Shown: positions 1 through 64,000 of the stretch, one piece after another | Position numbering within the stretch: the stretch's first letter is position 1 | Layout of the letters: every line of letters starts with the position of its first letter | Source: Bacteriovoracia bacterium | GTDB lineage: Bacteria > Bdellovibrionota > UBA1018 > CAIPTA01 | NCBI GenBank assembly: GCA_050246755.1 | Contig: JBFWVL010000002.1 | Coordinates: forward strand, 328,207-392,206 | Direction: 5' to 3' | DNA: 64,000 bases | Notes under the pieces: generated by a model | Databases searched by the model: none | Told to the model about the DNA's origin: nothing | The model's input: only the letters and a program-made list of their open reading frames with translations | Program-made: the position numbers and the translations under genes

Positions 1-735
1 ATGCATGGTCACCAAGAAAAGCAGCGCCAATATTTCCAACAAGAAATACCGGATATTCAAAAGCGGAAATTCAGGAAAACCGATCTGCAAGAAATTTGCT
101 TTTCGCTGGAGAAACGTTTGATTCCCGGCGTGCGAAACGCGGAACAGGAAGCTCGCGCTCTTGTTCTTGCTGCCGGCGTACACGCTTTTTCCCACGCCCT
201 TCGCGGCCGGTTCCGGATCTCCGGTAAGCAAAAGCTCTTCGGTAAAGCCGGAGCCGAAAGATACCACACCATCGGCGGGAAGTATTTCTCCGGCCTGCAC
301 GCGCACGATATGATCCGGATGCAACGAGGAGGTCGGAGTATCCGTCTCGATGTCATTATCGATGAACAGCCGGCTATTAGCGGGAACCGTCGCCTTCAAT
401 TCCCTGGCAAACTCCTGATTAACGCCTTCTTTTTTCTCGGCCATTTCCAGGAGCACGAGACGAAACTGAAATGAAAAAATCACCAGCGGAACCCAGATCT
501 TCCCGAGATGTGGCGGGAGCGGGCCTTCGAGCAAGAGCACGGCCAGGCCTAAAATGGAAAAACCTAGGATATAAAAAATCCGGCGAGGGCGCTGCGCGAT
601 CTGCCAGAAACTGATGGGCAGCGAAAAAAGAGATATGTATAAAGCGAGGGAATCGCGCTCGGCAAAAAAAGCCAAAAGGCAGCCGACGGCGGCCAGCGCC
701 AATGCCGTACGGTCAAGCTTCGCCGCGAAGCTCAT
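1..735 (-). CDS. P-type ATPase-like membrane protein, 5' part (runs off left edge; absent from ORF track)
   Basis: Manual translation from ATG 735 is open to base 1: hydrophobic N-terminus, then actuator-like VRVQAGEILPADGVVSFGSGFTEELLLTGDPEPAAKGVGKSVYAGSKN. Confidence 0.7.
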   Translation of the reverse strand, partial: MSFAAKLDRTALALAAVGCLLAFFAERDSLALYISLFSLPISFWQIAQRPRRIFYILGFSILGLAVLLLEGPLPPHLGKIWVPLVIFSFQFRLVLLEMAEKKEGVNQEFARELKATVPANSRLFIDNDIETDTPTSSLHPDHIVRVQAGEILPADGVVSFGSGFTEELLLTGDPEPAAKGVGKSVYAGSKNKSASFLFRVSHAGNQTFLQRKANFLQIGFPEFPLLNIRYFLLEILALLFLVTMH

Positions 736-776
736 CTGCTTTTTCTCGTGATCCACATCGCCTATTAAGAATAGCG

Positions 777-1742
777 CTAGGTCGGGCTTTTCACAATGCG
801 CACGCTGCGCTGGCTGCTCTGCCGGTTGAACTCCGCCATTGCCAGCGCGGCGGCCACCGACACGTTAAGGCTCTCTACGTTACCCGTGCCCGGGATACGT
901 AGCGATCTCTCCACCGTCGCGCGCACAAGGCCGGAAACCCCATCTACCTCATTGCCAAAAACGAAAACGGCTTTCTCTGGCAGGCGCGTATCGTAAATAG
1001 AAGGATTGCTTTCCTTCGCATCGAACGTATAGGAAATAAAATCACGCTGGTGCAGGCGGTCGAAAAATGTCTCGGCGTCTTCCACCTCCACGAGCGAAAC
1101 GAACTCGGCGGCCCCTTCGGAGGTGCGATTAGCGGCGGGAGAAAGCCGGGAAAAAGATTCTTTCGGCAAAGCCACGTGCCGAATGCCGAAATGAGCGGCG
1201 CTGCGAAGAATGGCACCGAGATTATGCGGATTGCCCACTCCATCGAGGTAGAGCAGGAGCGAGCGTCCGCCCATGATCTCGCGGAAAAAATCCTTTTCCT
1301 GCATCGTACGCTTCGCGGCGGCCACGATGCATACTCCCTGGTGATGAACCGAATCAGTGAGCCGCTCTAAATCACTTGCGTCCACCAGCTGATACGCTCT
1401 TTGCTCCTTCGCCATCGCGGTGAGCATTTCCGCGTATTCCTCGGTTCTCGCTCGCTCCACGTAGACCCGAATGATATCCCGCGGACGATTTTTCCAGATT
1501 GCCACGCAGGCGTTCTTTCCGCAGAAACGGAGCTCGTCTTTATTGAGATGCTGAGGGCGAGAAGAAGGGCGTTCGCTATCGCGGCGGTACATGCCCCGCA
1601 TCGGTTTCTCGAAGCGATTCAGCCGTTCCTGTTGGGGAACGCCCGCCGGACGCGATGCGGTTCCGGGAACGGGCTGGGAATCTTTTCCGCTGGGGCGGCG
1701 TGGTCGGTCGCGCCGCTTCGGAGGACCAGATTTATCGTTCAT
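777..1742 (-). CDS. TrmH/SpoU family RNA methyltransferase (YfiF-like)
   Basis: SPOUT motifs [33 protein letters not shown]. Confidence 0.9.
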
Positions 1743-2479
1743 GATTTCTTCCCTTGGTTAGCTACGGCCGCTGCTGCGGCTTTCGCCTTGGCTTCGTCGC
1801 CCAAATAATAGTGACGGATGGGTTTCATGCTCTCGTCTAACTCATATACGAGCGGAATACCCGTGGGAATATTGAGCTCCATGATATCGGCCTGGCTAAT
1901 TCCATCCAGGTGCATTACCAGCGCGCGGAGGCTGTTTCCGTGGGCCGCAATGAGAATTTTCTGGCCGCGCTTCACTTCCGGCGCGATGGTCTTTTCCCAA
2001 TAGGGAAGCATGCGGTCCACCGTCTGCTTCAGCGCTTCGCCGGCGGGCAGGTCCTTTACGCCCTGGTAGCGGGGATCATGGCTGGGATGGCGTTCATCTT
2101 TGGTTTCCAGCAGCGGGGGCAATACGTCGAAGCTCCTGCGCCAAATATGAACCTGCTCGTCGCCGTATTTGGCGGCTGTTTCGGATTTATTAAGTCCCTG
2201 AAGCGCGCCGTAGTGGCGTTCGTTTAGGCGCCAGCTTTTTTCCACCGGTACCCAGAGCAGGTCCATCTGATCCTGTACGATCCAGAGAGTACGGAGCGCG
2301 CGCTTGAGCACCGAGGTATAGGCGCGGTCGAACGTCAGGCCCGCTTCCTTGAGCAGTTTCCCGGCTTCGGCGGCCTCTTCCTGGCCTTTTTCAGAAAGGT
2401 CCACGTCGGTCCAGCCCGTGAAGCGATTCTCTTTATTCCAGGTGCTTTCTCCATGCCGCAATAATACCAATTTATACAT
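1739..2479 (-). CDS. gpmA: 2,3-bisphosphoglycerate-dependent phosphoglycerate mutase
   Basis: [43 protein letters not shown]. Confidence 0.97.
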
Positions 2480-2489
2480 TTTCTTTACC

Positions 2490-3716
2490 TCACTGGGCGA
2501 AGGTTTTTTCTACTTCGCTTCTTACATTTTTGTCGTCGAACAAACGGTCGTGGCTCAACTCGCTGTAAATCACCTTCGCGTTTTTCGCCAGTAAAGCAGG
2601 CAACACCGAAGAGGTGAGGGGCACCGTTCCGTCGCCCGGTGCATACAGTTCTTTTTCGGGTAAATTTCTCTTGGCTGGCTTATCCGTATCGAAGATCAGC
2701 TCGCCGGAAGAGGGATCAAAAAACGCCGAGGTCAGTGTGTCCCGGTCTTTTCCTACCACGTTTATCACGCTCAGAGAGGCGGGAGGCAACGCGGTTTCGT
2801 GCACGAAATTTATCCGGTCGGCGAACTTTTTCGCCCTAGCCAGCTGCTCCACTGTAAATTTTACGCGGGCTAGGCGAATGCTCTCGGGAAGATCCCCACT
2901 ACGCAATAGGCCCAGCTTATTTTTTTCCCAAAAATGAAAATCAGAAAGGTTCGCTGGTACCGGATTCTGGGCCAAATCTTTAAAGACGGCGGAAACCGGC
3001 ATCACCGCGTAGGAAGCCGGGAAAGAAGCCACGGTTTCGGCGGGCAAGAGCTTACGGTTCCAGGGAAAATCCGCGCCTCGCTGCATATTGCGGAATACCG
3101 AGAAGCAACCCTGAAAAGGGGTGCCTAAAAAGATAATGCGCTCTATTTTCTTGGCTCCCGCCCAGTTCAGCTTCGCGATTTCTCGCGGCTGGCTTCCGTA
3201 ACCCAAATAATAGCTGGCCACCATTCCGCCCATACTATGGGCCATAATCGTGATCTTGGAGACCCCCTTGGCCTGGAGGGCCTGCACCAGGGCCTCCAGC
3301 TGGTTTACCGCGAGGCTGAGATCCTTGCGCCAGTCGTAGGCCATCGGCACAACTTGCACTCCCGGCAACGACTGCGCGTATTTCACGAACTCGCCGTAAA
3401 CGTCTACGTTATAAAAAATCGGCAGCACGGGAACTCCGCCGAAAAGGCCTTCTACTTCTAGCCGCGGGCCCGGCGGGGTAGCCAGCTCTTCCTGGAATAA
3501 ACTGAGGGCGTTGCGGCCGAAAAGAATTTCCCGGGCCGAAAGGAATATTCGGCGCTGTGATTCCACATCGCGCAGCGTGCTGCCGTAGTAGCCGTGAATG
3601 AAAATCAGGGCCGGCCGGGAATCAAAGGTGGTTTGCTGCATAATCGAAGATTTCTCGGATCCACAGGCCAGCGCCACTAAGGCCACGATCACGATGAATA
3701 TACGCGGGAGCTTCAT
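2490..3716 (-). CDS. LCAT-like lipase/acyltransferase, probable lipoprotein
   Basis: Lipobox-like LALAC; HGYYGS, YDWR, AHSMGG nucleophile elbow, GTPFQG, GDGTV. Confidence 0.8.
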
Positions 3717-4934
3717 TCACACACTTTCGAACGTGCGCTGGATAATTTGGCAACTCTCGCGTACCTGCACCTCGTTGATTACCAGCGGAGGCGCTAAGCG
3801 GATGATATGGTCATGCGTCGGCTTGGCGAGCAGGCCGTTTTCTTTTAATTTCAGGCAAAGATCCCAAGCCTTAACGGGCGCTTGAGGATCCACCACCACC
3901 GCGTTCATCAGGCCGCGGCCACGGACTTCCTGCACCCAGGGCTGTTTCACTTTTTTCATCTCCGAGCGGAATAGCTCGCCCATGCGCGCCGAATTTTCTG
4001 TGAGCTTCTCGTCTCGCAATACTTCGAGCGCCGCCATGGCCACGCGGCAGGCTAGGGGATTTCCGCCGTAGGTGGAGCCATGCTCTCCCGGCTTTAAGTT
4101 CATCATCACTTCGTCGTCGCAGAGAACGGCCGAAACGGGCAGCACTCCGCCCGAGAGCGCTTTCCCGAGGATCAGGATATCGGGGCGCACGTTTTCGTGG
4201 TCGCAGGCGAGCAGCTTTCCGGTGCGACCGAGCCCGGTTTGCACTTCGTCGGCGATAAAGAGAACGTTATATTTTTCGCAGATCGCCTTGGCCTGGCGAA
4301 GGTAGCCTGCCGAGGGAATTACCACGCCGGCTTCTCCTTGAATCGGTTCCAGCATGAAAGCGGCTACGTTTTTGTCTTTACAGGCTTGTTCGAGCGCCTC
4401 GAGGTCGTCGTAGTTGATCACTTCGAAGCCCGGCATATAGGGGCCAAAGCCGGCGTACGAGGATGGATCCGTGGACGAAGAAATCGCGGCGAGGGTTCTG
4501 CCCCAGAAATTTCCCTTCGCGAAGAGAATTTTTGCCTGCTTATCCGCGATGCCTTTTTTAACGTAGCCCCAGCGGCGGGCCAGCTTAATGGCAGTCTCTC
4601 CGCCTTCCACGCCGGTATTCATGGGCAAAACACGCTGGTAACCGAAATACGAGGTGATGAATTTCGCGTATTCTCCCAATACGTCATTATAAAACGCGCG
4701 AGAAGTGAGCGTAATACGTTGGGCTTGTTCGGTGAGCGCCGCGAGGATTTTGGGATGGCAATGGCCTTGATTCACCGCGGAGTAGGCGGCTAAGAAATCG
4801 AAGTATTTTTTTCCTTCGGGATCCCAGACGAAAATTCCTTCGCCGCGGGAAAGAACCACGGGAATGGGATGGTAATTATGGGCGCCGAATTTATCTTCGA
4901 GCGCGATGGCTTCTTGGCTGGAGACGGTTTTCAT
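3717..4934 (-). CDS. rocD: Ornithine--oxo-acid aminotransferase
   Basis: [49 protein letters not shown]; start re-assigned to ATG 4934. Confidence 0.95.
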
Positions 4935-5010
4935 CCCGGCAGCATAGCCTAGACGCGTCGAGTCAGTCCACGTTCCCCATGACCTCCCATAACGGGAAGC
5001 GAGGATAAAT

Positions 5011-5304
5011 TTAGAGAATATCCGCCTCTTCGAATTCATCCAAAACAATGCGCGCGGGCGCTTTCTCATCGAAAAAGGCCATTACCTTATCCAGTACGGC
5101 TTTGCCCTGATCGTGGCCGCCGGCGCAAAGAGAAACCGCGAGGGTCCCTCGCTCGGGATTGGCCACCATGTGCTCTTCCACCACCACGCACGACACGTTG
5201 AATTCTTTGCGCACTTCTTTCGACAGGGAGCGAAGGGAGCGTGCCTTAAATTCTTCGTCTTCGTTGTTGAAGAACTCGAATACGATTTTGCCGTGGAATG
5301 CCAC
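5011..5304 (-). CDS. DUF503 (YlxP-like) family protein
   Basis: ~97 aa from GTG 5304; [17 protein letters not shown] pattern. Confidence 0.6.
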
Positions 5305-5330
5305 CGGCTTATCTACCGAGCGGTGCTTAT

Positions 5331-6209
5331 TCAAGTTTGGGAACCCTGGGATTTGGCGGCGATCTTCTTGCGGTTCCCGATGATCCTGATCACCTCGGAA
5401 GCCGTCTCCTCGAGCGCTTTTCCGGAAACGTCGAATACCGGCCACTTGCGATTCTGGCGGAAAAGGTCCGTGGCGTATTCGATATCGGCGAGCACATGTT
5501 CCATGCTCGCGTAGTTTTCGTTGCGGTGATCACGGGGATCTTTACCTAGGCGATCGAGCCGCGCTTTGCGGATCGTATGCAGCACTTCGGCTTGAATGGT
5601 GAGGCAGATGATCTTGTTGGGATCTACCTGCTGCAATTCGGGAGGCACGGGAATACCGCGCACGAGCGGAATATTTAGAACCTTATAGCCCTGCATCGAG
5701 AGGTACATGGAGAGCGGAGTCTTGGAGGTACGGGAAATCCCGAGAATCACGATATCCGCTTCCTGGAGGCCGCTCAGGGTTTTCCCATCGTCGTGGTGGA
5801 TCGTAAACTCCATAGCCGCGATCCGGCGGAAATACTGTTCGTCCACCACCCGGGTGAGGCCGGGCTGAGATTTTGGCTGCACCTCGAAGAAAAGCGCCAT
5901 GGAGTTCAGCAAAGGCCCCAATAAATCGATGGCGGGAATATTGTGCTTTTGGGCTAGTTCCTGGATGGATTTTCTCAGCTCGGGCGACACGAGGGTATAA
6001 ACCACGAGATCGTGACGCGGAACCGCGTCTTCGAAAATGGCCTCGATTTGCACTTGGGTGCGGATATTTTTATAGCGCGTGAAAGAAATCTCGCGATTCG
6101 AGAACTGCACCACGGCCGCTTTCGTCATGAGCGAGGCCGTTTCTCCGGTTCCATCCGAGATGATGATGATCTTGATGTCGTCCTGGTGGGGCTGGGAGTG
6201 TTCGGTCAT
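5331..6209 (-). CDS. ppsR: PEP synthase/PPDK regulatory kinase-pyrophosphorylase (DUF299)
   Basis: ISDGTGETA, HDDG, GISRTSKTPLSMYL, EETA. Confidence 0.93.
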   Translation of the reverse strand: MTEHSQPHQDDIKIIIISDGTGETASLMTKAAVVQFSNREISFTRYKNIRTQVQIEAIFEDAVPRHDLVVYTLVSPELRKSIQELAQKHNIPAIDLLGPLLNSMALFFEVQPKSQPGLTRVVDEQYFRRIAAMEFTIHHDDGKTLSGLQEADIVILGISRTSKTPLSMYLSMQGYKVLNIPLVRGIPVPPELQQVDPNKIICLTIQAEVLHTIRKARLDRLGKDPRDHRNENYASMEHVLADIEYATDLFRQNRKWPVFDVSGKALEETASEVIRIIGNRKKIAAKSQGSQT

Positions 6210-6283
6210 AGGGAAGATAGTAGTGTAGAAACGGTAAGGCGGCTAGGCTTAGCCCATTACGCGGCGTGTGATGGCGGAAGATT

Positions 6284-6493
6284 TTAGGCGATCACCTTGA
6301 TCTGCTGGCCATTAAATGAAACTACCTGCCCAGCACGAATTTTTTTCCCGCGCCGGATTTCGAGCGCGCCGTCCACGGTAACCTGGCCGGAAACGATCAC
6401 GGCCTTGGCGGCGCCGCCACTATCGCTCAGTCCGCTGGCCTTGAGCAGTGCTTGCAGGGTAATAAATTCTTCGCCTTCTAGTTTGAATTCCAT
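6284..6493 (-). CDS. S4-domain RNA-binding protein (YbcJ/YaaA-like)
   Basis: ITLQALLK..SGGAAK..V.VDG..E.RRGKKI. Confidence 0.9.
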   Translation of the reverse strand: MEFKLEGEEFITLQALLKASGLSDSGGAAKAVIVSGQVTVDGALEIRRGKKIRAGQVVSFNGQQIKVIA

Positions 6494-6513
6494 AATTCTT
6501 CTATCCTGGGCTC

Positions 6514-6819
6514 ATGCGCATCCGGCAAATGGGATTTTCTTCCAGACTCATAGCACACCGCCATCTCCTCACGCTCGAGACTTTGAAGTTCATCGTAGAA
6601 TATTTGGAAGACGGGAACGCCAAAAGCGCTGCGATTCGCGCTGGTATTCCCGAAACCTACGCTACCCGGCAAGGAAACTGGCTCAAGAAGCTGCCAATCG
6701 TGAAAAAAGCCCTCGAAACCGATACTAACGAGCGCGACCTCAAAAAGCTCCAGTCTGCGCTCGCCGTGATCGAAGAGAAAATGCGGGAATGTAAAGCGAT
6801 TCTTGGGATGGACGCTTAA
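6514..6819 (+). CDS. Terminase small subunit-like HTH protein
   Basis: KFIVEYLEDGNAKSAAIRAG...ATRQGNWLKKLPIV matches the TerS N-terminal pattern F..EYL.D.NA..AAIRAGY. Confidence 0.6.
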   Translation: MRIRQMGFSSRLIAHRHLLTLETLKFIVEYLEDGNAKSAAIRAGIPETYATRQGNWLKKLPIVKKALETDTNERDLKKLQSALAVIEEKMRECKAILGMDA

Positions 6820-6907
6820 GCAACCCAGCAGCGCGTTAACACCCAGTCATTTTCCACTAGGCAGGAAAAGCTTTGCTTCCACGTGGTCTCAATTTATATA
6901 TCTCTGC

Positions 6908-8290
6908 ATGAAAAAACTCTTCATCTTCGCCTCCATTTTTAGCGCGCTCTCCGCCCAGGCAAGCCCTTCCGTTGCCAACGAAATAAATGCGGAAATCACG
7001 AAGCGGCTCCTTACCGTGATGAGCTCGAACGGATGCAGCGAGAGGATTTGGCCCGGATACTCCTGGGAAAATCTAACCGTAGTTTTTATCGGAGACGAAG
7101 TGCACCAGGCTTTTTCGGCCAAAGAGAAGCGCGTCTTCAGCGTCAGCTCCGACCAGCTTCCCTCGGCCGCCATAAAAACCGCCTACTTTTTCTTCAAACA
7201 GAAAGACGGAAGCGAGTGGATGTCCATCAATACGGCCCTGGACCTCAGCACCGGGCCCAAAAGAAATCCGGAAGAAGTGGCGAAAGACAACTTTCGCCTG
7301 GCGATCCACGAAGGGTTCCACTGGGTCGCCCAAAAAAATTGGCATATCTACGAAGGAAACCGGGGCACGGAACTTCCCATTCGCTGGGAGCCTCGATTGT
7401 ACCGTTCGATCATGTTCAGCCAGCTGAAAGCCGCTCTGGCCGAAAAAAACCAAACGGAAACGCAGCTGAGAAAAGCACGCTACTGGTACGACCGCTGGTC
7501 GAGCGAGTATCCCGATGAAGTGATCAGCACCGCCGACGGATACGAAGGCTCGGCCCGTTACTCCGACTGGACTGGATACGCCCTTTCTGAACTAGGCTGC
7601 GATGCTTCCGAAGCGCAGCTGTCTGTGTTCGTGCAATCCATCCTCGATTCGAATTACGGTTTTGCCATGAACGGCGATCTGTTTGCCTTCGACGTGGAAG
7701 GGTACGAATTGGGCAGCCTGGCGGCTTTTCTATTGCGCCGAGACTACGTAAACGACGATTGGCAGGAAAAATTATCCGAAGGACAAAGCCCGGTCGCCAT
7801 CTTACTCGAAAAATTTAGCCCCGTTTTTTCCGAGCCGGACCTCGCCATGCAGCAGAAGTTTAAGGACTCGGGTAAAAAGTTTCAGGAAGAGGCGGATAAA
7901 TTGGTCGGTCATGCTACGGCTTTGCTAGCGGCACACGGTACTGTCTTCGTCAGCATTCCCCGGTCTTGGTATCTAGGCAGTTTTTCTCCTCTGGGATTTT
8001 TTATCGATCGCGCCACTAATATACAGCTCGTACCGATGGGAATGCCGCTTACTTTCACGAGCCCTAGCGGGACGTCGGCCATGAGATCGGAGCTCAATGC
8101 AGTTTTCCTGAGCAATCCCCAGGCGCCGTGCGGATCCCCATCGGACTGGCAATTCGCGGTCTCCGGCACAAAAATACACTTTTCTGAAACCGGCCAGGCC
8201 AGGCTCGAGGATTCTTTTTTTAGCGGCAATCTTTCCGGCGTCACCGCTCAAAGCGCAACGGGCGCGCAGTGGTTCTGTGCCGGCGAATAA
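6908..8290 (+). CDS. Secreted gluzincin-like metallopeptidase
   Basis: Signal peptide ending AQA; HEGFH plus downstream EGSARY. Confidence 0.6.
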   Translation: MKKLFIFASIFSALSAQASPSVANEINAEITKRLLTVMSSNGCSERIWPGYSWENLTVVFIGDEVHQAFSAKEKRVFSVSSDQLPSAAIKTAYFFFKQKDGSEWMSINTALDLSTGPKRNPEEVAKDNFRLAIHEGFHWVAQKNWHIYEGNRGTELPIRWEPRLYRSIMFSQLKAALAEKNQTETQLRKARYWYDRWSSEYPDEVISTADGYEGSARYSDWTGYALSELGCDASEAQLSVFVQSILDSNYGFAMNGDLFAFDVEGYELGSLAAFLLRRDYVNDDWQEKLSEGQSPVAILLEKFSPVFSEPDLAMQQKFKDSGKKFQEEADKLVGHATALLAAHGTVFVSIPRSWYLGSFSPLGFFIDRATNIQLVPMGMPLTFTSPSGTSAMRSELNAVFLSNPQAPCGSPSDWQFAVSGTKIHFSETGQARLEDSFFSGNLSGVTAQSATGAQWFCAGE

Positions 8291-9247
8291 CTAAATCAGT
8301 TTTAGGCTTGATCTCAGCGCCGGAAGAAATTCCGGCTCTAGCCATTCCACGTCGCGCTCGCCGCGGAACCAGGTCATCTGCGCTTTCGCGAGCTTGCGGG
8401 TAGAGAAGAAAATTTTTCCTTCGAGCTCCTCGGTGGCGTTACCCAAAATCGCTTCCACGGCTTCTTTATAGCCCACGCTGCGCATGGGCTTTGCGTCCGG
8501 AGCAACGCCGGCATCCAATAGCTTCCGCACTTCTCGCTCGATGCCTTGCTTCACCATCAATGCCGTACGCGCCCGGATACGGGCTTCCAGCTCATCTTTC
8601 GGCAGCTGCAGGCAAAAATAACGGAAATCGGGGTAACGTGGTTCGGCCACGCGGGCTTCGCGGTTGAGCTCGCTCCAAGGTTTTCCGTAGAGCTCCATGG
8701 CCTGCAAAGCACGGATCACGCGGTAATGATCGTTGCTATGGATCGTAGAAACGGATTGGGGATCCTTCGTCACGAGCTCGCGGTACATCTCATCCCAGCC
8801 CACGGATTCGGCCTTTTTCAACAGAGCGCGCTTTACCGCCGCCGCTCGCTCTTCGGGCTCATCGTCGCTCGAAGCCATGCCCCAGAGCAGGGCGCGGAGG
8901 TAGAAACCAGTTCCGCCCACCAAAATGGGGATGATTTTTTTCGCGTGCAGCTCCGCGATCTTTTCCTGGGCGATGCGCACGAAATCGCCGGCGGTGAAAT
9001 CTTCGGCGGGGTCCGCCATATCGATCAGATGGTGAGGAACGAGGCGTTGTTCTTCTTTCGTGGGCTTGGCCGCGCCGATTTCGAATCCGCGGAATACGGT
9101 GATCGAATCCGCGCAGAGAATTTCTGCCCGGCGGTTCATGGATTTCAGTTTCAGCGCAAATTCCACGGCGAGAGAAGATTTTCCGCTGGCGGTAGGGCCG
9201 GCGATTACGAGAACGGGCTTCTCGCCCAAGGCACGAATGGTTTTCAC
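8291..9247 (-). CDS. miaA: tRNA dimethylallyltransferase
   Basis: GPTASGKS, DSITVFRG..IGAAKP, VGGTGFY, AKAQMTWF; GTG start overlaps mutL stop. Confidence 0.95.
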   Translation of the reverse strand: MKTIRALGEKPVLVIAGPTASGKSSLAVEFALKLKSMNRRAEILCADSITVFRGFEIGAAKPTKEEQRLVPHHLIDMADPAEDFTAGDFVRIAQEKIAELHAKKIIPILVGGTGFYLRALLWGMASSDDEPEERAAAVKRALLKKAESVGWDEMYRELVTKDPQSVSTIHSNDHYRVIRALQAMELYGKPWSELNREARVAEPRYPDFRYFCLQLPKDELEARIRARTALMVKQGIEREVRKLLDAGVAPDAKPMRSVGYKEAVEAILGNATEELEGKIFFSTRKLAKAQMTWFRGERDVEWLEPEFLPALRSSLKLI

Positions 9248-11118
9248 AAGGTTCTCTTGAACATTCTCTCGATTTCGCCCCATTTGAACCGCAGCGTAGT
9301 GGGGCGCCCATGGGGGCAATGCCCGGAGAAATCCGTATCGCTCATTTGCTCCAAAAGGGCATAGGCTTCTTGGGGCGCCATGCTGCGGCCGGCGCGCACC
9401 GAACCGTGGCAGCTTTCGCTCGCGATCACCTCGAGCATTTTATCGAGCAGGGCATCGGCGAGCTGGCCTTCACCCGGCATTTCTTCCCAGGATTGGCAGA
9501 GTTTACGCAGAAACTCTCCGATCGGCAGTACGGGGCTGCCATCGGCACGCAAAAGCAGAGCGGGCAATTCACGCACGGCTACCACGGTGGGGCCGGTACG
9601 ATCGAGACTCAAGCCCCATTCGGCGAATTTTGGAAATTCACTTTCCATGCGATCGAGGGCGTTGCGGGGAAGCTCCACTTGAATGGGAATCAGGAGCGGG
9701 GCGCCTTCGCGCTTGGCCAAGCGATTGCGCTTCAGGCGTTCGTAGGTAACGCGCTCGTGGGCGGCATGCTGGTCCACGAGCAAGAGACCGTCTTCATCCT
9801 GGCAAACCAAGTAGGTATTGCGGAGGGTGCCCAAGAACTGCGGGCGATTCGAATTGGATTCCGCTGCGCGCACGGCGCTCGAAAATTCTTGGGAAAAATT
9901 ATTGCCCGGAAACGAAGCCGGGGAGGAAGCGTAAGAATGGGAGGAAGATTGCGGCTCCGAAAAATTCTGGCTTGGCTTCGCCGCCCTCTGGTGGAACTGC
10001 GTGGTTCCTCCAGAAAAAAGAGGCGCGGTAGTTTGGGCCGCATATTCAGGGGCGGAAAAGGGCATTCGTTCGCCCGAGGCATCAACTAGGTCCACGGATT
10101 CTCGGCGATCGCCGGCGAGGGCTTTTTCCAGGTGTTTCCTCAGGAAACCAAAAATATGCCCGGGCTCGCGGAAACGCACCTCCGCTTTCGTGGGGTGTAC
10201 GTTTACGTCCACGTAATTGGCCGGCATCTCGAGATCAAAAACCAGCTGAGGGTATACCCGCCCGAATAAAGTTTCTTTCGCCGCCGCTAAGATAGCCTGC
10301 TGCAATAGCTTATCCTTCACCGAGCGCTGATTCACGAAAGTGAGAATCCCGCGGGAAGATGGAATGAAATGCGAGGAGGGCAAGATCCAGGCGCGTAGCT
10401 TTAGCGGAAAGCTTTCGGCTTCCACCTTCAGGAGGGTTTCCACCTCGAGCTTCAGGTTCCAGGCTTCGCGGTATACCTGCACGATCCGCTCTTCACGGGA
10501 CTTCGTGGCGGGATAATGGAAAGCTTTTTCCCCGTCTTGCCAGGCTTCGAACTGCACTTCGGGGCTGCCGAGCGCCAGGCGGTGCAAGGTTTGCCAGCAA
10601 TGCGCCGTTTCGGCGCCGGTGCTTTTCAAGAATTTTTTGCGCGCGGGAGTATTGTAGAAGAGATCCTGCACGCGCACGGTGGTGCCCACGGTGCGGGCCA
10701 CCGAGCGATCGTCCACTAGGGTTCCGCCTTCGAGCACGATCTCCCGGGCGGTATTGGCTTCGGCTCTTCTCGAAGCAATACTCAAGCGCGAAACGGCCGC
10801 GATCGAGGCGAGGGCCTCCCCGCGAAATCCCCAGGAGCGGATTTCGAAGAGGTCTTCGGGTTTGGAAATTTTGGAAGTGGCGTGGCGATCTAGGGCCAGA
10901 GGCAGATCTTCCGCGTGGATACCGGAACCATCATCGGCCACTTCGAGTAATTCAATGCCACCGCCGCGCAAATGCACGCGGATCTGCGTGGCTCCCGCAT
11001 CGAGGGAGTTTTCCATCAGCTCTTTTAGGGCAGCGCCCGGTCTTTCTACCACCTCGCCGGCGGCGATTTGGTTGGCAAGCTGATCGGGTAGGCGAAGGAT
11101 CCGGGTGGTTGAATTCAC
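9244..11118 (-). CDS. mutL: DNA mismatch repair endonuclease MutL
   Basis: NQIAAGEVVERP, GFRGEALASI, VDVNVHPTK, DQHAAHER, CPHGRP. Confidence 0.97.
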   Translation of the reverse strand: MNSTTRILRLPDQLANQIAAGEVVERPGAALKELMENSLDAGATQIRVHLRGGGIELLEVADDGSGIHAEDLPLALDRHATSKISKPEDLFEIRSWGFRGEALASIAAVSRLSIASRRAEANTAREIVLEGGTLVDDRSVARTVGTTVRVQDLFYNTPARKKFLKSTGAETAHCWQTLHRLALGSPEVQFEAWQDGEKAFHYPATKSREERIVQVYREAWNLKLEVETLLKVEAESFPLKLRAWILPSSHFIPSSRGILTFVNQRSVKDKLLQQAILAAAKETLFGRVYPQLVFDLEMPANYVDVNVHPTKAEVRFREPGHIFGFLRKHLEKALAGDRRESVDLVDASGERMPFSAPEYAAQTTAPLFSGGTTQFHQRAAKPSQNFSEPQSSSHSYASSPASFPGNNFSQEFSSAVRAAESNSNRPQFLGTLRNTYLVCQDEDGLLLVDQHAAHERVTYERLKRNRLAKREGAPLLIPIQVELPRNALDRMESEFPKFAEWGLSLDRTGPTVVAVRELPALLLRADGSPVLPIGEFLRKLCQSWEEMPGEGQLADALLDKMLEVIASESCHGSVRAGRSMAPQEAYALLEQMSDTDFSGHCPHGRPTTLRFKWGEIERMFKRTL

Positions 11119-11239
11119 GTCCCGTTTACACCATGGCATCGAACTATTGTCGATGATAACGCGGAGCAGGGATTCGATAAAGTTCAGGGCTTTTGAGGGC
11201 GCGGGCTAGTTGAAACCGGGGACTTGGTAATAGCCCCTG

Positions 11240-12271
11240 TTAAATCCTATTAGGATTTATATAAGACGGTTTGCTCGTAGAATAATGTCGCAAACGGTTT
11301 CTGCATGCTTCCTTTGAATACTGGATGCGCCCCTCTTTGTTCAGGATTTGCTTGATCAAAGTTAATAGGGCTATTTTTAAGGTTTTCTCATTCTGAATAT
11401 TGCCGTCTTCTGCCTGAGCATAAAGCCGATCTAATCCTTTCGGTTCCTTACCTTGGAAGACTTCAAGCCAACGGGAAGGTGGCGTATAAGAGACGACTCT
11501 TTGGCCCGACTTATACCTAATTAGATCACGCACCACTTCATCGTAAATCTCCGCGGTTCCGTAAGAGAAGCTGTCTATCGTAGAAGATTCGTTAAATATA
11601 AACTCTCGATATCTTATTTTTGCCGCCACTCCTCCTTCCGGAGGAACGCCATACTTGTGGGCAACGAAAGGTGTGCCTTCTTTCATTTTGAACCTAATAA
11701 GATAGGGACCGTACCCATACGTAGATACCGCTGAACCTGAAGTAAAAATGAATCCGCCAGGAATGTCTGGGTTGACCCAGTGAGGCCAGGTAGCATTGTC
11801 GGCTAGGTTGCGTGAGACCGCCTGCATTTTCGCTAAAGATCCCCAGCTATATAGAGTATCCGGCTTGCACCTTTCCGGTAAGGCCTCTCCAACCTCTAGC
11901 TTTAGTTTTTCCATGGGAGCAGTCTCGCAGGCGAAAATCGCGGGATCCGGTAATGATTTATTGAAATCGGCTGGATACCAAAGCTTTAAAAAATCTTCTA
12001 ACGGCGCTGAGGCTCCCCGAGACAGGAGTTTTTGAAAATATTTGTAATTTGGTGAAGAATCAGCGGCGATGGGCCCTAAGTTTTCTTCGCAAGCTTCCTC
12101 GGAAAAGTTTTGCTTTTCAACTTCACAGACTGGAGTGGCGGATACCGATCCTTGATTAATTTTTTCGAGATGAAAAAGGGCGCTTTTGATTTCGTCGGCA
12201 GCAAAGGCAAAATGCCCAAAGTAGTAGCTGCTAGTTATTAGAAAAATTGAAATTGTTCGAAAACAGCGCAC
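11240..12271 (-). CDS. Secreted hypothetical protein, possible ADP-ribosyltransferase-like fold
   Basis: Signal peptide ending AFA; LYSWG / FIFTSGSAVSTYGYG / LIRF / YREFIF pattern; visibly AT-richer than flanks. Confidence 0.4.
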   Translation of the reverse strand: MRCFRTISIFLITSSYYFGHFAFAADEIKSALFHLEKINQGSVSATPVCEVEKQNFSEEACEENLGPIAADSSPNYKYFQKLLSRGASAPLEDFLKLWYPADFNKSLPDPAIFACETAPMEKLKLEVGEALPERCKPDTLYSWGSLAKMQAVSRNLADNATWPHWVNPDIPGGFIFTSGSAVSTYGYGPYLIRFKMKEGTPFVAHKYGVPPEGGVAAKIRYREFIFNESSTIDSFSYGTAEIYDEVVRDLIRYKSGQRVVSYTPPSRWLEVFQGKEPKGLDRLYAQAEDGNIQNEKTLKIALLTLIKQILNKEGRIQYSKEACRNRLRHYSTSKPSYINPNRI

Positions 12272-12447
12272 TGATTTCTAATCGGGTCTAACTCTTAAAA
12301 CAGTGAGATTAAAAAACCGAGCGCCGCCGGTAACGTGTGAGAACTAGCCCACTTGATTGGTTCTATGCGGGCTTATTCCACAAGGCCTTGAGGCGATTGT
12401 ATAATTAAAAAAGCCCAGGGATGCCGAGGGAATTTAAGTACATGACG

Positions 12448-12478
12448 AAAAAAGAGCCACGGCATATAACCGTGGCTC
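12448..12478 (-). terminator. Rho-independent terminator after STAS gene
   Basis: GAGCCACGG-7 nt-CCGTGGCTC perfect 9-bp stem followed by T6 on the minus strand. Confidence 0.8.
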
Positions 12479-12504
12479 CTGCGTAATGGCTGCTACTAAG
12501 AAAT

Positions 12505-12870
12505 CTAGTGGCTCTCGGCGATGCCGGGGCGGAAGAAACCATCCACGGCCGCTTCTCTGGTCTCATGAATGAAAAATTCACGGTTGAGGTCGTAGGCGTT
12601 GATGATTTTTCGGAACTCGCTCTTCACGTTGCACAGGTGGGGAACCACCATGCCGCGTTCTTGAAGCTCGTAGAGTGAACGAATGAAGTGAGTGATGCCG
12701 CTCGAGCCCACGAAGCTCAGGCCTTCCATGTCCACAATCACGCGCTTGCCCTGACGGGTCAGCGAAATGATGCTCTCGCGAAGGATATCCTGGTTTTCAA
12801 AATCCAGTTTCCCCTCGAGGGCAATGACGGTTACTTCACCTTGGTTTAATAGACTAGCTCTCAATGACAT
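12505..12870 (-). CDS. STAS-domain anti-sigma factor antagonist
   Basis: LEGKLDF, VDMEGLSFVGSSGI phosphoserine motif. Confidence 0.85.
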   Translation of the reverse strand: MSLRASLLNQGEVTVIALEGKLDFENQDILRESIISLTRQGKRVIVDMEGLSFVGSSGITHFIRSLYELQERGMVVPHLCNVKSEFRKIINAYDLNREFFIHETREAAVDGFFRPGIAESH

Positions 12871-12954
12871 GTGACTTCCCTCCATGGCTGTCACGCGACC
12901 GATATGTGGGAAAGTATTGCTACCTTCCGTAGGAAAAGTATAAAGGAAGTGGAT

Positions 12955-13815
12955 ATGAAAGACCAAGCAGAAGATCGCCTGGCTCCGGGCCTTTATATGG
13001 TGGCAACTCCGATCGGGAATCTCGAAGACCTGAGTTTTCGCGCGCTTAGGACCCTAAAACAGGCCGATTGGATCGCGGCCGAAGATACCCGGGAAACAAA
13101 GAAATTATTAAACGCCTACGATTTAGTAACCGCTACCGTTTCGCTCCACGAACATTCCGGGCCGCGTAAAGTGGCCGAATTGGTGGAAAGGCTTAAAACG
13201 GGGGGTACTGGCGCTTACGTGAGCGATGCGGGCACTCCCGGGATTTCCGACCCTGGTGCCGAGCTGGCGGCGGCGGCGCGGGCAGCCGGAATTTCCGTCT
13301 ATCCCGTGCCGGGAGCCTCGGCGCCGGTAGCGCTGCTTTCCATAGCGGGATTCAACGAAACGGCGTTTGCGTTTCACGGATTTTTTCCGCGAGAAAATGC
13401 CGCGCGAAAAGAATGGCTAGAGAAAGCTTCTCTCGGAGGCGTACACGTTTTCTTTGAAAGCCCGTACCGCATTGTGGAAACCCTGCTTTTCCTCGAAAAA
13501 GAGAAACCCGAAGCGGAATTAATCGTGGGCCGCGAGCTCACCAAAAAATTCGAGACGGTCACGGCGGGTAACGCCGGCGCAGTGGCGGAAATCTTGCGCA
13601 AAGAAGAGGGACGCGGCGAATACGTGATCGGCCTGAAACTTCCCGTTCCGCCTCCCGAAAGCGAAGAGGATCTCGCCGAAAAAACCTCCATCCTGCTCCG
13701 GGAATTGGCCGAGCTGGGCGGCAATCAAAAACTGCTCACTCGAGTGGCCATGAGCCACGGCCTGCCTAAAAACCGGGCCTACGCCCTCAGCCTCGAAATT
13801 CTAAAAAAACCTTAG
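12955..13815 (+). CDS. rsmI: 16S rRNA C1402 2'-O-methyltransferase
   Basis: LYMVATPIGNLED, AEDTR, SDAGTPGISDPG, FESPYR, RELTKKFE. Confidence 0.95.
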   Translation: MKDQAEDRLAPGLYMVATPIGNLEDLSFRALRTLKQADWIAAEDTRETKKLLNAYDLVTATVSLHEHSGPRKVAELVERLKTGGTGAYVSDAGTPGISDPGAELAAAARAAGISVYPVPGASAPVALLSIAGFNETAFAFHGFFPRENAARKEWLEKASLGGVHVFFESPYRIVETLLFLEKEKPEAELIVGRELTKKFETVTAGNAGAVAEILRKEEGRGEYVIGLKLPVPPPESEEDLAEKTSILLRELAELGGNQKLLTRVAMSHGLPKNRAYALSLEILKKP

Positions 13816-13893
13816 TAATTACCTGATATTCGGGAAAGAAATTGCCTATCTATTGGCTTTACTCGGGCACCTTTCGCACCGTAAAATTATAGG

Positions 13894-16233
13894 GTGAGGG
13901 TGTTGGCCATGGATTGGCGCGCAAAGTTAGCAAGGATGCTGGTTCTATCGCCGCGTAAAATTGCGGGTACTCTTCTATTCTGCTTCCTCTCGCTCATCGG
14001 CATTCGCCACACGTTTCATGCCTGGCAGCTCATCGATTCCGAAGTAAAAAAAGGCTACGACGCCGAAGAGCAATTCGATGATTTTTTCCCCATCCTTAAG
14101 TGGGTAGAGCGCACGGACTACGACCTTCACTTGCGGGCGCACCAGCATGGCAAGCCCAATCCAAATGTAGCGGTGATTGAAATCAACGAGCGGTCCATTC
14201 AGGGCATAGGCCAGTTTCCCTTCGCCAGAAGCGTCTACGGGCAACTCATCGATAAGCTCCAGAGGGCCGGCGCGAAGGTGGTGGCCTTCGATATGTTTTT
14301 TTCCGAAGCCGAACGCAACGAAGCTTTGTCCGAGCTGAAGAGGCTGCGCGCCGATCTCCCGGCCAACGAAGAAAGCATCTTTCGTAAGATCGACGCCCGC
14401 ATTCGCCTGCTCGACAGCGACCAAGAGTTCTCGCGGGTGATCCGCTCGAATAAGCTGCCGATCGTGATCGGCTTCGGGTTTGCCGGGTATAAGGGCCAAG
14501 AAAATTCCGAGGCGGACCTGGGGGCTAAGGAAAAGCGCATTTTGCAGGGCCACGCCATCCGTTCCTCGCAGGTAAACCGCGAAAACTTCGGCCTTTCAAT
14601 GTCCGACCGGATTCCCATCGTTCCGCACCGGGACATTCTAGAGAGTCTGCCGAAAAATTCGCTGGGACATATCGTTCCTGACGCCGATAACGACAGCGTG
14701 ATCCGTCAGGTGCCCGTGGTGGTGGAGTACGAAGGCGGATTCTACGGATCGCTGGCGATACAGGCGGTAGCAAAATACCTGAACTCGGGATTTACGCTGG
14801 CGCGGGAAGGCGGAGAGCTCTGGGTTCACGACGAGCACGGAAACGTGAATATCCCACTGTCGCGCAGCCGGATGCTAGCGCGCTACTACGGAGAAGAGCG
14901 CACCTTCGAGTACAAAGAATTCGTGGATGTGCTCGAAGGCAAAGTGCCGGACTCCTTTCTCAAGGATAAGATCCTATTCGTGGGTGCCACCGCCCAGGGC
15001 CTGAAAGATATCCGCTCTACGCCGTTTTCCAAGGATTACCCCGGGGTGGAAGTGCACGCCACGATCGCGAGCAATATCCTCAACGGGGAATACATGGTGC
15101 GCGATACCAGCTATTTCTACGTGGGCTACCTATTCGTGTTCGCGTTCGGCCTTTTCACCTCGTGGATCGTTTACCGTTTCCACCCGATGGTTTCTTTTTT
15201 ATCCACGATTGCCGCCGTGGTCCTGCTTCAGTTCCTCGCGCAAAAATTCTATTTTGACCGCGGGGTAGTGGTGCCCACCTTCGTGCCCACGATCGAAATG
15301 CTCTGCATTTTATTCTCCGGGATCCTCTACCGCTACTTCACCGAAGAAAAAGAGAAAAAATTCGTGCGCACGGCGTTTTCCCGCTACGTATCGGGCGCGG
15401 TGGTGGAAGAGCTCCTGAAGGATCAATCCAAACTGCAGCTCGGCGGGCAAAAGAAAGAGCTCACCGTGATGTTCAGCGATCTCGCCGGCTTCACCAAGCT
15501 TTCCGAAAAAATGGACGCGGCCTTCGTGACCCTGCTCCTCAACGAGTACTTTACCCGCATGACCCACATCGTGCTCAAAAACCACGGTACCTTGGATAAG
15601 TATATGGGAGACGGAATCATGTGCTTTTGGGGCGCCCCCCTCGACCTGCCGGACCACGCCACGCACGCCTGCCAGGCGGCGCTCGAGATGACCAAGGAAC
15701 TCGAGGCCATGAATTCCGAGTGGAAGCTTAAGCACAATATCACGGTGGGCATGCGCGTAGGCGTGCATACCGGCGACATGGCCGTGGGAAACATGGGCAG
15801 CGATAAGGTATTCAGCTATACGGTCATGGGCGATAACGTGAACCTTTGTTCGCGCCTCGAGGGCGTAAATACTATTTATGGAACCCAAGTGATCGTGAGT
15901 GGGGAGACCGCCGCGCGGGCCGCCGATAAATTTATCTTTCGCGCACTCGATATCGTGCGCGTAAAGGGCAAGGAAGAATCGGTAAATATTTTCGAGCTCG
16001 TAGATGAAAAAACGGAAAAAAATCCGGCCCGCGACGAATGGCTGCACGCCTTCAAGCTAGGCCTGCAGGCTTACCAGGCCGGACGCTGGGAAGAAGCCAC
16101 CGCCGCCTTCGGCGCCACGCTGATGCTCCGGCCCCAGGATCAAGCGGCTAAAACATTTCTCGAACGCATAGAAGAACTGCGGCGCTCGAAAGCGAAAGAA
16201 TGGGACGGAGTCTGGAAGCTCCAGTCTAAATAG
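13894..16233 (+). CDS. CHASE2-domain class III adenylate cyclase
   Basis: FPFARS, PGVEVHA (CHASE2), 3 TM, FSDLAGFT, DKYMGDGIM, YTVMGDNVNLCSRLEG; TPR-like tail. Confidence 0.93.
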   Translation: MRVLAMDWRAKLARMLVLSPRKIAGTLLFCFLSLIGIRHTFHAWQLIDSEVKKGYDAEEQFDDFFPILKWVERTDYDLHLRAHQHGKPNPNVAVIEINERSIQGIGQFPFARSVYGQLIDKLQRAGAKVVAFDMFFSEAERNEALSELKRLRADLPANEESIFRKIDARIRLLDSDQEFSRVIRSNKLPIVIGFGFAGYKGQENSEADLGAKEKRILQGHAIRSSQVNRENFGLSMSDRIPIVPHRDILESLPKNSLGHIVPDADNDSVIRQVPVVVEYEGGFYGSLAIQAVAKYLNSGFTLAREGGELWVHDEHGNVNIPLSRSRMLARYYGEERTFEYKEFVDVLEGKVPDSFLKDKILFVGATAQGLKDIRSTPFSKDYPGVEVHATIASNILNGEYMVRDTSYFYVGYLFVFAFGLFTSWIVYRFHPMVSFLSTIAAVVLLQFLAQKFYFDRGVVVPTFVPTIEMLCILFSGILYRYFTEEKEKKFVRTAFSRYVSGAVVEELLKDQSKLQLGGQKKELTVMFSDLAGFTKLSEKMDAAFVTLLLNEYFTRMTHIVLKNHGTLDKYMGDGIMCFWGAPLDLPDHATHACQAALEMTKELEAMNSEWKLKHNITVGMRVGVHTGDMAVGNMGSDKVFSYTVMGDNVNLCSRLEGVNTIYGTQVIVSGETAARAADKFIFRALDIVRVKGKEESVNIFELVDEKTEKNPARDEWLHAFKLGLQAYQAGRWEEATAAFGATLMLRPQDQAAKTFLERIEELRRSKAKEWDGVWKLQSK

Positions 16234-16241
16234 AGGTAACG

Positions 16242-17489
16242 ATGCTTAGGATTGGCAATATCAATGAAGAGCTAAACCTGCTCCAGGAGCACCTGCACGA
16301 TGCCGTGGAAAAGGGCGGCAAAAGCGGCCTTGCCAAGGCGAAAAAATTGGAGGAAGAGCTCGCCGGCATCGTGGACCGCGCCAGCCGCTACACCTCGCAG
16401 CTCGAGCAGCTCATGGAATTTTCCTCGATTTTAAATTCCACCCTCGATACGAGCCGCGTACGCGAGCTCGCGATGAAGGCCACCTGCAAGCTGCTGGAAT
16501 GCGAGGGCGCCACACTTTATCTGGTAGACGAAGAGCGAAACGAGCTCTATTTCGAAACCATCGTGGGCAGCGTGGCTTCCGAGCAGCTGAAGCAAATTCG
16601 CCTGAAAATCGATGAAAGCTCGCTCGCCGGAGCCGTGGCGATGAAACGCGCATCCATTCTCCAAAACGACGTGGCGCACGAGAAACGCCACTTCAAGAAA
16701 GCCGACGAAAAAAACCGTTTCCGCACTAAAAGCATGGTTTGCGTGGCGGTGGAAGCGAAAGGCAAGCTGCTTGGCGTGCTTCAGGCGCTCAATAAATTCG
16801 ATGGCGCATTTCTTGAGACCGACAAGCGCCTCCTGGAAACGCTCTCGCACCAAGTAGCGATCGCGGTGGAGAACGCGAAGCTCTACGAACACCTCCAGAC
16901 CCAGTTCCACGAAACCGTTTCGGCCATGGCGATGGCGATAGAGGCTAAAGATCGCTATACCGGCGGCCATACGAAACGGGTAGCATTGTTTTCTGAGCTC
17001 ATCGCTAAACATATGGGATTGAGCCGCGATCAAATCGCCGAGGTGCGGCTGAGCGCGATCCTCCATGATATCGGGAAAATCGGCATCGATGATAAAGTGC
17101 TCAAAAAAAATGCGGCCCTCGACAAAGAAGAGTGGGAGCACATGAAGCAGCATCCGGAATTCGGCTATCGCATCCTCGCCGACGTGAGCAGCATGAAAAC
17201 CATCACGGATGGCATGCGCTTCCACCACGAGCGGCCCGACGGCCATGGCTATCCACTCGGCCTCAAAGGAGAGGAGATTCCCTGGATTGCGCGCATTATC
17301 AGCGTGGCCGACACCTTCGACGCGATGACTTCCACTCGGCCCTACCGCAAAGGCCTCGACTACGAAGTGGCGTTTGAGGAAATCGTGCGTAATCGCGGCA
17401 CGCAGTTCGACGAGAAAGTGGTTGACGGTTTTATCCAAGCTTTTAAACTAGAGCGAATGGGCAAAAAACGGATCAAGGAGGAGAGTTGA
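16242..17489 (+). CDS. GAF + HD-GYP cyclic dinucleotide phosphodiesterase
   Basis: GAF with NKFDGAF..D; YTGGH, HDIGKIG, HHERPDGHGYP, DAMTSTRPYR. Confidence 0.93.
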   Translation: MLRIGNINEELNLLQEHLHDAVEKGGKSGLAKAKKLEEELAGIVDRASRYTSQLEQLMEFSSILNSTLDTSRVRELAMKATCKLLECEGATLYLVDEERNELYFETIVGSVASEQLKQIRLKIDESSLAGAVAMKRASILQNDVAHEKRHFKKADEKNRFRTKSMVCVAVEAKGKLLGVLQALNKFDGAFLETDKRLLETLSHQVAIAVENAKLYEHLQTQFHETVSAMAMAIEAKDRYTGGHTKRVALFSELIAKHMGLSRDQIAEVRLSAILHDIGKIGIDDKVLKKNAALDKEEWEHMKQHPEFGYRILADVSSMKTITDGMRFHHERPDGHGYPLGLKGEEIPWIARIISVADTFDAMTSTRPYRKGLDYEVAFEEIVRNRGTQFDEKVVDGFIQAFKLERMGKKRIKEES

Positions 17490-18244
17490 AACTCCGCGTA
17501 CTAGGGGCAGACGGTGGGGTAGCGCCCGGTTTTCAAACCACCAGCTTCCTAATCAACGACAATATCCTCATTGATGCCGGCTCGGCGGCCTCCGCGCTCA
17601 CGCTCACGGAACAGCGTAAGATCGATCAGATTTTCATTAGTCACACTCACCTCGATCACGTGAAAGACATTTGCTTCCTCGCCGACAATGTCTTCACGCA
17701 TCGCCGCAAACCCATCGAACTCATCTCCACCTTCGAAGTCCTGGAAATTTTGCGTAAGCACCTTTTCAATAATCTTATCTGGCCCGATTTTACGAAAATC
17801 TCGAACGGCCATTGCCCTATCCTTTCTTACCGTCCGATCGAAAAGAACCTGCAAATTGGCAAAATCGACGTACAAATTTACCCAGTGCATCATCCCGTTC
17901 CCGCGGTAGGCTTCATCATCAAGGAACAAGGAAAGAATAGCATTCTGATCACCGGAGACACGGGACCCACGGAAGTATTGTGGGAAGCCGCTAACCAAGA
18001 AAAGCGCCTCAAAGCGGTGCTGACCGAAATTGCTTTCCCTAACCGCCTGGAAAAAATTGCGCACCTAGCCGGACATTTCAGCCCCGCCATGTTCAAAGAC
18101 GAGATGAAAAAACTCAAAAAGCAGGTGCCACTCTTCATCTATCACTTGAAGCCCGAGTATATCAAAGAGCTCAAGGCTGAGATAAAAGCGTTGAAATTCC
18201 CGAAGCTTAAGTTAATAAGTAGTAAGCAGCGTTACACTTTTTAA
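17486..18244 (+). CDS. Class II (MBL-fold) 3',5'-cyclic nucleotide phosphodiesterase
   Basis: LIDAG, HTHLDH, TGDTGPT, GHFSP, YHLKP. Confidence 0.85.
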   Translation: MKLRVLGADGGVAPGFQTTSFLINDNILIDAGSAASALTLTEQRKIDQIFISHTHLDHVKDICFLADNVFTHRRKPIELISTFEVLEILRKHLFNNLIWPDFTKISNGHCPILSYRPIEKNLQIGKIDVQIYPVHHPVPAVGFIIKEQGKNSILITGDTGPTEVLWEAANQEKRLKAVLTEIAFPNRLEKIAHLAGHFSPAMFKDEMKKLKKQVPLFIYHLKPEYIKELKAEIKALKFPKLKLISSKQRYTF

Positions 18245-18262
18245 TGGTCTTCGAGAAAACTC

Positions 18263-19165
18263 ATGTCTTCCTTTGAAAATATAAAAACTCCCGGCATTAA
18301 GGGGAAAACCGAAGGCGAACGCACCACCCGCGTGCCTGAAGGCATGTGGTTCAAGTGCACGGCCTGCGGTGAAGTGATGGAGACGCGCGCGCTCCAGGAA
18401 AATCATTATATCTGCGTGCAGTGCAACCAGCACTTCCGTATGTCGGCCCGGGAGCGCATCTATCACCTCACCAAGGGGGCCGCGTTTGAAGAATACGGCC
18501 AAGACCTTCGTTCCTCGGATCCGCTGAAATTTTACGACCTTAAGCCATATAGTGAACGCTTAGATGCAGCTATCTTAAAGCATAACGCGAACGACGCTTT
18601 CGTGTGCGGACGCTCCGAAATCGGCGGCCTTCCCGTGCAGATCGGCGCTTTTGAATTCAAATTCATGGGCGGCTCCATGGGCACGGTAGTAGGGGAGAAG
18701 ATTACCATGACGCTCGAGCGGGCCGTACGAGAGGGCACCGGCGCCATCGTGGTGAGCGCCAGCGGCGGGGCGCGGATGCAGGAGTCGATTTTGTCCCTCA
18801 TGCAAATGGCGAAAACAAGCGCCTACGTGATGGAAATGCGCAAAGCGGGGCTTCCCTTTATCTCTCTGCTCACGGATCCCACCACCGGCGGGGTGGCCGC
18901 GAGCTTTGCTATGCTGGGCGATGTCATTTTGGCCGAGCCTAAGGCCCTCATCGGATTTGCCGGCCCCCGCGTGATCGAACAAACCATTCGCCAAAAGCTT
19001 CCCGAAGGTTTTCAGACTTCCGAATTTCTTCTTCAGCAAGGCTTCATCGACCAAGTGGTTCCCCGTGAGCGCTTGCCCGACGTGATGGCCTCTCTGCTGC
19101 AAATGATGCAGTGGAAAAAAAGCAAAACTCCCGCGCCGGAAAAAAAGAAAAAGACGAAGAAATAA
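18263..19165 (+). CDS. accD: Acetyl-CoA carboxylase carboxyltransferase beta subunit
   Basis: C4 Zn finger, FMGGSMG, SGGARMQE, DPTTGGV, GFAGPRVIEQT. Confidence 0.97.
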   Translation: MSSFENIKTPGIKGKTEGERTTRVPEGMWFKCTACGEVMETRALQENHYICVQCNQHFRMSARERIYHLTKGAAFEEYGQDLRSSDPLKFYDLKPYSERLDAAILKHNANDAFVCGRSEIGGLPVQIGAFEFKFMGGSMGTVVGEKITMTLERAVREGTGAIVVSASGGARMQESILSLMQMAKTSAYVMEMRKAGLPFISLLTDPTTGGVAASFAMLGDVILAEPKALIGFAGPRVIEQTIRQKLPEGFQTSEFLLQQGFIDQVVPRERLPDVMASLLQMMQWKKSKTPAPEKKKKTKK

Positions 19166-19200
19166 GAAGGCTTTGCTAAGATCGTTTCAAGTTAAAGCTT

Positions 19201-21678
19201 ATGACGCGATCGCTCCAAATTGCCGGCAGCTTGCTGCTTTTATTTTTATCTCCAGTCGCCTTCGGCGCCTCCTCCTTTGAGCTCGATTCGCTCCGCGAAA
19301 AACATCACGTCACGGCCGACCGCACCCTCTATCACTCCAATGAAAAAGTGTACGAAGCCTTCGGGCACGTGGTGGTAAGCTCGCACGGCCAGCGCCTCTC
19401 TGCCGACTATTTATGGGTAGACGATAATACCAAAGACATCAAAGCCCGCGGCAACGTGATCTTCGTGGACCGCACCACTACCGTGCAGGCGGCGGAGATT
19501 CACTTGAATCTTGAAACCGGCATCGGCTCGATTTTTTACGGAAAAGTTTTTAACGATCTCTACACTTTAAAAGGCCAGCTGATCCGCCGCGTGGCTGACG
19601 ATCGCTTCCTTACCACCGAGGGAGAATATACCACCTGTAAGGACTGCGCCGAATCCTGGAAGCTTTCCGCCCGCTACGTGGACCTCACCATGGAAGGCTA
19701 CGCCTTTCTCGACGGCGTATTCATCAAGATCAAGGATGTTCCAACCCTGTATATTCCCTACGTGATTCTGCCAGTGAAAACAAAGCGTCAGTCCGGATTG
19801 CTTTTTCCGCGCATGGGAGCCAATTCCAACAACGGCTTCGTGTTCGTGCAACCTGTTTTTCTTGCCATCAGTCCGCACCAAGATCTGACGCTGGGAGCGG
19901 GCCGCTATTCTACGCGAGGGCTGCGCTACGAAGGGGAGTATCGCTACCGCAGCTATAACGGCATTCACGGGCAGCTCAACTATTACCACACGGGCGATCG
20001 CCGCCCCGAAGCTCCGAAAAAATCACGCGTGGCTCTGAAGACAGAAAACGAATGGTCGTTCGCGAAAAACTTCGGCATGCGCTGGCGTGCCACCGAAGTT
20101 TTCGACCGGGAATATATTTACGATTTCCCCGAGGATATCCAGGGGCAGGGATATCCCTCGCTCGAGTCCAACGCGATCGCCACCGCTCCCTTCGACGACT
20201 TCTACGCCAGCGTGGAGGCCCGCCGTTACCGCAACATGCTCACCACCAGGAAAACCGGGTTCGACGGGGGAACGGTGCAAGCCCTGCCCACCGCACACCT
20301 AGGAATGAAGGAACGCTCGATCGCAGGCCCGCTTCTCGGCAGCTTCTATGGCCGTTATGATAACTATACTCGCCGCAACGGTCCCTTCAGCGATCAAAAC
20401 GCCAACGGGTATTTTGATCCCAACTTCAACTCCGCCGTTCAAAGCCCGGAACTGATCCGCGAAACCCGGCGCATGATTTTTTCCCCCGAAATCTCGGCGC
20501 CGTTCCGCCTCGGCCGTTACCTCAATATCGGCCCTTCGGCGCAGTACAATGAAATCCGCTACGACTTCGCGGTGCCGGTGGGGGAAGGGAAAAATCTTCC
20601 CCATACCTATACCCGCTATGTACAAACCAAGCTCGAAACCTCTACCGTTCTCGAAAAGGTGTATGAGTACGACGGTAAAGAAGTGAGCCGCGTGAAGCAC
20701 CAGCTGTCGCCCTTCGTTACTCTTTCGTATATTCCCTGGATCAGCCAGGACCAAAACCATCCGTTCCAGCAGCAGGTGAATAACCGCCCCGAAGGGCTCT
20801 TCGATCAGTACGACGCGGTTCCCGTGACGAATTCCACCAGCTTTCTGCGTTACCCGCAGGGGAAGTCCGTTTACTACGGGTTCAATAGCCGCGTGATCCG
20901 TAAGATGAAGAATTTATCAGAGATACCCCGGGAATATCCCTACGATCTTATGCCGGCGGCCAAGCCGCGTAAATATCCCAGCCCGCAGAACCGTAAGGAT
21001 GAATTATTCATCGCCAGCGAGCAACTTTGGGAAAAATACAATCCGCATTACGAAGAATACCAGGAAATCTGGAACCTGAACGTATCGCAGGCCTTCGATT
21101 TCATAGATGCCAAGCGCCACGCCGACGATCCGAAACGCGCCTTCAGTTACTTGCTGGCAAAATCCGCTTTCTCGATTCCATTTTTTCGCCACGACTTCGA
21201 ATATAAGTTTTTCCCGCGGATTTTACCGCCCGTGGCCCCCGGCGCGCCTTTTCCCGAGCCCCTGCACAATAAGCATATCTTCACCACCGGCTTAACCTGG
21301 GAATGGATCCACCTCGCTAACCTGAGGAAAACCCGTTCTTTCATCCGCAGCATTTCTCTAAACTACTCGAACTCTAGCCAGCCGAATCCCTCTCGTTCCG
21401 CATCCACAAACCTTGTTTGGTCGGTAAACGATTTCGTGGGTTTCAAGGCTGGCTACGGCTACGACCTAATGGCTTCCAAGCAGCAGACCTGGGATGCATT
21501 AGCCCAGCTCACCCATCCTTCCGAATGCTGGGGCCTCGCGTTCCGCTATAACTGGAACCGCTATCGATCTCCCAATAAGGGCGAAGTAGGGTTTGAGCTA
21601 CTCTTGAATTTAATGGGCACCGGTTTCACCGGCTTCAACCGTGAAGGCGGTTCGGGCGGCGTGTTCGGCGGCGGATAG
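19201..21678 (+). CDS. lptD: LPS-assembly protein LptD
   Basis: Signal peptide, OstA-like N-terminus, YTTC..C...W, LPVKTKRQSGLLFP, C-terminal ECW beta strands. Confidence 0.85.
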   Translation: MTRSLQIAGSLLLLFLSPVAFGASSFELDSLREKHHVTADRTLYHSNEKVYEAFGHVVVSSHGQRLSADYLWVDDNTKDIKARGNVIFVDRTTTVQAAEIHLNLETGIGSIFYGKVFNDLYTLKGQLIRRVADDRFLTTEGEYTTCKDCAESWKLSARYVDLTMEGYAFLDGVFIKIKDVPTLYIPYVILPVKTKRQSGLLFPRMGANSNNGFVFVQPVFLAISPHQDLTLGAGRYSTRGLRYEGEYRYRSYNGIHGQLNYYHTGDRRPEAPKKSRVALKTENEWSFAKNFGMRWRATEVFDREYIYDFPEDIQGQGYPSLESNAIATAPFDDFYASVEARRYRNMLTTRKTGFDGGTVQALPTAHLGMKERSIAGPLLGSFYGRYDNYTRRNGPFSDQNANGYFDPNFNSAVQSPELIRETRRMIFSPEISAPFRLGRYLNIGPSAQYNEIRYDFAVPVGEGKNLPHTYTRYVQTKLETSTVLEKVYEYDGKEVSRVKHQLSPFVTLSYIPWISQDQNHPFQQQVNNRPEGLFDQYDAVPVTNSTSFLRYPQGKSVYYGFNSRVIRKMKNLSEIPREYPYDLMPAAKPRKYPSPQNRKDELFIASEQLWEKYNPHYEEYQEIWNLNVSQAFDFIDAKRHADDPKRAFSYLLAKSAFSIPFFRHDFEYKFFPRILPPVAPGAPFPEPLHNKHIFTTGLTWEWIHLANLRKTRSFIRSISLNYSNSSQPNPSRSASTNLVWSVNDFVGFKAGYGYDLMASKQQTWDALAQLTHPSECWGLAFRYNWNRYRSPNKGEVGFELLLNLMGTGFTGFNREGGSGGVFGGG

Positions 21679-21685
21679 GAGAAAA

Positions 21686-22519
21686 ATGCGCATCTTAATA
21701 TCGAACGACGACGGCGTGCACGCGGAGGGCATCCACGCCCTGGCGGAAGAGTTCCGCAAAGACCACCAAGTATACGTGGTAGCTCCCGAGCGGGAGCGCA
21801 GCACCACCGGCCATTCACTCACCCTGCACAAGCCCCTGCGCTTGCACCGCTGGGGCAGGGAGGTCTATTCCGTTTCGGGCGGCCCCGCCGACTGCATCTA
21901 CGTGGGCCTCGGCGAGGTGATGAAGGGCAAAAAACCCGACCTCGTGCTCTCCGGCATCAATAACGGCGCCAACCTCGGCCAAGACGTTTTCTATAGTGGC
22001 ACTGCATCCGCCGCCCGGGAAGCCGCCAACCTCGGCATTCCCTCGGTGGCCGTCTCGCTTTCCCTCGACCACGCCAAGCCCGGCAAGCCAAAGCACTTTG
22101 CCACGGCTGCCAAAGCCGTGCGCGCTTCACTCAACCAAGTTCTGCCCGCCTTTGCTGGTAAAGCAAACGCTTCCTGGAAAACGGGCCTGAACGCTTGGCC
22201 CAAAGGCATGATGCTGAATATCAACGTGCCCAATGTGGCGGAGAAAAAGCTCAAGGGCTACCGCCTCGCTTCGCAGGGCCGCCGAATATATGGCACCGAG
22301 ATTCTTCGCCGCATCGACGCCCGCGGCCGGGAGTATTTCTGGATAGGGGGAAAGTACCAGAGCTACGATCCCAATCCCGAAACCGACTGCTGGCAGGTGG
22401 ACCACGGCTACGTTTCCGTGACGCCCCTCGAGTTGGACACCACCATGCAGGAGGTTTTCCATTCCCTTCAGTTTGCCTTTGAGCTAAAAAATAAACGCTC
22501 CGGACCTAAGCGGCGCTGA
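21686..22519 (+). CDS. surE: 5'/3'-nucleotidase SurE
   Basis: ILISNDDG, GGPADC, SGINNGANLG, YSGT. Confidence 0.96.
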   Translation: MRILISNDDGVHAEGIHALAEEFRKDHQVYVVAPERERSTTGHSLTLHKPLRLHRWGREVYSVSGGPADCIYVGLGEVMKGKKPDLVLSGINNGANLGQDVFYSGTASAAREAANLGIPSVAVSLSLDHAKPGKPKHFATAAKAVRASLNQVLPAFAGKANASWKTGLNAWPKGMMLNINVPNVAEKKLKGYRLASQGRRIYGTEILRRIDARGREYFWIGGKYQSYDPNPETDCWQVDHGYVSVTPLELDTTMQEVFHSLQFAFELKNKRSGPKRR

Positions 22520-22525
22520 TTTCTC

Positions 22526-22601
22526 GGTTCCATAGTTTAAATGGATAAAACGGGGCTTTCCTAAAGCTCTGATCCCCGTTCGATTCGGGGTGGGACCACC
22601 A
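22526..22601 (+). tRNA. tRNA-Arg (anticodon CCT)
   Basis: 76-nt cloverleaf: acceptor GGTTCCA/TGGGACC, D stem GTTT/AAAC, anticodon stem GGGCT/AGCTC with loop TTCCTAA, T arm CCCCG-TTCGATT-CGGGG, encoded CCA. Confidence 0.95.
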
Positions 22602-22622
22602 AATGGTGTCAGGCACCTTTGG
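22599..22622. repeat. Short imperfect palindrome (REP-like) directly after the tRNA
   Basis: CCAAATGGTG-TCAGG-CACCTTTGG; only one copy noticed in the window. Confidence 0.3.
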
Positions 22623-22636
22623 TTAAGGGGCGCGTC

Positions 22637-22686
22637 AAAAACAGAATACCCCGCCAACTCCGAAGAGAAGGCGGGGTTTTTGTTTT
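22637..22686. terminator. Probable bidirectional intrinsic terminator
   Basis: A-rich run, ACCCCGCC...GGCGGGGT stem, T-rich run; lies between convergent units. Confidence 0.8.
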
Positions 22687-22699
22687 CTATTCTTTATTC

Positions 22700-23860
22700 T
22701 TACTCGGCGCTCGTATTATTCGAGGGCACAGCACCGGCTTCGCCGCTCACGCGCTTCTTCAATTTACTTACTTCGGTTCCATCGGGAATACTCGTAATGT
22801 AGTGAGGACGCGAGAGAACGAAGTTTACATCGTATCCGGTAAAATCACAGCTAGGGCCGGCTCCCGTTTTATGCGCCGACCTTGTTAGCGTCTTGCTGCC
22901 TTGCTTTACGCTAACGTTGTACTCGTACGGCTCTACTTCTTTACGCTGATAGCGCCATACTCCGGAATTAAATCGCACACCCACTTTATCGCAGTCGCCA
23001 ACTTTAACCAGGGAGTCCACGTATAAATCCCCATCGGAAGAAGCATCACCGAGGATCCTAGTTCCTCCGCCAAGCGACTCGCGTACGGAACATGTGATTT
23101 TTAAAGATGCATTACCGTGGTTTCTCTCTCCAAGTTTCGGAGAAATGACCTTAACGCGCCATTCAGGATTTTCATTTGAGTCCACCAAGATATGTTTTTT
23201 GGCCAAGCAGCTGTCCGCATCTCCATAATCAGCAACTGTTAGGATTTTCCCCAGTTGCTGCTTTATGAAATCATTCGAAACTTCCGGAGAAAATGCCGCC
23301 GCCACGTAACGACGCGAATCTTTGGAATCGTCTTGCTGTTTCATTTCGCGGGCCAGGCGGTAGGCCGCTTCATGGAGAAAGAAAGCAGCGCGATCGGTAG
23401 GGGACAGTGCTTGGTAGACCGAACGGGAAACTTTCAGCTTGCCGTCGTCTTCATAGTAGCCCACGCCTTCAAGCCGGCAGCCTTCGGGTACGGGAATGGC
23501 GATGCCTTTTCCCAAATCGGCAGAAGGGTTCAGCGCCACTCCGCTGCGAAGAAATTCGTAATTATTCAGAACGTGCGCCACGGACTGCTCGATCAAGTTC
23601 CTGGTAAGCGGATCCGGAGAACGGTTTAGTGCGCGGGACATGGCCGCTACGGAATCGGAATCTCGGGCGACTTCGTAGTCGTAACGAACCTCTCCTTCAT
23701 AGAGGTCGAGTAGCTCGGCGCGAGCAATTGCGCCTTGGCTATTCCGGCAGACAACGGCATTTCCTCCGCCGCCATTCACACCACCTTCGGCCGCCCAGAG
23801 ACTGGGGGCAAGGGTTGTAGTGGCCAAGAGAGCGAGTAGGGTTACGTTAGTGGCTTTCAT
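22700..23860 (-). CDS. Secreted hypothetical protein with N-terminal GGxxGGGG motif (Bdellovibrionota-type)
   Basis: Signal peptide; EGGVNGGGGNAVVC..AELLDLYEG; FFLHEAAY; RBS AAGGAG. Confidence 0.7.
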   Translation of the reverse strand: MKATNVTLLALLATTTLAPSLWAAEGGVNGGGGNAVVCRNSQGAIARAELLDLYEGEVRYDYEVARDSDSVAAMSRALNRSPDPLTRNLIEQSVAHVLNNYEFLRSGVALNPSADLGKGIAIPVPEGCRLEGVGYYEDDGKLKVSRSVYQALSPTDRAAFFLHEAAYRLAREMKQQDDSKDSRRYVAAAFSPEVSNDFIKQQLGKILTVADYGDADSCLAKKHILVDSNENPEWRVKVISPKLGERNHGNASLKITCSVRESLGGGTRILGDASSDGDLYVDSLVKVGDCDKVGVRFNSGVWRYQRKEVEPYEYNVSVKQGSKTLTRSAHKTGAGPSCDFTGYDVNFVLSRPHYITSIPDGTEVSKLKKRVSGEAGAVPSNNTSAE

Positions 23861-24009
23861 AAGATCTCCTTAATAATCGGTTGTTTGGGCTCAGTACTTG
23901 ATTACTTAAGACAACTATAAAAGAGCTCTCGAATGAAGAATAGATTAAGCTGCTAAATTAAGCATAATTAAATTTAAATATTATCACTTTAAGTCGATAA
24001 GTACTGAGA

Positions 24010-24828
24010 ATGCCAAGCCAATCATTATTTGAATTTAACGATTATCGAGCCTATATTTTGATGCGTTTTGGCGGAAAGGGCCGCCGAGATGGCACTCGCT
24101 CTGCTGCCGCCAAAACCATTGGCTGCCACTCTACATTTCTCTCCCATGTTCTGCAGAAGAAGGCCGACCTTAATCTTGAGCAAGCCGCTCGCTTGAACGA
24201 TTTTTTGCAACACTCCGAGGAAGAGGGCCATTTTTTTCTGCTGCTGCTGCAAAAAGAACGCGCGGGAACCGAGAAATTAAAAAAATACTTTTCCCGGCAA
24301 ATCGAAGAATTGATTCAGCGGCGTTCGGTGCTGAGTAACCGGGTTCCGGTGAGCAATAGAATTTCTCCCGAGGCCGAAGCAAAGTTTTATAGCTCTTGGA
24401 TTTACGGTGCCGCGCATGTGCTTCTATCGATTCCGCACCTACAGGAAAGAGCGCAACTCGCAGCGTTTCTGCAGCTTTCTGTGGGCGCCACCACGGAAAT
24501 ATTAGAGTTTCTCCAAGAAATTGGATTGGCCATTTACAATAATGGTAAATACGCCATGGGGCCAGGACATATCCACCTCGCTGGCGACTCGGAAAATATC
24601 AATAAGCATCATTCCAACTGGAGAATACAGGCATTGCGTTCGCTCGACTTTAAACGTCCGGATGATTTGCACTATTCCGCCGTGGTTACGCTCTCGAAAG
24701 ACGATGCGGCACGCGTGAAGGATCTCTTGCTCTCCGGAATGAAGAAAAATATCGAGATCATCCGGAATTCCAAAGAAGAGGAAGCCTACGTCTACTGCTT
24801 TGATTTCTTCCGGCTGCGCGGTTTTTAG
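24010..24828 (+). CDS. TIGR02147/DUF4423-family HTH protein
   Basis: LFEFNDYRAY, TFLSHVL...ADLNLEQA, FYSSWIY, HHSNWR, C-terminal Y.FDFF. Confidence 0.8.
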   Translation: MPSQSLFEFNDYRAYILMRFGGKGRRDGTRSAAAKTIGCHSTFLSHVLQKKADLNLEQAARLNDFLQHSEEEGHFFLLLLQKERAGTEKLKKYFSRQIEELIQRRSVLSNRVPVSNRISPEAEAKFYSSWIYGAAHVLLSIPHLQERAQLAAFLQLSVGATTEILEFLQEIGLAIYNNGKYAMGPGHIHLAGDSENINKHHSNWRIQALRSLDFKRPDDLHYSAVVTLSKDDAARVKDLLLSGMKKNIEIIRNSKEEEAYVYCFDFFRLRGF

Positions 24829-24883
24829 AAGAGGAAAAGTAGAATTCCTCTCACAAACTGGATAGCATTTGAAATAGGTTCTC

Positions 24884-26305
24884 GTGATTTTAAACGCCCT
24901 TCTCGCAGTTTATGGTGCCCTCGCGCTAGTGGACATTTTGTTCATGACGGTGCTGCACTTTTTCCACGATAGACGGGGCTACTATAAAACGGCCGCCGGC
25001 ATTTGGGTGGGTACCTTTCTCTCCTACGCCGCCGATGGGTTTATCTCCGAGCAGCCGGGCGGGCTCTACCATATTTTTGGGTTTCCTTTTCTCGCCATCA
25101 CTTCGTTCAGCCTAGCCAGGCTCACGAGCGATCTTTACGGGTTCCGCTTTCCTTATAAAAAGCTGTTCGCCTTTTTCGCGCTGGCCTGGATTTCCGGCGT
25201 TTCTTTGCATTATATTTTCCGCGCAGGATTCGCTATCGAGAGCCTAGCGATTTGCATAGGGATCGTGGCCCCGATGCTGCTCGCCGCCGGAAAACTCCTT
25301 TCCTCACCAAAAAAACTGAATGTGATCGATAAAATATTCGGCGTCTCCATTTTGGTACAAGGCCTCCATATTCTCGATTACCCTTTCCTCCGCAATATTC
25401 CCGAGGCCGCCGTATTCGGCTTCTCGTTCGGGTTGCTCCTCGTGTACGTAATCTCGGTGGTGATCCCCGTGGTGATCAATAAACGAATCCACGAAGACCT
25501 GAATCATTCTCTCGAAGAAAAGGTGAAGGAGCGAACGGCGGAACTACTAGAAGCGAAGGCCCACCTCCTGAACTCGGCAAGGATGGCCGCGCTGGGTGAA
25601 ATGGCAGGGGGCGTAGCCCACGAAATCAATAATCCGCTGGCGATTATCAAGATGGTAAGCGCCACCATGACGGAGTCGCTTGGCCAGAAAGCACCGGACC
25701 GGAAGGAGCTGCGGCATCACGCCGACATGATCGAGCAAACCACGAATCGCATCGCCAAGATCGTCCACGGCCTACGTACTTTTTCCCGCGAAGGCAGCAA
25801 TGACCTTTTTGAAGAGGTTCCGCTGGAGCAGGTGATCGGCGACACGATCGGCCTTTGCCAGGAGCGCTTTCGTAGCCACGCGATCCGGCTGATCGTGGAT
25901 CAGGTGCCCAAGCAGCTTTCCTTCGAGGGCCGGGCAACGAATATCTCGCAGGTTCTTCTCAATCTTTTAAATAATGCTCACGATGCGATTATTTCCTTAC
26001 CGGAAAAGTGGATTCATATCTCGGTACGGGAAGAGGGGAGCTGGCTGGAGGTGCAAGTGACCGACTCCGGCAAGGGCATCCCCACGGAGGTACGAGAAAA
26101 AATTTTTCGCCCATTTTTCACCACGAAAGAGGTTGGGAAGGGCACGGGTCTCGGCTTGAGTGTATCGTTGGGAATTGTGAAAGCGCACCGAGGAGAATTA
26201 ACGATAGATGCCACGAGCCCCAATACTCGCTTCTTGCTGAGGCTGCCAAAAAAACAGGCGCGGCAGCCAATTGAGCCACGGCTTTCGTCTGGAGAAAATC
26301 AGTAA
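24884..26305 (+). CDS. Membrane sensor histidine kinase
   Basis: ~7 TM; [46 protein letters not shown]. Confidence 0.93.
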
Positions 26306-26452
26306 TTCCAGATACTTATCACGTCAAGGAATCAACACATTCCCAACATATTACCTTCATATTTCCCCTTCATACTGGAATACATGGGCGGATCTCAGGA
26401 AGAGAGAGAGCCCTAAAGCAAACTGGTTTCCATTTATATCCCGGGGGGCGAA

Positions 26453-26752
26453 ATGGGCAAAAATTCGGGTGTTAGCGGCAGGTATTTTGAAAGTGTTGGA
26501 GCCTATTTACGGGAGATGCGGGTAAACGCTGGTCTCACACAAAAGTACGTGGCGGATGAACTGGGATACTCTACGCCCCAGTTCGTCTCAAACTTCGAGC
26601 GGGGCGTGGCGCTCCCGTCTTTGAAAAAAATGAAGGTACTGATTCGTCTCTATAACTTATCGATACCAGAATTCATTAGGCTCGTGCTGGAGGCCGAGCG
26701 TAAGCGCATGGCAGACGGACTTACACGCGATAAAAAGCGGGCTTCGCGGTAA
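26453..26752 (+). CDS. XRE-family HTH transcriptional regulator
   Basis: LREMRVNAGLTQKYVADELGYSTPQFVSNFERG. Confidence 0.88.
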   Translation: MGKNSGVSGRYFESVGAYLREMRVNAGLTQKYVADELGYSTPQFVSNFERGVALPSLKKMKVLIRLYNLSIPEFIRLVLEAERKRMADGLTRDKKRASR

Positions 26753-26778
26753 CTGCGTCAAAAATCCTTCCCGGGAAG

Positions 26779-26794
26779 GGGCATAGTGGCTGCT
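26779..26794 (+). promoter_or_regulatory. Possible sigma54 -24/-12 promoter
   Basis: GGGCATAGTGGCTGCT (GG-N10-GC); an overlapping TATACT is an alternative sigma70 -10. Confidence 0.35.
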
Positions 26795-26825
26795 ATACTG
26801 GTGTGAGTAACCAGGGAGAAGCTTT

Positions 26826-27050
26826 ATGCAAAATTACCGGAAAATTCTTTTTACCGCCCTCGTGATCTTCGCGGGCATTCTATCTCTATTCTCGCTTCGG
26901 GCCACCGCCGAGAATAAAGGGATGGCGTACGGGGCTTGCTATACTTTGTATAATTGCCAAGGTGGCAGTATCGGCACCTTCGATGATACGCAGTGCCGCG
27001 CCTATGGGGGCCACTCGATCAATAGCGGCGGTGTTTGCGTAAATCTCTAA
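26826..27050 (+). CDS. Small secreted 4-Cys peptide
   Basis: RBS GGAG; signal peptide ending ATA; ~46-aa Gly/Cys-rich mature region. Confidence 0.65.
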   Translation: MQNYRKILFTALVIFAGILSLFSLRATAENKGMAYGACYTLYNCQGGSIGTFDDTQCRAYGGHSINSGGVCVNL

Positions 27051-27784
27051 GCGAAGATCTTCGCGATAGCGGCTTCATCCATCACGATATAGTCGCCGGG
27101 CTCTAAGTCGATCGGCAAACTCAGGCCGCCGATACTTTCGCGGTGTAGTTCCGTAACGTGGTTGCCCACGGCCGCGAACATTCTTCTCACCTGGTGATAA
27201 CGGCCTTCAGTTAGATCGAGGGTGCCGGTAGTGGGAGTTTCCACGATTAGCTTGGCGGGTAAGAGCGGCTTGTCTTCGCTCTCCAGCATCAGATTTCCCG
27301 CCGCAAATATTTTTTCTTCTTGTCCGCTCATCGGGCGGTCCAGTACGAAACGGTAGCGCTTAGTGATCTGGCTCTTGGGCGCCACGATTTTGCGCAGGAG
27401 CACACCGTCGTCGGTCACGATCAACAGGCCGGAAGTATCTTTATCCAGCCTTCCCACGGTGGATAGCACGGGATCCCGGAGCCGCCAGCGGGGCGGAAAA
27501 AGATCGTAAACCAAATCACCTTCTTCTTTATGGGAGCAAGTCACGCCCACCGGCTTATGCAGGAGAAGCGTGAGGCCGGGCAGGGGATCTAGCGGCTCCC
27601 CTTCGATTTGCATGCGTTCCGGTAAATCTTCCGTAAGCGGAATATGCTGCTCCGATTTTTTCAAAACCTCTCCGTCGAGAGTCACGAGGCCGCTATTTAC
27701 CAGATTCTGTACTGTGCGGCGGGACCCATATCCGAGATTGGCGAGAATGCGGTCTAGACGAAATTTTTTAATTTCTTTGGTCAT
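27047..27784 (-). CDS. RsuA-family pseudouridine synthase
   Basis: S4 RLDRILAN, HKPVG, GRLDKDTSGLL, EGRYHQVRRMF. Confidence 0.93.
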   Translation of the reverse strand: MTKEIKKFRLDRILANLGYGSRRTVQNLVNSGLVTLDGEVLKKSEQHIPLTEDLPERMQIEGEPLDPLPGLTLLLHKPVGVTCSHKEEGDLVYDLFPPRWRLRDPVLSTVGRLDKDTSGLLIVTDDGVLLRKIVAPKSQITKRYRFVLDRPMSGQEEKIFAAGNLMLESEDKPLLPAKLIVETPTTGTLDLTEGRYHQVRRMFAAVGNHVTELHRESIGGLSLPIDLEPGDYIVMDEAAIAKIFA

Positions 27785-27791
27785 TTTCTGC

Positions 27792-28709
27792 TCACTTTTT
27801 CGCTTCGTAAATCTTGAATCCACTCTGTTCGGCAACCAGCTTAACTTCGCCGAAGAAAGAGCGGAGGATGGCTTCGTAGGGGAGGTGGCGGTTGGCCACG
27901 AGCCAGCAAGAACCCCCCTGGCGTAAGATTTCCGCCCCGCGCTTGAGGAAGGCCTGGCCGAGGCTTTGGTCTTCGATTCCACCATCGTGGAAAGGAGGAT
28001 TGGTTACCACGAAATCTAAATTGGCAGGCAAGGCGGCGGTGCGGAGATCCGCCCATTGCAAAGTCACGCGCTTTTCTCCCAGGTTTTTCTGAGCGCACTC
28101 GATGGCCCGGCGGTCGATATCCAGCATCGTCAGGTGCTTTACTTTTTTCGATTGTAAAATGTTTCGGGATAAAAAGCCGATCCCGCAGCCGAGATCCGCG
28201 CCAACTCCGGCGAGCGCCGGTAAATGCTCTAGCAGCAGACTGGAGCCCAGATCGTGACGATTCCAGCTGAAAACCCCCGGCTGAGTCCAGAGGCCGATTT
28301 CTTCCAGAAAATGGGAGGCGCCTTCTTGGAGGGCGTTCTCTAGCGCGGGAGAATGCATGTTTTCCGGCGGCCGGCATACGCAGATCCGGTGATGGCTTTT
28401 CGCTTCCTCGCTCACCTCGCAGCCAAATTCCGTAAGCTCTTTTTTTAAGCGGGAACCGCCTTTATCCTTTGGCGCCATTACCGTGAGTGTTCCGTGGGGG
28501 GCAAGCGTGCGCAGCGCAAGGGCGAGGGTATACCGGCGGTCTATGGTGCCACCGGGGGCGAGCATCGTCATGGCGGAAACAGTTTGGGGCGCGCAATTTT
28601 CTAAAGAATCTGCGCCAGGGAACAAAGGAGAGTACTGCGTGGCCCCCGGGGGCGAGCCCGCGAGATCTTCGGGAGGGTTTCCAAAAACTCCAATTTTCTT
28701 CGTTTCCAC
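27792..28709 (-). CDS. RsmC-like class I SAM methyltransferase
   Basis: PGVFSW...D.GS, DLGCGIG, VTNPPFH, LVANRHLPYE; start uncertain (28709 or 28814). Confidence 0.85.
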   Translation of the reverse strand: METKKIGVFGNPPEDLAGSPPGATQYSPLFPGADSLENCAPQTVSAMTMLAPGGTIDRRYTLALALRTLAPHGTLTVMAPKDKGGSRLKKELTEFGCEVSEEAKSHHRICVCRPPENMHSPALENALQEGASHFLEEIGLWTQPGVFSWNRHDLGSSLLLEHLPALAGVGADLGCGIGFLSRNILQSKKVKHLTMLDIDRRAIECAQKNLGEKRVTLQWADLRTAALPANLDFVVTNPPFHDGGIEDQSLGQAFLKRGAEILRQGGSCWLVANRHLPYEAILRSFFGEVKLVAEQSGFKIYEAKK

Positions 28710-28958
28710 CACGCGTGCTCCAAGAAATTCGTCTGCTCTTCTTACAATGCTGGGCGCTGATTGAAAATAGCGGGATTCAGAGAAATTCTTCCAGCCGCCA
28801 AAACAGCGCGTCATTCTATAAATATTATTTATATCCTACTTAGACAAAATGGCTTTTTACACGGCGAAAACGGCCTGTGCGGCCCTTATGCCCCAGAAGG
28901 GAAATTAGGGTGAAATACATACCGGTGCAGCCCTCCGGCGTGCTAGAGTCGGTCCTGC

Positions 28959-29168
28959 ATGAATAAGGAGAAACCAATGATGACCCCGTCTAAAGTAGGG
29001 CGACCTGCCAAAAGCCAGCTGAAGTGCTTCGCCTGCAAGTCTCCTTGTCTGCCTAAAAACGGCGATTGGTTCGTTTCCTTAAAATCCACCGACCAGCAGG
29101 TTTTCTTGTGCCGGGACTGCGAACGCGGCAGCGCCAAAGACTACAAACGCGCTATGCCATTCCGCTAG
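28959..29168 (+). CDS. Small Zn-ribbon-like protein
   Basis: CFAC and CRDC pairs; RBS AAGGAG before ATG 28977. Confidence 0.6.
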   Translation: MNKEKPMMTPSKVGRPAKSQLKCFACKSPCLPKNGDWFVSLKSTDQQVFLCRDCERGSAKDYKRAMPFR

Positions 29169-29174
29169 GTCTCT

Positions 29175-29191
29175 AGGGCACCACCTTTGCA
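29175..29191 (+). promoter_or_regulatory. Possible sigma54 promoter
   Basis: AGGGCACCACCTTTGCA matches GGCAC-N5-TTGCA. Confidence 0.5.
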
Positions 29192-29212
29192 TCGCATTAG
29201 GTGGAGGTTCTT

Positions 29213-29401
29213 ATGGGTATCTATTCTGCCGCCGACCTAATACCGCTCATCTACGCTCACTTCGCCTTTATTGTGCTGCCGGGAGTGATTACGGGGGCCT
29301 ATACCTGGTGGACCGGCTTTCGCGACGATGAAAACCAAGTATACGGAACAGAAATCATCGAGTTCGAAGTGGAATCTTTGCCTCATCGCCGAGCAGCGTA
29401 G
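29213..29401 (+). CDS. Small single-TM protein
   Basis: RBS GGAGGT; one hydrophobic helix and an acidic tail. Confidence 0.55.
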   Translation: MGIYSAADLIPLIYAHFAFIVLPGVITGAYTWWTGFRDDENQVYGTEIIEFEVESLPHRRAA

Positions 29402-29426
29402 GTGCATTTCGCCTCGGGTAGCAAAG

Positions 29427-29822
29427 TTATTCGCTTAGCTTATCCAGCCCCTTGATGATGAGCTCCGCCGTGCTGAGATTCGTCGCGAGGGGAACGTCGT
29501 GGACGTCGCAAATCCGCATGAGCATGGAAATATCGGGGTCATGCGGGTGCATACCGAGCGGGTCCCGTAAGAAAATTACCGCCTGGCAGCGTCCAGTGGC
29601 TACTTCGGCCGCGATCTGCGCATCTCCGCCCAGCGGTCCGGAAAGCTTGCGGGTGATTTTGAGTCCCGCCGAAAGCACGAGGCGACCGGAATTTCCGGTG
29701 CCGATCAGCTTATATTTATGCAGGCTGCCGAGATTATCGCGCACGAAGGTAACAAGTTGCGCCTTTTTTCCGTCGTGCGCGATGAGCGCGATGGTTTTTT
29801 TGCGTGCCGATTTTTTCGCCAT
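29427..29822 (-). CDS. mgsA: Methylglyoxal synthase
   Basis: IALIAHDGKK, SGPLGGDAQI, RDPL..HPHDPDI, PLATN. Confidence 0.96.
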   Translation of the reverse strand: MAKKSARKKTIALIAHDGKKAQLVTFVRDNLGSLHKYKLIGTGNSGRLVLSAGLKITRKLSGPLGGDAQIAAEVATGRCQAVIFLRDPLGMHPHDPDISMLMRICDVHDVPLATNLSTAELIIKGLDKLSE

Positions 29823-29986
29823 ACAGGGTTCTCCCTACTTAGTTTCACTAGCGCAGGATGGAAGCGCAAGGCTAAAAAAACATTTTTAAGCGGTGCGTGA
29901 AAGCGGGCCTTATTTGTTTAGACCGCTGAAATCCCCTTATACTTTCGCCCATTTCCCATGATATTCCCGAGTAGAGGCAAAATGGA

Positions 29987-31051
29987 ATGAGACTTTTAAT
30001 CACCGGCGGAATGGGCTTCGTGGGCTCACGCTTGGCCCTCTACGCTAACGACACTTGGCCCGAAGCAGAAATTATCTGCTTTGATAATTTGCGCCGCCGC
30101 GGATCCGAGAAAAATATCGAAACTCTCCAGGCGAGGGGAATACGATTCGTGCACGGCGATATCCGCAATCCCGGTGATTTTTCCGGCCTAGGAAACTTCG
30201 ACGTTTTCATCGAAGCTTCTGCCGAACCTTCGGTGCACGCTGGCCTGGACGGATCTCCTTCCTACGTTTTCGAAACCAATCTCGTAGGCACTTTTCATTG
30301 CCTGGAATTCGCCCGCCTTCACTGCAAGAAACTGATTTTCCTCTCTACCTCCCGCGTATACAGCATAGAGAATTTGCGCGCGATCCAGCTCACTGAAAGC
30401 GGCCCTCATTTCGTGGTGGCGGCGTCGCAAAAGGAAAGAGGCATCTCCGCCTTTGGCGTGAGCGAAGATTTTTCCACGGCGAATGCCCGCTCGCTCTATG
30501 GTGCCACCAAACTGGCCTCCGAGATGCTGATCCAGGAATACGCCGCCGGCTACGGCCTCGAAAGCGTGACCAACCGCTGCGGGGTGATCGCCGGGCCGGG
30601 CCAGTTCGGGAAAGTAGATCAGGGAGTATTTGCGCTTTGGGCGGCCCACCATTATTTCGGCAAAGCGCTAGAATACAAAGGCTGGAAGGGCCGTGGGCTC
30701 CAAGTGCGGGATTTGATGCATCCCCGCGATCTCTTCGATTTGATCCGTGGGCAGCTGGCGCAGTGGGAAAAAGTAAAGGGCGGAATATTCAATGCGGGAG
30801 GCGGAGCCGAGAACGCCGTTTCGCTCGCGCAATGGACCTCGCTTTGCCAAAAGGCCACCGGGCGAACCACCGAGATAAGGGCCAATCCCGAAACGGCGGC
30901 GGTGGATATCCCTTACTACGCGAGCGATAACCGCAAAATCGATGCGGCGATCGGCTGGAAGCCGAATTTTTCGGCCGAAAAAATCGCGGGCGAAATCACG
31001 GCCTGGATTCGCGAGGACGAATCCCAAGCCAAGAAAATTTTTGGAATTTAA
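29987..31051 (+). CDS. NAD-dependent epimerase/dehydratase (CDP-paratose 2-epimerase-like)
   Basis: [31 protein letters not shown]. Confidence 0.88.
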
Positions 31052-31074
31052 GATTTGTTCACGCGGGAGAAGAG

Positions 31075-32130
31075 ATGGCAGTAGCGATAGTAACGGGATC
31101 TTCAGGGTTGATTGGAAGCGAGACCGCTCGCTTCTTGCATGAGAAAGGCCTCGATATCGTGGGGGTGGACAATAACCTGCGCGCGTATTTCTTCGGCCAA
31201 GATGGTTCGGTGGACTGGAACACTGAGCGCCTCCGTAAAGAGCTCCCTCGCTTTACCCACCATAGCGCCGATATCCGCGACGAGGCCGCGATCGACGCCA
31301 TTTTCGCGCAATACGCCAAGGACGTTCAGATCGTGGTGCACGCCGCGGCCCAACCCAGCCACGACTGGGCGGCGCGCGAGCCCATGACGGATTTTTCCGT
31401 GAACGCCACCGGAACACTGGTGGTACTAGAAGCCACCCGCAAACACTGCCCCGGCGCGGTTTTTATTTTCACTTCCACCAATAAGGTATATGGCGATTTC
31501 CCTAATACCTTGCCGCTCCTAGAGAAGGAAATGCGCTGGGAGCTGGATCCCTCACACCCTTACGCCAAATTCGGTATCGACGAATCGATGACCATCGATC
31601 AGTCCAAGCACAGTATCTTCGGTGCCTCGAAAGTGGCGGCGGACGTGATGGTGCAGGAATACGGCCGTTATTTCGGCATGAAGACGGCCGTATTTCGCGG
31701 TGGCTGCCTCACCGGGCCTGCTCATTCCGGAGCCGAGCTCCACGGATTCCTCGCGTACTTGGTGAAGTGCACGGTGGGCCAGAAGCCGTACACGATCTTC
31801 GGCTATAAGGGCAAACAAGTCCGCGACAATATTCATTCGTTCGACCTCGTGAACGCATTCTGGAATTTCTTCGAGGCTCCGCGCCCAGGCGAAGTATACA
31901 ATATGGGTGGATCGCGCCACGCCAATTGCTCCATGCTAGAAGCCATCGCGATCATCGAAGAAATTTCGGGCAAGCGCCTGGATTTCAAAATTTCCGGCGA
32001 GGCCCGTTCCGGTGACCATATCTGGTACGTGAGCGACGTGCGAAAATTCCAGAATCATTACCCCCAGTGGAAGTATCGCTATGATCTGCGGCATACTCTC
32101 GAAGAGATGGTAGAAGCGGCTAAGAGATAG
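31075..32130 (+). CDS. NAD-dependent epimerase (CDP-paratose 2-epimerase-like)
   Basis: [35 protein letters not shown]. Confidence 0.88.
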
Positions 32131-32132
32131 GG

Positions 32133-32882
32133 ATGCAGAAGCTATCCGTCGTCATTCCCGCGCATAACGAAGAAGGCAGCATCGTTGGCACAGTAACCAG
32201 CCTGGCCGAAGCTCTCGGGGCCGAAGGTATTCCCTACGAAATCTTGGTGGTGAACGATCATTCCACCGATGGTACCGAAGCGAAGCTGCTGGAGCTGGCG
32301 AAAAAATATCCCGGCGTTCGCCACTTGAATAACCGCCCGCCGAACGGCTTCGGCTTCGCCGTGCGCAAGGGCCTAGAAAACTTCCAGGGCGATGTGGTGG
32401 CGGTGTTCATGGCCGATGCTTCCGATAGCCCGGCCGATCTGGTTTTATTTTATCGTACCCTGGAAAAACAGGGCGTGGACTGCGTTTTCGGCAGCCGCTT
32501 CGCCAAGGGTGCGAAGATCATCGATTATCCCTGGCCGAAACTTCTCCTGAACCGCATGGCGAACTTTTTCATCAAAACCCTCTTCGGTTTCCGCTACAAC
32601 GACACCACGAATGCCTTCAAAATGTATCGCCGGGAAGTGATCCTCGGCCTCAAGCCCTTTCTTAGCCATCACTTCAACCTCACGGTAGAGCTTCCGCTGA
32701 AGGCGATCGTGCGCGGATATACGTACGCGGTGGTGCCGAACTCCTGGACGAATCGAAAATCAGGCGTATCGAAATTAAAAATAAAAGAGATGGGCAGTCG
32801 CTATCTCTTCATTGTTCTTTATTGCCTGATCGAAAGGTGGCTCAGTCGTGGTGATTACCGAAAACAGGAAATTTCGGAGTAG
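32133..32882 (+). CDS. GT2 polyprenol-phosphate glycosyltransferase (DPM1-like)
   Basis: VIPAHNEE, VNDHSTD, MADASD, GSRF, DTTNAFK. Confidence 0.88.
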   Translation: MQKLSVVIPAHNEEGSIVGTVTSLAEALGAEGIPYEILVVNDHSTDGTEAKLLELAKKYPGVRHLNNRPPNGFGFAVRKGLENFQGDVVAVFMADASDSPADLVLFYRTLEKQGVDCVFGSRFAKGAKIIDYPWPKLLLNRMANFFIKTLFGFRYNDTTNAFKMYRREVILGLKPFLSHHFNLTVELPLKAIVRGYTYAVVPNSWTNRKSGVSKLKIKEMGSRYLFIVLYCLIERWLSRGDYRKQEISE

Positions 32883-34359
32883 TAGGCTTTCGGCTTTGGT
32901 GGTGGGTATTTTCTCGGCCGCGCTGCTGTATTCCCTCTGGGCCGCCACCGTGGGCTGGAATACCTCGATCATGCAGGAGCATAGCTTTCGCCAAACCCAG
33001 ACCGCTTTCAGTTCCTACATGATTGCGGAAGGGGGGCCCATCTTAAAGTATGAATCCCCGGTGCTCGGCCCCCCATGGTCGATCCCCTTCGAATTCCCCC
33101 TCTATCAAACCATCGTGGCGGTCGTCTACAAAGCCACCGGCTGGAAGCTGGAAAGCGCGGGGAGGGCGGTAGCGAAACTTTTCTTTTATCTTTCCCTGCT
33201 TCCTCTGCTGCTACTCGGCTGGCAGTACGGCCTTCGGGGGGCGGCCCTCCTATTGCCGCTTACTTTGTTTTTGCTGAGTCCCTTATATTTATTTTGGTCC
33301 CGGCAATTCATGATCGAAAGCACCGCTACCTTTTTCGGTCTAGCGTATCTCGCTTCGGCCTATCGCTGGGAAAGTAGCCGCACCAGCCACTGGTGGATCG
33401 CGGCACTCTTTTTCGGATTCACCGCCGCCCTCGTAAAATCTACTTCTTACATATGCTACGCGCTTGCGCTGGGACTGCTCTTTTCCTGGAATACTTGGAC
33501 GGAGAAAAAATTCGATCGCCGCTGGCTGCTGGCCGCGGGCACACTTTTACTAATACCCCTCCTCGCGGGACTAGGATGGGCAAAGTTCACCGACCACGTG
33601 AAAGAAATGAACCCGTTGGCGGGCTTCATCACCTCCGGCGCACTCAGGGAGTGGAACTTCGGCACCCTGGCGCAGCGCTTGAGCGGAGATTTCTGGTATA
33701 AACTTTTCCGCCAAACCATCCACGATTCCATCGGCCACCGCACCGGCTGGCTTCTTTCGGTAGGGCTGGCGCTAGCCTGGGGAAGAAAAGCCACTCTCTA
33801 CTGGATGTTCTCGTTCCTTTTCCTCGTGGCGCCGCTGATTTTTACGAATCTGCATATCATCCATAATTACTACGCCAACGCGAACGGCGTTTTTTTAGTA
33901 TTGGCGATCGCGGTTCTCTGCGCGCAAACCATGCTTTCGGAAAAGAGATGGGCGCAGGTAGCGGGAATCGTTCTTTTCGTTTCGGTAGCGGTATTCAGCG
34001 TTCGCGAATTTATGCGCCAGCCGTATTGGCAGCAACAGATCGTAAATGAAGGCCCCGTAGTACTCGGCGAAAAAGTAGCGGCGGTGGTGCCGCCGGAGAA
34101 AGTACTCCTAATCTATGGCTGGGACTGGGATTCGACGCTTCCTTACTTTGCGCGCCGGCGCAGCATCATGGCGCGCAATGTGGATTGGGAATCTCCAGAG
34201 CTGGCGCGGAGCCTCGCTCTGTTGCAAGCGGAGAATCGCGGCGTGGGCGCGGTCGTCTACTGCGGCGGGAGCGATCAAAACCCCCGTTTTTTTCCCCACC
34301 CTCACGTAGGAAAATTATTGATCCGGCACTTATGCAATGTTTACGAGTGGCGGAACTGA
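32848..34359 (+). CDS. GT-C (ArnT/PMT-like) membrane glycosyltransferase
   Basis: HSFRQTQTA, EFPLYQ, many TM helices, HNYY. Confidence 0.75.
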   Translation: MVITENRKFRSSRLSALVVGIFSAALLYSLWAATVGWNTSIMQEHSFRQTQTAFSSYMIAEGGPILKYESPVLGPPWSIPFEFPLYQTIVAVVYKATGWKLESAGRAVAKLFFYLSLLPLLLLGWQYGLRGAALLLPLTLFLLSPLYLFWSRQFMIESTATFFGLAYLASAYRWESSRTSHWWIAALFFGFTAALVKSTSYICYALALGLLFSWNTWTEKKFDRRWLLAAGTLLLIPLLAGLGWAKFTDHVKEMNPLAGFITSGALREWNFGTLAQRLSGDFWYKLFRQTIHDSIGHRTGWLLSVGLALAWGRKATLYWMFSFLFLVAPLIFTNLHIIHNYYANANGVFLVLAIAVLCAQTMLSEKRWAQVAGIVLFVSVAVFSVREFMRQPYWQQQIVNEGPVVLGEKVAAVVPPEKVLLIYGWDWDSTLPYFARRRSIMARNVDWESPELARSLALLQAENRGVGAVVYCGGSDQNPRFFPHPHVGKLLIRHLCNVYEWRN

Positions 34360-35168
34360 ATCACATTCTTCGTGCGGGCCGCATCGCAGGCTTCATGCAA
34401 AAATTGCATCGCCGCCATTTCCGCACGGCGATGGCGCTGAAGTTTGGGCGTAGCTAAGGCCTCCCGTAAGTCCAAGTAGAGCTTGGCGCTCGCGCGCAAA
34501 GCTTTTTCGCAGCTTTCGGGATCATCCGATTTAGCGAGCGTAGCGCGCAGTTCCGGGAGAATTTCGCTACAGCTTTCTTCCAGGCGGCGCACGCCGTAGG
34601 GCGGCTGCCCGCATTTTTGCAAAAGCAACGGCCCGAGCACGGTACTGCGCAAAAAGGCCACGAAGTTAATCGTCTCAAAAAATTCACCCCGCCCGATTTT
34701 CAGGCCGGCGTAGTGCATCCAGGTCCAGAATCGATCTTCCATCCATTGCAAATCCACGGAAACGGGCTGGGGGTCGGACGCCGCCAAAATATTCGAAAGA
34801 ATATTCTTTCTCTCCCAAAGGATTGCTGGGTTTTCAGCGCGCTGATGAAACTGGCTTTCCGAAACAAATTTAAGATCCACGTGCAGCAAGGGATTTTCGA
34901 ACAGGCAGATGAGCAGGGTAGGCTCGCCCACGTGCTCAGCGGTAAAGGAAGACAAAAGCGTGCCGAGGGAGGAGGCCGTTTCCTTAGCTTGCCGGACGCT
35001 ATCTTTAAAATTTTCATCCCTGACTACCAGCACGAGATCGAGATCGGAAAAAACATCAAGCTTACCGATGGCCCAAGAGCCGGCGGCGGCCACCCCGAGA
35101 ATACGATCGTCTTGCTGCAAAATCGGCAAGGCCTGGTCCACAAATTTTTGATGCGTCGCGGGAATCAT
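34341..35168 (-). CDS. Pol-beta-like nucleotidyltransferase domain protein
   Basis: GSWAIGKLDVFSDLDL, HVDLKF, EDRFWTW; RBS GAGGAG. Confidence 0.8.
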   Translation of the reverse strand: MIPATHQKFVDQALPILQQDDRILGVAAAGSWAIGKLDVFSDLDLVLVVRDENFKDSVRQAKETASSLGTLLSSFTAEHVGEPTLLICLFENPLLHVDLKFVSESQFHQRAENPAILWERKNILSNILAASDPQPVSVDLQWMEDRFWTWMHYAGLKIGRGEFFETINFVAFLRSTVLGPLLLQKCGQPPYGVRRLEESCSEILPELRATLAKSDDPESCEKALRASAKLYLDLREALATPKLQRHRRAEMAAMQFLHEACDAARTKNVIQFRHS

Positions 35169-35358
35169 TATTCTCCTCGGCTGAATTCTACTATCGGGCG
35201 CAAAAAAGCGCCCTGAGTCAAATAGGCGCAATTTTTCCTGGCTCAAATACCTTCGAGTAGGGAGTGAATTGTAGCGAAAAGGTACTTATTTTTATAAATT
35301 TTTTTCGTTTCGCCCCCCGCATTTGCACAAATTGCCCAAGGTAAATACACTAGAACGC

Positions 35359-36513
35359 ATGAAAGCAATCTTCCGTTTTTTAGCCGTGATGGCCGTTATC
35401 TTTGGCGTAGCCATTGTTTGGAAAGCAGATCGCCGCAAACCAATCGATTTACTCTCCCAAACCTCGGGAAATAAGAAAAAGACGGATAGGCCGGAAGAGA
35501 CGATGCAGTTGGCTTTCACGCAGCCTTTCCGCACGCCGATGGTGGAAGGATGGTCGAAAGAAAAATTTCAGGCAGACCTCGAGGAAGCTTTTTCTAATGA
35601 GGATCCCTGTGCCGTGCATGCACTCCTAGCTCAACTCAAAGACGCTCCGCCCGCGCAATTTTGGGCGGCGGGAATGGCTGCTCTTTTGGCCCGGCAGCGC
35701 AACCGCAACCCTTTGCTGGAAGAGCTTTTTGCCTTTGAACAATCTCCGCTTTACGGGAAACCGGCGGAAAATTCTCGAAACCCAGAAACTCGTTTTTTTA
35801 ACTCCTTGCTCTACTCGGGAATGCTTACCCCAGTGGCCAGTCTTGGTCCCAAGCCCGAACGCTACCGAAACTACGATAAAGCCATCGGTGAGCTCCGGGA
35901 ATTGGCTCAGCAAGATCCAGAAAACGGAGCCTACGCCTACTATTTGGCCGAGAGCCTAAAACGCAGCGGCGCCAAGAAAGAGGAAGTGCAAGCGGCATTT
36001 ATTCAGGCAGGCAAAGCGGCCCGTTTCAATACTTATTATCAGACCGCCTACGACACCTTGCTGTCTACATCCTACGACAACGCCGCGGCCTTCACGTGGG
36101 TTTATAGCTTTCTGCCCACCATGGCGGTGCCCGAATTTAATACGCGTTCCCTAAAAAACTGGGCCAGCGAAAACGAAACCGGAAAATGGATCGCGCAAAA
36201 AATCGCCAAAAAACTTTCCGATATCGGCACCGAATATAAGCAGAAAAGCCCGGGTTATTATTATTCCCACGTCGAATACATGGTGGGCCAAAACCTAAAA
36301 CACACGCTCAGCGGCCTAGTAGACAAAGATCGCGAAGAGTTTTTTAAGAAAACCAAAGAAGCCCAAGAATATATTTCGGAACAGCCGGCCGCCGTGACGG
36401 ACGCCGAAACGGCGATTTACATGAGCATGATAGAGGAGCGGCAAAGCTGCAGTACGGAATCTTGGCGCTCGCTGTTCGAAACGTACCGGCAAAAAGCGAA
36501 GGGCCATAGCTAA
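35359..36513 (+). CDS. Hypothetical membrane-anchored protein with TPR-like segment
   Basis: N-terminal TM; AIGELRELAQQDPENGAYAYYLA. Confidence 0.6.
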   Translation: MKAIFRFLAVMAVIFGVAIVWKADRRKPIDLLSQTSGNKKKTDRPEETMQLAFTQPFRTPMVEGWSKEKFQADLEEAFSNEDPCAVHALLAQLKDAPPAQFWAAGMAALLARQRNRNPLLEELFAFEQSPLYGKPAENSRNPETRFFNSLLYSGMLTPVASLGPKPERYRNYDKAIGELRELAQQDPENGAYAYYLAESLKRSGAKKEEVQAAFIQAGKAARFNTYYQTAYDTLLSTSYDNAAAFTWVYSFLPTMAVPEFNTRSLKNWASENETGKWIAQKIAKKLSDIGTEYKQKSPGYYYSHVEYMVGQNLKHTLSGLVDKDREEFFKKTKEAQEYISEQPAAVTDAETAIYMSMIEERQSCSTESWRSLFETYRQKAKGHS

Positions 36514-36791
36514 CCCGCCCTGGATTGCGCTGGCTGAGATTCCGCCCCCGCTACTTCGTATAGATAAAGCTCCCGCATGCCCCGTTCCCCGGGATCGCGG
36601 TATACTAGCAACGTTTCCCGGGAAGAGGTTTCTATCCGGAAGAATTGGCGGTTACCCGCCGATCTTTCCTCGAGCGAAAGAGGCCCATATACTCCCAGCA
36701 TTTGCCACGATCCCAAAGGCGAAGAGAGCCGCGCTCCTTTGCGTTTCAAGGGCACCGCCCCCGAAAGAGACTGGATAAATTCTTTCATCAC
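36510..36791 (-). CDS. Stand-alone ImuB C-terminal-domain-like protein
   Basis: Aligns by eye with the last ~75 aa of ImuB at 45387-46652 (SW..L...GP..L, R.YF..T..E.L.V.R, EL.L). Confidence 0.65.
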   Translation of the reverse strand: MMKEFIQSLSGAVPLKRKGARLSSPLGSWQMLGVYGPLSLEERSAGNRQFFRIETSSRETLLVYRDPGERGMRELYLYEVAGAESQPAQSRAG

Positions 36792-37288
36792 GTGAACCTC
36801 CGGCGTAAAAGTTCCAGGCCATTCTTTCCCGCAAGCAGCTGAACGCTAAACAATGTGGAGGGAGTAGGGCGTTCGCTGATCACTAAGAAAGTTGCGTTGG
36901 TGGCTTTTGCCTGGCGGAGGTAACGGCGCAATTCGCGTTCGTTACTATAGCCCGCACCGAAAACCACGAGCGGGAATAGGCCGGTGGTGAGTACCGCCGA
37001 TGCCGCCCAGGAGGAATCTTGATCGCCATGCACGAAGAGCACGCGCTCAAAATTCAGGCGTATGCACTCGAGCTCGGGCGGCAGGGGAGCCAAGCTACGT
37101 TCGATCCATACCACGGCCTGGTCTGGATTCTGCGCTAGCAAAGCCGCCACTGCGCGCCGGGCGCTAGGCCCGGAAATCTCCACCAGCGCCCCCCGTGGTA
37201 AATCCACGAAGGTCTCCGTTTCAGTTCGGACAAAAGTATCCCGCTGCGCCTCAATAGGCGCAAAATTCTCGTGAAGAGACATATTCAC
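36788..37288 (-). CDS. ImuA-like RecA-fold protein (second copy)
   Basis: LPRGALVEISG, VWIE, WAASAVL..GLFP, ERELRR; similar to 46654-47160. Confidence 0.7.
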   Translation of the reverse strand: MNMSLHENFAPIEAQRDTFVRTETETFVDLPRGALVEISGPSARRAVAALLAQNPDQAVVWIERSLAPLPPELECIRLNFERVLFVHGDQDSSWAASAVLTTGLFPLVVFGAGYSNERELRRYLRQAKATNATFLVISERPTPSTLFSVQLLAGKNGLELLRRRFT

Positions 37289-37316
37289 ATCCTTGTTACG
37301 TATATTTAACTAGGTA

Positions 37317-37916
37317 TCAGTATTTATGATTAAGGTTGCGCAACACTCCGGTGAGTATGCCCTCGATGCGTAATTGCACCGGGGGCATAATCACCAGAGG
37401 AGCGTACTTCGGGTTGGCTGCATGAAGTTCTACTCGGTTCTTTTTGCGCTGTAAGCGCTTAAGAGTGGCCTGGCCTTCTACCGAGGCCACCACGATCGTG
37501 CCGTCGTCGGCATGATCTTGTTTCCGAATCACGGCGTAATCGCCATCGAGAATTCCCGCTTCGATCATCGAATCCCCGGCCACCATCAGGCAGAAATGCT
37601 CGCGGTCGATTTGCACGAAGGAGGAGGGAACCTCCACGAACTCCTGGTGCAGGTGGTATTCGATCGGCTGCCCGGCGGCTACTTTTCCTAAAAGGGGTAA
37701 GTGAATCCCAGATTGCTTCACCGAAACACCACGCTTGGAGTTAGCGTCCATATCGAGGAAGCCAGCATCGCGAAGGCGCTCCACGTATTTCTGCGCCGTG
37801 GATCGGGAGCTGAGGTTGAAGGCATCAGCGATCTCCTGGTAGGAAGGCGAGTAGCCATTCTCCTGAATAAAACGCTGAAGGAACTCGAGAACGTTTTTCT
37901 GTTTGGGAGTGAGCAT
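37317..37916 (-). CDS. lexA: SOS repressor LexA
   Basis: LTPKQ...GYSPSYQEI wHTH, VAAG cleavage site, GDSM, ATLKRL. Confidence 0.95.
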   Translation of the reverse strand: MLTPKQKNVLEFLQRFIQENGYSPSYQEIADAFNLSSRSTAQKYVERLRDAGFLDMDANSKRGVSVKQSGIHLPLLGKVAAGQPIEYHLHQEFVEVPSSFVQIDREHFCLMVAGDSMIEAGILDGDYAVIRKQDHADDGTIVVASVEGQATLKRLQRKKNRVELHAANPKYAPLVIMPPVQLRIEGILTGVLRNLNHKY

Positions 37917-37922
37917 AAAATA

Positions 37923-37973
37923 AAGGTAAGCGTACATTCGTCGTACGTCAAGCGGATAGTACATTTTTCGTGC
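37923..37973 (-). promoter_or_regulatory. lexA promoter with two candidate LexA operators
   Basis: TTGACG(37946-37951)-17-TACCTT(37923-37928); GTAC-N7-GTAC at 37932-37946 and GTAC-N7-GTGC at 37959-37973. Confidence 0.7.
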
Positions 37974-37986
37974 AGCCGATTCCAGG

Positions 37987-38898
37987 TTAAGCGGCTAACC
38001 CATGAAGATAAAACGTTTTCTCAATGGAACGAAGCAGCAAAAGAAGCGATTCCGGGCTCGATTTTTGGGGACTGAGCCAATTTTTTAGCTGCTCCTGTTT
38101 CAAAAAAACTGGGCAGCGATCATGGCCGGCAGCGGCCACCTCGGCCGGCGGATTATCGGTCACCATGGCGAACGAGCTGATGGCCCCATCGTTTCCACTC
38201 GGAGAAACGGAAAAAAGACCGGCGGCCCACATCACCTCGCGATTTTCTGGCGCAAAATAGATTTCTTCTTTTTTGCCGTGCGCGGAAACCCACTCGTAGA
38301 AGCGCTGAAAAGGAAAAATCAGGTGATTCTTTCCGAAAAGGGGGCGCCAAGTTTTAGCGCTCAGGAGCGAATCGTGTCTGGCATTAAATACATTATATTG
38401 ACTAGGAATCTCGCTGCCGTCGGGATTTTGCACCCGAAAGCGCATGGGCCGTAAAAATCGCTTTCCGGCCTCCTCCACGATCACGGGGGCGAAGTAGGAG
38501 GGGAAGATACGATCGTCGAGCGGATCGATTCGATCGAAGGAGGCTCGAATCTTCCCGTCCAATTTCACGATGCGCCGCTGCAGCACGCCGATTTTCTTCG
38601 CGCCCGTGGCGCTAGGCTTTTTGCTCTCCAGCGCGCGCAGCTCGTGCACGGCGGCCCTCAGCGCAATCTCGTTGCGCGACTTCTCTTCGGCGTGAAAAGC
38701 CGAAATAAACGGCGATAGCCTGGCTTCCGCCGGATCCTGGCTCAGCAAAAAATAACGATCCAGCCCGAAGGGCACTCTTAGCTGCGGGCTAGATAGGCGC
38801 TGGCGGAGAAGGCTTTCAAAACTGCTTAGGTCGGTTTGCGCCTGGAACTCTCCGGCTATTTCCTTAAGCGAAGTTTTAATGCGAGTTGAGTAGCACAT
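37987..38898 (-). CDS. SOS response-associated peptidase (SRAP/HMCES family)
   Basis: N-terminal M-C, FNAR..S, FYEW, GHDRCPVFL. Confidence 0.88.
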   Translation of the reverse strand: MCYSTRIKTSLKEIAGEFQAQTDLSSFESLLRQRLSSPQLRVPFGLDRYFLLSQDPAEARLSPFISAFHAEEKSRNEIALRAAVHELRALESKKPSATGAKKIGVLQRRIVKLDGKIRASFDRIDPLDDRIFPSYFAPVIVEEAGKRFLRPMRFRVQNPDGSEIPSQYNVFNARHDSLLSAKTWRPLFGKNHLIFPFQRFYEWVSAHGKKEEIYFAPENREVMWAAGLFSVSPSGNDGAISSFAMVTDNPPAEVAAAGHDRCPVFLKQEQLKNWLSPQKSSPESLLLLLRSIEKTFYLHGLAA

Positions 38899-38944
38899 GC
38901 CCGCGAGAGTAACGCCAATCCGTTTTTTCTGCTATCGTGTTCTG

Positions 38945-39577
38945 GTGGAAATAAAGCGCGATAATGTGATCACCCTGAACAACGCTAAGCTCTCGCGCTT
39001 CCTCGGCCGCGCCGCCGAGTTTCACCGCAACCGCGACTACCAAATTTCTCTGCGCGCCATCGCCGACGCGGGAAAATTGCTGGACGCCCAAAATAGCGAA
39101 GCCCATAAATTTTTAATTTCCTGGGAAGAAGCCATCGAGCGGGAAAGTAGGGGATTGCCCCTTAGCGCCCCGCCCACCTCGTGGGGAAAAATCGCCAGGG
39201 AAATCGGGGCGTGCCTGGAGCGCAATGAAAACTTCGACGACTGCATTCTCCAGCAGACCCACCAGCCCAAGCGCATTCTTCTGCAAAGATATGGCTTCGG
39301 CCTCTTAGGCGCGCTTCTATTTGTCATTGGCTTTACCGCGCTGGCATTCGTTCTTCGGGGTGTTTTTTTCCGCTTCGACAATGGCTACCGCTTGGCCCAG
39401 TTGCCTTTTTTCCGGCAGGGAATCTGGCTTTACTTTCATGCCCTCGCCACCGCCATTTCGGGAGGGGCGCTGGCGGCGCTTGGATTTCGCTGGATTCGTT
39501 TTGCCTGCCATAGCCGCGCCTCCCTAAAACCAAAGATGGAGCTGCGGCCCCTCGAATCAGACCAAAAAAGTTTTTAA
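38945..39577 (+). CDS. Hypothetical membrane protein (2 C-terminal TM)
   Basis: Open ORF with two hydrophobic helices; start uncertain. Confidence 0.45.
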   Translation: MEIKRDNVITLNNAKLSRFLGRAAEFHRNRDYQISLRAIADAGKLLDAQNSEAHKFLISWEEAIERESRGLPLSAPPTSWGKIAREIGACLERNENFDDCILQQTHQPKRILLQRYGFGLLGALLFVIGFTALAFVLRGVFFRFDNGYRLAQLPFFRQGIWLYFHALATAISGGALAALGFRWIRFACHSRASLKPKMELRPLESDQKSF

Positions 39578-39639
39578 AATCTTATCTCCTTTCTGCGCCT
39601 ACACGCTTTCTGGGGGGCATTCTGGGCTACAATTTACCC

Positions 39640-40065
39640 ATGAAGACCCTCCTCTATTTGTTCGTTTTCCTGGCGGGGACTGCCAGGGCCGAACCGGAGC
39701 CGAATTTTCAGTTTTCGTACGTGCCCAACGAAGGCGCGGAAGGGGTAGCGTGCGCCCACGAAAGAATCCGCGATCTTCCCGACTGGCGCGTGGCCTGCCC
39801 ATTTTTCGGGGAAGAAAAACGATTCACCGCCCACGTTCTGCTAAGAAACTTTCCGTCCCAGAAAAAAAGTGCGGTGGAGCTGCTATATTGGGTTACCGAG
39901 GCCGCGGACGCACCGGGATCCTCCCCGAAATTTCACGCTACGAGCGCTCTGCTTAAGCTGAAGGGGGAAACCGCTCTGGATTCCCTCTCGCTGGCCCAGG
40001 GCGTGGAGAACGACTATGCCTCCCTCGTGCTCGACGCCTCACTGGAAGCCAAGGGAAAGAAATAG
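39640..40065 (+). CDS. Secreted hypothetical protein
   Basis: Signal peptide ending ARA; two Cys; ELLYWV. Confidence 0.6.
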   Translation: MKTLLYLFVFLAGTARAEPEPNFQFSYVPNEGAEGVACAHERIRDLPDWRVACPFFGEEKRFTAHVLLRNFPSQKKSAVELLYWVTEAADAPGSSPKFHATSALLKLKGETALDSLSLAQGVENDYASLVLDASLEAKGKK

Positions 40066-40089
40066 GCGCGCTTGGCCGATAAGGAAATC

Positions 40090-40782
40090 ATGAACCTGCA
40101 TAAAATAAAAACGCTTTTAACCCAGATTCTCTGCCTGCAGCTCGCTATCGGAATGGGCACCGGCTACGCGGCCCCCGTGGTGAGCACCCCGCAAGTTGCC
40201 ATTGCCAAAAATGTAGATACCCGCGCCCTCGAAAATGCAAACCCGGAATACGTAAAAACTTTGAGCGAAATGCTAAAGGCCTTGGGGGCTAAAAAAGTAA
40301 CTTGTACCTCGGGGTATCGCTCCCCCGACCAGCAGCGCCGGGCCTGCGTAAGAATTTGCGGAAACCCGAACGGATGCCCGAACCTCTGCGCACGTCCCGG
40401 AAGATCCCAGCACCAACAAACGACCATTGCCACTTGTGATCTAGTGGGACTCACGAACGGATGCCATGAGCTGAAGCGCCTGTGCGATGAAAAATATAAC
40501 GGAAAATGCGGAATTGGCGGCTACGCGGGCGGGGGTTATCACTTCGGCGTGAACGACACCCGTTTTTCCGCCTGGAACAAATGCGCCGGTCTTCCGAGAA
40601 ATAAGAGCAACTATGGCCCTGATTTTCGCGCCCCGGCCGATCCAAGCCCCGGTTCCCTCACTGGTACCGAGCTGATCGCCGACGAAGCCTCCAAGAGCCA
40701 CGAGATCATCATCATCGCGGCCATTGCCGCCCTCGGTGTAGGCGGAGCCTTGCTCTACCAAAAAATGAGGAATAAAAAGTGA
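40090..40782 (+). CDS. Secreted Cys-rich M15-type Zn peptidase with C-terminal TM anchor (cassette 1, gene A)
   Basis: SGYRSPDQQ, ARPGRSQH-x8-D, GYHF; 10 Cys in the mature part; hydrophobic and basic tail. Confidence 0.65.
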   Translation: MNLHKIKTLLTQILCLQLAIGMGTGYAAPVVSTPQVAIAKNVDTRALENANPEYVKTLSEMLKALGAKKVTCTSGYRSPDQQRRACVRICGNPNGCPNLCARPGRSQHQQTTIATCDLVGLTNGCHELKRLCDEKYNGKCGIGGYAGGGYHFGVNDTRFSAWNKCAGLPRNKSNYGPDFRAPADPSPGSLTGTELIADEASKSHEIIIIAAIAALGVGGALLYQKMRNKK

Positions 40783-41492
40783 AGTCCTTACCCAAATTCA
40801 TCCCCTTCGCGGTTGGCGCTTTCTTGATTTCCAGCGGCGCCCAGGCGGCCGCGCCGTTTTGCCTGCCCTTTGCGGCGCTAAAAATAAATGCCACGAATTG
40901 CGACGATAACTTCGCCCTCGGCAAGCAGGCGGACAATTGCCTTTCGCTTTTCACCACGGCGCTGAGCAATAACCGCGCGCAGATCGACAAAATCTTGAAA
41001 GCGGAGGCCGCCAAAGGCAGCTCCGGGCAAAATATCACCTATAAAACTACCGGATCCATTTTCGCCCAAACCCTTCAGGAGCTGGACCATCTAATTGCCA
41101 GCGGAGAACAGGCCAAGTTTGCGGTAAAAACCTATTCGGATAACCTTTCGCTTCCCGAAGATTATGATCAGCCGGCTCTAACCGGAATGAGCACCGAGAA
41201 ATACCTTTCGGTAGAACCTTGCTACGCCACTCCCTTTCGCATGGTGAGCGAAGACAGCGCCGTGCTCAGCCTCATGGTGGAAGACCTCAAGAAGGCCAAG
41301 AGCGAAGTGCTCGCCAAGAGCGGACTGAACCAAGTCAACTTAGGGCAAGTGGAATCCAGCAGCGACACTAAGGTGCTGAAGGGCAAGCCCGTTGCCCCAA
41401 CGGGACTTCCGAAAGAATCGGCGGTAAAAAATCGCGATTCCGACGTGACGGGTATTCTGGAAGATCAGAAGAAGCGCGAAGAGAAAAAATAG
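40779..41492 (+). CDS. Secreted partner protein (cassette 1, gene B)
   Basis: Signal peptide; C-x12-C-x12-C; EPCY; NRDSDVTG...KK; start overlaps the gene A stop. Confidence 0.75.
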   Translation: MKSLPKFIPFAVGAFLISSGAQAAAPFCLPFAALKINATNCDDNFALGKQADNCLSLFTTALSNNRAQIDKILKAEAAKGSSGQNITYKTTGSIFAQTLQELDHLIASGEQAKFAVKTYSDNLSLPEDYDQPALTGMSTEKYLSVEPCYATPFRMVSEDSAVLSLMVEDLKKAKSEVLAKSGLNQVNLGQVESSSDTKVLKGKPVAPTGLPKESAVKNRDSDVTGILEDQKKREEKK

Positions 41493-42263
41493 CTAACTGT
41501 TCTCCGCCGATTTCGTGGCCAACAAATTCGGAGCGCGCTCCGTGATCAGCTTTCCTAAATACGCCTGGACCGCCGCCATCATCCCAAACTGGTAAGGCGC
41601 CAGACAAACACTCAGGCCTATGGCCACGTATTCCAGCCCCGAGAAGCGGAAGCTCAGCATGCGCACGGGAAAGAGCAGGAGCAGGCTAGGTGCCGCCTGC
41701 AACAACAGCGCCAGCAAGCATCCTTTCCAGATGGCACGGAAGGCTTTCCAGGAGTCCCGGGTAGAGTGATGGGAATGCCCGCGGGCGGCCACCAGGGCCG
41801 TGGCGCCATGATAGAGAACGAACCATACCGGAATAAAAATCACCACTAATCCGCCCGTGATTGAGGCGAAACGAATGGGATTCGTGATGCTCGTCATATA
41901 ATTCGTAAGCGCATAAGCAAAAGCGGGGATCAGGGTGAGGCAGGTGAGCGTGGCTACCTTGATCGACATCCAGGTCCAGGAGATGCCGAAATCCCAGAGT
42001 GAAGGCTGATGGCGGGCGAAGGAATTACGCAACTTATGCAAAACACTGAAAAGCAAAATCAGCGCGAGGGCGAAAAAGAAAAAACTCGCCAGGGTATACC
42101 CGAGAACCGCGAAAGATTCTTGGGAGGCCATTCCCGAATCGATGGCATTTTTTTTCGATTTGCTGAGTTCGCCGAATAATATCCCCACCGCCCAAAAGAA
42201 TGTGCCGAGGTAGTAGGCGGTTTGTTTCATTTCCAAGCGCAAAAAATCTAGGATGGACTTCAT
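41493..42263 (-). CDS. Hypothetical polytopic membrane protein
   Basis: About 6 hydrophobic segments. Confidence 0.55.
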   Translation of the reverse strand: MKSILDFLRLEMKQTAYYLGTFFWAVGILFGELSKSKKNAIDSGMASQESFAVLGYTLASFFFFALALILLFSVLHKLRNSFARHQPSLWDFGISWTWMSIKVATLTCLTLIPAFAYALTNYMTSITNPIRFASITGGLVVIFIPVWFVLYHGATALVAARGHSHHSTRDSWKAFRAIWKGCLLALLLQAAPSLLLLFPVRMLSFRFSGLEYVAIGLSVCLAPYQFGMMAAVQAYLGKLITERAPNLLATKSAENS

Positions 42264-42342
42264 TTCTTTCCCCAAGATGAAAAGGTTAGGGCGGGCGGTT
42301 CGCCTAAATTTTAGGCCGAAATAGCCGGGAAGGAAATCAATT

Positions 42343-45300
42343 TTAGAAAGAGTGAAAGTATTGAGTAGGCTCGATCACCAGGCGCGCTTGCTCGCGGTCT
42401 TTGCTCTCGGGCCATACGCTCTTCACGTCGGCCACCCATACGCTATAGGAATTGGTTTCTCGCTGGAGCTTGCCGGTCACCACGAGAAAGCAATTATCCA
42501 AAAAAGCATCCTTTACTCTTTCCCAGATATCAGGGGCGATCGCGATATCCAGAAAGCCGAACTCGTCCTCGAGAGTGCCGAAGGTCATGCCTTTCGCGGT
42601 GGGCGGCTGCTGGCGCACCAGTAATAAACCCGAAAATTTCACCTGCGTCCCGGGGCGCTGGAGCTTGGCGGTCTGGGTATTCAGCTTGGGCAGGGGCAAT
42701 ATTTTCCGCAGCGCCATCATGGGATGCCCGTGCGTGGAGAGCGAAAATGCATCATATTCTTCGAGAATTTTTTCGTAATCGCCGAGGGCATGGAATTTTG
42801 CCCCGCTTTCCTCCACATAACCGGAATCGAGGAATAAATCTCCCTGCACGCGGTCGCGGCGGCGCTGAAACTCGAGCACCTGCCAAAGCGCTTCGCGCGG
42901 AGGAAAGCCGAAGCATTCGAATGTCCCCCCCATGGCCAAACGCAGGAGCGCGTCTCGCCGCACAGGGGCGCGCTTAAGAAAATCCGCCAAGCCGGTAAAA
43001 GGGCGGAGGCTAAGGATTTTTTCGGCTTCCTCCCGGTGCATTCCCTTCACCATTTTCCAGCCTAAGCGCAGCGCACCGTTTTCGATGGTACTTTCCCAGG
43101 CGGAAGCATTCAAATGCACGGGCAATACCGTTACCCCCTGAAGCTTGGCGCTATCCACCAGGGTATGGGGAGAGTAAAATCCCATGGGCTGGGAGTTCAA
43201 AAGCCCGCAGGTGAATTCGGCGGGATGATGGCACTTTAAATAACAGGAAACATACGCCAAGAGCGCGAAGCTCGCCGCGTGGCTTTCCGGAAAACCGTAC
43301 TGCGCAAAGCCTTGGATCTGCTGAAAGATGCGGTCGCAAAACTCCTCCGATAAACCATTTTTTTTAAAGCCATCCTTTAAGCGCTGGCCCATCTTCGTGA
43401 TCGATCCTTCGGAACGCCAGGCCGCGATGGCGCGCCGAAGCTCATCGGCTTCGCCGGGAGTAAAGCCACCGAGCTCTACCGCCATCTTCATCACTTGTTC
43501 CTGGAAAAGCGGTACGCCGAGAGTTCGCCCCAAAATCGCGCGCAGGGCCGGGTGAGGGTAGTCTTCCTTTTCTTCTTTGCGGCGCCGGCGTAAATAGGGG
43601 TGCACCATTTTTCCCACGATGGGTCCCGGCCTCACGATCGCCACCTGGATCACCAGATCGTAAAATTTCTCCGGCAACAGCCTGCCCAGCATCGACATTT
43701 GCGCGCGGCTTTCAACCTGAAAGGTACCCACCGTATCGGCCATCTGGATCATCTTATAGGTTTTCGGGCATTCCTTGGGGAGCAAGTGCATTTCCGTTTT
43801 CACGAGCTTCAGGGTGCGCTGGATCGCGGTAAGCATCCCGAGCGAGAGCAAATCTACTTTTAGGAGGCCGAGAAAATCTAGGTCGTATTTATCCCACTGG
43901 ATGATGGTACGGTTCTCCATCCTCGCCGGCTCGATGGGCACGATCTCGATCAAGGGATCGGCCGAAAGGGTGAACCCCCCGCTGTGGATCGAAAGATGGC
44001 GCGGGAAGCCCGCCATTTCCTCCGAAAGCGCTTCCAGTAATTTCCTGGGCTCCTTAGTTTCGGTGTTCTGGGCGCGCTCGTCGAAAAACTTATTGAGCTT
44101 CTTGGCCGAGAGCGTCCCCACGTCGATGCCGAGAGCTTTGGCCAGTTCCCGGAAAGCCGAACGCCGGCGGTAGGTGATCACCGCACTCACCATGCCGGCG
44201 CGATCGCGCCCGTAACGCTCGTAAACGTACTGCAAAACTTCTTCACGTCTTTCGTGCTCGAAATCCACGTCGATATCGGGTGGCTCGTTCCGTTCCTCCG
44301 AGATAAAGCGCTCAAACAGCAAATTCATGTGAACGGGATCGATCGCGGTGATGCCGAGACAATAGCAAACCACGCTATTGGCGGCAGCACCCCGGCCCTG
44401 GCAGAGAATGTCTTTGGAGCGCGCAAATGCCACGATATCGTTAATGGTGAGAAAATAATCGGGAAAGCCAAGTTTCTCGATCAGGCGAAGCTCATGTTTC
44501 ATCTGCGCGCTCACGGCATCTGGTATCCCATTGGGATATCGCTCTTGCGCTCCCTTCCGGGTGAGATGCTCGAGGTAGGACTGCGCCGTATGCGATTGCG
44601 GAATCCATTCCGAGGGATAACGGTATTTCAACTCCGAAGGGCAAAAGGTGCATTGTCCGGCGATTTCAATCGTGGCCTCGACGGCTTCCGGCAGATCCGA
44701 AAAAAGTGCCCGCATTTCGGCGCAGGACTTCAGCCTCCTTTCGCCGTTGGGGAAAAGCTTATGCCCTAATTTCTGCAAAGACGCATTCTCGCGCACGGCG
44801 GTGAGCGCGTCCTGAAGGGGCTGCCGCGCGCTCTCGTGGTAGTGCACGTCGTTCGTGGCTACGATGGGCACGCTCCAGCGGTCGCGTATCCAGATGGCTT
44901 TTTCGGTATTTTCTTTTTCGAATCCATCGCGTAACCGATGGAGGGTCACGTAGAGGCGGGAAAAGAGTGGGCGCAGCCGTAAAAAATCCGCCGTGAGCGG
45001 AGCCAAGGCGAATAAACCTTCCGCCGCCTCCGGAAATGCATTCAGCAGCGCGCGCAATTCTTCGAAACGCAGCGCGGCCTTTCCTTTCTCCTTTCCGGCA
45101 TGGCTGGCGGTGAGGATACGGCAAAGCAAGCCATAAGCCTTACGGTCACGGGCGAGAAGAGTGAGCCGCGACGAATTTTCCAGGGAGAGGCTGGCTCCCG
45201 ATATCAATTTTAGGTCGGGGTATTTCTTTTTTTCCCAGAATGCTTTCGGGATGCCGTACACGCCGTCGAAATCGTTCAGCGCAATGGCGGATAAGCCGAG

Positions 45301-45387
45301 CTCCGCCGCTTTAATGATCAGCTCCTCCGGAGAGGAAGCTCCGCGCAGAAAAGAAAAATTCGTCTTTACCTCGAGCTCGGCGTACAT
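42343..45387 (-). CDS. dnaE2: Error-prone DNA polymerase DnaE2 (ImuC)
   Basis: YAEL..TNFSFLRGAS, GRGAAANS, PPDIDVDFEHERRE, GFPESHA, LLNSQPMGFY, RQQPPTAKG. Confidence 0.96.
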   Translation of the reverse strand: MYAELEVKTNFSFLRGASSPEELIIKAAELGLSAIALNDFDGVYGIPKAFWEKKKYPDLKLISGASLSLENSSRLTLLARDRKAYGLLCRILTASHAGKEKGKAALRFEELRALLNAFPEAAEGLFALAPLTADFLRLRPLFSRLYVTLHRLRDGFEKENTEKAIWIRDRWSVPIVATNDVHYHESARQPLQDALTAVRENASLQKLGHKLFPNGERRLKSCAEMRALFSDLPEAVEATIEIAGQCTFCPSELKYRYPSEWIPQSHTAQSYLEHLTRKGAQERYPNGIPDAVSAQMKHELRLIEKLGFPDYFLTINDIVAFARSKDILCQGRGAAANSVVCYCLGITAIDPVHMNLLFERFISEERNEPPDIDVDFEHERREEVLQYVYERYGRDRAGMVSAVITYRRRSAFRELAKALGIDVGTLSAKKLNKFFDERAQNTETKEPRKLLEALSEEMAGFPRHLSIHSGGFTLSADPLIEIVPIEPARMENRTIIQWDKYDLDFLGLLKVDLLSLGMLTAIQRTLKLVKTEMHLLPKECPKTYKMIQMADTVGTFQVESRAQMSMLGRLLPEKFYDLVIQVAIVRPGPIVGKMVHPYLRRRRKEEKEDYPHPALRAILGRTLGVPLFQEQVMKMAVELGGFTPGEADELRRAIAAWRSEGSITKMGQRLKDGFKKNGLSEEFCDRIFQQIQGFAQYGFPESHAASFALLAYVSCYLKCHHPAEFTCGLLNSQPMGFYSPHTLVDSAKLQGVTVLPVHLNASAWESTIENGALRLGWKMVKGMHREEAEKILSLRPFTGLADFLKRAPVRRDALLRLAMGGTFECFGFPPREALWQVLEFQRRRDRVQGDLFLDSGYVEESGAKFHALGDYEKILEEYDAFSLSTHGHPMMALRKILPLPKLNTQTAKLQRPGTQVKFSGLLLVRQQPPTAKGMTFGTLEDEFGFLDIAIAPDIWERVKDAFLDNCFLVVTGKLQRETNSYSVWVADVKSVWPESKDREQARLVIEPTQYFHSF

Positions 45388-46652
45388 CAGTCGAAAATCC
45401 CGTGCAAAAAAAGCTCGGTCTCGTTGAAATGGCGGAATACCCATAGCCGTTCTCCCGCCAAAGTATCCACACAAAAATACTCCCGGGAAAATCCCCCGAG
45501 CCACCATTCTCCGCGCAACTTCTCCGGCCCCTCAAAAGCCAGGATCCCCCAAGAACGATTCTGGCAACGCAAAAAATTTCCGTCGCGGCGGATCGGAAGG
45601 GGCTTAGCCAATAAGCGCAGAGGGCGTAACGGCACATGGGGCAAGAGCTCGCCTTTCCCGGGTTCCAGCGATTTTTTCCAGGCCGCTTCGGGTAATAAAC
45701 GAGGGGAGGGCGCCGCCAGAAAAGCCGCATTTTCACCCAGCCTTTCGCTCAGTCTGGCCACGAGCGAAGCCCAGGCTTCTTTTTCTTCTTCTACTTTGGA
45801 AAAAAAGTCTCGCTGTGCATTGCGGAAGGGGGCCGTTTCGATAATTTCGATCGCAACCTCTTCCAGCGCATCTTCTAGCGGCCGGCTTTCCAGCTCCTTG
45901 GCGATTCTATCCTGCAAAAACTGCAGTACTCCTTTCGGATCCGATTGGGGCAAGGGCAGCCTCACTTCCAGCAGACGCTCGCGGGATCCGTTACGCGCCA
46001 GGCGGTTGAGCCGAAAACGCAATCGAAATGCCATTAGCATCTCGGCCCTCGCGAAAAGGCGGATAAATACGCGGTCGATCAATCCTTTGAGAATAAAGAA
46101 AATAGGCTCGAGATTTTCGATCTGGGCCGCGAAATCCAGCTCCGTTTTCTCTTCGATTTTTGCGGAAGGCACGAATCGGGGCCAGGCGATACGTTTAGCC
46201 TCGAACACCTTAGCGTATGCCCGCGCGCCCTCCTTGCCGAAACGTGCCGGGATTTCCTTAAGCGGTACGGCCAAAAATTCACCCAGAGTTTTTATGCCAA
46301 GCTTGCGCAGGATGGCACCCGGGGAAAAATCGCTGGGCGTAAACGGAGAAAGATAATCGCGAAGAGCATCCACGGGCAGATTTTCCCGCGCGGTAATTCC
46401 GTAGCGCGCAAAGGCCAGCGAAGAAGGTAAATCACCGGCGCTGCTGATCGTGGCGGCGAGCTGGAAAGCGCCGAGGATTTCTTGCAGCCTCGCAAAACAT
46501 TGCTCGAGAGAAAAAAGCCCTAGGGAACCAGAAACCTCCACGAAAACCGCTTCGTGGGATACGGCTACTTGCGGGCTAAACGCCAAGCAGGCCTCCGCCA
46601 AGGCCGGAAGCCGGGAAAAATTTTCGCGCAGCAGGAGGCAAACCACCACCAT
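45387..46652 (-). CDS. imuB: ImuB-like inactive Y-family polymerase
   Basis: FSPQV, EVSGS..LF, LGIKTLGEF...RFG, LVARLSERLG, RPLRLL, GPEKLRGEWW, LHGIFD; TGATG coupling to dnaE2. Confidence 0.85.
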   Translation of the reverse strand: MVVVCLLLRENFSRLPALAEACLAFSPQVAVSHEAVFVEVSGSLGLFSLEQCFARLQEILGAFQLAATISSAGDLPSSLAFARYGITARENLPVDALRDYLSPFTPSDFSPGAILRKLGIKTLGEFLAVPLKEIPARFGKEGARAYAKVFEAKRIAWPRFVPSAKIEEKTELDFAAQIENLEPIFFILKGLIDRVFIRLFARAEMLMAFRLRFRLNRLARNGSRERLLEVRLPLPQSDPKGVLQFLQDRIAKELESRPLEDALEEVAIEIIETAPFRNAQRDFFSKVEEEKEAWASLVARLSERLGENAAFLAAPSPRLLPEAAWKKSLEPGKGELLPHVPLRPLRLLAKPLPIRRDGNFLRCQNRSWGILAFEGPEKLRGEWWLGGFSREYFCVDTLAGERLWVFRHFNETELFLHGIFD

Positions 46653-46653
46653 T

Positions 46654-47160
46654 TCACTTTTGCCGCAGAACGAAGAGCTTCCGTTCGCGCACCTCCAGCG
46701 AAAGGGCGATCGGCCAGGCGGCGAGGGGTTTTTTTCGCGCCAAGAGAATTACGGTGGCCTCGGCCTTTTCGGCCAATAGCTGAAAGCGCCTCAACTGCCG
46801 CTCGTCCTCGCGGTAGGGCGCGTGGAATACGAGGATCGGGAATAAGCGGCTGCGGAGGATGGTGGCCGCGGCCCACGCCGCATCCTTTCCAGCCTCAACA
46901 AAAAATGTGTTCTCGAGCTTTCTCTTTCTCTGAAAGAGGGCGGGCGGATAGAGGGAAAATTCACTCTCGATCCAGGCGGCCGGTACCTCGGAATTCTCCG
47001 CGAGAAAATGCGCCACGTTCTCGGTTTTCCCCTGACCCGAAACTTCCACCAGCACGCCTTTCGGCAAGCCTCCCGCCAAAAGCGAGTAAGGATGGGTTTC
47101 GCTGCGGGAGAGTTTCTTGAGGGCGCCGATGCGCGCGCGCAGCTCTTGTAGAGCGGACAT
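46654..47160 (-). CDS. imuA: ImuA-like RecA-fold protein
   Basis: GGLPKGVLVEVSGQGKT, YPPAL, LRRFQLLAE; RBS GGAG before ATG 47160 (alternative start 47217). Confidence 0.8.
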   Translation of the reverse strand: MSALQELRARIGALKKLSRSETHPYSLLAGGLPKGVLVEVSGQGKTENVAHFLAENSEVPAAWIESEFSLYPPALFQRKRKLENTFFVEAGKDAAWAAATILRSRLFPILVFHAPYREDERQLRRFQLLAEKAEATVILLARKKPLAAWPIALSLEVRERKLFVLRQK

Positions 47161-47240
47161 CCAGTCTCCAGCGCCCAATGGGGGCGAATTAAGTGGGTGA
47201 TAAGCAGAGGGATCCATTCGCAGCGATGAACCACCCCTTA

Positions 47241-47270
47241 AGCATAATAGTACATTTGTAGTACAGTCAA
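47241..47270 (-). promoter_or_regulatory. imuA-imuB-dnaE2 promoter with candidate LexA operator
   Basis: TTGACT(47265-47270)-18-TATGCT(47241-47246); GTAC-N7-GTAC at 47250-47264. Confidence 0.7.
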
Positions 47271-47389
47271 GGGCATTCCATAGATGAGCTCAATATTTTC
47301 CTTACAATAAGGAAAGCAGGTATCTAAATCCGCGAAATATTTTAGACTATTCAGGAGAGCTCCCCCCGATAGAAAATTTTGGAGTATCG

Positions 47390-47878
47390 ATGAAACTCAC
47401 CCTAACTCTTTTGGTTCTTACCTATTTTTTGAGCCCCCATGCGGAAGCTGGCTGCATGCCTGGAACCGAAGGCGCCTGCGGCGATCAAAATATCTGCGTT
47501 TCTGATCAGCCCACCGCAAAAAGCGGCCGTGGCGATAATAATAAGTGCCTGCCGGCAAAAGTATGCGGCGCGCTCCGCATGATCGCCAAAGAGTTCGGGA
47601 AAGTAGAGATCGCTTCCGCCATGCGCGTAAATAACGCCCGTCGCGGTGGCGCAAAAAATTCTTGGCATAAAACCTGTAACGCCGCCGATTTCTTGGTACC
47701 CAACCACCAGAGCAAAGCCACCCAGCAAAAATTGGCTAAGCTCATGATGGGCATCAATGGGATAGGCAAGAACGTCTACTGCACCGGGCGCTCCCACGTG
47801 AGCATTTCGCCCCGGGAATATTTCTACAGCAGCTGCGTGGCCGGCGGAAAAAAGCGCGCAAAAAGAAAACACCGTTAA
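47390..47878 (+). CDS. Secreted Cys-rich M15A-like Zn peptidase (cassette 2, gene A)
   Basis: Signal peptide AEA; SAMR..N.RRGGAKNSWH-x6-D, RSHV; 8 Cys; basic tail. Confidence 0.7.
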   Translation: MKLTLTLLVLTYFLSPHAEAGCMPGTEGACGDQNICVSDQPTAKSGRGDNNKCLPAKVCGALRMIAKEFGKVEIASAMRVNNARRGGAKNSWHKTCNAADFLVPNHQSKATQQKLAKLMMGINGIGKNVYCTGRSHVSISPREYFYSSCVAGGKKRAKRKHR

Positions 47879-47890
47879 GCAGGAGGAAAA

Positions 47891-48586
47891 ATGCACTACC
47901 TATTCATGCTAGCCCTCTTATCCGGCACCCAAGCCCTCGCCGCTAAAGATTATTCCAAGCTGCCCAAAAGTTTTTGCGAGCCCGTGACCAGAATCGCGTC
48001 CGCGGTGGAAGATTGCGAAGGCAACGATCTCTTCCTGCAAAAAGGCGAAGACTGCCTAGACCTACTGGATAAAGAATCCAAGACCGTGGCCGGCATCCTA
48101 CCCGCCGCCTTTTCGAAAGACCTCACCCAAAAGCAGGGAGCGAAATTCGACTCCTCCGGCAAGGACTATAAAGTAACCTCTCTTTCCCTCGCGTACCTGA
48201 TCGCCGTTACGAACACGGCGATAGCGGAAATCAAATCCTACCAAGAAAATTTAGTGCTGCCTCCAGACAGCGACGAGGAAGAAGTTACCGGAGGCAATGT
48301 GCAAGCCTACGCGATGAGCGTGGACTGCTACGGCGCGAATAAGGAAAATCTCGACAGCCTGCTCGAAGATTTCGATAAGCGCCTGAAGCAGCTTCAAGGC
48401 GCTAAGGCCATCGCCGACGCTCACGACTCCACCTCAGGCTCCCGCGAGCAAAAAGTGCAGATGAATTCCGGCACCGATATTATTCGGGGCCAGGGTAAAG
48501 CCGCCGTACTGCCCAAGGGTGGAATTCCGGAAAATCGAGATTCCGACGTTTCGGGAATCAAAGAGAGCAAAGAAAAGAAAAAATAA
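47891..48586 (+). CDS. Secreted partner protein (cassette 2, gene B)
   Basis: RBS AGGAGG; C-x12-C-x12-C; DCY; NRDSDVSG...KK. Confidence 0.75.
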   Translation: MHYLFMLALLSGTQALAAKDYSKLPKSFCEPVTRIASAVEDCEGNDLFLQKGEDCLDLLDKESKTVAGILPAAFSKDLTQKQGAKFDSSGKDYKVTSLSLAYLIAVTNTAIAEIKSYQENLVLPPDSDEEEVTGGNVQAYAMSVDCYGANKENLDSLLEDFDKRLKQLQGAKAIADAHDSTSGSREQKVQMNSGTDIIRGQGKAAVLPKGGIPENRDSDVSGIKESKEKKK

Positions 48587-48589
48587 AGA

Positions 48590-50137
48590 TCAGCCCTGAA
48601 GCGCTTTTAGGGTACGTAACACTATAGGCTCTTCCATCTTCAGCGTTTCCAGCTCGCCGAATAGTGCATAGCAAATATCTTCGTAGGAAAAGGAGTTTTC
48701 CCCGTTTTGCTCCAGCAGGGCCTGCACGTAGCGGATGGAGCGGTCGATGAGCTTATTATTGCTCGGCTTCACCCAGGTCATTAGATTCCCTTCATAGCGC
48801 CCGAGCCGCGCCATCAGAAGGGAAGAGTGCGTATTCAACAAAAGCTTCAGGTAAATATGCTCAAAGAGCGGATGCAGCTTTTCTACGCTGAAAGAAGTTT
48901 CTCCCGCCGGGGAACGCCAAACCATATTTCCGCCTTCGCGGGTGATCGAAAATATTTCTTGCCGCTTGCCGTTCAGGCGCTTCACGCGCTGCTCGCGGGC
49001 ATTGCGACTGAAATCATACCCACGCAGGCGCGGCCAGTTCGACACGGCGGCCAGCTCGTCCCATTCGAGAGGAATAGGCTCGCGCAGCAAGAGCTCTTTC
49101 CAGGCGCTCATTACGTCGGCGGCTTTCGGGAAACTCAAATAGGCCAATGCGGGGGCCGCGTCTTGGTCCAAAAGGTTCTCCACGGGCACGAGGCTAAAGG
49201 TGGGAGAACGCTCAGTGGTGTCGGTAAAGATCGTGATGCCGTAGCGATCGGTCTCATAGAGCGTATATCCGCCCGCCAAGTAGAGGGCCGCTTCCCATTC
49301 GATATACTTCTGCACCGAAGCTAAGGGAGCCTTACGATAAAAGTCCACGAAAGGCGCGAGGTCCAAAAGCTTTTTTGGATTTTTTGGATCGGCGAAAAGC
49401 GCCACACCCGCGGCCAGCATCAAAACCGTGCTCGCCTGCAAGCGCGTGCTCCCCGAGATCGCCATTGGCCCCGTGAGAATCGGAATCGTGCGCAGGGCGG
49501 GATTATTTAGGAAGCGGCGGCAACGCTCGAGCCGCTCCGCCAACAGCGCGGGCGGATTACAAAATAAAACGTAGTGGGGTGCGCGGGAAATGCGCGCGGC
49601 CTCTTCCACCGCCCCAATGACCGAGGGAGTTTCGCCGCCTTCCGTGGTGGCGATCATCAAATCGCCCTCGCTAAAACCCAGCTCCCTCACCTGGCGTGCG
49701 CCGAAATCCGGATGATCCTCAAAATTCTCGATCGAACGCACCAGGGCAATATCCCCGCCCGACATAAAGGAAACCAAGCGATCCGCATCTTTGCTTCCCT
49801 GGTGCACAAAGCGCCAGATCACCTCGAGGGAAAGCGATAGTCTTCCGGTGGCTCCGCAGCCATAAAAAAACACTCTTTTACCCTTCGCGAAAGTGGCGTG
49901 AATGGCCTCGGCCATTTTTTCGAGCTCGGCCCGTTTTTCGAGAATCTTTTCCATGGCTGCTAAATCCACGGCGCGGAAAATTTCCATGGCCTCGGGAAGA
50001 TTGTCTTTCGCCAGGGAAGATAATTGCAGCGTGGCCGGGTGCTGGCTTTCGGTAGGCAGAGAACCCAAGCGAAACTGGGGAGCGATTTTCAGAAAATCGT
50101 CGGCTTTCTTTCGGGCTTCCGGGCTCACCTTAGGCAT
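48590..50137 (-). CDS. Long MurQ/GKRP-like SIS-domain protein
   Basis: LPTE..HP, GCGATGRL, SGGD.AL..IENFED, GSTRLQA, KLLLN..S..MARLG..GNLM..V..SN.KL.DR. Confidence 0.75.
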   Translation of the reverse strand: MPKVSPEARKKADDFLKIAPQFRLGSLPTESQHPATLQLSSLAKDNLPEAMEIFRAVDLAAMEKILEKRAELEKMAEAIHATFAKGKRVFFYGCGATGRLSLSLEVIWRFVHQGSKDADRLVSFMSGGDIALVRSIENFEDHPDFGARQVRELGFSEGDLMIATTEGGETPSVIGAVEEAARISRAPHYVLFCNPPALLAERLERCRRFLNNPALRTIPILTGPMAISGSTRLQASTVLMLAAGVALFADPKNPKKLLDLAPFVDFYRKAPLASVQKYIEWEAALYLAGGYTLYETDRYGITIFTDTTERSPTFSLVPVENLLDQDAAPALAYLSFPKAADVMSAWKELLLREPIPLEWDELAAVSNWPRLRGYDFSRNAREQRVKRLNGKRQEIFSITREGGNMVWRSPAGETSFSVEKLHPLFEHIYLKLLLNTHSSLLMARLGRYEGNLMTWVKPSNNKLIDRSIRYVQALLEQNGENSFSYEDICYALFGELETLKMEEPIVLRTLKALQG

Positions 50138-50424
50138 GACCTAAGTGTAAGCGATTTTTGGGCTCTTTGTTAGGCCTGGCCCGTGACGCCCCGCCGCCAC
50201 CATAAAATTAAATAAATATTATTTTTAAGGCGCTATTTAGCTGGGGCGCCCACCCTCGGCGATTTTTTAAAGCGAAGAATTTGCCAATTAAATTAAGCAC
50301 TTGCATACACGCCACCGGATCGGCATGCGCAAGTAAAATAGATTTTCAGTCGATAAAGCCACACGACGATAAATTTCCTGAAAAACCCTCGTCGAGATGC
50401 AAGAATATTAGTGAGGAATCCCCG

Positions 50425-50868
50425 ATGCCCAACTTCAAATCCTTTACGTTTCTCTTGTTTTCTTTTCTTCTCGTATGCCTAGTGGTTGAACAGGATGCGT
50501 GGGCAAGAAGAAAAAGACGCGGGCACCGCTATTTAGGCCGGCAAGGCGTGGCCTGCGTGGAATTCGCAACTCCACCAAAATGCGATATTCCCGCCTCCCG
50601 GGTTAAACAGTCCAACGGAGAGTTTCGCCTAAATCAGCAGCTTTGCGGAATGGTAAAAGCCCATCTTCAAAAACAGCCCAGCTGCTTTTTTACGATCGGC
50701 TATCGCAGCTGTAAAACCAATAGTGGTATCCGTGGAGCTGCACGTAGATCCCGCCACCTATGTGGTAAGGCCGCGGACGTAAGAAAAGGCACCTGCAGTC
50801 TCGGCCAAGTTCACACCAAAGGAAGCGCCGTACACCAGCACTTTTCACCCTTAGGGCCTTGCCAATAA
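50425..50868 (+). CDS. Secreted Cys-rich M15A-like Zn peptidase (cassette 3, gene A)
   Basis: Signal peptide AWA; GYRSCKTN...GAARRSRH-x6-D, HQHF; 8 Cys in the mature part. Confidence 0.7.
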   Translation: MPNFKSFTFLLFSFLLVCLVVEQDAWARRKRRGHRYLGRQGVACVEFATPPKCDIPASRVKQSNGEFRLNQQLCGMVKAHLQKQPSCFFTIGYRSCKTNSGIRGAARRSRHLCGKAADVRKGTCSLGQVHTKGSAVHQHFSPLGPCQ

Positions 50869-50898
50869 ATTATAAATATTTAAAAATAGGACCCCCGA

Positions 50899-51600
50899 AT
50901 GAACCATAAGCCACTCTTAACTGCCGTAGTCTTTTTCCTAGCCGCTCAAGCCCAAGCCGCAAATGTGCCTAAGTACCTCGGGGAAATCCCTTCTAGCTAT
51001 TGCGCTCCAGTGAGTAAAATAGACACAAACATCAAAAGCTGCGACGACAATAAGCTCTTCGTGCGGGTGGCGCAGAAATGCTTTGACGACTTCAAAAGCC
51101 TTCGTAAATCTACTGCAAATGACCTTGCGGGCCGCTTCGCCAAGGGCGACCAAGATAAGCAGCGCAAAGACTTTGCCGACCATGCCGCGAATAACCAGGA
51201 AGCAATCGCCGCCCACAAATACCTAATTAGCTTGGGCGAGCTGGCCGTGAGTGAACTCGACGGCTATTTTGACTATATGGAACATCCGGAAGACGCTGAA
51301 AACGACGATGAGATTCTCTCTGAGCCATGTTTCATCGAAAATGCTACCGCCCTAGAAAACATAGTGAACGATTTTGAAGACGAAGTAGACACGATGAAAG
51401 AGGCGAAAGAGATTGAAAAGGTACATAGCGCGATCTCCAGCCAAAATAAGCAGCAAATCGATGCTTCGAGCACCAATTTAAAAATCAAATCCACCACTGG
51501 CAAAGGTAGCGGCACCATCAAAGCCGGTACCACGGGAAACCGCGAGTCCGACGTGAGCGGCGTGGAAGAATCCAAAAAAAAGAACGAGCAGAAAAAATAG
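50899..51600 (+). CDS. Secreted partner protein (cassette 3, gene B)
   Basis: Signal peptide AQA; C-x12-C-x12-C; EPCF; NRESDVSG...KK. Confidence 0.75.
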   Translation: MNHKPLLTAVVFFLAAQAQAANVPKYLGEIPSSYCAPVSKIDTNIKSCDDNKLFVRVAQKCFDDFKSLRKSTANDLAGRFAKGDQDKQRKDFADHAANNQEAIAAHKYLISLGELAVSELDGYFDYMEHPEDAENDDEILSEPCFIENATALENIVNDFEDEVDTMKEAKEIEKVHSAISSQNKQQIDASSTNLKIKSTTGKGSGTIKAGTTGNRESDVSGVEESKKKNEQKK

Positions 51601-51601
51601 C

Positions 51602-51967
51602 TCAGTTCGAGAATCGCGCTACGGCATCTAGGATCACATCGATGTCCACGGGTTTGCGCAGGAGCAGCTTCGCCGCCGTACGGCGCTGCTTGTCTTCCAC
51701 GTGACCATCGGCCGTCATCACGATCACCGGCACGTCTGCAATACGCGGATCTTTTAGCTGGGCTTCGCGAAATTGAAACCCATCCATGATCGGCATCATC
51801 AAATCTAAAACGATGAGAGACGGAAGGGGCTTACCCGAACGCAAAAAATCAATCCCCACCTGCCCATTCTGGGCAAGCTCCACCGCGTAACCTTCCGACT
51901 CCAAAAGTAGCTGGAGGTTATTTCGGATGTCTTCGTCATCCTCGACGATTAAAATTGTTTTCGCCAT
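51602..51967 (-). CDS. Single-domain response regulator
   Basis: IVEDD, LDLMMP.MDG, MTA, KP. Confidence 0.92.
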   Translation of the reverse strand: MAKTILIVEDDEDIRNNLQLLLESEGYAVELAQNGQVGIDFLRSGKPLPSLIVLDLMMPIMDGFQFREAQLKDPRIADVPVIVMTADGHVEDKQRRTAAKLLLRKPVDIDVILDAVARFSN

Positions 51968-52372
51968 AAGTTGTTCTTTGTAAGCCAAATTTTCCTTTTT
52001 TGTCACTGGCTGTCAAACGATAACTGAAGGCTTTAGTACGGTTAACGCCCTACCTAGGAAATTTGCCTACTTGAGCAGATTTTAACGTCCAGCTGCGGCA
52101 TATTGCCAGCGATTATTTGTGCCAAGAAACGACAATGGCTATCACGATCAAGGGCTCCTCGGAAGCGCCTAAGAGCGCCCCCCTAACTCTTTTGGTTATC
52201 GGTCACGGCAAAGGTAACAAGCCAAAGAGATCTATTTGTGCCCCAACCCTCATCGTTAAAAATTAAAGCGAAGTTACTACAAAAAACTAAACCGAGGGCG
52301 GGCATTGCTCTCCTTACGAAGATGAAATCCCGGAGCGACGAGCGGCCAAAGATCGGATAAGATCTCCGGCGA

Positions 52373-53065
52373 ATGCCCGAAGAAAAAGCCAGTTCGGCGA
52401 GCCTCCTTGCTCCTTCTTTCGAGAAGGGATACTGGCGCTCGGCCGAACGGATCCGCTACCGCGACCATGCCGGGTTCTCGAAAAAGAAAAAGCACTTCGA
52501 GCCCGAAGGCCATAATGCCTTCGCCGCGCGCTGGGCGGGGGAGCTCACGCGGGATGAACATATCGCCGAAATTAAGCAAATCTACGAAAACGCGGTGGTC
52601 ATTTTAGGAAATAAGCGGTCGCAGATGGAGCGCAGCGACCAAAGCCTGGATTGCCGCCAGTTCCGTTTCACGATCGATGCTGCACAAGACCCGCAGGATG
52701 CCACGAGCATCCTGGTGACCCGCAGCCTCACGGTAAAAGTTCCGCTTAATACCCTGGGCGCCCACTTCGATGAAATCTTCCCCTATAAACCGGTGGAGCT
52801 GGTAGTGCCTTTCACCGGCGGCACCGATTCCCGGCAGATGCTCGAAATTTTAGAAGAATGGGAAAGTAGGCTAGAAGGCCGTATTGAAGAAGGCCTGGAC
52901 CAATCAATGCTAAAGCTTCACCTGAAGTCGGGATTCACGATGGCCGTAGACTTAAATTCCCACGAGGCCATTTTTTCCAAAGCATCGGTAGAAGGAGTTT
53001 CGGCGCTGGCGGGAGCGGTAGCGCAGGATTTAAAGAACATGGGTATCACGAAGAAATTGGAATGA
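52373..53065 (+). CDS. Hypothetical cytoplasmic protein
   Basis: 230-aa ORF with normal composition, 4 nt upstream of the DoxX gene. Confidence 0.6.
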   Translation: MPEEKASSASLLAPSFEKGYWRSAERIRYRDHAGFSKKKKHFEPEGHNAFAARWAGELTRDEHIAEIKQIYENAVVILGNKRSQMERSDQSLDCRQFRFTIDAAQDPQDATSILVTRSLTVKVPLNTLGAHFDEIFPYKPVELVVPFTGGTDSRQMLEILEEWESRLEGRIEEGLDQSMLKLHLKSGFTMAVDLNSHEAIFSKASVEGVSALAGAVAQDLKNMGITKKLE

Positions 53066-53069
53066 AGCT

Positions 53070-53441
53070 ATGCTGAAACGAATCGCGCTCTACGCAATGG
53101 CTCTTTTTTATGTTGTGGCAGGCATGAATCACTTTCGCGACACGGGCCTCTACTTAAGAATGATGCCGCCCTGGATTCCGGCGCACGAGCGGATGGTCCA
53201 GCTGAGCGGTATCGCGGAGGTATTGCTGGGCTTGGGCCTGCTGTTTCGGAAAACTAGGCCCTTCGCCGCGTGGGGCGTAATCGCGCTATTGATTGCGGTA
53301 TTTCCCGCAAATGTCTACATGTACGCGAACCGAGACGCTTTGTTTGCCGAAATTCCGGCCATGGCGTTGCTGATCCGCTTGCCGGCTCAGGGCCTGTTGA
53401 TTTGGTGGGCTTACCTTTACACGAAACGCGGTCCGGTTTAG
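53070..53441 (+). CDS. DoxX-like membrane protein
   Basis: AGMNHF, MMPP, SGIAE, AVFPANVYM, RLPAQ. Confidence 0.85.
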   Translation: MLKRIALYAMALFYVVAGMNHFRDTGLYLRMMPPWIPAHERMVQLSGIAEVLLGLGLLFRKTRPFAAWGVIALLIAVFPANVYMYANRDALFAEIPAMALLIRLPAQGLLIWWAYLYTKRGPV

Positions 53442-54082
53442 CGGGAAATAAACCAGTCTACGAGCCGCATGTGAAATGGGTTGGCGCCACCGGGATTGAA
53501 TTCCTTGCGGTACAAAATTCCGCGCAATTGAGGCTCATCAAAAAAATAGAACCCGGTGATCTGATCCCCGGGAAGGCGCTTTTGCTGAAATAACGTGTTC
53601 GCGCCGAATTCCGTTTCTTCGGTCACGAAGATGGTTTGATAGGGACTCGGCGGCCCGTGGCGCTCTAAAGGGTTGCAGTTGAACTTCTCTTCGAAAGCCA
53701 GCGCGGGCGTAAGCACGGGGCGCGAAGCAAACGACCCACCGGGTAGGGCGGGGTAGAGGTCTATCAAAAAATTCATTTTTTGGCGGGAATCCCGGTGAGC
53801 CGCCAAGCATTTACGGTAATCCACCACGAATTTATGCGTAGGGTGGAATGCCGTTTCTCCGCGTTGATCCAGGCGCGTGCTCATCAGGATAGTCACCATG
53901 AAATCTTTTCGCACCAGCACTTCATACTTTTCGGTGGAATAGGCCTGTCCTTTTTGGGACTCATCGAAATAGCGCCAAGTGAACGAGCTGCCGGGCGCGA
54001 GCTGATCGAGAGAGATAATGGGCATGGCCGCTGGAACCGAAGCCGCGCAGAAGAAAGAAAAAATAAGATGGAGGAGAGGCAT
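53438..54082 (-). CDS. Secreted hypothetical protein
   Basis: Hydrophobic N-terminus; FEEKFNC. Confidence 0.5.
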   Translation of the reverse strand: MPLLHLIFSFFCAASVPAAMPIISLDQLAPGSSFTWRYFDESQKGQAYSTEKYEVLVRKDFMVTILMSTRLDQRGETAFHPTHKFVVDYRKCLAAHRDSRQKMNFLIDLYPALPGGSFASRPVLTPALAFEEKFNCNPLERHGPPSPYQTIFVTEETEFGANTLFQQKRLPGDQITGFYFFDEPQLRGILYRKEFNPGGANPFHMRLVDWFISR

Positions 54083-54156
54083 TTATGCTCGCTTTCTGGG
54101 GGCCTAGAACGGGGTAATACCTTGGGAAAAAATACGTGTCATGCTATTTCGGTGAT

Positions 54157-55722
54157 ATGAACAATGCCTTTATTCTTCTCGTTTTTAGCTTAGTATCCGG
54201 CCCGGCCTGGGCGATGGAAAAAAATCTCGTTCCCACCACCCAAGGGCTGGTGCGTGGCCAGGAATCAAACGGAGTCTTTTCCTTCAAAGGCATTCCGTTT
54301 GCCCAGCCCCCGGTGGGCGATTTGCGCTGGCGGGAATCCTTGCCCGCCAAGCAATGGGTGGGCGTTAGGGACGCGAGCGATTACGGCGCGCCTTGCATGC
54401 AAACCGAAAACTTCAATGCCGACGGAAAGGTGATCGGCAGCGAGGATTGCCTCACGCTGAATATTTGGCAGCCAAAGGATTCGGCCAAGCCCTTACCCGT
54501 GATGGTATTCATCTATGGCGGAGCCTTCTCCTGGGGTTCTAGCCGCGGAAGAATGGGGGGAGTGGATATTTACGATGGCACGTATCTCTCCAGCCATGGC
54601 CCGGCCGTGGTGGTGACCTTCAATTACCGCGTGGGCGCCTTCGGCTTCCTCGCGCACCCCTCGCTACGCACCGATGGCACTTCCGGAAACTATGGCCTTA
54701 GCGATCAAATCTTGGCGCTGGAGTGGGTGCAGAAAAATATCGCGAATTTCGGCGGCGATCCCGCCCGCGTGATGATTTTCGGCGAATCTGCCGGTGCGTT
54801 CAGCGTGCTCGGCCTGCTCACCTCCCCGGCGGCCAAGGGACTCTTTTCTCGCGCACTTCTGCAAAGTGGTTCCGATATTCGCGATACGGCGGAGAGGGCG
54901 GAAAAAGTGGGCGTGGATTTTGCGGCCGCCGCGGGCTGCGAAGGCGAAGGTCAAGCGAAGTGCTTGCGTGCGCTGGATCAGGCCGAGGTTATGCGCATCA
55001 CAAAATCTTTCCTGCACGGGCAGGGTGCGAAGCTGATTTTTTCCCCTCACGTAGACGGGAAAATTATTCCCGATTTTCCGCTACGGGCCTTACGGGATGG
55101 TAAATACAACCGCGTTCCGGTGGTGGTGGGCGCGAACGCCGACGAGATGACCATTCTCGGGCTGCCGATCATCAGCCAGAAGCCCATTTTCCTGCGTAAA
55201 GACTACGAGTCCGTGGTGAGGCAAGAGTTCGGTGAAGAACTGGGCAATAAAGTGATTGAGCAGTATGGGAAACCCGTGGACAGAACTTCCTACGGCCTCT
55301 TGCAGGATGTATTCGCCGACAATATCTTCCATTGCCCCGCCCAACAGATCGCCGAGGTGATTTCCCGCGATCAGCCGGGGCAGGCTTGGCGCTATGTATT
55401 CTCGCACTCTTATCACCTCGACATCTGGAAAATTCTAGGCGCTGGCCACGGGCTCGAACTCTCCTATGTTTTTCATAATTTCGCTCCCTGGTACGTGCCG
55501 TTCCGTGCGCCCAACCAAAAAGAGCTCGAGCTCTCGGAACGAATGGTAGGGTATTGGACTCGCTTCGCCGCGAACGGAAATCCCAATGCGGATGGAGAAT
55601 TTGGCTGGAGATCTTACTCCGCGGATACGGCTAATTACCTCGATTTAGAATTGCCGCTTTCGGAAAAGTCTGGCTACCGTGCCGAAGCCTGTGCATTTTG
55701 GCAAAACGTGAGCGGCCAGTAG
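54157..55722 (+). CDS. Secreted type-B carboxylesterase
   Basis: FKGIPFA.PPVGDLRW, SEDCLTLN, YGGAF, FGESAG, GHGLEL. Confidence 0.93.
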   Translation: MNNAFILLVFSLVSGPAWAMEKNLVPTTQGLVRGQESNGVFSFKGIPFAQPPVGDLRWRESLPAKQWVGVRDASDYGAPCMQTENFNADGKVIGSEDCLTLNIWQPKDSAKPLPVMVFIYGGAFSWGSSRGRMGGVDIYDGTYLSSHGPAVVVTFNYRVGAFGFLAHPSLRTDGTSGNYGLSDQILALEWVQKNIANFGGDPARVMIFGESAGAFSVLGLLTSPAAKGLFSRALLQSGSDIRDTAERAEKVGVDFAAAAGCEGEGQAKCLRALDQAEVMRITKSFLHGQGAKLIFSPHVDGKIIPDFPLRALRDGKYNRVPVVVGANADEMTILGLPIISQKPIFLRKDYESVVRQEFGEELGNKVIEQYGKPVDRTSYGLLQDVFADNIFHCPAQQIAEVISRDQPGQAWRYVFSHSYHLDIWKILGAGHGLELSYVFHNFAPWYVPFRAPNQKELELSERMVGYWTRFAANGNPNADGEFGWRSYSADTANYLDLELPLSEKSGYRAEACAFWQNVSGQ

Positions 55723-55725
55723 GAG

Positions 55726-57162
55726 CTAGGCCGCTTTTTCTTCGCGAGAAGATGCGTATTTTTTCGGCAGGGTGAGCACGAAGGCAGTATTCGGCGAGCC
55801 GTGGTCGAGCGCCAAAACTCCCTTGTGGGCATCCATGATTCCCAGAGAAATGCTAAGCCCCATACCAGTGCCCTTGCCGATTTCTTTAGTGGTAAAAAAG
55901 GGCTGAAATATTTTCTTCTGGATATCCGGCGGGATTCCGTTTCCACAGTCGGTCACGGAAATTTTAATTTCGCTCTCCAGCTCACTCACCGAAATTTTCA
56001 CCCATTTATTTTCCCTCTCCGCAATCGCGTCGTAAGCGTTATTTAAAAGATTGAGCAGCACCTGCGAGATCTGGGTTTCGCGGCCTTCGAACATAAGTTC
56101 CCTCGGGCAATCCCCGATTTTCAGCTCCACGCCGTGATTGCGGAATCGCTCTGAGCAAAGACCTACCGTATTTTCGATTAAGCCCATCACGTTCACCGGC
56201 CGGAACGGGTCGAGGCTTCCATCGCGAGAAAAAGTACGGAGGCCGAATACGATCTTCGCGATGCGATCGGCTGTTTTCGAAATGGTTTCGCTCATGCGCA
56301 CCACGAGCGCTTTATCGATCGATTCGTCCTGCATCACTTCTTCAAGCTGCGCAGATACCGCCTTAATGATCGCCAGTGGATTATTAATTTCGTGGGCCAC
56401 GCCGCCGGCCATCTCTCCCAGGGCCGACATTTTCGCTACCGATAGCAAAGCCTGCTGCTGATCGATTACCAATTGCCGCGAAGCCACCAGTTCTTCCGTG
56501 CGTGAGTTCACCACGTCTTCCACCGACGCGATGGTTTGCTCGAGCGCGGCTTGCTTCTCCGAATTGGAACGCAGTTCACGCAATCCGTTTTTAATAGAAA
56601 AGAAAAGCACGGTGTCTTCGAATATTACCCATGCTGAATGTTCGAGGGCACGCCCCATGCCCGCCGAAATCACCCCGTATACCGACTCTGGCCAGAACAT
56701 TCCCCGCACCATATGATCCGCGGCGGTGATCAGGGTGGCGAGGGCGACAATTTTCCAGTCGCGGTAGAATGCGAGGAACGCCAGTGAGCCGAAGATATGA
56801 AAATGCGTTTCAATTCTTCCGCCCGTGAGGTGGATGAAGAGAATGGAGAAGAATATCTGCGCCACCGCATTCACGTAGCGGTTGAGTGGCTCGCCCGGCT
56901 GAGTAAGGTACAGATATACGGGAAGGGTGGCGAGAATCCCCCCGACGAAAATCGCCGCGTACACGTGAATATGGGTCTGGCTTACGGCGCCGGCCCACGA
57001 AAGGGGAGATACGAGAAAAGCCAGCGCGATCCCGCCAAGCCACTGCGCGATGAAAAGATAGCAGAAAATTTGGTCCGTTTTTTTCGCGATCCTTTTATAG
57101 TAGAGCGCGAAAATTTCTTCGGCCCTATGTGCGATTAATTCATTTTTTTCGGGAGCCATCAT
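55726..57162 (-). CDS. Sensor histidine kinase with RedC-like membrane domain
   Basis: IHLTGGRIETHFHIFGSLAFLAFYRDW, EHSAWV; [17 protein letters not shown]. Confidence 0.88.
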   Translation of the reverse strand: MMAPEKNELIAHRAEEIFALYYKRIAKKTDQIFCYLFIAQWLGGIALAFLVSPLSWAGAVSQTHIHVYAAIFVGGILATLPVYLYLTQPGEPLNRYVNAVAQIFFSILFIHLTGGRIETHFHIFGSLAFLAFYRDWKIVALATLITAADHMVRGMFWPESVYGVISAGMGRALEHSAWVIFEDTVLFFSIKNGLRELRSNSEKQAALEQTIASVEDVVNSRTEELVASRQLVIDQQQALLSVAKMSALGEMAGGVAHEINNPLAIIKAVSAQLEEVMQDESIDKALVVRMSETISKTADRIAKIVFGLRTFSRDGSLDPFRPVNVMGLIENTVGLCSERFRNHGVELKIGDCPRELMFEGRETQISQVLLNLLNNAYDAIAERENKWVKISVSELESEIKISVTDCGNGIPPDIQKKIFQPFFTTKEIGKGTGMGLSISLGIMDAHKGVLALDHGSPNTAFVLTLPKKYASSREEKAA

Positions 57163-57779
57163 TTTTTCTTTCTGGCGAGAGTGCGTTCGGGGCCAAACAG
57201 GGAGCAACCATAGACCGGAGTTTTTCTGATTTCATTCGGCTTATTTTCGGCGAACGCCAGCACGGCGCTGCGGCCGTTATTGTCTCCCATGTGCCCGCGG
57301 CCCGGGGTGATTCCGCCCGAGAAAACCAATTTTCCCTTTTCATCGAAAAGAAAAACTTGGCCCGAGGTTTTTGCGCCGAAAAGCGTGGCCTCTTTCCCGC
57401 CTTCGTCCAAGTGCGTATGCACTCCGGGAATGCTCTCAGATTTCTGCCATAATTTTTCTTTGGCCCAGTCGTCGCTAACCCCACTCGGCTTCACGAACAC
57501 CACGAAATTCTCGATTTTATTTCTTGTTTTTGGCAGTAGGCGTTCGAGTTCACCGAGGGTAGCCGCGGAGCACGGGCACTGAGGATGGGCGAACACTACC
57601 AACGATGCCTGGCCGGTGCCGCGCTTTAAGTTGCTGGTGGCGGGCCAATCCGGAGTAGAGCGTGCCGCCACGCCCTCGGTATTGGCGTAGATCAGCAAAT
57701 GCCAGAACCCGCCAGTAAGGATTGCCAACCAAAGGCCAAGCAGCGCATAGTTTCTTAATTTTTTGCCCCGAGTCGACAT
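57159..57779 (-). CDS. RedB-like thioredoxin-fold periplasmic protein
   Basis: N-terminal TM; HPQCPCS, FGAKTSG, FSGGIT..RGH.GDN, PVYGCSL; stop overlaps the kinase start. Confidence 0.7.
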   Translation of the reverse strand: MSTRGKKLRNYALLGLWLAILTGGFWHLLIYANTEGVAARSTPDWPATSNLKRGTGQASLVVFAHPQCPCSAATLGELERLLPKTRNKIENFVVFVKPSGVSDDWAKEKLWQKSESIPGVHTHLDEGGKEATLFGAKTSGQVFLFDEKGKLVFSGGITPGRGHMGDNNGRSAVLAFAENKPNEIRKTPVYGCSLFGPERTLARKKK

Positions 57780-57913
57780 ATAAACATTTCGTCAGATAGA
57801 GGGCCGGCCTTGACCTTAAAATGCGGGGGAAACCTGCATTTACACGGTGGAGAGGTCGGTAAATCTAGATTGATCCTTTGGTTTTTCGGTCTCTGGTTCC
57901 ATACTGAAAGAAG

Positions 57914-58522
57914 ATGCTCGCCCATATTCTAACCACCTTCGTGACCCTCTTCGTGATCATCGATCCCATAGGTTCAGTGCCGGTATTTATCGGCCTTACC
58001 GGGAGCTATAGCCCTGAGCGCCGCAAGCAGGTGGCCACCAAGGCGATCTTCGTGGCGGGGGGAGTTCTGCTTTTCTTTGTTTTACTAGGAAAGATCCTTT
58101 TCGATTCACTCGGCGTTCGCCTGCTGAGCTTCGAGATTGCCGGCGGCATTTTGTTGTTTTTTTTCGGGCTAAAGATGATTTTCGACAAGCCCGAAGGCTA
58201 CGGAATTCCAGCCGAATCTGACCACGATATCGCGGTTTTTCCGCTCGCCATTCCCTCGATCGCCGGCCCCGGAGCCATGCTTGGGGTGGTGGTATCGGCC
58301 AATAATCCCTCCAATAGCGCCACCCAGCAGGCCATTACCGCCGCCACCATCGTGGTGGTACTTTCGATCACTTATATTCTGTTGCGCTGTTCCGAACTCA
58401 TCAATCGCTGGATCGGTGGCACCGGCTCCCTTATTTTGTCCAGGGTGATGGGAATTATCCTCACCGCCATCGCCACCGAGACCATTCTCAAAGCCCTCGC
58501 CAAACTAAGCCTCCCGCAATAG
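57914..58522 (+). CDS. MarC family membrane protein
   Basis: IIDPIG, IAGGILL, FPLAIPSIAGPG, SRVMGIIL. Confidence 0.92.
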   Translation: MLAHILTTFVTLFVIIDPIGSVPVFIGLTGSYSPERRKQVATKAIFVAGGVLLFFVLLGKILFDSLGVRLLSFEIAGGILLFFFGLKMIFDKPEGYGIPAESDHDIAVFPLAIPSIAGPGAMLGVVVSANNPSNSATQQAITAATIVVVLSITYILLRCSELINRWIGGTGSLILSRVMGIILTAIATETILKALAKLSLPQ

Positions 58523-58612
58523 AAACCGAAAAAAAATATTGCGGCGCATAATTTGAGATTGACTCGTTGCATTGCTTGCCATATAGGTTCCTGAAACCAC
58601 AGGAAATGCCTA

Positions 58613-60061
58613 ATGAAAACCCTCTCTCTCTTAGCTCTCAGCGTAGTTCTCGGTACGTCCTCGCTTTCCGCCCATGCGGACCTAAAGGCGAACTTCACCA
58701 AGATGAATAAAACCTATAAAGGGCCTTTCGGGCTCAACGTGATTCAGGGGCCTAGAGGCAGAGCTTCGATCAAATACGGCGGCAACTCTGGCAAGCAACA
58801 GTTCCAGGCCGCCTACCGTAACGACCTAGCGCGCGCCATGGCCGCTCAGGACAATTTCTGGACGGGGAACCTCTTCACCACCAATTACTACGAGCTAATG
58901 GGCGAATACGTTTACGGCAATGCCGACAGCAGCCACGACCTTGACCATGCCCGCCTGGTCGCCGCCGCCCCCAAAGCCATCGCCAAGGCTTCCTCCATGG
59001 TACGCCACTGGGTTATCGAGAAACACTATGTGTCCCAATATCCTCTCTCCGAAATCGGAAAGGGTTTTACCCTCCGCGGAATCAGCGACGTGGTCAATGA
59101 GCAGGAATACGCCAACTACTTCTTCAATTTCTACCTTACCGCCATCAACGACGACTACCAGTACCTTCCTGCCTTCATTTTGGTGAATAAAAGCCCGATC
59201 GTAGAGTCTGCTTCGATCGCCAAGGCCCGCGATCTAGTGGCCTCCATCTACGATTCCTACGCCGGTACCGGCTCGGACCAAGACTCGCCCAGCCCAGGTG
59301 GCCAGAATGGCGGCGGAGGCTGGTTCTGGGGAGGCCGCGGCCCTTTCAACAATATCATCAGCGATTCCGGCCTCAAGGAAATGTACAAAATCCGTAACGC
59401 GATTCATAACCAGCTTTCCAAAGAAGTGATTGGCCAGATCGACCAATTTCTCAAAGCGTACCCTCAGTACCGCAGCGATTTCGCTCCCATCCGCCAGATC
59501 CTGGTGGAGTACTACGGAATCAACGCCGGAAAAATCGTGACCCAAGCCAAAAAACTCGGAATGAGCGATATGGCCGCCGCGGCCGCGAAGGTGCTGAGCA
59601 AAGCCACCTATATCGACGGCCTGCTCGAGCTCTCCGCAGTGGCCGCCAATTGGCGCCATAATCTGGCCACCCAAATTCCTTATGAGAAACGTGCCCAGGC
59701 GCTGGCGCTCCTCGCCGACACTTCCAAGATTCTTAATAAAGAACTCAGCGGCCTCGCGGCGGCTAGCATCAAAGATCCCAAGGTTCTCGAAGCCATCGTG
59801 AACACGGTCTATCTTGAAGGGTTCTTGATTAAGGACAACTGGGTATACTTCCAAGCCGAAATGCGCACCGCCGGCGACCCAGTTTCATTGTTCACCGACA
59901 TCATGGATGCCTCCACCGCCACTTTGTCGGAAGCATTCCGCCCGGCATTCACCCAGTGGGTAGAGATGGAACCCAAAATGCAGAACTTCATGGACTATAC
60001 CATCAAGGGTTCGGCACTAAATACCGTCTCGGTAGCGATCGAGAAGCTCAACAAAAAGTAA
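58613..60061 (+). CDS. Secreted hypothetical protein
   Basis: Signal peptide AHA; strong C-ending codon bias; Gly-rich insert. Confidence 0.7.
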   Translation: MKTLSLLALSVVLGTSSLSAHADLKANFTKMNKTYKGPFGLNVIQGPRGRASIKYGGNSGKQQFQAAYRNDLARAMAAQDNFWTGNLFTTNYYELMGEYVYGNADSSHDLDHARLVAAAPKAIAKASSMVRHWVIEKHYVSQYPLSEIGKGFTLRGISDVVNEQEYANYFFNFYLTAINDDYQYLPAFILVNKSPIVESASIAKARDLVASIYDSYAGTGSDQDSPSPGGQNGGGGWFWGGRGPFNNIISDSGLKEMYKIRNAIHNQLSKEVIGQIDQFLKAYPQYRSDFAPIRQILVEYYGINAGKIVTQAKKLGMSDMAAAAAKVLSKATYIDGLLELSAVAANWRHNLATQIPYEKRAQALALLADTSKILNKELSGLAAASIKDPKVLEAIVNTVYLEGFLIKDNWVYFQAEMRTAGDPVSLFTDIMDASTATLSEAFRPAFTQWVEMEPKMQNFMDYTIKGSALNTVSVAIEKLNKK

Positions 60062-60120
60062 AAAACGATCAGGTCCGAAAATGGCCAGACGCTTCCCTCG
60101 TTTAGGGCTATATTGACCCC

Positions 60121-61557
60121 ATGACGAGGGAAGATGTTTATTACGAGGCCATGAAAGCCCGGGACCACCGGTTCGACGGGAAGTTCTTCGTGGGGGTCAA
60201 AACCACGGGTATCTACTGCCGGCCCATCTGCCCCGCCAAACCGAAGCGCCAAAATATAGAATTTTTCCAAAACCATATCGAAGCCGAGCGGGCGGGATAC
60301 CGGCCTTGCCTGCGCTGCCGCCCCGAAAGCGCGCCCGAGAGCCCGGCCTGGATAGGAAAATCGGCGGTGGTGAAGAGGGCGGTGAAGGTGCTCTACCACC
60401 AGGACACCATCCGCTTCCACGAAGACCGGTTTGCCGCCATGTTCGGCGTATCCGCCCGCCACCTCCGGCGCTTATTCGTGGAAGAAATCGGCAAAACCCC
60501 CAAGCAGCTTTCGGCCGAAAACCGCCTCAATCTCGCGCGCAAGCTATTGAGCGAAACCGATCTGCCTATTTCCCAAACCGCCTACGCCGCGGGATTCGGC
60601 TCGGTCCGCCGCTTCAACGATGCCTTTCTCCAGCGTTTCAAAAAAAGCCCGGGCGAAATCCGGCGCAGTCCCATTTCGAAAAGTGGCTTGGTGGTTTCGT
60701 TGCCGTATCGCCCGCCCTTCGACTTCGCCGGCCTTTTGCACTTTTATAAAACCCACCAGACCGGGAGTCTCGAATGGTTCGAGGGGGAAACCATGCACCG
60801 GGTGATTACCTTCGGCAAAAAATCCGGCGAGGTCGCGGTCTCGAACGATCCCTTGAAGTCGCGACTGCTGGTGGAAATAAACTTTCCCGATACCTCGATA
60901 ATCCATGCGGTGGTTTCCCGGGTAAGAACCATGTTCGACCTCGACTCCGATCCCGTGGTGGTGGCCAACGCCCTCGAGATTGACCCGAAGGTGAAGGCCA
61001 TTTTAAAAAAACACCCCGGTATCCGCTTGCCCTCGGGTTGGGATCCTTTCGAAGTGGCCATCTCGGCTATCCTGGGCCAGTTCGTGAGCGTGGAGCGGGG
61101 GAGGGCGCTAGTGAGTGATCTCATCGAGCTCTTGGGGGACGATTCGGGAATCGTGGGGAACGGAAAAAAAGTGAAGCTATTTCCGAGCCCCGGAAAAATC
61201 GCGGCCTCCGAATTGACCAGCCTCAAAACCACCGGCGCCAGAAAACGCACGCTGCGGGCCTTTGCCGAATCGGTGGCCCAAAAACGAATTTCGCTCGAGC
61301 CCACCCAGGATGTAGAAAAATTCCTCCAGAGAATCCTCGCGGTTCCGGGAATCGGCCCCTGGACCGCAAGCTACATGGCCCTCAAGGTGATCCGCCATAC
61401 CGACGCTTTTCCCGAAACAGATTTGATCCTCGCGCGCGCCCTGGAGCTACACCCGAAAGAAACCATAAGCCGGATGAGCCCCTGGCGCGGATATGCCGCG
61501 GTACTTTTCTGGCGGGAATATTCCCAAACTTTGAAAAAGATCAAAACGGCTAACTGA
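60121..61557 (+). CDS. alkA: Ada-AlkA fusion: Ada Zn domain, AraC HTH, AlkA_N, HhH glycosylase
   Basis: TTGIYCRPIC, YRPCLRCRP, GFGSVRRFN, PYRPPFD, PGIGPWTA, DAFP..D. Confidence 0.92.
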   Translation: MTREDVYYEAMKARDHRFDGKFFVGVKTTGIYCRPICPAKPKRQNIEFFQNHIEAERAGYRPCLRCRPESAPESPAWIGKSAVVKRAVKVLYHQDTIRFHEDRFAAMFGVSARHLRRLFVEEIGKTPKQLSAENRLNLARKLLSETDLPISQTAYAAGFGSVRRFNDAFLQRFKKSPGEIRRSPISKSGLVVSLPYRPPFDFAGLLHFYKTHQTGSLEWFEGETMHRVITFGKKSGEVAVSNDPLKSRLLVEINFPDTSIIHAVVSRVRTMFDLDSDPVVVANALEIDPKVKAILKKHPGIRLPSGWDPFEVAISAILGQFVSVERGRALVSDLIELLGDDSGIVGNGKKVKLFPSPGKIAASELTSLKTTGARKRTLRAFAESVAQKRISLEPTQDVEKFLQRILAVPGIGPWTASYMALKVIRHTDAFPETDLILARALELHPKETISRMSPWRGYAAVLFWREYSQTLKKIKTAN

Positions 61558-61578
61558 TAACTGTCAACGGAGTACCCC

Positions 61579-62061
61579 ATGCCCACCCAATGGAAATTTG
61601 ATTCAGAAATCGGTCCGCTCTACCTCGTGGCCTCAGAAAAAGGCCTCCAGGGGGTTTTCTGGCGAAAACACGCCTCAGCCCCTACGGTGAAAAACCTGGA
61701 AGGCAACGGCCCGGAAATTAAAATACTCGCGTCCACTCACGCCCAGTTACTGGAATATTTCTCGGGAAAAAGAAAAAAGTTCGAACTCACTTTCGATATT
61801 CAGGGCACCGATTTTCAGAAAAAAGTATGGGCCCAGCTCGCGAAAATTCCCTACGGAGAAACCACGTCGTATCGCGATATCGCCCAGAAAATAAAAAATG
61901 CCAAAGCGGTTAGGGCGGTGGGCACCGCCAACGGAAGAAACCCCCTTAGCATCATCGTTCCTTGCCACCGGGTGATCGCGGCCAACGGAACCCTAGGCGG
62001 TTACGCGGGGGGCCTGCCGGTAAAAACCAGGCTTTTAGAGATCGAGCGAAAAAAGAGGTGA
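61579..62061 (+). CDS. ogt: O6-methylguanine-DNA methyltransferase
   Basis: GTDFQ, IPYG, RAVG.AN..NP, PCHRV. Confidence 0.95.
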   Translation: MPTQWKFDSEIGPLYLVASEKGLQGVFWRKHASAPTVKNLEGNGPEIKILASTHAQLLEYFSGKRKKFELTFDIQGTDFQKKVWAQLAKIPYGETTSYRDIAQKIKNAKAVRAVGTANGRNPLSIIVPCHRVIAANGTLGGYAGGLPVKTRLLEIERKKR

Positions 62062-62063
62062 GC

Positions 62064-62399
62064 TTATTCCCCGGTTTCCGAGGCTAGGTTCATTTTGCAA
62101 GACTCGATGATTCCAGGAATTAAATAGACGCCTTTCACGCTACCGCCCAGGATGAGCACCTCTAGGCAGTCCTTCTTCGCATCTTTCCCGCGCGGGCCGT
62201 CCTTCACGAAACCCGCCTGAACGCAGGCATTCGTGATCACCCGGCAAGGGCCGGTATTTTTTTGTTTAGGCCTCTTCCGCCGGTACTTTTCCATCTCGGA
62301 TTCTTTTTTTTCCGAATCCCGCGGCTTCGCTTCCGCCGGCAAAGAAGGGGCGAGCGCTAAAAAGCCCAAAACCAGCAACGAATGGAACAAGTATTTCAT
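62064..62399 (-). CDS. Small secreted 4-Cys protein
   Basis: Signal peptide AEA; PC...ACVQAGF...DC...C. Confidence 0.6.
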   Translation of the reverse strand: MKYLFHSLLVLGFLALAPSLPAEAKPRDSEKKESEMEKYRRKRPKQKNTGPCRVITNACVQAGFVKDGPRGKDAKKDCLEVLILGGSVKGVYLIPGIIESCKMNLASETGE

Positions 62400-62518
62400 T
62401 CCCTTATTTTACAAAAAATATTGCCGCTACGCAGTGAAAATATCGGAATGCGACGTAAATGCTCATCGCCCCCTCATTTTTCCCCCCTCTTTCCCTCGAA
62501 CGGAGCTAGGATCGAATC

Positions 62519-63886
62519 ATGCTGGGATTTGATCGCAAGTTACTCTCCGCGCTCTTTTTACTCATGCTGCTCTTTGTACCACTTTTGGCAGGGGCTCTTT
62601 ACTCCTTGCGTAAAGTGGTTTCCGACCAGGACGAGCTCATTTCGATTTACGCCGAGGAGCTCTTACTGGCCCGCGATCTACGGCGTTACGTGAGTGAGCA
62701 GAACGCCGCCATGCCGGTCTACGTGCTCACCGGAGATCCGGCCGTATTGCGCAACTTTGAAGAAGCCCACCTGAATTTTCTTTCCACGCTTACGGCCCTA
62801 GAGAAAATGGCCAATGAGTCGGCGAGCCGCCCCATGCTCGAACAGATCCGGCGGGCCCAGGAAAGCCTGCATGCGAAAGCCGCACCCGGGATTGCGCTGA
62901 AGAAAAAGGGACAGTCGGTAAAAAAGGTAAACGCTTACTTCCGGAGCGTTTCCGGATCCGGGGCTCTCTCGCTTTCGGAAAAACTAGATGACTTCGTACG
63001 TTTTACCACCGATGCGTACGAAAAAGAAAAAAGCGGTAATATCCGCACCTCGCGGCGGATCGTAAGAATCATCGGGATCGCCTCGGCCCTTTCGATATTT
63101 TTCGCACTGCTGGTGGGCGCGCTGCTGCTCAACTTGATTCGCCAGCGACGCAGTTACGATCAGACCATGCGGCTCCTGGCGAGCAAGGAAAGCCAGCTCT
63201 CGAATGCGCGAAAAGAAATCGTGGAAGTGGTAGCCCATGACCTGAAAAATCCGCTGGCCAGTATTAAAATGAATACCCAGATCGCGCTGCGAAAAATAGA
63301 GGGAGATCCGGACAAAGGCGACATCAAGAAAAGCCTCGAAGCGAATCTTAAATCGGCTAATTCCATGCACCGGCTTATCGATGAACTGCTCGATCACGCA
63401 AAGATCGAGTCCGGCACCTTTTCTCTCCGTAAAACCGAGGTCCGCCTCGAATCTTTCCTGAAAAACATTGCCGAGCGCTTTCTGCCCTTGGCTCAGGCCA
63501 AAAAAATCCGCCTCGAATTCGATGTTTCTGAAAAGATACCGCCGGCAACTATCGACGAGGGACGCATGGAGCAGGTGGTTTCCAACCTCGTAGGAAATGC
63601 GCTGAAATTCACTCCCCCCGACGGTAAAATCCAGCTTACCGCGCGCTTTAAGACCGAAGAATTCTTGCTCAGCGTAACCGATACGGGCTCCGGCATGACG
63701 CGTGAGCAAACCCAGCACGTGTTTGACCGGTATTGGCAGGTGCGCGAAACGGCTAGCCAAGGCACGGGCCTGGGCCTAACTATATCCAAGGCAATCGTGA
63801 AAGCCCACGGGGGAAGGATTTGGGTGGAGAGCGAGCCAGGGATTGGCTCTGCTTTCTACGTTTCGCTTCCAAACCGGTCTACATGA
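62519..63886 (+). CDS. Sensor histidine kinase with CHASE3-like periplasmic domain
   Basis: 2 TM; YVLTGD; AHDLKNPL, NLVGNALKFT, DTGSG, GTGLGL. Confidence 0.92.
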   Translation: MLGFDRKLLSALFLLMLLFVPLLAGALYSLRKVVSDQDELISIYAEELLLARDLRRYVSEQNAAMPVYVLTGDPAVLRNFEEAHLNFLSTLTALEKMANESASRPMLEQIRRAQESLHAKAAPGIALKKKGQSVKKVNAYFRSVSGSGALSLSEKLDDFVRFTTDAYEKEKSGNIRTSRRIVRIIGIASALSIFFALLVGALLLNLIRQRRSYDQTMRLLASKESQLSNARKEIVEVVAHDLKNPLASIKMNTQIALRKIEGDPDKGDIKKSLEANLKSANSMHRLIDELLDHAKIESGTFSLRKTEVRLESFLKNIAERFLPLAQAKKIRLEFDVSEKIPPATIDEGRMEQVVSNLVGNALKFTPPDGKIQLTARFKTEEFLLSVTDTGSGMTREQTQHVFDRYWQVRETASQGTGLGLTISKAIVKAHGGRIWVESEPGIGSAFYVSLPNRST

Positions 63887-63900
63887 TTGTTGATTTTTCG

Positions 63901-63917
63901 TTGGCCAGGAACTTGCT
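63901..63917 (+). promoter_or_regulatory. Possible sigma54 promoter for a gene beyond the window
   Basis: TTGGCCAGGAACTTGCT (GG-N10-GC). Confidence 0.45.
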
Positions 63918-64000
63918 TTTGCCGGGCGCATGCATCGCCCAGAGTGCCCTAAATGTGAGATAGAGCGGCTTCCCCGTAGTGGAATCGTACGCTACGGCGT

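Follow-up and report, generated by a model that had tools for sequence, protein, structure and literature searches.

Three pairs of plus-strand genes, each made up of a gene for a Cys-rich, secreted, peptidase-like protein (A) and a gene for a secreted partner (B), lie within 11.5 kb of the window, by which we mean the whole 64,000-nucleotide stretch of DNA that was analysed (Table 1). The open reading frames and their translations agreed with the arrangement given in the original prediction, including the minus-strand genes that separate the pairs, among them a DnaE2-like gene and a SIS-domain gene. A1 and B1 overlap by 4 nt (GTGA), with the GTG start of B1 overlapping the stop of A1, and the A2-B2 and A3-B3 gaps are 12 and 30 nt, respectively; B2 is preceded by a strong Shine-Dalgarno sequence, GGAGG. 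The cassette had been described as triplicated, but the window copies are only 23-29% (B) and 19-22% (A) identical and, judged by this low sequence identity, are old paralogs and not the result of a recent triplication. A fourth B gene (B4) was recovered from another contig of the same genome (E = 2.3e-21) using a profile whose seed alignment excluded B4, and its upstream partner in this genome is not an M15 peptidase.

Table 1 Coordinates of the A and B genes in the window
Feature	Coordinates	Strand	Length (aa)	Description	Evidence
A1	40090..40782	+	230	Cys-rich secreted M15/LAS-like peptidase	ORF and translation
B1	40779..41492	+	237	Secreted member of three-helix-bundle partner family	
A2	47390..47878	+	162	Cys-rich secreted M15/LAS-like peptidase, basic C-terminal tail	
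B2	47891..48586	+	231	Secreted three-helix-bundle partner	
A3	50425..50868	+	147	Cys-rich secreted M15/LAS-like peptidase	
B3	50899..51600	+	233	Secreted three-helix-bundle partner	

The A proteins were compared with the Pfam family Peptidase_M15_3 (PF08291), which has a curated cut-off of 23.2 bits. A2 (32.5 bits, E = 1e-7) and A3 (25.6 bits, E = 1.4e-5) passed this cut-off. A1 scored 19.2 bits (E = 0.0014; VanY at 0.01) and, being under the cut-off, is placed in M15 only through the family alignment and a single BLAST cluster that it shares with 15 other B-linked partners. A match of A3 to the NCBIfam MepK family (1.1e-5) was far under that family's own cut-off. A profile built from 19 B-linked M15-like A proteins matched the solved M15 enzymes 1lbu, 2vo9, 4mur and 4ox5 (E = 9.9e-6 to 1.2e-3), and its alignment with 1lbu spans the R, S-x-H, D and late-H motifs of the family. 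The R, S-x-H and D residues are invariant in all 19 of these partners, corresponding to R77, S106, H108 and D117 in A1 and to R79, S91, H93 and D100 in A2, and A1, A2 and A3 each have a further His downstream of these (ambiguous by eye in the relatives L026, L030, L033 and L052). The Zn ligands of M15/LAS enzymes follow the pattern H-x(6-8)-D ... H with a conserved R ahead of it, and A1, A2 and A3 carry both the pattern and the preceding R. The motifs listed in the original prediction were thus found in all three proteins with one exception, (S/G)xxR, which fits A3 only as G-x-R because A3 reads I-G-Y-R. The expected 8-10 Cys residues were counted in A2 (8) and A3 (9) and exceeded in A1 (11), with one Cys each in A1 and A3 lying, by eye, inside the signal peptide. 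All three N-termini are hydrophobic and signal-like, and A1 ends in a hydrophobic stretch followed by a basic tail, so that A1 may stay membrane-anchored via this C-terminal stretch. By sequence, the window A proteins are M15/LAS-like, as had been proposed, with putative peptidoglycan peptidase activity.

B1, B2 and B3 each have a hydrophobic N-terminus ending in A-x-A, and each contains exactly 4 Cys residues, as originally noted, all four of which are invariant in an alignment of 131 family members. An AF2 model of B2 (pLDDT 87.2) is a three-helix bundle (helices 42-73, 82-119 and 145-193) with a disordered tail that carries a near-invariant S-D-[IV]-[ST]-G motif, reading S-D-V-T-G in B1 and S-D-V-S-G in B3. 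This motif is the best-conserved portion of B, with 121 of the 131 sequences having it among their final 30 residues, and in this genome it is restricted to the four B proteins. Long variants of B carry additional conserved short motifs on a disordered extension of approximately 170 aa. Braun lipoprotein (Lpp) combines a lipobox Cys that begins the mature protein with a Lys that is invariant at the C-terminus; an Lpp-like identity of B was rejected, with a lipobox-like motif in only 2/131 sequences and K as the last residue in 80/131. No family in Pfam or NCBIfam matched B above its cut-off, PHROGs and PADLOC gave no match, and the best hit of the B profile among PDB sequences was not significant (E = 2.3). 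Fold comparison of B using Foldseek gave best E values of 0.14 against the PDB (TM ≤ 0.40) and 0.045 against BFVD, with none at E ≤ 0.001 in either, and the ESM Atlas yielded no match usable by features. Among the curated profiles and the solved and predicted structures searched, B belongs to no described family, in line with the original prediction.

At E ≤ 0.001 the B family comprises 522 representative clusters and is restricted to one uncultured Bdellovibrionota family (a lineage labelled Bdellovibrionota or Oligoflexia), with 1-14 copies per genome. Seven genomes of one family contain 1, 1, 4, 6, 7, 13 and 14 copies, and two further genomes of the same family (97% and 86% complete) contain zero; two cassettes each are present in L017, L032, L044 and L047. 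This copy-number range and the clustering of the cassettes would fit a conflict system.

Of the 41 B genes whose upstream neighbour could be assessed, 34 are preceded by a tightly linked ORF on the same strand, with a gap of -43 to +46 nt in 31 of the 34 and an over-extended B ORF start in the other 3; seven B genes have no same-strand partner. An M15-like enzyme is directly upstream in 19 of the 41. The remaining partners include SLT, Amidase_2, GH114 (1.6e-49), lipase-like or SGNH-like proteins and a probable DPBB class, together with at least three classes without a family assignment (TGY, CGX and GxSxG-like), for a total of four or more enzyme families backed by Pfam alongside several classes left unassigned. 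A signal-peptide-like N-terminus was present in 33 of 38 partners using a crude test, and the pI falls in the range 8.3-10.8 for 36 of the 38. The originally proposed module of an M15 peptidase and its partner was seen in part of the family; the module is broader than this, as B is the constant partner of several enzyme families.

The identity of the enzyme is reflected in a short loop between helices 2 and 3 of B. This loop reads P-[ED]-[DE] in 17 of 19 M15-linked B proteins (P-E-D-Y in B1, P-E-D-A in B3), compared with 2 of 22 other assessable B proteins, counts that are inflated by relatedness among the rows. None of the five TGY-linked B proteins has P at loop position 1, the loop reading [FYI]-[AP]-[EDN] instead. 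When the B tree was inferred with the loop columns removed, 4 changes sufficed for the M15 label, against 12.3 in shuffled data (none of 500 shuffles went that low), a difference also inflated by kinship. One clade (SH-aLRT 99) contains all four TGY-linked B proteins in the tree, and the B closest to B3 in the tree is the partner, in a relative, of an A3-like peptidase (L005; SH-aLRT 95). By these loop counts the B loop covaries with the enzyme class of the partner, and the tree points to co-descent of B with that class.

A complex of A2(21-162), Zn and B2(18-231), the one pair modelled, was predicted using unpaired custom alignments. The three runs scored 0.85, 0.81 and 0.87 (median 0.85), and the best of three controls scored 0.00; the pass mark is cleared by 58 of the 80 solved complexes and by 2 of the 110 mismatched pairs in a calibration set that, unlike the A2-B2 run, had neither custom alignments nor an added Zn ion. 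At least 87% of contacts were common to the runs, and partner pLDDT was at least 71. Confident A2 contacts include R79, residues 90-93 (S91, H93), 98, D100 and 146-147 (H147), the residues that are invariant in M15-like partners. The B2 side is formed by residues 40-49, 122-132 (containing the P124-P125-D126 loop) and 140-160, with the S-D-[IV]-[ST]-G tail outside the interface. An interface between A and B had been anticipated, and the prediction for this pair places one over the Zn site, where the conserved B loop would sit on the Zn-ligand residues of A2, the model indicating proximity only and not ligation. None of the outcomes named beforehand as contrary to the original prediction (B homologs mostly lacking a peptidase neighbour, B matching a characterised family, or A having neither a Zn site or peptidoglycan activity nor an interface with B) was found.

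With moderate confidence, we favour B as a cognate secreted inhibitor ("immunity" protein), of a new family, for Sec-exported envelope hydrolases. Each cassette would encode a Sec-exported, basic, disulfide-rich envelope hydrolase, in the window a Zn-dependent M15/LAS peptidoglycan peptidase, and a translationally linked downstream cognate inhibitor. In the three-helix bundle of B, braced by two probable disulfides, the helix 2-3 loop (P-[ED]-[DE] in M15-linked copies) and the adjacent helix ends would cover and block the Zn site for as long as enzyme and B share the periplasm of the producer, so that B would be an immunity or safety-catch protein. Changes in the loop would refit the same scaffold to other enzyme classes in the lineage, and the cassettes together would constitute a fast-turning-over arsenal, probably directed against the envelopes of other bacteria. 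The S-D-[IV]-[ST]-G motif and Lys-rich end would dock all B paralogs to one common component serving retention, release or export. The gene pairs, the family with its distribution and linkage, the fold model and a complex model that passes are what the analysis shows; inhibition, export, deployment against other cells and not the producer itself, and the role of the tail are what we infer. It would be unusual for one fold to neutralise M15, SLT, Amidase_2, GH114 and lipase-like enzymes, and, since an inhibitor needs no invariant disordered tail, the inhibitor model does not account for the feature of B that is most conserved. A bolder form of this model, that B is a loop-programmable universal inhibitor that caps at least five unrelated enzyme folds while the common tail couples release or export, in a lineage-specific "load, lock and release" system without counterpart among described adaptors and immunity families, is speculative and on balance unlikely.

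The tail is central to an alternative to which we assign a small but real chance, namely that B serves chiefly as a carrier or export adaptor that binds the enzyme in the periplasm, its tail passing the complex to a shared export or targeting machine (for example a secretin-based system or vesicles), such that A and B leave the cell together, B is shed at the target, and inhibition is a by-product. Consistent with this, the motif is conserved, disordered, outside the predicted interface and confined to B in this genome, long variants carry extra motifs, and adaptors typically pair one constant protein with many enzyme folds, as B does. The genome (95.7% complete) has four secretin genes, and searches for TssC (PF05943) and Hcp (PF05638) gave no match. 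Occlusion of the active site would be equally expected of a co-exported carrier, by analogy with colicin-immunity complexes. However, the loop that is predicted to contact the enzyme lies on catalytic residues and covaries with enzyme class, whereas a pure adaptor should bind a constant handle, and the A classes share none (mean column identity across classes of 10%); no export machine adjoins the cassettes among the window genes.

Coiled-coil proteins such as EnvC, NlpI and the PcsB/CwlO-type regulate amidases and endopeptidases, and the cassettes could likewise be housekeeping pairs of autolysin and regulator for the cell's own wall (growth, division, shape), with B as a periplasmic governor of the hydrolase. 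We consider this improbable. B is modelled as a coiled-coil-like bundle, A belongs with small M15 enzymes akin to wall-remodelling enzymes of the MepK/LdcB type, and the possible membrane anchoring of A1 may suit a housekeeping enzyme equally well as a weapon, but 0-14 copies within one family, with two genomes lacking B altogether, is unlike core wall machinery. Furthermore, peptidoglycan is not the substrate of GH114 and lipase-/SGNH-like partners, the paralogs have diverged strongly, and the partners resemble exported enzymes in being basic and rich in Cys.

It is very unlikely that the adjacency is meaningless, B being an unrelated secreted structural or surface protein co-transcribed by chance and the complex a false pass; mismatched pairs do occasionally reach the mark, the custom alignments fall outside its calibration and 7/41 B genes lack a same-strand partner, but the linkage of the other 34, the covariation of loop and class, and three controls at 0.00 argue against it. 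M15, SLT and Amidase_2 folds are frequent among endolysins, spanins are Cys-containing helical proteins of the periplasm, and A2 matches a PHROG endolysin family (2.5e-7), but an origin of the cassettes as leftovers of phage lysis modules (an endolysin and a spanin-like helical protein) is scarcely credible, as PHROGs gave no match to B and BFVD no fold match at the threshold used, B has no membrane segment and almost no lipobox-like motifs, the pairs neighbour DnaE2-like, SIS, response-regulator and SRAP genes, none of them phage, GH114 and lipase-like partners are no endolysins, and some genomes hold up to 14 copies.

The concept of a hydrolase with a cognate inhibitor is already well known, and the present case comes from an uncultured lineage and is computational. 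If the inhibitor model holds, B would bring a new family and a new fold to the few proteinaceous peptidoglycan hydrolase inhibitors on record, and Bdellovibrionota would then have two known kinds of self-protection protein, the ankyrin protein Bd3460 being the first. The use of one versatile immunity scaffold for many toxin folds, hitherto cytoplasmic (SUKH/SuFu), would extend to Sec-exported, periplasm-acting enzymes. B would also be a genomic flag, marking any secreted ORF directly upstream as a candidate envelope-active enzyme (here including the TGY, CGX and GxSxG-like classes), and its invariant tail motif would point to one shared component.

Compared with the solved M15/LAS enzymes, which are the Zn D-Ala-D-Ala carboxypeptidase of Streptomyces albus (1lbu), the L-Ala-D-Glu peptidase Ply500 of a phage (2vo9), VanXY (4mur) and LdcB (4ox5), the A proteins are shorter, have 8-11 Cys (in the window) and basic tails, and lack a cell-wall-binding domain. 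Ivy, MliC/PliC and PliG are periplasmic lysozyme inhibitors that insert a conserved loop into the active site, and B would resemble them in blocking a wall hydrolase in the periplasm by means of a loop. They differ from B in fold, are not known to be gene-linked to their targets and act against foreign lysozymes, and B has no Pfam match to their families.

The periplasm-acting effector-immunity pairs of type VI secretion systems (Tae/Tai, Tge/Tgi, Tle/Tli) are likewise bicistrons of effector then immunity gene, with a signal peptide on the immunity side, a content that varies between close relatives, and a repertoire of amidases/peptidases, glycosidases and lipases; B similarly lies directly downstream of A (≤ 30 nt or overlapping) and has a signal-like N-terminus. 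Each of their immunity families is as a rule dedicated to a single effector family, whereas one B family serves all. The effectors of such pairs lack a signal peptide, and assignment of the cassettes to them was rejected, as the A proteins have signal-like N-termini of their own and TssC and Hcp were not matched in the 95.7%-complete genome.

The SUKH superfamily is a described case of a single immunity scaffold used against many toxin folds, most immunity families being toxin-specific according to that source (PMC3482391). SUKH resembles the proposed B scaffold in its variable binding surface, many unrelated toxin folds, many paralogs and clusters, and differs in being an alpha+beta cytoplasmic domain acting mostly against nucleases and deaminases, whereas B is all-helical, Sec-exported and linked to envelope hydrolases. 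B also has a conserved disordered tail motif, unlike SUKH, and the two have no sequence or fold relation.

Within the same phylum label, Bd3459 and Bd0816 are PBP4-type serine DD-endopeptidases, in contrast to the putative Zn-dependent M15 enzymes encoded by A. Bd3460 of Bdellovibrio bacteriovorus is described as the periplasmic self-protection inhibitor that binds these two secreted wall endopeptidases and shields the producer's wall (PMC4686830). A secreted peptidoglycan peptidase with an adjacent inhibitor gene would be common to both systems, if B is indeed inhibitory. Bd3460 consists of ankyrin repeats; B instead models as three long helices and gave no ankyrin match in Pfam. In addition, one Bd3460 gene serves two enzymes, whereas B is multi-copy, with one B for each enzyme across many enzyme classes.

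The six ORFs of the predicted cassettes, each pairing an upstream secreted, Cys-rich M15/LAS-like peptidase (A1, A2 and A3) with a downstream secreted partner (B1, B2 and B3), were recovered by ORF calling and translation at the coordinates and on the plus strand where the original prediction had placed them. A1 and B1 share a 4-nt overlap (GTGA), and gaps of 12 nt and 30 nt separate A2 from B2 and A3 from B3, respectively. The description of the cassette as triplicated needs qualifying: because the window copies share only 23-29% identity among the B proteins and 19-22% among the A proteins, they are old paralogs and not the product of a recent triplication. A separate contig of this genome carries a fourth B gene (B4), detected at E 2.3e-21 by a profile built without it. 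The protein encoded upstream of B4 has a signal peptide but neither an M15 motif nor a match in Pfam.

Several other genes lie in or beside these cassettes. The 141-aa ORF ahead of A1 has no match in Pfam or NCBIfam and no counterpart in cassettes 2 and 3, and may belong to cassette 1 as a third member. The closest relative of the DnaE2-like protein, at 53% identity, comes from a MAG labelled 'Bdellovibrionales bacterium', and the arrangement of the SRAP gene, the DnaE2-like gene and the two ORFs beside it resembles an imuA-imuB-dnaE2 mutagenesis cassette. The ParD-like and Zeta-toxin-like genes beside B4 may form a type II toxin-antitoxin pair.

Features of the window and of related loci (L, loci with B genes; G294, a genome of the phylum sample)
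Feature	Sequence	Position	Strand	Description
A1	Window	40090-40782	+	ORF, translation
B1	Window	40779-41492	+	ORF, translation
A2	Window	47390-47878	+	ORF, translation
B2	Window	47891-48586	+	ORF, translation
A3	Window	50425-50868	+	ORF, translation
B3	Window	50899-51600	+	ORF, translation
A1 C-terminus	Window	40690-40782	+	18-residue hydrophobic stretch, then QKMRNKK; absent in A2 and A3
141-aa ORF	Window	39640-40065	+	Clear signal peptide; stop 24 nt 5' of A1 start
SRAP gene	Window	37987-38898	-	SOS-response-associated peptidase, upstream of cassette 1; Pfam 2.2e-27
DnaE2-like polymerase, then two ORFs	Window	42343-47217	-	Between cassettes 1 and 2; the two ORFs have no Pfam match
260-aa membrane-like ORF	Window		-	Between pairs
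SIS-domain protein	Window		-	Between pairs
Response regulator	Window		-	Between pairs
ParD-like antitoxin	L004	479-1476	+	Adjoins B4, opposite strand; E 8.9e-4
Zeta-toxin/AAA_33 kinase-like gene	L004	479-1476	+	Adjoins B4, opposite strand; E 4.2e-10
Two tandem cassettes	L044	2931-5614	-	Partners with G-H-S-[DE]-G; no Pfam match
Divergent pair	L048	3738-4421	+	B with SGNH/GDSL-like secreted protein; weak Pfam
Divergent pair	L050	2114-2827	+	B with SGNH/GDSL-like secreted protein; weak Pfam
Long B variant	L029	280-1452	-
Long B variant	L034	2539-3723	-
Long B variant	L037	3021-4274	+
Long B variant	L039	2994-4145	+
Long B variant	L032	617-1873	-
B-like match	G294:C22	40826-41284	-	Two weak partial matches, E 3e-10 and 7e-9

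The assignment of A to the M15 peptidases was borne out. A2 (32.5 bits) and A3 (25.6 bits) exceed the Pfam Peptidase_M15_3 cut-off of 23.2 bits, with A1 below it at 19.2 bits. All three carry R, S-x-H, D and a later His, and R, S-x-H and D are invariant in an alignment of 19 B-linked M15-like proteins from the window and its relatives. A profile of these 19 proteins returned 18 PDB chains at E <= 1, among them the solved M15/LAS enzymes 1lbu (9.9e-6), the Ply500 peptidase 2vo9 (3.4e-5), VanXY 4mur (1.7e-4) and LdcB 4ox5 (1.2e-3). From the Pfam matches, invariant motifs and profile matches together, A is classed by sequence as a small LAS-type Zn peptidase. The predicted 8-10 Cys per protein apply to A2 (8) and A3 (9), and A1 has 11. 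The hydrophobic C-terminal stretch of A1 may anchor the protein in the membrane or may be a tail resembling a sorting signal.

The B proteins of the window are, as predicted, 231-237 aa long with exactly four Cys and a signal-like, hydrophobic N-terminus, which ends in A-x-A. No match above cut-off was found for B in Pfam, NCBIfam, PHROGs or PADLOC, profile comparison with the PDB gave nothing significant (best E 2.3), and the ESM Atlas held no usable match by features. When the B alignment served as query, a word-indexed search of proteins returned 12 matches, none of them named, and a profile search of genome contigs with a 4-row alignment returned 4 pattern matches, none of which was confirmed. 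An exhaustive search of 1.84 billion representative proteins recovered 522 B sequences at E <= 0.001 (425 at <= 1e-10 and 29 at <= 1e-30), mostly 210-250 aa in length, and 131 of the representatives were aligned. C29, C42, C55, C146 and Q82 (B2 numbering) are invariant in this alignment, N45, Y117, S218 and G222 are nearly so, and a loop, P124-E-D126, stands out as a conserved feature. The AlphaFold2 model built from the alignment (mean pLDDT 87.2, pTM 0.75) consists of three long helices (42-73, 82-119 and 145-193) and a tail of roughly 38 residues with pLDDT near 61-70, which is read as disordered. Foldseek gave no match to this model at E <= 0.001 in either the PDB (best 0.14, TM 0.40 or less) or BFVD (best 0.045). 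With no library, profile or fold match, the B proteins thus form a family that had not been described, of generic helical-bundle shape.

In order to define the genes that accompany B, loci were scanned with the B profile; 39 matches from relatives with flanking sequence, together with the window and the fourth locus, gave 43 B ORFs, of which 41 could be assessed, the other two being fragments at contig ends. Partners were assigned as the longest upstream ORF and then by inspection, with the Pfam tally made on 39 before inspection. A same-strand upstream ORF was present in 34 cases, a divergent secreted neighbour in four (L036, L037 and the SGNH-like proteins at L048 and L050, on inspection), and no candidate partner in three (L031, L038, where TrpS lies upstream, and the second B of L047). 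At L026, inspection assigned the adjacent 118-aa M15-like ORF in place of the longer TonB_C ORF. The gap to B was -43 to +46 nt in 31 of the 34 same-strand cases, the remaining three reflecting an over-extended start of the B ORF. BLAST clustering, Pfam and motifs divided the 34 same-strand partners into 19 M15-like proteins, five of a class provisionally named TGY (a BLAST cluster with no Pfam match, including the partner of B4), one truncated ORF resembling TGY by eye only, two Cys/Gly-rich proteins (CGX, a BLAST cluster), two with a G-H-S-x-G motif and no Pfam match, one each of SLT (E 6.1e-4), Amidase_2 (E 1.9e-6) and GH114 (E 1.6e-49), and two with no evidence of class. Two of the four divergent neighbours are SGNH/GDSL-like (weak Pfam), one is a weak SLT and one is without assignment. 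A crude test found a signal-like N-terminus in 33 of 38 partners, and 36 of 38 have a pI of 8.3-10.8. The expectation of an M15 gene directly upstream of B was thus realised at 19 of 41 assessable B genes, the remainder having another partner or none; more broadly, these sequences suggest that the partners preceding B make up a polymorphic set of secreted enzymes acting on the envelope or matrix.

The G-H-S-[DE]-G proteins of L044 and the SGNH/GDSL-like proteins of L048 and L050 are candidate lipase or esterase members of this arsenal. The TGY class has no match in Pfam or among PDB sequences, and its AF2 model (pLDDT 65) gave no Foldseek match at E <= 0.001. The first five ranks (E < 0.25) were a diffocin baseplate protein, Cel45A (twice), expansin and an MltA-family transglycosylase, all of them double-psi beta-barrel (DPBB) folds. 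These matches are weak, and a DPBB, lytic-transglycosylase-like nature of TGY is kept as a lead only.

A complex of A2 (21-162), Zn and B2 (18-231) was modelled with a separate alignment for each chain. The verdict was 'supports binding' (0.85, 0.81 and 0.87, median 0.85; best of three controls 0.00). In the calibration, which holds only roughly here (custom alignments, riding Zn), 58 of 80 solved complexes attained this mark, as did 2 of 110 mismatched pairs. Contacts agreed between runs to at least 87%, and partner pLDDT was at least 71. The confident contacts on A2 include R79, 90-93 (S91, H93), 98, D100 and 146-147 (H147), and these are the invariant catalytic-site residues of the M15-like family. 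On B2 they fall at 122-132, 40-49 and 140-160, taking in the conserved loop between helices 2 and 3 as well as one end each of helix 1 and helix 3. Among the residue pairs of lowest error are A2 D100 with B2 D126, and A2 146/147 with B2 124/125 and 144. These contact lists suggest that the loop of B would cap the Zn site of A.

The contact loop differs with the class of the partner enzyme. All 19 M15-linked B proteins have P-x-[DE], and P-[ED]-[DE] occurs in 17 of these 19 versus 2 of the 22 other assessable B proteins, counts that, like those from the tree, overstate independence since related rows share labels. The five TGY-linked B proteins have [FYI]-[AP]-[EDN] preceded by D, the two SGNH-linked ones P-I-D, and those linked to GH114 and Amidase_2 have P-G-N and P-G-R, respectively. 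On a B tree made by a quick method after removal of the loop columns (39 rows, after exclusion of 4 short ones), the M15 label required 4 changes, where shuffled labels averaged 12.3 and 0 of 500 shuffles were as low, subject to the same overstatement. One clade (SH-aLRT 99) united all four TGY-linked B proteins in the tree, both CGX-linked ones, the TGY-like one, one linked to a G-x-S-x-G protein and two orphans. Duplication and divergence thus act on whole cassettes. The P-E-D loop is present in 75 of the 131 sequences of the wider family, suggesting that M15 may also be the commonest partner elsewhere.

The reading that best matches these observations is that of a secreted hydrolase accompanied by its cognate, co-translated inhibitor: a basic enzyme would be exported through Sec, and the B protein encoded downstream, itself secreted, would cover the active site with a loop that tracks the enzyme class. 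Arguing for this are the signal peptides and basic pI of the enzymes, their linkage to B (the downstream gene is often translationally coupled), the predicted active-site interface, the tracking of the loop, the clustering of the cassettes and the swings in copy number among close relatives. The central claims are predictions that draw on one passing complex model and on comparative genomics in a single uncultured family.

The inhibitor reading leaves the invariant, disordered tail unexplained. S-x-[IV]-[ST]-G lies inside the last 30 residues of 121 of the 131 sequences, the fuller consensus being S-D-[IV]-[ST]-G-[TVI]-[EK]-[ED] followed by a Lys-rich end. This motif, the Cys residues, N45 and Q82 are constant across all partner classes, and in the complex model the B2 tail lies outside the A2 interface. 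A general sorting tag was rejected, only the four B among 15,497 ORFs of the genome carrying a convincing C-terminal motif (three further matches look like spurious ORFs). That the tail tethers B to the wall in the manner of Lpp, by a Lys at the C-terminus, is unsupported, as only 80 of 131 sequences end in K and a lipobox is absent. The likeness to a TonB box is unconvincing, and among the papers listed in literature searches with the motif strings none was relevant. Five long variants of B (383-418 aa) have a low-complexity extension of roughly 170 aa beyond the tail motif and no Pfam match. Each of the five has a further tail-like motif (reading SDIT in L029 and L034, looser in the other three), and the four with mutual BLAST matches share a C-terminal LF-x-[LR]-V-x-x-RYR-x-x-[ED]-LFR, of which L032 has only a looser form. 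That B acts as a carrier or export adaptor, instead of inhibiting or, more likely, in addition to doing so, is unlikely but is kept alive by the invariant tail, confined within the genome to B, and by the further conserved short motifs that follow it in the longer variants.

B was found in 7 of 41 genomes (the 40 nearest and the genome itself), all in one GTDB family (f1), where it occurs in 6 of 8 genomes besides this one and in 2 of 4 genera. It was likewise found in 7 of 127 genomes of the class and in 7 of 401 of an even phylum sample, six in f1 and one, G294, a weak partial match elsewhere. The match in G294 lies within an open frame of 174 aa and may represent a relative that is distant or has decayed. 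Two partner-protein homologs carry the NCBI labels 'Bdellovibrionota bacterium' and 'Oligoflexia bacterium', and the presumed phylum holds. No B was detected in the f1 genomes G006 (97% complete) and G008 (86% complete), and the seven bearers have 1, 1, 4, 6, 7, 13 and 14 matches. Such absence from two family members, the wide variation in copy number and the action of some partners on substrates other than peptidoglycan make a housekeeping role for B, as a regulator of autolysins, improbable and disfavoured. An origin in phage lysis is very improbable, the gene context being non-phage and B having neither an anchor nor a PHROG or BFVD match.

With regard to delivery of the hydrolase, a T6SS route is unsupported because A carries signal peptides and neither TssC nor Hcp had a match in the 95.7%-complete genome, in which four secretins were matched.

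A hydrolase with a cognate inhibitor or immunity protein is a known kind of system. In the titles and abstracts searched, no description was found of the B family or its fold, of its pairing with Sec-exported enzymes of many classes or of its conserved tail, nor of a Bdellovibrionota hydrolase-immunity family. The interest lies mainly in B as a new putative inhibitor scaffold and as a genomic marker of enzymes that act on the envelope and are still uncharacterised. The nearest described cases are periplasmic T6SS immunity proteins and, in Bdellovibrio, Bd3460 (PMC4686830). One fold serving many enzyme folds, as B would, is unusual, yet has a precedent in SUKH, a scaffold that serves many toxin folds (PMC3482391).
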